From NCBI RefSeq assembly GCF_001194135.2, contig NC_068987.1, positions 20,940,462 to 20,975,021 of the forward strand: DNA of 34,560 nt. Direction: 5' to 3'. Positions 1 through 34,560 of this stretch are shown in pieces. The position numbers and the translations under genes are program-made. The DNA comes from Octopus bimaculoides. Lineage: Eukaryota. The notes under the pieces were generated by a model. That model ran no database searches. It was not told the origin of the DNA and saw only the letters and a list, made by a program, of their open reading frames with translations. The stretch's first letter is position 1. Each line of letters begins with the position of its first letter.

Positions 1-226
1 GACAGAAACGTTAGCACGCCGGGCGAAATGCTTAGCGGTATTTCGTCTGTCTTTACGTTCTGAGTTCAAATTCTGCCAAGGTCGACTTTACCTTTCATCC
101 TTTCGGGGTCGATAAATTAAGTACCAGTTACGCACTGGGGTCGATGTAATCGACTTAATCCCTTTGTCTGTCCTTGTTTGTCCCCTCTATGCTTAGCCCC
201 TTGCGAGCAATTGAGAAATAAGAAAC
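1..226 (+). mobile_element. tRNA-derived SINE, family B
   Basis: Head with B-box-like GAGTTCAAATTC; central CCTTTCATCCTTTCGGGGTCGATAAATTAAGTACCAG motif; many homologous copies in the window. Confidence 0.85.
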
Positions 227-588
227 TCAAAAGAGGGTGGCAGTCTCGAAATCTCTTCTTCACCAAAAGCCAATCGCATAAGAATGACCAGAATGGCCAT
301 GATGGAGCACCGCCAGTTAACACTGGCGATGCTTCAACATGGCCACAGCCTTTGAGCAGAGACGTATAAAAGAATAAAAGAACAGATTAAATACAGGTAC
401 AGTAAATACAGCAAAGCAAAATACTGTATTGTACGATGTACACAACTGAGGCAGTATTCTAAAAATAATTAAAATGGCAATCTATGTATCATACTTGATG
501 TAAACACACTGTTGATAGGTCAGTTGGTGCAATATTTGTACTGAGATAACACTTCTCATAGATTTGCTGTGTTAAAAGCACGATAAAC

Positions 589-921
589 ATAGGCGCAGGC
601 GAGGGTGTGTGGTATGAAGCTTGCTTCCCAACCATACAGTTCCGGGTTCAGTCCCACTGCGTGGCACCTTGGGCAAGAGTCTTCTACTGTAACCTCGGGC
701 CGACCAATGCCTTGTGAGTGAATTTGGAAGACGGAAACTGTAAGAAGCCCATCGTGTGTGTGTCTTTGCATCTGTATTTGTTCTCCACCATCACTGGATA
801 ACCGATGTTGGTGTGTTTATGTCCCCGTAACTTAGCAATTTGGCAAAAGGCACTGATAGAATAAGTATCAGGCTTAAACAAAAGAATAAGTCCTGGGGTC
901 GATACATTCAACTAAAAATTT
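589..921 (+). mobile_element. tRNA-derived SINE, family A (CORE-like segment)
   Basis: GGCGCAGG..TGTGTGGT A-box region, GGGTTCAGTCC B-box, CTTGGGCAAG segment; homologous to 24225-24626 and 33557-33983. Confidence 0.85.
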
Positions 922-1004
922 CCTTCTTTTAAAGAAATTGAACATAAATTGGCACAAATTCTCTTGACTTAAATTAACAATACCTTTTATATATTGCTTT
1001 TTCT

Positions 1005-1222
1005 TTTATATTTTTTTCTATTCTAGCCACAAGGCCCGAAATTTTGGGGGAAGGGTGGGGGCAACCGATTAGATCGACCTCAGTGCGCAACTAATACTTA
1101 ATTTATCGACCCTGAAAGGATGAAAGGCAAAGTCGACCTTAGTTTAATTTGAACTCAGAACGTAAAGACAAACAAACCACCGCTAAGCATTTCGCCCGGT
1201 GTGCTAACGTTTCTGCCAGCTC
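1005..1222 (-). mobile_element. SINE family B, reverse orientation
   Basis: Reverse complement of the 1-226 element. Partial copies follow, including the gap-flanking duplicate. Confidence 0.85.
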
Positions 1223-1654
1223 TTTTATATTCTTTTCTACTCTAAGCACAAGGCCCGAAATTTTTAGGGAGGCGGGGGGCAACCGATTTGATCGACCCCA
1301 GTGCGTAACTGGTACTTAATTTATCTTTACCCTTTACTTTCTTTTATTAAATTCTTCTGTTCTTTTATTTGTTTCAGTCATTTGACTGCGGCCATGCTGG
1401 AGCACCGCCTTNNNNNNNNNNGATGAAAGGCAAAGTCGACCTTAGTTTAATTTGAACTCAGAACGTAAAGACAAACAAACCACCGCTAAGCATTTCGCCC
1501 GGTGTGCTAACGTTTCTGCCAGCTCTTTTATATTCTTTTCTACTCTAAGCACAAGGCCCGAAATTTTTAGGGAGGCGGGGGGCAACCGATTTGATCGACC
1601 CCAGTGCGTAACTGGTACTTAATTTATCTTTACCCTTTACTTTCTTTTATTAAA

Positions 1655-2052
1655 TTCTTCTGTTCTTTTATTTGTTTCAGTCATTTGACTGCGGCCATGC
1701 TGGAGCACCGCCTTTAGTCGAACAAATCGGCCCCAGGACTTATTCCTTGTAAGTCTATTCTCTTGTCGAACCGCTAGGTTACGGGGACGTAAACACACCA
1801 ACATCAGTCGTCAAGCGATGATGGGGGGAGGGACAAACACAGACACACAAACATATGTGTGTATGTGTGTGTGTATGTATGTATGTATGTATGTATACGA
1901 CGAGATTCTTTCAGTTTCCCTCTACCAAATCTACTCACAAGGCTTTGGTCGGCTCGAAGCTTGAGTAGAAGACATTTTTGCCCATTGGTGCTACGCAGTA
2001 GGCCTGAACTCGGGACCATGTGGCTGGTAAGCACGCTACTTAACCACACTGG
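1655..2052 (-). mobile_element. SINE family A, reverse orientation
   Basis: Reverse complement of the family A consensus, with internal TG/TATG microsatellite. Confidence 0.85.
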
Positions 2053-2594
2053 CAGAATATACTGATATCTATGCAACACAACCTATACAGGAGGCGCGCT
2101 TGTGCTCGTACATAAAGACATCGCGATAAGAACGTTGACGGATGTTAGAGCGAACACACAGACACAGGCAAAAAATATATACAAACTTACAGATGTTTAA
2201 ACAAACACACGCACACATTCGCCAACACACATTCACACAAAACACAGGCACATAGACACACAGATACTCATATATATGTAATGTAGGTATACATAAGTGT
2301 GTATGCATATATATATATATATATATATATANNNNNNNNNNNNNNNNNNNNNNNNNNNNNNNNNNNNNNNNNNNNNNNNNNNNNNNNNNNNNNNNNNNNN
2401 NNNNNNNNNNNNNNNNNNNNNNNNNNNNNNNNNNNNNNNNNNNNNNNNNNNNNNNNNNNNNNNNNNNNNNNNNNNNNNNNNNNNNNNNNNNNNNNNNNNN
2501 NNNNNNNNNNNNNNNNNNNNNNNNNNNNNNNNNNNNNNNNNNNNNNNNNNNNNNNNNNNNNNNNNNNNNNNNNNNNNNNNNNNNNNNNNNNNNN

Positions 2595-2671
<77 letters not shown>

Positions 2672-2773
2672 GCAAATGTGTACAGTAGAGAGCGCGTCGA
2701 ACAAAATTCTTCTCTGAATTTATTTCATTGTCTACGATCGGAGTTCAAATTCTGCCAAAATCGACACACACGC

Positions 2774-2817
<44 letters not shown>

Positions 2818-4629
2818 ACACACATATGAGAGTATAAACGTTATGTGACCATATTTATTTGAATTTTTATTATCTTCTAGAGAGTGAGGGGGGAGAGAGA
2901 GAGAGAAAGTACTCCAGTTTCAGAGGGGAAAAAGAAATATAGATGTTGTGATGTTCATTCATTTTTTCAATGAGGCGTAACGAGAATCGAAATTCTTAGT
3001 TTATAAGTTTCGCTTAGTCACGCAACCCGTCTTTACGCATGACACGTCATAGTGGGACGAACACACAGACACAGAGACATGGCGACAAACAGAGACGAAC
3101 ACCACACGCATTGATAAGGACATATCAGCTGTAACACACACGCACGCACACAAACACACTCACTCTGTCTGCCTCTCTTTCTCTCTCTCTACACACACAC
3201 ACATATACAGAAAAGCGTACACAAATACATGTCGTGCGTGTGTGTGTGTGTGTGTGTGTGTGGTATATATGTATAAATGCTATTTTTTGTTTCACTCATT
3301 CGACTGTGGCCATGCTGGGGCACTGCCTTAGTGTTTTATTCGAAGAAATTGGCCCCAGGACTGATTCTTTTTAAACCTAGGACTTATTCTGTCGTTCTCC
3401 TATTGTCGAACCGCTAAGTTACCAGAATGTAAACACACCAACGCCGGTTGTCAAACGGTCGTCGGGAACAAACACAGACACAAAGACACAACTATATACA
3501 TAATATATAAATATCTATGAGTGTTTGTGTGTGTGTGTGTGTGTACAGTTTTGATAAGTGTAATATACAAAACTTTCTTTCCCCGAGTCACTTGTAACTT
3601 TCCGTCGATACAAAATAAGAAAAAGTAAAAAAAAAATATGCTTGTGTGTGTGTATGTGTGTGTGTGTGTATGTTTGTGTGTGTGTGTGTGTGCGTCAAGT
3701 TACACTGACACACACACACATTTGATAAAACAATAAAACAAAACACACATACACACACACACACACACAGACGAAGAAACTGGAGTAAACACAAATATTC
3801 ACACCGAATAACTTATAAAATACAACACTAACGTAATTATACATACATACATGTATGTGTGTGTGTGTGTGTATGTGTGTGGAGAGAGAGAGAAGGAGAG
3901 AGAGGGAGGTGGCGTAGTAGTCTTTCGTACACTGACACGAAACTGAAGCGCTCATACCCGGAGGTACACACACACACACACACACACTCACTCACAATGA
4001 ATGATATACACGTATACGAAAGGAAACCTTCAAAAAAATATGAAACTATGTAGTGATGAAGAGAAAGAGAGGGAGAACTCATATATATATATATATATAC
4101 ATTCTCTGTCTCTCTCTCTATCAGCACACACGTATGTATGTATGTATAGGAAGAAGATATAGGTAGATAGAAAGAAACATACACACACACACGCATATAT
4201 ATATATATGGGAGGTGGGTAACACACAGTAGAGATGCTATAACGAATGTAAACATATAAGATACAAACACATTGAAATTTTCATATACACACACTTACAC
4301 AAATATATATACATATATATTGTGTATGTACATATGTATGTGTACATATATCTACATATATATGTATATATATATATATATATATATCTATAATACATAG
4401 TAGGAAACATCGACAAAAACATACATACATATATACACATACATACATATATATACACACACATATACACACACATATATACATAAGTGCGTGTGTGTAT
4501 TGATGTGCACTTTGATGTAAACAAAACACACACACACATACACTCATACATATACTCACATACTCGATATATGTAGCTTCATCATCGAAGACACTTTCAT
4601 CGACAGACTTCAAACACATACACACACAA

Positions 4630-4667
<38 letters not shown>

Positions 4668-4712
4668 ACACACTCACACACGCCGATAAATGAACTTTCA
4701 TAGAGGACAAAC

Positions 4713-4743
<31 letters not shown>

Positions 4744-5330
4744 AATATATACAAATTCAGATAGTCATGAACTTACGATTCACACACACACACACGTGTG
4801 TGTGTGTGAGAGAGAGAAAGAGAGTGTGTGTGTGTTTGTGAGTGTGTGTGTACTCACATTTCCTAATAAACATTCTAAGTTACAATACACTCACACATAT
4901 ACACAGACATATATATTCAAATAAACAGTTACAGGCAATGACACACACACACACACACACACATATACATACACACACACACACATACATATACATACAC
5001 ACACTCACATATATATATATATACACATACGTACATACATACATACATACATACACGTTCTAATATACACATAAAACACACACAGATATATATACATATA
5101 TATACCAGAGGTAGAGTAATATACATATATACACATACATATATATATATACACACATACATACATACACACATACATATTGTAATATACACATAAACAC
5201 ACTCTCGCAAAGTGCCAACACACACAGGAACCCGTACACACATTCAAACGAGCACACTCTAACTCTACACTCACATCGACGCTCACTCTCACGCGCGCAT
5301 CCACCCTGATTAAAATTCTATTTTTAAAAT
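2050..5330. repeat. Dense compound microsatellite region (CA, TA, CT, TACA)
   Basis: Seen directly. Accounts for the low-complexity ORFs here. Confidence 0.95.
3288..3490 (-). mobile_element. SINE family A, 3' half
   Basis: gactgtggccatgctggggcac...ccccagga...gaaccgctaagtta matches the reverse-complemented family A tail. Confidence 0.75.
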
Positions 5331-6451
5331 AACAAATCCCCGCATCACAGCTTAGTCTCCCTTCACTCCAGCCCGCCTCTTCCCTCGCCGCTCACCTTGA
5401 TACCTTTTTGCTTCTTACTCTCCCCGTCCCACGACGACGACGACCCCCACCACCACCACCACCNNNNNNNNNNNNNNNNNNNNNNNNNNNNNNNNNNNNN
5501 NNNNNNNNNNNNNNNNNNNNNNNNNNNNNNNNNNNNNNNNNNNNNNNNNNNNNNNNNNNNNNNNNNNNNNNNNNNNNNNNNNNNNNNNNNNNNNNNNNNN
5601 NNNNNNNNNNNNNNNNNNNNNNNNNNNNNNNNNNNNNNNNNNNNNNNNNNNNNNNNNNNNNNNNNNNNNNNNNNNNNNNNNNNNNNNNNNNNNNNNNNNN
5701 NNNNNNNNNNNNNNNNNNNNNNNNNNNNNNNNNNNNNNNNNNNNNNNNNNNNNNNNNNNNNNNNNNNNNNNNNNNNNNNNNNNNNNNNNNNNNNNNNNNN
5801 NNNNNNNNNNNNNNNNNNNNNNNNNNNNNNNNNNNNNNNNNNNNNNNNNNNNNNNNNNNNNNNNNNNNNNNNNNNNNNNNNNNNNNNNNNNNNNNNNNNN
5901 NNNNNNNNNNNNNNNNNNNNNNNNNNNNNNNNNNNNNNNNNNNNNNNNNNNNNNNNNNNNNNNNNNNNNNNNNNNNNNNNNNNNNNNNNNNNNNNNNNNN
6001 NNNNNNNNNNNNNNNNNNNNNNNNNNNNNNNNNNNNNNNNNNNNNNNNNNNNNNNNNNNNNNNNNNNNNNNNNNNNNNNNNNNNNNNNNNNNNNNNNNNN
6101 NNNNNNNNNNNNNNNNNNNNNNNNNNNNNNNNNNNNNNNNNNNNNNNNNNNNNNNNNNNNNNNNNNNNNNNNNNNNNNNNNNNNNNNNNNNNNNNNNNNN
6201 NNNNNNNNNNNNNNNNNNNNNNNNNNNNNNNNNNNNNNNNNNNNNNNNNNNNNNNNNNNNNNNNNNNNNNNNNNNNNNNNNNNNNNNNNNNNNNNNNNNN
6301 NNNNNNNNNNNNNNNNNNNNNNNNNNNNNNNNNNNNNNNNNNNNNNNNNNNNNNNNNNNNNNNNNNNNNNNNNNNNNNNNNNNNNNNNNNNNNNNNNNNN
6401 NNNNNNNNNNNNNNNNNNNNNNNNNNNNNNNNNNNNNNNNNNNNNNNNNNN

Positions 6452-6508
<57 letters not shown>

Positions 6509-6685
6509 TTTATTTTTCATAAACAGAAGAAACTAAGTTTTAAAAGTTAGCTAAACGCTTTGATTATATTTCTCTTTTTCCTCTCAAAATCGGATTTATA
6601 TATTAAAATTTTTGGGATTTGTTTTTGTGATCAGTCTTAGATATATATATATATATATACACACACAAAGTTCTTTTAACTTGGG

Positions 6686-6808
6686 ATGGCTAATAGTTAC
6701 TTCAAAGTGGAGACGGCACCTTTTGATGATCAGATAGTTCCAGACAAGGATGATCTCCAGTTCTCTGTAGATGTTGCTTCAGCAGCAGTTGGAAACGGTT
6801 GGCCACAA
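6686..6808 (+). CDS. KLF5: Candidate first coding exon 1a of KLF5-like gene (MANSYFKVETAPFDDQIVPDKDDLQFSVDVASAAVGNGWPQ)
   Basis: gggATGG start, 41 open codons, then CAA|GTAAGT consensus donor in phase 0, matching exon 2. Joined to exons 2-4 it gives a 540-aa protein. No homology support seen by eye. Confidence 0.65.
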
Positions 6809-9759
6809 GTAAGTAGAGAACGGCCGAGATAAAACGGTCTAATTTTGAGATTTATTAATGGCATAACTACAGTTTGATGCCCCTAAATTTTGTTTCCTTA
6901 TAACTTTCTGCAATGTGTATATTTTTTCATGGAAGTTTACTGAGGTACGCTTTCGAGGATATAGAATACAAATGTGTTGGTGAAATTCTTTCAGAAGGTT
7001 TTGGAAAAGTTTTGGATCGTTCTAACACCAATTTCCATTACTTTAAGCAGTTTTCTCTTTTTTTACATTTATATACTTGAAACATCAACATAATGTAATC
7101 TACACTCTCAAAAACGTATTCCTACGAAATTTCATTAAAAAATATAAGGAAACAAAAATCAGAAGCGGGAAGAATGATCCGAAACTCTTGCACGTTTTTT
7201 TTGTTTGTTTTTTGTTTTGTTTTTTTTAATGTTATTAATGTAATCATCTATTTGCGAGAGAGTATCTCTGCAAAATTTTATTTGAAAATATGCATTTTAT
7301 AAAAAGTTGTAAAGCAATAAATTTGTTGGGGCTCTAAACTATAGTTATGCCTTTATTTTCGTTTTGTTTCATTAAAATATTATTTGGTAGTCCTCAAGTT
7401 TTGATACTAAATACCATCTACCTTAAAATTGGGAGAGCTAGCTATTCATATCGTCAACAACAACAGCATTATAAGCAACTATGTTTATTAAATATACTTA
7501 AGAAATTTGCTTTCGTTTAATTTTTTTTTTTTGTTCAAAACTGAAATTAAAATTTAATTTCTAAGAATTATTGTTGTTGTTGTTACTCCTAGTGCAATAC
7601 CAGTTATATACTGAGGAAGTGAATTTAAGCGATTATTTTCCTTTCTCACAAGTCTGGCCTTGTGTCGATGCCGGGTGGTTGTTTTAGCGTTTAGTTGTGT
7701 CGCCTGACGTTATCAGTTCGAATCCCGCCGAGGGTCAGCTTGACTTTGCAACATCGACAATGAAGTTACTTTGGCTCCTGGTTTAGTGGTGCAAACTTAA
7801 GGACTGCCTTATTATTTTTTTCTCCTTAATTTTCTAAAATTCTTTCGTGGAAGCAGGAGAGGGGGTGTGTTATGTTTGTATAAGCATGTATGTATGTGAC
7901 TTTCGTGTAAGCGTGAATATAAACTATACGAAATTTGTCGAGTTTATATGATGTGCTGTTTCTATACGGATACTGTTGTGTTTGTTATGAATGATGTGCT
8001 TTTTTTTTTGGTTGGCCAACTCTAGATTTGAACCTGGGGGCCTTTCATCAAAACTGATGCATTCATTATATGCGCGCTTGGACGAACGAAAGTTTTTAAC
8101 GTAGTAAACAAACTACACATGAAAAGAAGCATGCGCGCACACACACGCGCAGACATGACGCTCCATCGACAGATAAAAAAAAAGATTGATGAAGCATGGC
8201 AAAAAAAAAAAATTAATAAACGATTTAATCAAGTGCATCAATTAATTATTAAACATAGTTGGAATTTACCCCATGTCTAGTAATTAACGCCCTGACACCC
8301 TCCCCAGTACGACGTTCAAATTTCGATAATCCTTTTTAAACCGCTTCTCATGCCATTACAAGACTATCGATAGATGCGCAAAGGGTTCGATGATGGCGTG
8401 ATTACAAAATAGGTGAGCATACGATCGGACCACAAGGATTAAAAAGGAGAAAAACAAATAGCGGGATTATATTAGAGCCCCCTTATTTTTATTATTTTAC
8501 GTATGTTTTGATCAGCTGACTGTTCCTTAATCCGAATCAAAGCGGTTTATCTCAGCTTAGAGATTTGTTTTAATTTTCATTTTAATTTCAAAACATCAAT
8601 GTTTGTTGTGTTTTATTATTTACATCAATTGGTAAATATCTACAGCAATCATTCCTTCACTGTAGGATTAAGGAATATTAACTTTTCCCACTCGATCTCG
8701 ACGGGTATGGCGAGCGGGGCGAAGAGAAGAATGAATGAGAGCGGGGCAGGTTGACCCTTCACTGGATAAAATTATACCAGATTTAAACCCTTCGAGATCT
8801 CCTACATCAAACCAGCCCTCATCGCTCGCAGTCCCCCTCTCACCTGTTATGTTAGACATAACAGCCAAATTTTGAAGTAGATCTTGATAAAATTAAATTT
8901 AAAAAATTTAGAAAATGAAAAATAAAAAACAGTAAAATAATGATTTTAAAAAAAGCCTTTTTATGTATGTAGTGCTTGTGTGTGTGTTAGCTTTCGTATT
9001 TGTCAGTGTACGAGTGTTAAACATCGGTAGATATCAAAACAAAACTAGTTTTCATTCACGCAAACTTTTTCGAAGGTTACACACTCTACCTTCACCTCCT
9101 CTCCTACCACCACTTAAAACTTCTAACACTACTACCACTGCTACTACCTCACAACGTCTCCACTAAATTCCATAATCTTTAACAACTTTTCTTTGTTTTA
9201 TTTTTTATTCTTGTTTCGTTGTTTTTTTTCTTCTTTTCTTGCTTTCTTTAACGGGTTTCCCTACCGGTAGTTCGATTCCTAATGTAAGTTCAAATACCTC
9301 TGGGGAAGATGGTGATTTTCGTCTTTTACCTTTAATCGATCTATCTGGGTGGGGGGGGGGATGTGGTTAAAAATAAAAATACCGGTAAAAAAATGCAATG
9401 CGGATTTCACTACTTCACTACCACCCCAATAAATACACGTTTGTAAACATACACATTTACAGACATTTAGAATACACGTGTTAAATTTTGTTTTAAATCC
9501 CATATAGATAGATAGACATGATTTAAAACCGAGATGAGTAAATAGAATATACACACGCGTAGGAAAATAGATAATTAGATAGATGGATAGATAGGTTGAG
9601 GTGTATAAGACATCTGTTTGAAATATAGATAGAGAGAGATAGGTAGAGAGATACATATAAATGTTTATGCGAAATTTATAGTGCGAAGCTTCGTGATGGT
9701 GGGGAAGGCGACTACGTAGAAAGGTCCCAACGTGTTTTTGCGCGCACATAAAACCTGTA

Positions 9760-9835
9760 GGCGGAGCCTTAGTCATACTACTTTTTGATTGGTGCAACTA
9801 GTGATGACGTCACTACTAGAATATCCTAAATATAG
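9760..9835 (+). promoter_or_regulatory. Promoter-like motif cluster: GC box, AP-1-like site, CCAAT box, full CRE, MEF2/TATA-like site
   Basis: GGCGGAG 9760-9766, TTAGTCA 9769-9775, ATTGG 9788-9792, TGACGTCA 9805-9812, CTAAATATAG 9826-9835. Confidence 0.65.
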
Positions 9836-10001
9836 AAACTGACGACTGAGAAATCACTGAAGCGAGTACACCCCTCCCCTTCCTCTTTCAGGTTGTTTCT
9901 TTCTCTCTCTTTCTCTGTCCCTCTCTGTATTTCTTCATTTTCTCTTTCTTTTACTCATTCTATTACTCGCTCGCTCAGCTTTTCATTCATACAACGCACA
10001 C

Positions 10002-10004
10002 ATG
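10002..10004 (+). CDS. KLF5: Candidate alternative first exon 1b coding only Met (ATG|gtaacg)
   Basis: ATG directly followed by GT, phase 0, about 170 nt downstream of a promoter motif cluster and after a pyrimidine-rich leader. The donor is non-optimal. Would give a 500-aa protein. Confidence 0.35.
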
Positions 10005-11419
10005 GTAACGCTATCATTTTTCTCTCTTTCTTTTTCTCAACAACACGCCGCCTAAACTAACGACCAAACTAGGGGATTCTCTATGTAGTCGCTCGGTCAG
10101 CTAGAAATAGCAGTTAAGTCCTCCACTTATGGCACCTTACCGTTTTTAAAACTTTAAAAAGAAAAAAACACGCGATAACGTTCTGTCTACAAGGTGGGAC
10201 GATTAACTGCTAGAGTAGTTTGATCCGGGTCCTAAAACTTACTATAACCTCGATTAACACCTGATCGAATTATAAGCCGAGGTAGGGGCTGGATTGAGGG
10301 GGAACATGATCTGTCTAGTGTAGCGTGACATGGTGTGAGAGATTTTTTTGTCTCTCCNNNNNNNNNNNNNNNNNNNNNNNNNNNNNNNNNNNNNNNNNNN
10401 NNNNNNNNNNNNNNNNNNNNNNNNNNNNNNNNNNNNNNNNNNNNNNNNNNNNNNNNNNNNNNNNNNNNNNNNNNNNNNNNNNNNNNNNNNNNNNNNNNNN
10501 NNNNNNGTGTGTATATATATATGTGGAGTCATGAGAATGATTTTTGATTCTTTTTGAAGCAAAAGTCAATCCCTTTATCTTAGGGGGGGGGCTGGGTAAG
10601 ATTGGATTGGACGGACGGGTAGGCGATTGAGGTGACGAGCTAGGGAGCCGGGTGCAAATCGTTTGTGGAAGGCCACGTGTAATTTTATTATATGCGATAA
10701 TAAATACCTATTACACCCGTTTGACTCCCAACTTCTACCCCCCCAGCAACCACACAAAACATCATTCCTATCTGAAACGCCTAAATTGCATTGGTTGTAA
10801 CTGCACTACATGTAGCTGGGGGGAAAAAAGTGCAGGGGGGTCTCTCTCCCTTTTCTAAAACCATGTGTAACCAGCTTGGCCGAGTCGACTCATGCCTTGC
10901 TAATAAAACTGGGCGCACGGAGATCGCAGGGAACGAAGCTCGAAATCGACGGAGATCCCATTAATAAAGTTGTACAGATCGATGCAAAAAATCTATCAGT
11001 GATCTTGTTCGTTTGAGCGAAAATCCCTTGTGTGGTATTCGTTCTGCCCGTGTTAAACAAATCTAGATCTCTATAGTGAACAACAGCGTCGCTTATGATT
11101 AACGACGCTATTGTTTAGGTTTACCTGCCTCCAATTCACCTAGATGTTCTGCAAAAAGGAAATACATACATTCCCATATTTCCTTCCCTCCTCCCTACTA
11201 CAAAAGATCGAATGGAATGCTTGATCTGAAGGTTGAACGAATGATGGGTGGATTCTAGAGACTCGGCGGTCATTATTTTATGTTTTGGTGGGAGGGAACG
11301 TGGTCACATTCTTTTTCAACCGACTCCCTACTTCCAATCCTTACCTCAATAATAGCAGCTGACCCCGAAAGATGAGTCGTGAAACACGCTGGTCAACAAT
11401 ATGGGGTGATGGTTATTTA

Positions 11420-11465
<46 letters not shown>

Positions 11466-11783
11466 ATATACATACATATATATAAATATATATACATACA
11501 TATATATAAATATATATACATACATATATATATTTATTTATGTGTGTGTGTGTAATATTAGCACTTAGAAGAAGAATAAGAGAAAAATCGAACTCCGTCC
11601 TTTTAGGATATTGACCGTTTTTTTTTCTTTGTTTCTTAGCTATTTGTGTACCGGATGACCTCTCCCGTACGAATAGTCGTCACCGCCGCCACCGTGGCGA
11701 AACCACGTATTGAATTCTTAATAAATCGTTTATCAGATAAGTGGTGGTGATAGGTGTGGTGAAGCTAAAGAGTGGGAATGGTG

Positions 11784-11818
<35 letters not shown>

Positions 11819-11977
11819 TGGTGGTGAGAGTTGTTTACCGTTCTTGTTCCATACCGGATCTAACATCTTTGAGTTGCGTCATCCTCACGTAGCGAGCGTC
11901 TTGTTTGTTGTAACAACATCGGCCGGGGTGGGGGTTATTATATCGTGTGTTCGTACATATGTATGTATGTATATATA

Positions 11978-12038
<61 letters not shown>

Positions 12039-14454
12039 TGTGTGCGTCTTTCTATCTGTTTATCTTTTGGAAGTAGGAGATTGGAAATATAAGACCGTCT
12101 GACAGGCGAATACCTCGCGGTATTTCTTCTTCTACGTTCATAGTTCAAGTCCCGTCGTGACCCGCTAGAGTAGCAGGCTTCGCCTGTCGCCCTCGTGTGC
12201 CTTCCTTCAGTCATATACGTAGACCGCACAAGCCAGATGGGGCTCAGCCGGTCTACTTGAAGGAACAGTCGAATCTTCCTCAAATCACAACCTGCCGGCT
12301 TAAAAAAGAATACGTCGAATAATGTATATCTAGATACATTATATCTAAAATTTTAAAATAAAAAAAAAAAAACAGGATAGTTTTCATTGAAATGTGTTTG
12401 ATTGTAACTCTGCTATGTTAGTTTAACTGAGCCGGGGTTTAAGTCGTATGTAGATCTCTCGTCTTGACCATCCTGAGCGGTAGAACTGGATCCCCATCCA
12501 CATACCTCACACATATTAAGTATTGTTTCTGCGTGTATCACAAAAAGTTTTGGCGCCAGGACGTTGATATTTGTCACCTGAGTGTCATTCGATACTGTGA
12601 TATCTATGTTCATACGGGTATGACTCATCATGGATAACAGTAACATTATGACGAGTTGTTGACTCATATCTATCTGTCTGACTTATATATATGTATATAT
12701 ATATATATATGAATTAATACTTTAGAATTGTCTCCCCTCCAGAATTTTTCCAGAATTATTTATTTACATAATAATTGCTTTCATTACCAAGGATGCAGTT
12801 TCAATTAAGCAAAATGTTTATTAAACACTCTAGTATTGAGTTCTCATGCAGCAAACGTCCACGGTTAATAACCTCAATCATTGCTATCAGTGTATATATC
12901 TGTATCAATTGAACTATGACGTCACAACGTATCCGGTTATAGGTATTAGCATATCTTGTAATCAAGCTAGCTGCGCACTCCTGAAGACGGATGTTTGTAT
13001 ATAGAGAGAGGTAACTGGTATGGAGCCAGGATTTGTGGAAAAGTGTAAGATTAGATATGTTAAATAGTAAGATTATTGTTGATAGATAGATAGATAGATA
13101 GATAAGACAGGTAGATGGATTAGTTCGTTGTTATAATCCCAGGACAGCTATGATCAAAGATGTTCCCTCATTATAGTATCGATCTCCGTAATCTAAGGAT
13201 CTTCTAGGTGTCGTCGTCCCCAGTTCGGTTGCTTATGATGTGAGATTTGGCTATTATTTCTAGCACTCCGGCAGCTTGGAGATGGAGATTTGTTTGGCTC
13301 ATGATACGGTGGTGGTGGTAATTGGAGATGGAGCGATAGGTACATATGTATATTTAATGATAAAAAATATAAGATATAATAAATAAAAGGAAGTGCAGAT
13401 ATTGGGACTGTAAACTATCGGAAATAGATACGGCTGGTAAATCGTTCTTCCTTTCAAAGACTACATCTCTTGCCTCCTCTCTCTTGCACTCTTGTCTTAC
13501 TCTTTCTCTTTTTTTTTTCCCCTTTTTCTTTGTTTCCCTCAATCGCCAAAACGGTTGGTTCTTATTCTGATGACGACACACCACCTCCAGCCATTCCGTC
13601 GGCTTTGAATTGAGGTTGGTTGACTAATTTCCACCCCCACTGTTTGATAGTTTAAATAAGATATTTCCTAAAGCACCCTCGAGACCCCACTACCCGGAAC
13701 ACTCGTATACACACATATACACTCACTTCACATGTATAGATGGAGTACTTTTCCTTAACACTCATACATAAAAATATGTATACTCTCTCACACACACACA
13801 CATACACGTTCTTTATTAACCTGGAGCTGAAGTGACTCGTAAAACGAAAGAAAAGTGTCCAGAATTTATTGAAATAAAATAAGATTTTTTCTCTTCGCTT
13901 TATTACATGTAAATATTTTTTCTACTCCGATCAAACTGGATTAGTGCGAAATTGAGTTGGTCGTATCTCCGCTCTTTGCAACTAAAATATTGTTTATCTA
14001 TACCCAGTTTAATCGAATTTGGAGAAATCGAAATGCAGAAAAAAAAAAAAAGACTATTACTTGTGTGTGGGTGTTCGTGTGTTTAGAAGCCGGCGAAAGG
14101 AAAATTGAAAATAGTGTGCTTTGTCACTTCGTCATGCTTATTTCATCATCACATTGTGCTTATATCATCACAACCACGTCGGATTTAATTTCATCATCAC
14201 TTCCTCTATGGAATCAAGCCTAGCACACACGTACGCATATACCCGTTTATTTGTGTGTGTGTGTGTACATGATATTAAGTGCCATGGACGAAACTCTCAT
14301 CTTTGAGTCGCTTTGTAAATGCTGCCAAAAAAGTGTGTTGTGATCTTGCACTAACGGTTGCGTGGGGTTCTGAAAGGAAGAACACGGAGAATAAGATACA
14401 TGAATCATTCTGTCATTGAAAAAGAAGAAGAAGAAAGCTACCTTTCTTCCTTTC

Positions 14455-14495
<41 letters not shown>

Positions 14496-16349
14496 TACAT
14501 ACCGTCTCTTCTTACTGAATGGAAAACTACTTAAGTGAGCCGGACGAGTTTTCAGTGTGGAAAATTACACCGGTATATTACGCGAATGGATGGCTGTATT
14601 AGCTGAGTGTATATATCGGCTGACTTGTTTTTACATAAATGTGCAAAATATATTTGCGAATGTTGTGTCTCTGTGGATGTGTTGTATGAAGAAATGTGTA
14701 TGTGTCTTACGATTAAAGTTTTTTAAAAAATGTGTGTGTGTACATGGCTATACTTAAGCATAGCTATGTACACACACACAAAGAATGCGTTTACCGGTCT
14801 GCCTACCTACCTACCGACACCTCTTTAATTACAACTGTTACTGCTTAAATTTTTAACTTGTAAAGTGGCAACGGTACCATTTACAAAGACGCTTGTAGGC
14901 GGTAGAAAACTGGGGTCGGGGGTAAGTGCGATTTTTCAAGTTCACCTAGATTAGCAGAGTTGTTAGGGCGTCAGTCAAAATTCTACGGGGAATTTTTATA
15001 TTTGTTTTAGTCTTCTAGCTATTCCCTTTTAGATTCTGAGTTCAACTCTGTCTGCGGATAACTTTGCCTTGCATCCGTTAGGGAATCGATAAAATAATAA
15101 ATACTGGATCGATATAACTGACTTTTCCGCTAATTCTAGATATTGCGTCTATCTTACAATTGCTCTGTCTGGAGTTACGGGACGTGATTGCGCAAGACAT
15201 TACTTAAGTGGTTTGCAATAAATCATCGCTTCGCGGGAATTCTTTCGAACCTGTTAGAAATAGCAGCCAAATCTGCCTCATTCCTATACCCTGTTATCTT
15301 GAAAACGGGATAAACACATTACACGGTGTAGTCCTAGATAAACTCCCCACTCCCCGAAGACTGGATGGTCCCGGCTGGAATGCCTTAAATCATAGGGTCT
15401 GCTCGACCAACGCTGACTTCGCTAAACAACTCAAGATAGAAATATATATATATTATCCTGTAACTGGGTGACAAGGCATAGATATGTCTGTGTTGACTAA
15501 CTTTCAGCTATGTTCAGCTGACCGTGAACGGAAAGCAAAACAAGATAAGCTACACGCGCGTTTGAGTGTCGGTATGTGTGTCTGTATGCTTAGACAGATC
15601 TCTCTCTCTCCCAGATATATAACAGCATGTGGTATATATTAAATAGAAACGATGACCAATAGTGTTACAAAAAAAAAAACCTTTCTCCACTTTCAAAGTA
15701 GTTGTATAGCAAGCTTGACGGGGGGGGCTAAGTGAACAAAAATATATCCCTCATTCATCCCTTCATTGTTCTTAAATGCCCCCTCCTGCGGCAATTTTTT
15801 TTTATAAAAGAAAAAGAAAAAAGAACCCAAAATGGTTAAGCTGGCAGAATCGTTGGCGCGTTCGATAAAGTAAAATAAAACGAGCAAAAGTTAGTGTTTT
15901 CGTAAGTTGATCAATAAATCACTTTGATTTAAAAATCAATAAGTTCATAAGCTCGGTTTCATTTAGATGTTTAGAAATAAAATTTCATTTGCTGGAGGTT
16001 TTTGTCGTTTTCTTTTTCTTATATGGATNNNNNNNNNNNNNNNNNNNNATACTTGCAATTTGAAACCGGTTTCCTATTTCGTGATATGGCCACACGAGAA
16101 AGAGAGAGAAAGAATAAGTTTAAAGCTAATTTTTACACATTTTTATTTATTTTAGTTTTCTTTGAAAAAGAAAATTAAAAAGCGGGTGAAACAATTGTCT
16201 TCCCCACGTGCTCTATGATTGCTTTGACACCTTGTAAAAGAAGACTGTTCTATCTTAAGTTTGTGGTGACGGCTCATCCAAAAGGTAGCTTTTGTGCGTA
16301 ACTTTCATTTTAATTTTATGAAAATGGATATTTTTCAGATGGGCTAGAC

Positions 16350-16386
<37 letters not shown>

Positions 16387-17373
16387 AGATAATATGAGTG
16401 AATGGTTTTAGTTAAATAATAGTGACGTAGATAAAGAGTTAACGTTAGAGAGAATATATATATATAGAAAAAAAACTAGAGCTAAACTAATTGAGGCGCT
16501 TATTACACACGTCCTTACTTACACATTATATGTGTTTGTGTAATCTAGAGTGTAGAACCGTGCGTATATAATTGTATATGAAATACATGAAAAAAAAAAA
16601 CTCTAAAGAGACACAAGAAAAAGAAACAAACAAAACAATAGAAATATATAATTGTGCGTGTGTAATAGCTACGGTTCAGTGAAACTGCTTGAAATATCGA
16701 TAAGATCTATAAAATCTTGTAACTGTGTAAATATGCATACTCGAGTTGACAAGAGTTACTAGGTGGTCGTTTTCCGAGCCAGAAATAGCAGTCGCGTCTT
16801 CTTTGAATATGATGTCCTCTTACCTTTAAAAAGAAAAGGTTAAGAAACAACACATTCGATGTTGTAGTCCTAGATGCATTTATCTAAATATGAAACGGGT
16901 TGATAACGGCCGGAAAAAGTTCTGATACTGCTAAACTAGAGTCAGCAGGAACTGTTGTTTAAGCCTCGGGATATGGAGCTTTGTTGAAGTGCGCTCCAGT
17001 CATGGCCATTCCGTCGTATCTATTACCTCAGGTTATATTATTTGATGTTTCGTTTAGGGTTGCTAGTTTTAGCCAGTCATGAATATTAATATTACATGTT
17101 TATGTACTGGGATTTAACGTCTGGTATGTGTGTAGGTGTTTATTATAGAAGATAAGACTGTTGTAAGGGGCGGTGCAGTGCCGTCACCCTTTCATCGTTT
17201 GCAGGTTTGAAACAGCCTCCAGTGAGAAGATAGAACTGCATGTATAATTCATGTCTATTCATTGTGCGCGAACGAATATATATATATAGTAGTTGTTGTT
17301 AAGAAGGGCATCCAGTCGTAGAAGCCGCGCTGTAAAATGGAACTATACATGTATGTATGAACACATATAATAC

Positions 17374-17406
<33 letters not shown>

Positions 17407-20058
17407 TTTATAAATATATATATGTGTGTATAAGCTTTTATTTGTGCATACAGACATACTGACATACATTAAGCACGCATATTGTGTAAAGCAATTTTCA
17501 ACTAGTTGGCTCCAGCACGGAAGCAAAGCAGTAGCTAAGTGTTTGTGCGTGTTATGAATTGTCCCATTGTTTATTTTTAAAAGACTGACACCAACCACAC
17601 GGCAGTTACACACACACACACACACACACTCACGTACATACAATACACTCGAGTGCCTGCTTGATCCAAGGACTAGCTGGACGGAGCCTTACGCAACAGC
17701 TATTACTGTTACGGCTGACTTATTAGGAGTTACATCCATTTGAGGGTTTGATCCTGCGGTGGTGTGTTCGNNNNNNNNNNNNNNNNNNNNNNNNNNNNNN
17801 NNNNNNNNNNNNNNNNNNNNNNNNNNNNNNNNNNNNNNNNNNNNNNNNNNNNNNNNNNNNNNNNNNNNNNNNNNNNNNNNNNNNNNNNNNNNNNNNNNNN
17901 NNNNNNNNNNNNNNNNNNNNNNNNNNNNNNNNNNNNNNNNNNNNNNNNNNNNNNNNNNNNNNNNNNNNNNNNNNNNNNNNNNNNNNNNNNNNNNNNNNNN
18001 NNNNNNNNNNNNNNNNNNNNNNNNNNNNNNNNNNNNNNNNNNNNNNNNNNNNNNNNNNNNNNNNNNNNNNNNNNNNNNNNNNNNNNNNNNNNNNNNNNNN
18101 NNNNNNNNNNNNNNNNNNNNNNNNNNNNNNNNNNNNNNNNNNNNNNNNNNNNNNNNNNNNNNNNNNNNNNNNNNNNNNNNNNNNNNNNNNNNNNNNNNNN
18201 NNNNNNNNNNNNNNNNNNNNNNNNNNNNNNNNNNNNNNNNNNNNNNNNNNNNNNNNNNNNNNNNNNNNNNNNNNNNNNNNNNNNNNNNNNNNNNNNNNNN
18301 NNNNNNNNNNNNNNNNNNNNNNNNNNNNNNNNNNNNNNNNNNNNNNNNNNNNNNNNNNNNNNNNNNNNNNNNNNNNNNNNNNNNNNNNNNNNNNNNNNNN
18401 NNNNNNNNNNNNNNNNNNNNNNNNNNNNNNNNNNNNNNNNNNNNNNNNNNNNNNNNNNNNNNNNNNNNNNNNNNNNNNNNNNNNNNNNNNNNNNNNNNNN
18501 NNNNNNNNNNNNNNNNNNNNNNNNNNNNNNNNNNNNNNNNNNNNNNNNNNNNNNNNNNNNNNNNNNNNNNNNNNNNNNNNNNNNNNNNNNNNNNNNNNNN
18601 ATTTTCTCTCGTGTGTGTAGCTTTGAGGAAAAAAACTACTTGATTTCCAATCCTGAATGTCAAGAAATTATCTCAGCTTCGCTTTTAGGGAATCGCTATC
18701 AATTAATATTGTTTTTTTTTGGGGGGGGGGTCTCCTCCAACTAAGAGGCAAACTTCAAGTAACGAAGGAATTTTTTTGTTTTTTTTTTGTACGCGTTATT
18801 CGTCACTGGCGCACCGGTTGTCGGCATACCTTATCTGTGTTGTCTCCATTAAGACCATTGACCCGTTTGGGTGAATTTTTTTCCCTTTAACTCCATTAAA
18901 GTACCTACTTATAATATATATATATACATACATATGTGGCACCAACACATTTTTTTTAAACATCGCTGTCGCCTTTTCTCCCACATTTTATTCCTAATAT
19001 TTAAATGACTGAGCACACACACACAGGCGCGCGCCTTTTTCCACTCTAAAATTACATACATACATACATTGCGTGTCTCTCTCACACATACACACACACA
19101 CGTGTGTTTGTTGTTCAGTTCACGTGAACCAACGTTTGAATTATACATACATTGCATGCATACATATTACTTACCCACGCAACTATTATACATATTATAC
19201 ATACCCGACTTCAACTACATTTGTACACACCTAGAAATGATTTTTTTTTTCTTTTTTCTTATCTGGAGAATAATAAGTAGGAACATGTGGGTGTGTATGT
19301 ATGTTATAGTGTGTGTCTAGTTACATAAAACACACCTTTTTCTCTCGTCAAGGAGCGGTGGGTTTCAAAAAGAATAACCGTTTCCGGATTTGTCACACAC
19401 ATACATACACACGTACGAGGTCTATGCACACACGCATGCGTGAGTGTGTGTGTGTGTGTGTGTGTGCGTATAAATAACCCTTTACCAAACTATAACTTTT
19501 TATGTCTTACAGTAACTTCAAATACACACACTAATTGCTCAACTCGCCGGCCGACCTCTTCCAGAGCGCCTCTCTTTCTCTCTCTCTCTCTCTCTCACGC
19601 ACACACATTGAAATCAGATGATAAACCCTGTACGTGGTTATTCAGGCTATTAGAAATAGCAGTCAGGTTTCTATCTTCATTTAATAGGAACATGAAAACA
19701 TTTGAGAAGGGAAAGCTGAATTCTGTGTTCAAATCCTTTNNNNNNNNNNNNNNNNNNNNNNNNNNNNNNNNNNNNNNNNNNNNNNNNNNNNNNNNNNNNN
19801 NNNNNNNNNNNNNNNNNNNNNNNNNNNNNNNNNNNNNNNNNNNNNNNNNNNNNNNNNNNNNNNNNNNNNNNNNNNNNNNNNNNNNNNNNNNNNNNNNNNN
19901 NNNNNNNNNNNNNNNNNNNNNNNNNNNNNNNNNNNNNNNNNNNNNNNNNNNNNNNNNNNNNNNNNNNNNNNNNNNNNNNNNNNNNNNNNNNNNNNNNNNN
20001 NNNNNNNNNNNNNNNNNNNNNNNNNNNNNNNNNNNNNNNNNNNTTTTTGTTATTGCAG

Positions 20059-21310
20059 GTGGAACCGGATTTAGAACAATACTTGGTGTCACCAACACAG
20101 AGCTCACCAGCCTTCAGGAAGCGCCAACGTCGTGACAGCGCATCAGTAGTGGGTGAATTCTTCAACGATGATGGTGAACTGAAAGGTGGCCTCTTATACA
20201 GTAACTCGAACAACCTTCGTATCGGTTTAATGAACTGTAACAGCGTTTATAATAACATGGCCAACCAGAATGGCGTAGAGCTTCACCGTGGTAACAGGTT
20301 AATGGTGATGAATTCAGTCAATATGAACGGTTTTAAGACCCAGTTGGTGCATCAGGCTATTACCAACAATGGTGGTAGCAATATGGGCAGCAACGGTCAC
20401 TTGCCGTCAATAGAGGACGGTCGTAAAGAGCTGGACTGGGACGAGTACTCATCAAATATCAAATTGGAACCAGATAACTTTGACATCGATTCTATAGGGG
20501 GTATGACCAATGTTGATTACATAAATTCGATTGACCAGCAAGACCTGGATTTGAACCAGGAGAACTGCAAGGCCTTGTGGGACGACATACGTCTGGGAAT
20601 GCACATGGTCACTTCTCAGGACACTTCTCAGGACACTATGGCCGGATTAACTAATCGTATCAAGAGTGAACCTATTGATACTGAGTGGGACAAGCCCGCC
20701 TGTCAGTACACCTCATCGATTTTGCTCAACAATACCGGTAACAACCAGAACAACATTATTAACAATAACAGTAATAGCAACCTTGGCAACAATGGTGTTA
20801 ACATGCTTACTGCTTGTAAATTTGAGCCGGTTCGGACAGCATGTGCTATAGAATCGAAGCCGAACATAAATGAGGCCGGCGGGCATCACCGGACTAAAGT
20901 GGGTAAACTTCAATCATCTCTTATGTCGATGGGCTACGCCACACAACTTCCTGCTCATCCCCACCACCAGAATCTCACCTTCTTGTCCTCACCAAATTCC
21001 TCTTCATCACCTTCCTCATCAGCTCTATCCAACTCCTCCTCTTCCTCATCGACGGGTGGCCCCCTGTTTCCGACCCCACCCAATTCACTGCCCGCCAGCC
21101 CCGTCCAGGAAGGCTCATTCCGACGCACACCACCGCCGCCGTATCCAGGCAACCCGCGTCACTTTATGAACTCCGTACTGTCAGTTCCCCCTGTGAGGAC
21201 AGTAAACAAAAAACAACCGGTGACACATCCTGGATGCTCAACCATAAAGTACAACAGAAAAAACAACCCTGAGTTGGAGAAAAGACGAGTTCATTTCTGT
21301 GATTTTCAAA
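20059..21310 (+). CDS. KLF5: KLF5-like Kruppel-like factor, large coding exon 2 (transactivation region to start of zinc finger 1)
   Basis: Acceptor ttattgcag|GTG (phase 0) and donor CAAA|gtaagt (phase 1) bound an open frame (ORF 20047-21330). The peptide has DLEQYL..RRDSASVVGEFF (vertebrate KLF5, recalled: EMEKYL..RRDSASVVDQFF) and KYNRKNNPELEKRRVHFCDF (KLF5, recalled: RYNRRSNPDLEKRRIHYCDY). Confidence 0.95.
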
Positions 21311-21721
21311 GTAAGTATCTCATATCTTAATACTCTAATATCCATGGTATATGAGCAAATCTGTGTGTGAGAATGGTTTACAAGCTATGCCGAGCTAATG
21401 GCTATGAACAGTAACATTTATTGACATTTTTTCCTTAACAAATAATCTGCTAGCTCTACACTTTCAAATACCTCCAGAATAAAATATCTACCTGTCTGGT
21501 GGAGCAGGAGGACACCTAGTTTATCACAGTCTAATTATTCGACTGATATATATGTTGGTGTCACAAGCACAAGCAGTTACTATGTAATATTTTATTCTCT
21601 GATGTAAAAATTGCAGTATTTAATTAGAAGAATGTGATTTGAGTGAGATTATGTTGTTATTTCCAGCAAGTGTCTCAATCACCTACAGGTGTATTGATAT
21701 TAATTATTATTAAGGTGACAA

Positions 21722-21920
21722 ACTGGTAGAATTGTTTGCACTCTGGACAAAATGCTGTGGGGCATTTCTGGCTTTGCATTCTGGCTTCAAATTCCACCAA
21801 GGCTGACTTTTGCCTTTCATCCTTTCAGGGTTGATAAAATAAATAAGTACCAGTTGAACACTGGAGCTGATGTAATCGACCCCCACCCCCACTTCGAAAT
21901 TACTGTCTTTTTTTTCAAGA
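21722..21920 (+). mobile_element. SINE family B in KLF intron 2
   Basis: ggcagaa-like head, ttcaaattcc B-box, gcctttcatcctttcaggggttgataaa core. Confidence 0.8.
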
Positions 21921-22016
21921 TTTAAAACCATTATTATTATTATTATTATAATGATGTTTGTTGCATTTCTTAGTTATAACTTATCTAATAACTATCTCTC
22001 TCTCTCTCTCTTTCAG

Positions 22017-22076
22017 ATTGCCGTAAAGCGTACACGAAAAGCTCTCACCTGAAGGCTCATCAGCGAATCCATACAG
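22017..22076 (+). CDS. KLF5: KLF5-like exon 3 (60 nt, zinc finger 1: NCRKAYTKSSHLKAHQRIHTG)
   Basis: ctctttcag|AT ... ACAG|gtatgt. Phase 1 at both ends, matching the neighbouring exons; canonical KLF finger-1 sequence. Confidence 0.97.
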
Positions 22077-22965
22077 GTATGTATTGATTTATTATTATTA
22101 TTATTCATAGTGAAATGGCCAGGGGATAACATAGATAGCTTGACATAAAGACTAGCCATATATATATATATATATATATATATACATGTGTGTATGTATG
22201 TATGCACACGTATGTATATATAACAACTCTCATTTTAGTTTAAATTCAACTTGGAATGAATAGTTGTTTGGCAAGTTACCATGTACAATTGTGTAGTGTC
22301 TTGTTATGAAAATGTATCTGTGACACTAGCTGCAATAGTAAAACTGACAAACTGGTATATCTACTGAGTTACAATACATTTAAAAAACAAAAAGAAAGCA
22401 AATTTATTTTTGTATAAATATATATACCATAGCAAATGTTAAATAGGATTACATAACATTTCTCTGAGATAGAGTGACAAGAGGAAAATACTGAAATACT
22501 GCTACCACCTGTTAAAAGTAGCAGCCAAAATCTTTCAGTCCTTACTCTACTCTCTTAAAAAAACGAGTGGGGCTAGAGAAAGATACATTGGATGGTGTGG
22601 GTTTATATTGTGTGTGGAGTAAAAGTGGGACGATTATGGCTGGAACATTTTTGATCATAGATCTGTCTACGTCTTGAAGACTACTCTGCCATGCTTCATT
22701 TGGGATTAAAAGGGTTAAACCTGCTCAGCTAAAATTCTAACCTTGTTCTTATATGGATTTATTATTACTGGGTTAATTGGGCTTTTGCTGCCCTTTTTCC
22801 CCCACTAGGGTCCCGCTGAGAATAATTCTGTTTGATTAAAATACAGATTAGAGTTGGGTAGGGTTATGAATTTTCGTATTTGCCATTTTCTGATTTTATT
22901 AAATTTCTCTCTCGTTAAAACTGATTGAATTTTTACTTATACCTCGTTTCCTTCTTTACTTTCAG

Positions 22966-23153
22966 GAGAAAAACCTTATCTTTGTACGTTTCCTTCCTGC
23001 CAGTGGCGCTTTGCTCGCTCCGACGAACTCACCAGGCACATACGAAAACACACCGGTGCCAAGCCATTCAAGTGCAAAGTCTGTGAGCGATGCTTTGCAC
23101 GTTCTGATCACTTGGCGCTGCACATGAAACGCCATGAACCCAAGAACAAATGA
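22966..23153 (+). CDS. KLF5: KLF5-like terminal coding exon (fingers 2 and 3: [62 protein letters not shown])
   Basis: tttactttcag|GA acceptor; KLF signatures [14 protein letters not shown] and [12 protein letters not shown]; TGA at 23151-23153. Confidence 0.97.
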
Positions 23154-24060
23154 ACCGAAGGTTTAGAATTTTGTTCTACCATGCACACCGTGAAGGATTT
23201 CGGAGACGACAATAGTAACAGAAGCGGGGCATGGCTGAAAACACGCTCTTTCCTCGCCTCTTCTTGTGTTCGTCACCCTTGTGAAACGGGCCAGGCATGT
23301 GGTAGTTTGCTTGCACAGGACAGGGTCCTTCAAACCCTTCGAAGAGTGGGGCTAGATGAAACCCACTGTCTTGATGCACCAATTGCTGTGCCGCGAAACC
23401 TCTGGTGCTGACATGAGCTTTGTGATTGGAGTGTGAAAGATTTATTATTTTCCCCTCAATTTTTGCAACTAATTTTTTTTTTTTTTAACTATTAAAAAAA
23501 AAATACATTTTTACACACACCATAAAAAAAAAAAAAGAACAATGAAAGTTGGAAAATTTTTAAAGAAATAAAACTTTATACAGAAATATATTGTACTGTG
23601 GAGTATTAATGGCTAGAAAAACCACTTTTTTTTCTCTCTTTTTAAATTTAAAAAAAAAAATTTTTTTTTTTTTTTTTACAACGTATAGCCCATCTCCACC
23701 CCCAGAAAAAAAAAACTCACCATCACCACCTCACTGTTATATTTCTTAAACTCAGACCTCTCCTCAAATATACATTTAGAGGCTTACACTCATACATACA
23801 CACATTACATAATTACATAGAAAACCCCATAGTGTGTTGGATTCATCAATTCACCAAAAACAGACTATGAATTATATATTGTTTTACAAATTCTTTTATT
23901 AACGACCAAACACACTAATTTCTCAAAGACATTCAGTAATGTGTTATTTGTTCATATTGATCATCATAATAATAATGATAATAATAATTATTATTATTAC
24001 AATTATATACTGTCAATTTAACATTTAAAAAAATAATAATAATAAAAGTGGACAACTGTC
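23154..24060 (+). other. Probable KLF 3' UTR with poly(A) signals
   Basis: A/U-rich with long homopolymers after about 23440; AATAAA at 23567-23572 and 24041-24046, the second followed by T-rich sequence. Confidence 0.55.
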
Positions 24061-24224
24061 TTTATTTTATATATACATATATCTTTTGTTGTTATTTTTG
24101 CTTTGTTACATTATATCTTATTTTGTTAATCATGTGTATATACAATATATATGTATGTATATGATATATATTCACAATATATGTTTGCATATATATGTTT
24201 GCTTATGTGTATATATTTTAACCA

Positions 24225-24626
24225 ATAGGCATAGGAGTGGCTGTGTGGTAAATCGCTTGCTTACGAACCACACTGTTCCAGGTTCAGTCCCACTGCGTGG
24301 CACCTTAGGCAAGTGTCTTCTACTATAACCTTGGGCCGACCAAAGCCTTGTGAGTGGATTTGGTAGGCGGAAACTGAAAGAAGCCCGTCGTATATATGTA
24401 TGTATGTGTATATGTTTGTGTGTCTGTGTTTGTCCCTCCAACATTGCTTGACAACTGATGCTGGTGTGTTTATGTCCCTGTAACTTAGTGGTTCAGCAAA
24501 AGAGGCCAATAGAATAAGTACTGGGCTTACAAACAATAAATTCTGGGATCGATTTGGTCAACTAAAGGTGGTGCTCCAGCATGGCCACAGTCAAATGACT
24601 GAAACAAGTAAAAGAGTAAAAGAATA
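24225..24626 (+). mobile_element. SINE family A, full length
   Basis: ataggcataggagtggctgtgtggtaa ... gtcaaatgactgaaacaagtaaaagagtaaaag. Confidence 0.9.
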
Positions 24627-24869
24627 ATACAACACGACAATATATACATACATATATGTATATATATTGTCTATATTATATATGTATGAATATGTGTACA
24701 TATTTTAGTTAATAATGCAACACACATCATTTATATATTTACTATGTATTCATATAATAATTATGCATATAACATATTGTATATAGTTTGACTGATAGTT
24801 TTTTTTTTGGTGGGAAGGTGGTGTTGCATTTGTGTTATTCTTTTATTGTGCATAGATTTCAAAAGCATT

Positions 24870-26000
24870 TTGCAGAATGGATAAAGCCTCTTTTGGTGTT
24901 TTGTGTTCTGAGTTCAAATCCCACTGAAGTCAACGTTGCCTTTCATCGCTTTGTTTCTATAAGATAAAGTACCAGCCAAATACTGAGGTCAATGTGATTG
25001 ACCATTTCACTCCCCATCCCTGCATATTTTAACCCTTGTGGCTATATTAGAAAGGTGTCATGGGTTAGCCAAAACATTAGAACATCAGACAAAATGCCTA
25101 GTAATATTTGTCCCAGCTCTTTATTTTCTGAGTTCAATTGCTGATGAGGTCAACATTGCCTTTCCCGCTGAGGTTAATAAAGTACTAGTTATATATTGAG
25201 GTTGCTGATATCAGCTAAGCCTCTCCTTTCAAATTTGCTGGCCCATTGCCTTAATGAGAAACCCTTAAAAGTAGCAGAATTATTAAACCACAAAAACTAC
25301 AGTTTGATGTTCATTCCAGTTCTTCACATTCTAGGTTCAGACTTCATAAAAGAAAGTACCTATCAAGTACTGGGGTTGATGTAACTGACTTGCCCCCTCC
25401 CCTCAAAATTGCTGGCCTTGTACTGGCAGAATCACTAGTACACCAGACAAAATGTTTAGTGTCATTTCTTTCAGTTCTTTACATTCTGAGTTCAAATTCT
25501 GCCAAGGTTAGTCTTTCCTTTCATCCTTTCAAGGTCAATAAAATAATATACCAGTTGAACACCGGGGTTGATACAATTGATTTACTCCACTTGCTGGCCT
25601 TGTGCAAAAATATGGAACTCATTATCAACAGCATGCTGGGTAAAGTGCTCTACATCATTTTGCTCGTCCTTTCTTTCTGAGTTCAAATTCCACTGAAGTC
25701 AACTTTGCCTTTCATCCTCCCAGGGTCGAGAAAATAAGTTCCAGTTTTGAACTTAACCCCTACCCCGAAATTTCAGGTCTTGTGTTTATAGTTGAAAGGA
25801 TTATAATTAATTTTTAAGACAATGAGTTGGCAGTATCATTAGCATGCCAGTCAAAATGCTTAGCAGCATTTCATCCATCTTTACATTGTGAGTTCAAATC
25901 CTGCTGAGGTCGACTTTGCCTTTCATCCACATGAAGTCAATGTCCCCTCCTGCAAAATTTCAGGCCTTATGCCTATAACAAAAAGGATCATCATCAGCAT
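24870..26000 (+). mobile_element. Head-to-tail array of about six diverged family B SINEs
   Basis: Recurrent (c)tgagttcaaat B-box, gcctttcatcc core and ggccttgtg tail at about 190-nt spacing. Confidence 0.8.
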
Positions 26001-26639
26001 TATGGTTTGACAGAATCCTTAGGGTAGCATTTCTCAACCAGGGTTCTGCAAAAGGTTCCTAGAGGTTCCCCAAGAAAGATTGAAATCAGCTAATGCTAGT
26101 TTCACGATCGTAATATTACTATACATGCACAACATATTGTTGGTTATTGTAATAGAGACACCATCCTATCTAACCTATTATGTTATTAAAAACCATATAT
26201 ATAGATATATGATATTTACCACATGAACTACAATGAAAAGAATATGAGAAAGATATGATATACATTTTTTTTTTTTTTTTTTTTTTTTTTTTGTGCTGGG
26301 ATTTATTTTAAGGGTTAAATTTCCTTCAAATCATACCCTACTGTCTTAAAAACATGAGAACACATAATGTAGGACCAGTTACATTATTTTCAAATTAAAG
26401 AGAGCTAGTCAAGGCTGAAATGTTTTCACTCGATTATCTCTGACCTGACCCAGGGTTAAACAATGAGATCTAATGAGAAAGTAGTGATTGCTTGAACTGC
26501 AAAGAAATAACAGCCAAATTTTCCTCAAATCACACCTCTTTCAGTGAAGGAGAGAGGAAAACACAGATCAATGGTTAACAAACTGAAAATACCAAAACAC
26601 ACACACCCACTCCAAAATATAACTGAAATACTTGCTCAA

Positions 26640-26982
26640 CCCTTCTGATATCAACTTGCCTGAAACTACCTGGCTCTATGATACAAATATGTTTTAAAAT
26701 GATCTAAATTAAAACTTTTTATCATAATTTATGTTAATTTATATCTCAAACACCAGCTTAACCCTTTTGTTACCATATTATTTTGAGATGCTCTGTGTTT
26801 CTTTCAATTAATTTTAAATATAACAAAGAATTTAGTAAAATAATTTAGTTATCATTAAGCTAGTGTTAGGAACATAAATTGTGACTAAGGTTTGGGGAAA
26901 GATTTTAATTCAAAACTTATGAAAACTAGAGATTTGTACCACAGAGCCAGAGTCGGTTTCAGCCCAGTTGGTATCAAAAGGG
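26640..26982. mobile_element. piggyBac-type MITE
   Basis: tcaa|CCCTTCTGATATCAAC... and ...GTTGGTATCAAAAGGG|ttaa. Imperfect TIRs of about 50 bp starting CCCT, with TTAA or degenerate TTAA flanks. Confidence 0.65.
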
Positions 26983-26999
26983 TTAACAATGATAGTTAC

Positions 27000-27051
27000 T
27001 TCCATAAATTCTTCATAATTTTCAATAGAAACAAAGGCAGTGTGTTTCAAA
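27000..27051 (-). CDS. Candidate 52-nt internal exon of an unidentified minus-strand gene
   Basis: Branch-like cattaac, then ttcttatatttcag| acceptor and GAA|gtaact donor. One frame is open (LKHTAFVSIENYEEFME). No homology recognised. Confidence 0.3.
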
Positions 27052-27244
27052 CTGAAATATAAGAACACGTAGGTTAATGAGAAGACAAAATGGAGTAAGC
27101 TTCCATATAATATTTCTTTCTTCACCACACACTGAATAAGTTTCAAAAAATTGGAAACCTTATGGTACTTTGACCCTTTCCTTTTCAATTCTTACAGGCT
27201 TCCCCACTAATGTTTCCTGTAAATTGTGTACTCATGCATGTGCA

Positions 27245-27450
27245 CATCATCGCTATCATTTTAATGTCCACTTTTCCATGCATGCATGGATCAGATGGAG
27301 TTTGTTGAGCCAGATTTTCTACTGAGGAATCCTTCATCCATTCCCAATCAAGATAAACTTTCCACATGGCCGGATATGTTTTCACAGAATGCTGGAAATG
27401 AGTTACACTCATTTACAACTATTACGCAACATCAAGACAAGGATACTCAC
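27245..27450 (-). mobile_element. Retroelement 3' end sharing the RTE tail
   Basis: Reverse complement gives gcatggaaaagtggacattaaaatgatagcgatgatg, matching the tail at 28630-28669. Confidence 0.65.
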
Positions 27451-27466
27451 GTTCATATACACATGT

Positions 27467-28669
27467 GAAGGTAGTTTTTGTGTGTGGCAAATGCTCAGGG
27501 GCCATAAACAATGAAAATGTGCTGAAAACAGCTTCCGTCACATGTCAGGGGGAAAATCTACAGGTAGTTGATAGCTTCCGTTACCTAGGTGACCAAGTCA
27601 GTAGCGGGGGTTGATGCTCTGAAAATGTAGCTACTAGAGTAAGGATAGCCTGGGCAGAGTTCAGAGAGCTCCTATCTCAGCTGGTGACAAAGGGCCTCTC
27701 GCTCAGAGTAAAAGGTAGATTGTATGATGCATGTGTGCGAACAGCTATGCTACAGGGCAGTGACTGCTGAGGATATGCATAAGCTTAAAAGGAATGAAGT
27801 CAGTATGCTCCGCTGGATGTGTAATGTCAGTGTGCATACACAACAGAGTGTAAGCGCCCTGAGAGAAAAGTTGGGCATAAGAAGCATCAGATGCGGTGTG
27901 CAAGAGAGACGACTGCGCTGGTATGGTCATGTGTTGTGAATGGATGAGGACAGCTGTGTGAAAAAGTGTCACACCCTAGCAGTTGAGGGAACCTGTGGAA
28001 GAGGTAGACCTAGGATGAGGTGGTGAAGCACAACCTTCGAACATTGGGCCTCACCGAGGCAATGACAAGTGACCGAGACCTTTGGAGATATGCTGTGCTT
28101 GAGAAGACTAGGCAAGCGAAGTGAGACCATAACTGTGGCCTATACCAGTGCTGTATAACCAGCCCATTTAAGAGTACCCTTCATTCATTGGACAATAAAC
28201 TATGCTTGCGAAGACCTGTTGAGGCAAGTGAAATCGCTGTCGTGGCCAACGACAGTACCGCCTGATTGGCACCTGTGCCAGTGGAACGTTAAAAGCACCA
28301 TTCGAGCATGATTGTTACCAGGGTCGCTAACTGGCTCCCATGCTGTGCCACTGGCATGTGAAAAAATAAGCACCATTCAAGCGTGGTCATTGCCAGTGCT
28401 GCCAGACTGGCTCCTGTGCAGGTGGTATGTAAAAAGCACCATTTGAGCGTGGCTGATGTCAGTACCGCCTGACTGGCCCTCATGCCAGTGGCACGTAAAA
28501 GCACCCACTACACTCTCGGAGTGGTTGGTGTTAGGAATGGCATCCAGCTATAGAAACTTTGCCAGATCAGATTGGAGACTGGTGCAGCCTTCTGGCTCAC
28601 CAGCCCTCAGTCAAACCATCCAACCCATGCCAGCATGGAAAGCGGACATTAAACGATGATGATGATGAT
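27467..28669 (+). mobile_element. 5'-truncated, disrupted RTE-clade LINE (RT C-terminal region plus 3' UTR)
   Basis: Translates as VVDSFRYLGDQVSSGG*CSENVATRVRIAWAEFRELL...ERRLRWYGHV...GRGRP, with stops and frameshifts. ORF end at 28124; 3' UTR with internal tandem repeats and a (GAT)n tail. Confidence 0.88.
28240..28510 (+). repeat. Imperfect tandem repeat (period about 65-75 bp) in the RTE 3' UTR
   Basis: aaaagcacc(a/c) recurs near 28290, 28367, 28433 and 28497, with a gactggc motif in each unit. Confidence 0.75.
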
Positions 28670-29121
28670 CCACCAAATCCCCTTCCAAGATTAGTCGACT
28701 TGGAACTATAGTAGAAGTCACTCGCTCAAGGTGCCACATAATGAGACTGAATGCAGACCATGTGGTTAGGAAGCAAATTTCTTACCACACAACCACATCT
28801 GCACACACATATTACTATTGGAAAAGCATGAAAATATTGTGCACACACATTTTCAGGATGGAATCAGATTCTTTTTTAATCGAAGAAATTTTGAAGAATT
28901 GTTACTCTCATGGGTTGATTTGTTTACATCCTCATAACTTAGTGGTTCAGCTATAGAGATCAATAGAATAAGTACCAGGCTTAGTACTGGGGTTAAATTT
29001 GTTTGACTGAAGCCATCAAGGCATTTCCCCAGCACAACTTCAATCCAATGACTGAAACAAGTGAATGATAAAACATCTTTATATACATCAGTATATATGA
29101 CAGGCTTCTTCCATATATATA

Positions 29122-29196
<75 letters not shown>

Positions 29197-29365
29197 ATAT
29201 ATATATATATATATATATANNNNNNNNNNNNNNNNNNNNNNNNNNNNNNNNNNNNNNNNNNNNNNNNNNNNNNNNNNNNNNNNNNNNNNNNNNNNNNNNN
29301 NNNNNNNNNNNNNNNNNNNNNNNNNNNNNNNNNNNNNNNNNNNNNNNNNNNNNNNNNNNNNNATA

Positions 29366-29602
29366 CAGGGTGGACCAAAAGTAGGTTTACAGTTATTCAA
29401 CTGTCTCTTTCGCATTCATATATTAACAGTTTAGATATTAATTATTAAAAAAAGCTGAAACCATTATTCTATGCTAATTTAGTTAATTTTGTCAAGCTCC
29501 CTTTTTCAGTTTGTAAGAAAGAAATTTAAATGTAATGAAATGTTTTAAAAGAAATTTAAAGTGCCCACTTAATAACTGTAAACCTACTTTTGGGCCACCC
29601 AG
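29366..29602. mobile_element. Tc1/mariner-type MITE, 237 bp
   Basis: 32-bp TIRs (29366-29397 and 29571-29602, 2 mismatches) flanked by TA on both sides. Confidence 0.85.
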
Positions 29603-29924
29603 TATATATATATAGAGAGAGAGAGGTAGACAGATACATGAAAATATGTGCTAATACACGCATATAAATATCAGTGGTGTATCGTGGTTATTATACTGGG
29701 AGCGTAGCCACACCCAATGCCACCAAATTTCAAGTTAGAGTATACCAAAAGTTTTCCATTATGACTTGTGATTAAATTAATTAGTAAGGTTAATTAATAT
29801 TCATTATGAATTTGCCATATTCAATGGGTGTGCAGTGCACAGCTAGCACACCCAGAATATACACCCCTGAAATATATGTATATATGATGGGTAGACAAAT
29901 ACATGAACATATATACTAATACAC

Positions 29925-29961
<37 letters not shown>

Positions 29962-29962
<1 letters not shown>

Positions 29963-30180
29963 GAAGGGGTGCTGAAAAGTTCCTGGCTTTAAGGGTATCG
30001 CAAAAACCTGGTTGGAGGCCCAACCTTGCAAGTTCTTTCACAGGGCTTAGAAAAACTCAAGGGCCACTGCAATAAGTGTGTGAATCTGAGAGGGGGAATA
30101 TGTTGAATAAAATCATTATTAACTGATCCTCTTGTATTTTCTTCTACCCAGACCCAGGAAATCTTCTGCACCAACCCCAT
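29962..30180 (+). mobile_element. mariner-derived MITE
   Basis: Degenerate TIRs (ggggtgctgaaaagttcctgg / ccaggaaatcttctgcacc). Internal remnant resembles a mariner transposase C-terminus (EKL.G.CNKCVNLRG..YVE*). Confidence 0.7.
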
Positions 30181-30298
30181 ATATGTACACATACACACAC
30201 ACATATAGATGTAGAGATAGATAGATATAGATATATATGTATCTATATACACATAAATATATGTATGTATGTATATATATATAGGAGTGTATATTCAA

Positions 30299-30473
30299 CT
30301 TTGACTCAGCTCCACATGATTTAAAGCTTTGTGGGCATGTAAGACACGTCTACATCACAAGGTGTTTGTAGGCGGAGGTAGTTTAATTAAATGTTCCCTG
30401 CCCTACATCCTAATGAGAAGGACGTGTCCTACACGCCCACGAATCATTCAAGTCATGTGGAGCTGAGCCAGAG
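30299..30473. mobile_element. Foldback (palindromic) MITE-like element
   Basis: Imperfect arms of about 53 bp (30299-30351 and 30420-30473), an inner gtagg/cctac pair and a tttaattaaa centre. Confidence 0.7.
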
Positions 30474-30497
30474 TGTTATTATATACATGTAACATAA

Positions 30498-30648
30498 GGT
30501 GGCGAGTTGGTAGAAAAGTTAGCATGCTGGGCAAAATGCTTAGTGGTATTTCATCTGTCTTTACATTCTGAGTTCAAATTCTGCCGAGATCAACATTACC
30601 GTTCATCCTTTTGGGGTCGATAAATTAAGTACCAGTTGCACACTGGGG
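30498..30648 (+). mobile_element. SINE family B, CpG-decayed
   Basis: Same consensus as 1-226 with CpG changed to TpG/CpA. Confidence 0.85.
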
Positions 30649-30719
30649 AAGATTATATACATGTAACTCCAACCAAATCCATTAAGTACTACTTTATTTA
30701 GTTTGATCACTCACTCATT

Positions 30720-30777
<58 letters not shown>

Positions 30778-30861
30778 GATAAATTGAATATTAATTCAAT
30801 TTAAAACCAAGTGACCTAGCATATAAAAGAATCTGAAAATTCAGAAAAATTGTATTACACA

Positions 30862-30972
30862 TGTATAAGGGATGACCACTAAGTGGAGATCCAATATGCT
30901 AGAAAGAGGTTGGGTCGTTGATGACCTCTTTCTAGCATATTGGATGTCCACTTAGTGGTCATCCCTTATACA
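30862..30972. repeat. 49-bp inverted repeat, 1 mismatch, 13-nt loop
   Basis: 30862-30910 against 30924-30972, read directly. Confidence 0.95.
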
Positions 30973-31099
30973 CGTATATATATATCTATCTATCTATACT
31001 TGTTTTGCAAGATTTTTGATGTGAAATCGTGTGTTGAATATCAGACAAAATGGCTGATATTTAGCAAGGTGAGACACACATAAGAAGGAAGGAAACAAA

Positions 31100-31144
31100 G
31101 GACCACTGATGAGGTCACAGAAGTGTGACGAAAGAACTCTGGCC
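31100..31144 (+). ncRNA. Minimal type I hammerhead ribozyme motif
   Basis: Stem I GG(A)CCA/UGGCC; core CUGAUGA 31106-31112; stem II GUCACA-GAAG-UGUGAC; GAAA 31130-31133; 2-bp stem III; CUC cleavage triplet 31137-31139. One extra G between the core and stem II. Confidence 0.6.
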
Positions 31145-31263
31145 GAAATAAGATTAAGATTAATGTAATATAAAGCTGAAGCAAATTAACACCAAATATA
31201 CAGTGTGTGTGTTTTTATTGGCTAAACTGGCAATATGACCATCCCCAAGTACAACAATATCTA

Positions 31264-31309
<46 letters not shown>

Positions 31310-31374
31310 TGTGCATGTGTGTATGCGCATGTATGTATATACTTGTATATACATATTTATTCATATATCTATTA

Positions 31375-31760
31375 TAAGGCATGGCTGTGTGATAAGAGAC
31401 TCGCTTCACAACCACATGGTTCCAGGTTCAGTCCCACTGCGTGGCACCTTGGTCAAGTGTCTTCTACAATAGTCTTGGGCCATCCAAAGCCTTGTGAGTG
31501 GATTTTGTAGATGGAAACTGAAACAAGCCTATTGTATGTATATAAGTATATATATGTCCATATGCGTTGTCATTACGCTTAACAACCAGTGTGGATGTGT
31601 TTGGTCCCATAACTTAGCAGGTCAGCAAAAGAGAATGATAGAATAAGTACCAGGTTTAAAAAATAAGAACTGGGGTCGATTCATTTGACTAAAAATTCAA
31701 GGTGCTGCCCCAACAAGGCCACAGTCTGGTAACTAAAACAAGGGAAAGATAAAAGATATA
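31375..31760 (+). mobile_element. SINE family A
   Basis: ggcatggctgtgtgataag...ggttcagtcccactgcgtggcacc... through the tail. Confidence 0.85.
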
Positions 31761-31764
31761 TATA

Positions 31765-32060
31765 TTTTTTCTCTTATCTTCTACTTGTTTCATTTACCAG
31801 ACTGTGGCCATGCTGGGGCACAGCCTTGAGGAATTTTTAGTCAAAAGTATCAACCCCCCAATACTTACGTTTTATATTTCTTGAACCCTGGCACTTACGG
31901 TACCAGTCTCTTTTACCAAACCACTATGCTATGTGTACGTAAACACACCAGTACCAGTTGTCAAGTGGGGGGGGGGCAAACACAGACACAGAGACACATA
32001 CACACACAAACACAAACATGTGTGTATATATATGTGTGTGTGTGTGTGTGTGTGCATGTA
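31765..32060 (-). mobile_element. SINE family A 3' half, tail-to-tail with the previous copy
   Basis: Reverse complement of the family A tail. Confidence 0.8.
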
Positions 32061-32621
32061 TATATAGTGTTTGCATCAAAAATTTAGATGTATGTATATA
32101 CATACATACATATATATATATATATNNNNNNNNNNNNNNNNNNNNNNNNNNNNNNNNNNNNNNNNNNNNNNNNNNNNNNNNNNNNNNNNNNNNNNNNNNN
32201 NNNNNNNNNNNNNNNNNNNNNNNNNNNNNNNNNNNNNNNNNNNNNNNNNNNNNNNNNNNNNNNNNNNNNNNNNNNNNNNNNNNNNNNNNNNNNNNNNNNN
32301 NNNNNNNNNNNNNNNNNNNNNNNNNNNNNNNNNNNNNNNNNNNNNNNNNNNNNNNNNNNNNNNNNNNNNNNNNNNNNNNNNNNNNNNNNNNNNNNNNNNN
32401 NNNNNNNNNNNNNNNNNNNNNNNNNNNNNNNNNNNNNNNNNNNNNNNNNNNNNNNNNNNNNNNNNNNNNNNNNNNNNNNNNNNNNNNNNNNNNNNNNNNN
32501 NNNNNNNNNNNNNNNNNNNNNNNNAACTTATTCTATTCAAAGACTTGTTTTAGCCAAATGTTTATATGTTATTATTCATAGCATTATTAAAAATAAATTC
32601 TTTCCTCTATTTATCTATCTA

Positions 32622-32676
<55 letters not shown>

Positions 32677-33235
32677 CAAATAATATATGAGTATCTGCAT
32701 ATATACGAACATGTATGTGCATACCTACATCTACATGTATATATAGATGCATATCTGGGTACAGGACGTTGCAAACAAAACGCGGACAAAATGATAAACA
32801 GAGTACAGAAAACACACAGGCCACATAGAGAACATTTCCTTCATCAGCTGCCACCGTTCTAAAACTAACCGTTTCGAAGAGTTTATATATATATATATAT
32901 ATATATATCATGTTGATGAATGGTGTTGAGCTGGAAACATTATATGTCCACATATGACTTTTTATCCCCAGACAATAAGCCTGTACTTTTTCTTAAGAGA
33001 ATGTCAATTTTGGAGAACCCTTGAATTTTGGGATTATCTCCCCTTCTCAAGTAAACCTGGTTATAATTGCAATGTGGTAATTGTGATACATCCCCTAGAG
33101 GTGGAAATAAACTTGATAAATCAAAAATTTTGGTGGTATAGTATTTGATATACTAGTATTCATCTGTGTTATACAAATATATGCTACAAGCCTCTACTAG
33201 TACTTCCCTGAGTTCATACTAGTTTATATATGTAC

Positions 33236-33270
<35 letters not shown>

Positions 33271-33272
33271 TA

Positions 33273-34138
33273 GAGTCATAAGTGACAGAAATATTTAGAT
33301 GAATCTTTATTTAACAATAAAAAAATCCAAATATCACGACAAATTTGCTTCATCACTCAAAAGACATGTAAATAACTTATATTATCATATTTAATAATAA
33401 ATAAATTACTTTCATGTCTTTTAAAAGCATTCATGTTTCGTTACGCCATGATTTACATTTAACATAAAATTTATTTCACCTGATGACATAGCTCAAATTC
33501 TGCATTTTTTTGAAAGAAACTTTTACATTTTGTATTAGTGTATTTTGTATTTTGTATAGGCGCAGGAGTGGCTGTGTGGTAAGTAGCTTACTTCTTAACC
33601 ACATGGTTCCGGGTTCAGTCCCACTGCGTGGCACCTTGGGCAAGTGTCTTCTACTATAGCCTCGGGCCGACCAAAGCCTTGTGAGTGGATCTGGTAGACG
33701 GAAATTGAAAGAAGCCTGTCGTATATATGTATATATATATATGTGTGTGTGTGTGTGTATGTTTGTGTGTATGTTTGTGTGTCTGTGTTTGTCACCCCAA
33801 CATCACTTGACAACCGATGCTGGTGTGTTATGTTCCTGTAACTTAGCAGTTCAGCCAAAGAGACTGATAGAATAAGTACTAGGCTTACAAAGAATAAGAC
33901 CTGGGGTCGATTTCCTCAACTAAAGGCGGTGCTCCAGCATGGCAGCAGTCAAATGACTGAAACAAGTAAAAGAGTAAAAGAGTAGTGTAGAAATGTAAGT
34001 ATTTTATTTATTATTAAATATGATAATATAAGTTATTTACAAGTTTTTCGAGTTATGAAACAAATTTGTTGTGATATTTGGATTTTTTTTATTGTTAAAT
34101 AAAGATTCATTTAAATATTTCTTAGTCGTTTTTGACTA
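33273..34138. mobile_element. Tc1-like foldback DNA element with TIRs of about 145-150 bp, interrupted by a SINE
   Basis: 33273-33419 is the imperfect reverse complement of 33988-34138. TA on both flanks; ends read (g/t)AGTCA. Confidence 0.75.
33557..33983 (+). mobile_element. SINE family A, full length and near consensus, nested in the foldback element
   Basis: taggcgcaggagtggctgtgtggtaagtagc ... gaaacaagtaaaagagtaaaagag. Confidence 0.9.
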
Positions 34139-34273
34139 TATACACTCCTTATCCTTTTCTCTCCTATATCACTATATATTTTATATGGTTTGTACCTTGA
34201 CACATGAAGGAGCTTTTTTATGAGTACTACTAGATTACTTGAATCCATACAGCGTGACTTAAAATTACATATT

Positions 34274-34311
<38 letters not shown>

Positions 34312-34560
34312 TGTTTGTGGCAGATGTTCAGGTGCAATAAAGACTGTAAACAAACAGGAAACAACTTCTATCTCATTCCAGGCTGAAAAACTAGAGGTAG
34401 TCGATAGCTTCCGCTATCTGGGCGACCAAGTTAGTAGTGGGGGTGGGTGCGCTGAAAGTGTAGCTGCTAGAATAAGAATAGCCTGGGCAAAGTTTAGAGA
34501 GCTCTTACCCCTGCTGGCGACAAAGGGACTCTCACTCAGAGTAAAAGGCAGACTGTATGA
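34312..34560 (+). mobile_element. RTE-clade LINE fragment, runs off the window end
   Basis: Open frame VCGRCSGAI...EVVDSFRYLGDQVSSGGGCAESVAARIRIAWAKFRELLPLLATKGLSLRVKGRLY, homologous to the 27467 copy. Confidence 0.88.

Follow-up and report, generated by a model that had tools for sequence, protein, structure and literature searches.

The open frame that follows the UGA stop of a Krüppel-like factor gene in Octopus bimaculoides, together with a conserved hairpin in which this stop is embedded, suggests on the strength of sequence comparison that ribosomes sometimes pass the stop. The explanation we consider best, and would accept about as readily as doubt, is that a conserved UGA is read through at a low level and that the proximal 3'UTR thereby translated is under selection as RNA. 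The earlier note on this DNA had proposed a readthrough or editing-controlled, Cys-containing C-terminal extension of the factor; the open frame seen in octopods and bivalves, the in-frame indels of its core and the occurrence of UGA in all HEPK-ending orthologues speak for the readthrough part of this proposal, whereas editing by ADAR and a selected Cys peptide did not hold up. The features of the gene and of its stop within the window (the whole stretch of 34,560 nucleotides analysed here) are the following:

20047-21310, 22017-22076 and 22966-23153, + strand: visible exons of the KLF5-like gene.
22966-23153, + strand: last coding exon of the KLF5-like gene (zinc fingers 2-3 by translation), ending at the TGA 23151-23153.
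23151-23153, + strand: UGA stop, candidate leaky stop, next base A.
23154-23408, + strand: 85-codon frame-0 open frame, candidate readthrough extension, GC 0.51.
23181-23183, + strand: in-frame ATG (ACCATGC), start of the listed 76-aa ORF.
23409-23411, + strand: second in-frame stop, TGA.

Splicing within the window gives a protein that shares 100% of its residues with O. bimaculoides XP_014775021 and 98% with an O. sinensis protein carrying the annotation Krueppel-like factor 10; the spliced protein matches the Pfam families zf-C2H2 and zf-H2C2_2 and carries three C-terminal C2H2 zinc fingers. Names given to the mollusc orthologues vary (KLF5, KLF12, KLF10 and luna), and the nearest named matches outside molluscs are KLF5 and dar1-like proteins, so that the previous assignment as a KLF5 orthologue is reasonable and the host gene is, by these matches, a KLF5/dar1-like zinc-finger factor. 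All annotated isoforms of the gene share the C-terminus HEPKNK. In the last exon, the differences between Octopus and Argonauta number 3/0/23 by codon position (dN/dS 0.01), and synonymous sites are saturated at a dS of ∼1.3. The assembly is a draft with nine N runs across positions 1412-32524 of the window (for example 19740-20043); one of them adjoins the start of the large KLF exon, and the first ∼37 residues of the protein (MANSYFKV...) are not contiguous with this exon. A 465-aa protein from another octopod (P0126, contig L004, SRR11869384) was rejected as an isoform: it runs into intron 2 (...CDFQSKYLLS*), and the contig, which is either intron-retaining or genomic, is uninformative.

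Retranslation returned the same positions for the stop, the 85-codon frame and the second stop as had been given before. The frame past the TGA reads TEGLEFCSTMHTVKDFG...PRNLWC, and the 76-aa ORF listed at 23181 is indeed its in-frame tail; this exact ORF has no record as a called gene product anywhere. The reported shift in composition is likewise real, as the GC content per 50 nt amounts to 0.52-0.56 in the extension and to 0.18-0.24 after ∼23450. The probability of 85 open codons arising by chance, previously put at ∼0.02, is 0.019 by local composition and by dinucleotide shuffles alike, a value that is weak evidence by itself given a scan across many genes. On the minus strand, frame -2 contains one stop in O. 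bimaculoides and none in the Mactra-like bivalve sequence introduced below; these minus-strand ORFs are not conserved and were set aside.

To place the open frame in its phylogenetic context, we compared six octopod loci from five species, including O. sinensis (L001), O. vulgaris (L005), Argonauta hians (L002 and L006) and a spliced RNA-seq contig from another octopod (L003, SRR3401912), with orthologues from gastropods and heterodont bivalves. The gastropods comprise two vetigastropods (Haliotis rufescens, L008, and a Haliotis-like transcript, L007), two caenogastropod transcripts (L012 and L013) and one heterobranch transcript (L014); the bivalves comprise three venerid-like transcripts (L009-L011) and a Mactra-like contig (L016). 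Since the bivalve orthologues were picked without knowledge of their 3'UTRs, they constitute an unbiased replicate. The C-terminal 167 aa, used as a query, recovered only short KLF fragments and no additional cephalopods, and no squid, cuttlefish or Nautilus orthologue was obtained.

The alignment of orthologues proposed earlier as a check gave a divided answer. The open stretch past the stop measures 85 codons in O. bimaculoides, O. sinensis and O. vulgaris, 74 in L003 and 80 in Argonauta, and 89, 100, 57 and 69 codons in the four heterodont bivalves, whereas in the five gastropods it ends after 2-26 codons (5, 5, 25, 26 and 2 open codons, respectively). Across the same spans in octopods and bivalves, the +1 and +2 frames hold 2-10 stops. 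Dinucleotide shuffling gave P values for the open frame of 0.019 in O. bimaculoides, 0.022 in Argonauta, 0.003 in both L009 and L010, 0.027 in L011 and 0.85 in Haliotis. When conserved bases were held fixed, the probability of an open frame was 0.13 for Argonauta and 0.085 for L010 given L009; the openness of the Argonauta frame, given its conserved bases, is thus modest evidence.

The stop itself is TGA in all six octopod loci, in the two vetigastropods, the two caenogastropods and the heterobranch, and in the four heterodont bivalves, and is invariant among all HEPK-ending orthologues. This conservation may have another cause, because the gastropods with short frames also keep UGA. Octopods and gastropods have A as the base following the stop, three bivalves have C and the fourth has G; the leaky context TGA-CT is found in L009, L010 and L016, and the UGA-A context of the octopus is not leaky.

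The distribution of indels, taken from frame-blind nucleotide alignments, separates the core of the open frame from its surroundings. Within the core all indels are multiples of three (9 and 3 nt in octopods; 3, 27, 6, 6 and 3 nt between L009 and L010), and those at or past the end of the frame are not kept to multiples of three (1, 2, 32, 39, 4, 17 and 28 nt). The contrast has a hypergeometric P of 0.002, or of 0.008 if the indels of 27, 6 and 6 nt are counted as one 39-nt duplication; L010 does show an apparent 39-nt in-frame tandem duplication relative to L009 (L010:1696-1995, LDLGARAGA... / LSLEAQVGA...). The frame ends 5-11 codons sooner in two octopods, in L003 after a 1-nt deletion that frameshifts the tail and in Argonauta through an earlier stop. 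Among bivalves, sequence identity falls from 0.6-0.8 within the frame to 0.3-0.5 near or after its end. Taken together, these comparisons show a pattern in which selection appears to have kept frame 0 open and in phase in both octopods and heterodont bivalves.

At the nucleotide level, three blocks stand out in the alignments:

23267-23325, + strand: deeply conserved nucleotide block in the extension (...GTTCGTCACCCTTGTGAAACGGGCCAGGCATGTGGTAGTTTGCTTGCACAGGACAGGG), with all three codon positions conserved in the alignments.
23386-23415, + strand: conserved block straddling the second stop (CTGTGCCGCGAAACCTCTGGTGCTGACATG), conserved in Argonauta and L003.
23430-23440, + strand: short conserved block past the open frame (AGTGTGAAAGA), at approximately the end of the GC-rich conserved zone.

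Relative to O. sinensis, the extension shows 0.031 substitutions per site and no indels, compared to 0.067 substitutions per site in introns, and there are no substitutions at all in 23409-23445. When ∼4 kb of downstream sequence and the upstream introns were compared between Octopus and Argonauta, the only conserved non-coding sequence was the stretch directly past the stop: the BLAST match to Argonauta extends from the exon through 23325, and the blocks in the extension are near-identical despite the saturated synonymous sites of the coding exon. In Argonauta and L003, the block at 23386-23415 lies beyond the in-frame stop or out of frame, and it is therefore conserved as RNA or DNA and not as peptide. 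Nucleotide conservation runs for ∼35 nt past the second stop, to ∼23445. These data show the stop-proximal RNA, including the hairpin described below, to be under strong nucleotide-level constraint. Positions 23404-23410 hold the motif UGGUGCU, which is invariant in all octopods including Argonauta and which we take to be a miR-29 seed match, to be regarded as a lead.

Constraint on the RNA was not matched by a comparable constraint on the encoded peptide. Differences in the extension are spread flat over the codon positions, both between Octopus and Argonauta (30/27/32 by position modulo 3, and 29/26/36 in a second count) and, by position modulo 3, between L009 and L010 (26/27/30). In ungapped nucleotide alignments, the frame-0 pN/pS is 0.87 for Octopus versus Argonauta, 0.80 versus L003 and 0.90 for L009 versus L010, all within the 0.39-1.15 spanned by the five control frames; of the 8 changes that separate the extensions of O. 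bimaculoides and O. sinensis, 7 are nonsynonymous and 1 is synonymous. Neither the codon positions nor the comparison of pN/pS with the five control frames thus revealed a protein-coding substitution signature. No candidate relative of the 85-aa extension was found among 5.8 billion proteins, and a search against 1.84 billion representatives gave two weak matches to unrelated tandem-repeat proteins, whose scores are inflated because each of them contributes 3-7 repeat matches. None of the predicted proteins in the protein databases searched carries the extension, Pfam assigned no domain to five extension peptides, and AlphaFold produced no confident fold (mean pLDDT 37). As most of the Cys residues are not conserved, as pN/pS equals that of control frames and as homologues were not found, the functional Cys-containing peptide suggested previously finds no support here; judged by its substitutions, the added peptide is without sign of selection as a protein. 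Long-range pairing of the conserved blocks predicted by RNAalifold was also rejected, given an unfavourable covariation term and many pairs that break in Argonauta.

These observations bring forward the main rival to readthrough, namely a purely non-coding proximal 3'UTR in which the hairpin and the blocks form a regulatory module, with sites for RNA-binding proteins or microRNAs that act on mRNA stability or translation, and in which the frame owes its openness to chance and to conserved sequence that is rich in GC and poor in stops. We regard this as a real possibility, if one that falls short of being probable. It accounts well for the flat distribution of substitutions and for frame-0 pN/pS values like those of control frames, for conserved blocks that continue past the second stop and are out of frame in two lineages, and for gastropod proximal 3'UTRs that are GC-rich, conserved and structured yet offer only 2-26 open codons; some minus-strand frames are nearly open too, and the feature was selected for its long open frame in the first place. 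What it leaves unexplained is that the core indels are all multiples of three and the flanking ones are not, and that nine sequences from two classes lack stops in frame 0 but not in the +1 and +2 frames; the drop of bivalve conservation near the end of the frame also sits poorly with it.

The structure around the stop is the following:

23143-23177, + strand: hairpin with the stop in its 5' arm; stems of 8 bp (outer) and 6 bp (inner), GAA loop, bulge of 4 nt on the 3' side.

The hairpin folds as originally described, with AGAACAAA paired to UUUGUUCU and UGAACC to GGUUUA around the GAA loop and a GAAU bulge, giving 14 bp in total. Its minimum free energy is -9.7 kcal/mol (z = -3.46), none of 200 shuffled sequences folded as well, and the structure was retained when folded in contexts of 161 and 84 nt. 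When the coding part was fixed and the 60 downstream bases were shuffled, none of 300 sequences paired the last three codons and the stop as strongly. In four octopod sequences, all 14 pairs are invariant and the only changes affect the loop (GAA/GAC), the bulge (GAAU/GACU) and the base just 3' of the stem. With every pair invariant, the octopod sequences show no covariation, which had been suggested as a test. A stop-containing hairpin reaches significance in octopods only; L009 is a borderline case (P = 0.027), and the other sequences have none. The Mactra-like bivalve L016 shares the sequence GGTTTAGAATTT with the 3' arm in the same frame (P ∼0.02), and the minimum free energy fold of its stop region has the same two-stem shape with a 4-nt bulge, with weak ensemble support.

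Relative to the stop, the hairpin spans -8 to +24. As the stop lies in the 5' arm, the hairpin must be melted by the time the stop reaches the A site, and it therefore cannot be a classical roadblock starting ∼9 nt downstream, as in the Drosophila dfr element, where a structure is located near +9 and its spacing is critical (PMC13170385). A search for structure starting ∼8-9 nt past the stop gave no significant fold from +4 onward (z = +0.34). In the two Haliotis-like sequences (L007:1556-1575 and the matching part of L008), an identical 8-bp hairpin, CCGGUGUG-CGCA-CGCACCGG, lies ∼29-48 nt past the stop, in a GC-rich conserved proximal 3'UTR that has an in-frame stop after only 5 codons. From these comparisons, a structured and conserved stop-proximal 3'UTR seems to be general to this KLF gene family.

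The position of the stop within a helix had raised the possibility of stop recoding, in which ADAR would convert the hairpin-embedded A of the UGA (23153) to inosine, so that the stop would be read as Trp and an extended KLF made. A23153 is paired within a conserved helix, as this requires, and STOP to W stop-loss events are recognised in coleoid editing catalogues (PMC8382921). However, its 5' neighbour is G, the least favoured base, found in only 8% of one validated subset of squid editing sites, and its 3' neighbour is A and not the enriched G (PMC4384741). With 14 bp and a 4-nt bulge the helix is short, UGA is still read in the RNA-derived contig L003 (a weak test, as it is one contig from a related octopod), and no predicted protein reads through. 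Bivalves, moreover, share the open-frame pattern and, to our knowledge, lack heavy recoding. On account of the disfavoured target, the short bulged helix, the retained UGA and the bivalve frames, we consider editing of this stop very improbable.

Translation of the frame could also begin beyond the stop, either at the AUG at 23181, as an independent downstream ORF, or after splicing to the conserved TTTAG (23162-23166) as an alternative acceptor, which would join phase-1 upstream exons to frame 0. The ACCATGC surrounding the AUG would serve reasonably as start context and is shared by the Octopus species and L003, but the start codon itself, on which the original suggestion depended, is not conserved: it is ATA in Argonauta, and the L009 extension lacks any in-frame Met. 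Nor does the exact 76-aa ORF appear as a called gene. The TTTAG, for its part, is in the right phase and recurs in all four bivalve 3'UTRs, in three of them in the same phase; it is, however, not preceded by a polypyrimidine tract, all recovered transcripts are colinear across the stop, and every annotated isoform retains the HEPKNK ending. An origin of the frame in a separate start or splice variant is in our estimation improbable. Decoding of the UGA as selenocysteine would fit its invariance among molluscan orthologues, but neither a SECIS element nor any other Rfam family was detected in the window and nine orthologue loci, no redox motif surrounds the UGA, and we know of no KLF factor described as a selenoprotein; this reading is scarcely credible.

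Returning to low-level readthrough, we propose that the ancestral UGA is probably leaky and that a minority of ribosomes would decode it with a near-cognate tRNA, after which translation would continue for ∼66-85 codons through the GC-rich proximal 3'UTR. Both the translation of the open frame and a modulation of termination by the hairpin are inferred; if the hairpin acts, it may do so through refolding of its freed 3' arm or through protein binding. The added peptide would then be a disordered tail that is free to vary, or the passage of the ribosome itself may be what matters. An extended version of the latter idea, which we hold to be unlikely, is an ancient module of UGA readthrough common to bivalves and cephalopods, in which selection would keep ribosomes passing through RNA elements of the 3'UTR and the hairpin that hides the stop would serve as a switch. 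Passing ribosomes may, for example, strip bound repressors or decay factors from these elements. Such a module would explain how an open, in-phase frame can coincide with a pN/pS of ∼1 and with conservation at every codon position.

Among known systems, the octopus gene most invites comparison with the readthrough genes of Drosophila and Anopheles (dfr/vvl, hdc and kelch, with many transcription factors among them), with which it shares a conserved UGA, a long frame with in-frame indels, raised GC, nucleotide conservation and predicted structure at the stop, and a regulatory host gene. In Drosophila, programmed readthrough is marked by UGA stops, elevated GC, conservation that peaks between ∼-25 and +75 nt, and structured RNA near the stop (bioRxiv 10.64898/2026.06.10.731275). 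Unlike the insect candidates, which are defined by positive PhyloCSF, the octopus extension is without an amino-acid-level coding signature; its +4 base is A and not C, and its hairpin contains the stop (-8 to +24) instead of starting from ∼+9. The host is, in addition, a mollusc, and Pancrustacea are the sole group for which readthrough has been inferred to be abundant, a handful of cases being known from other animals (PMC5100048). Searches of the literature and supplements for readthrough of dar1, luna or KLF genes found nothing.

Stop-loss A-to-I editing in coleoids concerns the same animals, and here too the stop lies in a helix and its loss would give a Trp-containing C-terminal extension. 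The documented coleoid example, however, edits the middle A of UAG (UAG to UGG), whereas in the octopus KLF gene editing would have to hit the third base of UGA, next to an unfavourable 5' G and within a short stem, and UGA is retained in RNA of a related species. Mammalian genes such as VDR, LDHB, AGO1 and VEGFA, with UGA-CUAG or a downstream element, provide rare and gene-specific cases from outside the insects, in which readthrough can depend on elements immediately 3' of the stop; the UGA-CU of bivalve orthologues resembles them. The octopus gene differs in its UGA-ACC, in its much longer extension and in a peptide that is not conserved.

As a further lead, 3'UTR stem-loops can bind regulatory proteins, as triloop decay elements do. 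The octopus hairpin is similar in being short and invariant, in having a loop of 3 nt and in lying where the 3'UTR of a transcription-factor mRNA begins; it is dissimilar in that its 5' arm is coding and includes the stop, that its GAA/GAC loop fits no consensus we can name, and that it has no Rfam match.

If real, readthrough of this KLF gene would occur in a phylum for which next to no such case has been described, the octopus-clam candidate would extend conserved readthrough to Lophotrochozoa, and a conserved KLF regulator would exist as a C-terminally extended isoform. As the frame is clearly maintained and the peptide unconstrained, PhyloCSF-based methods would miss a case of this kind. 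For cephalopods, ordinary decoding would be the likelier route to such an extension than the well-known A-to-I editing.

Outside the KLF gene, ARAGORN detected no tRNA in the window. Downstream of the gene, a cluster of related units of ∼70-150 nt at 24905-25930 matches many sites of the O. sinensis locus on both strands and represents a dispersed or tandem repeat family. A repeat of ∼155 nt at 28509-28669 ends in a (GAT)n run and is probably a SINE-like element common to octopods; the final 8.3 kb of the examined Argonauta locus contain at least 8 copies of it, distributed over both strands.
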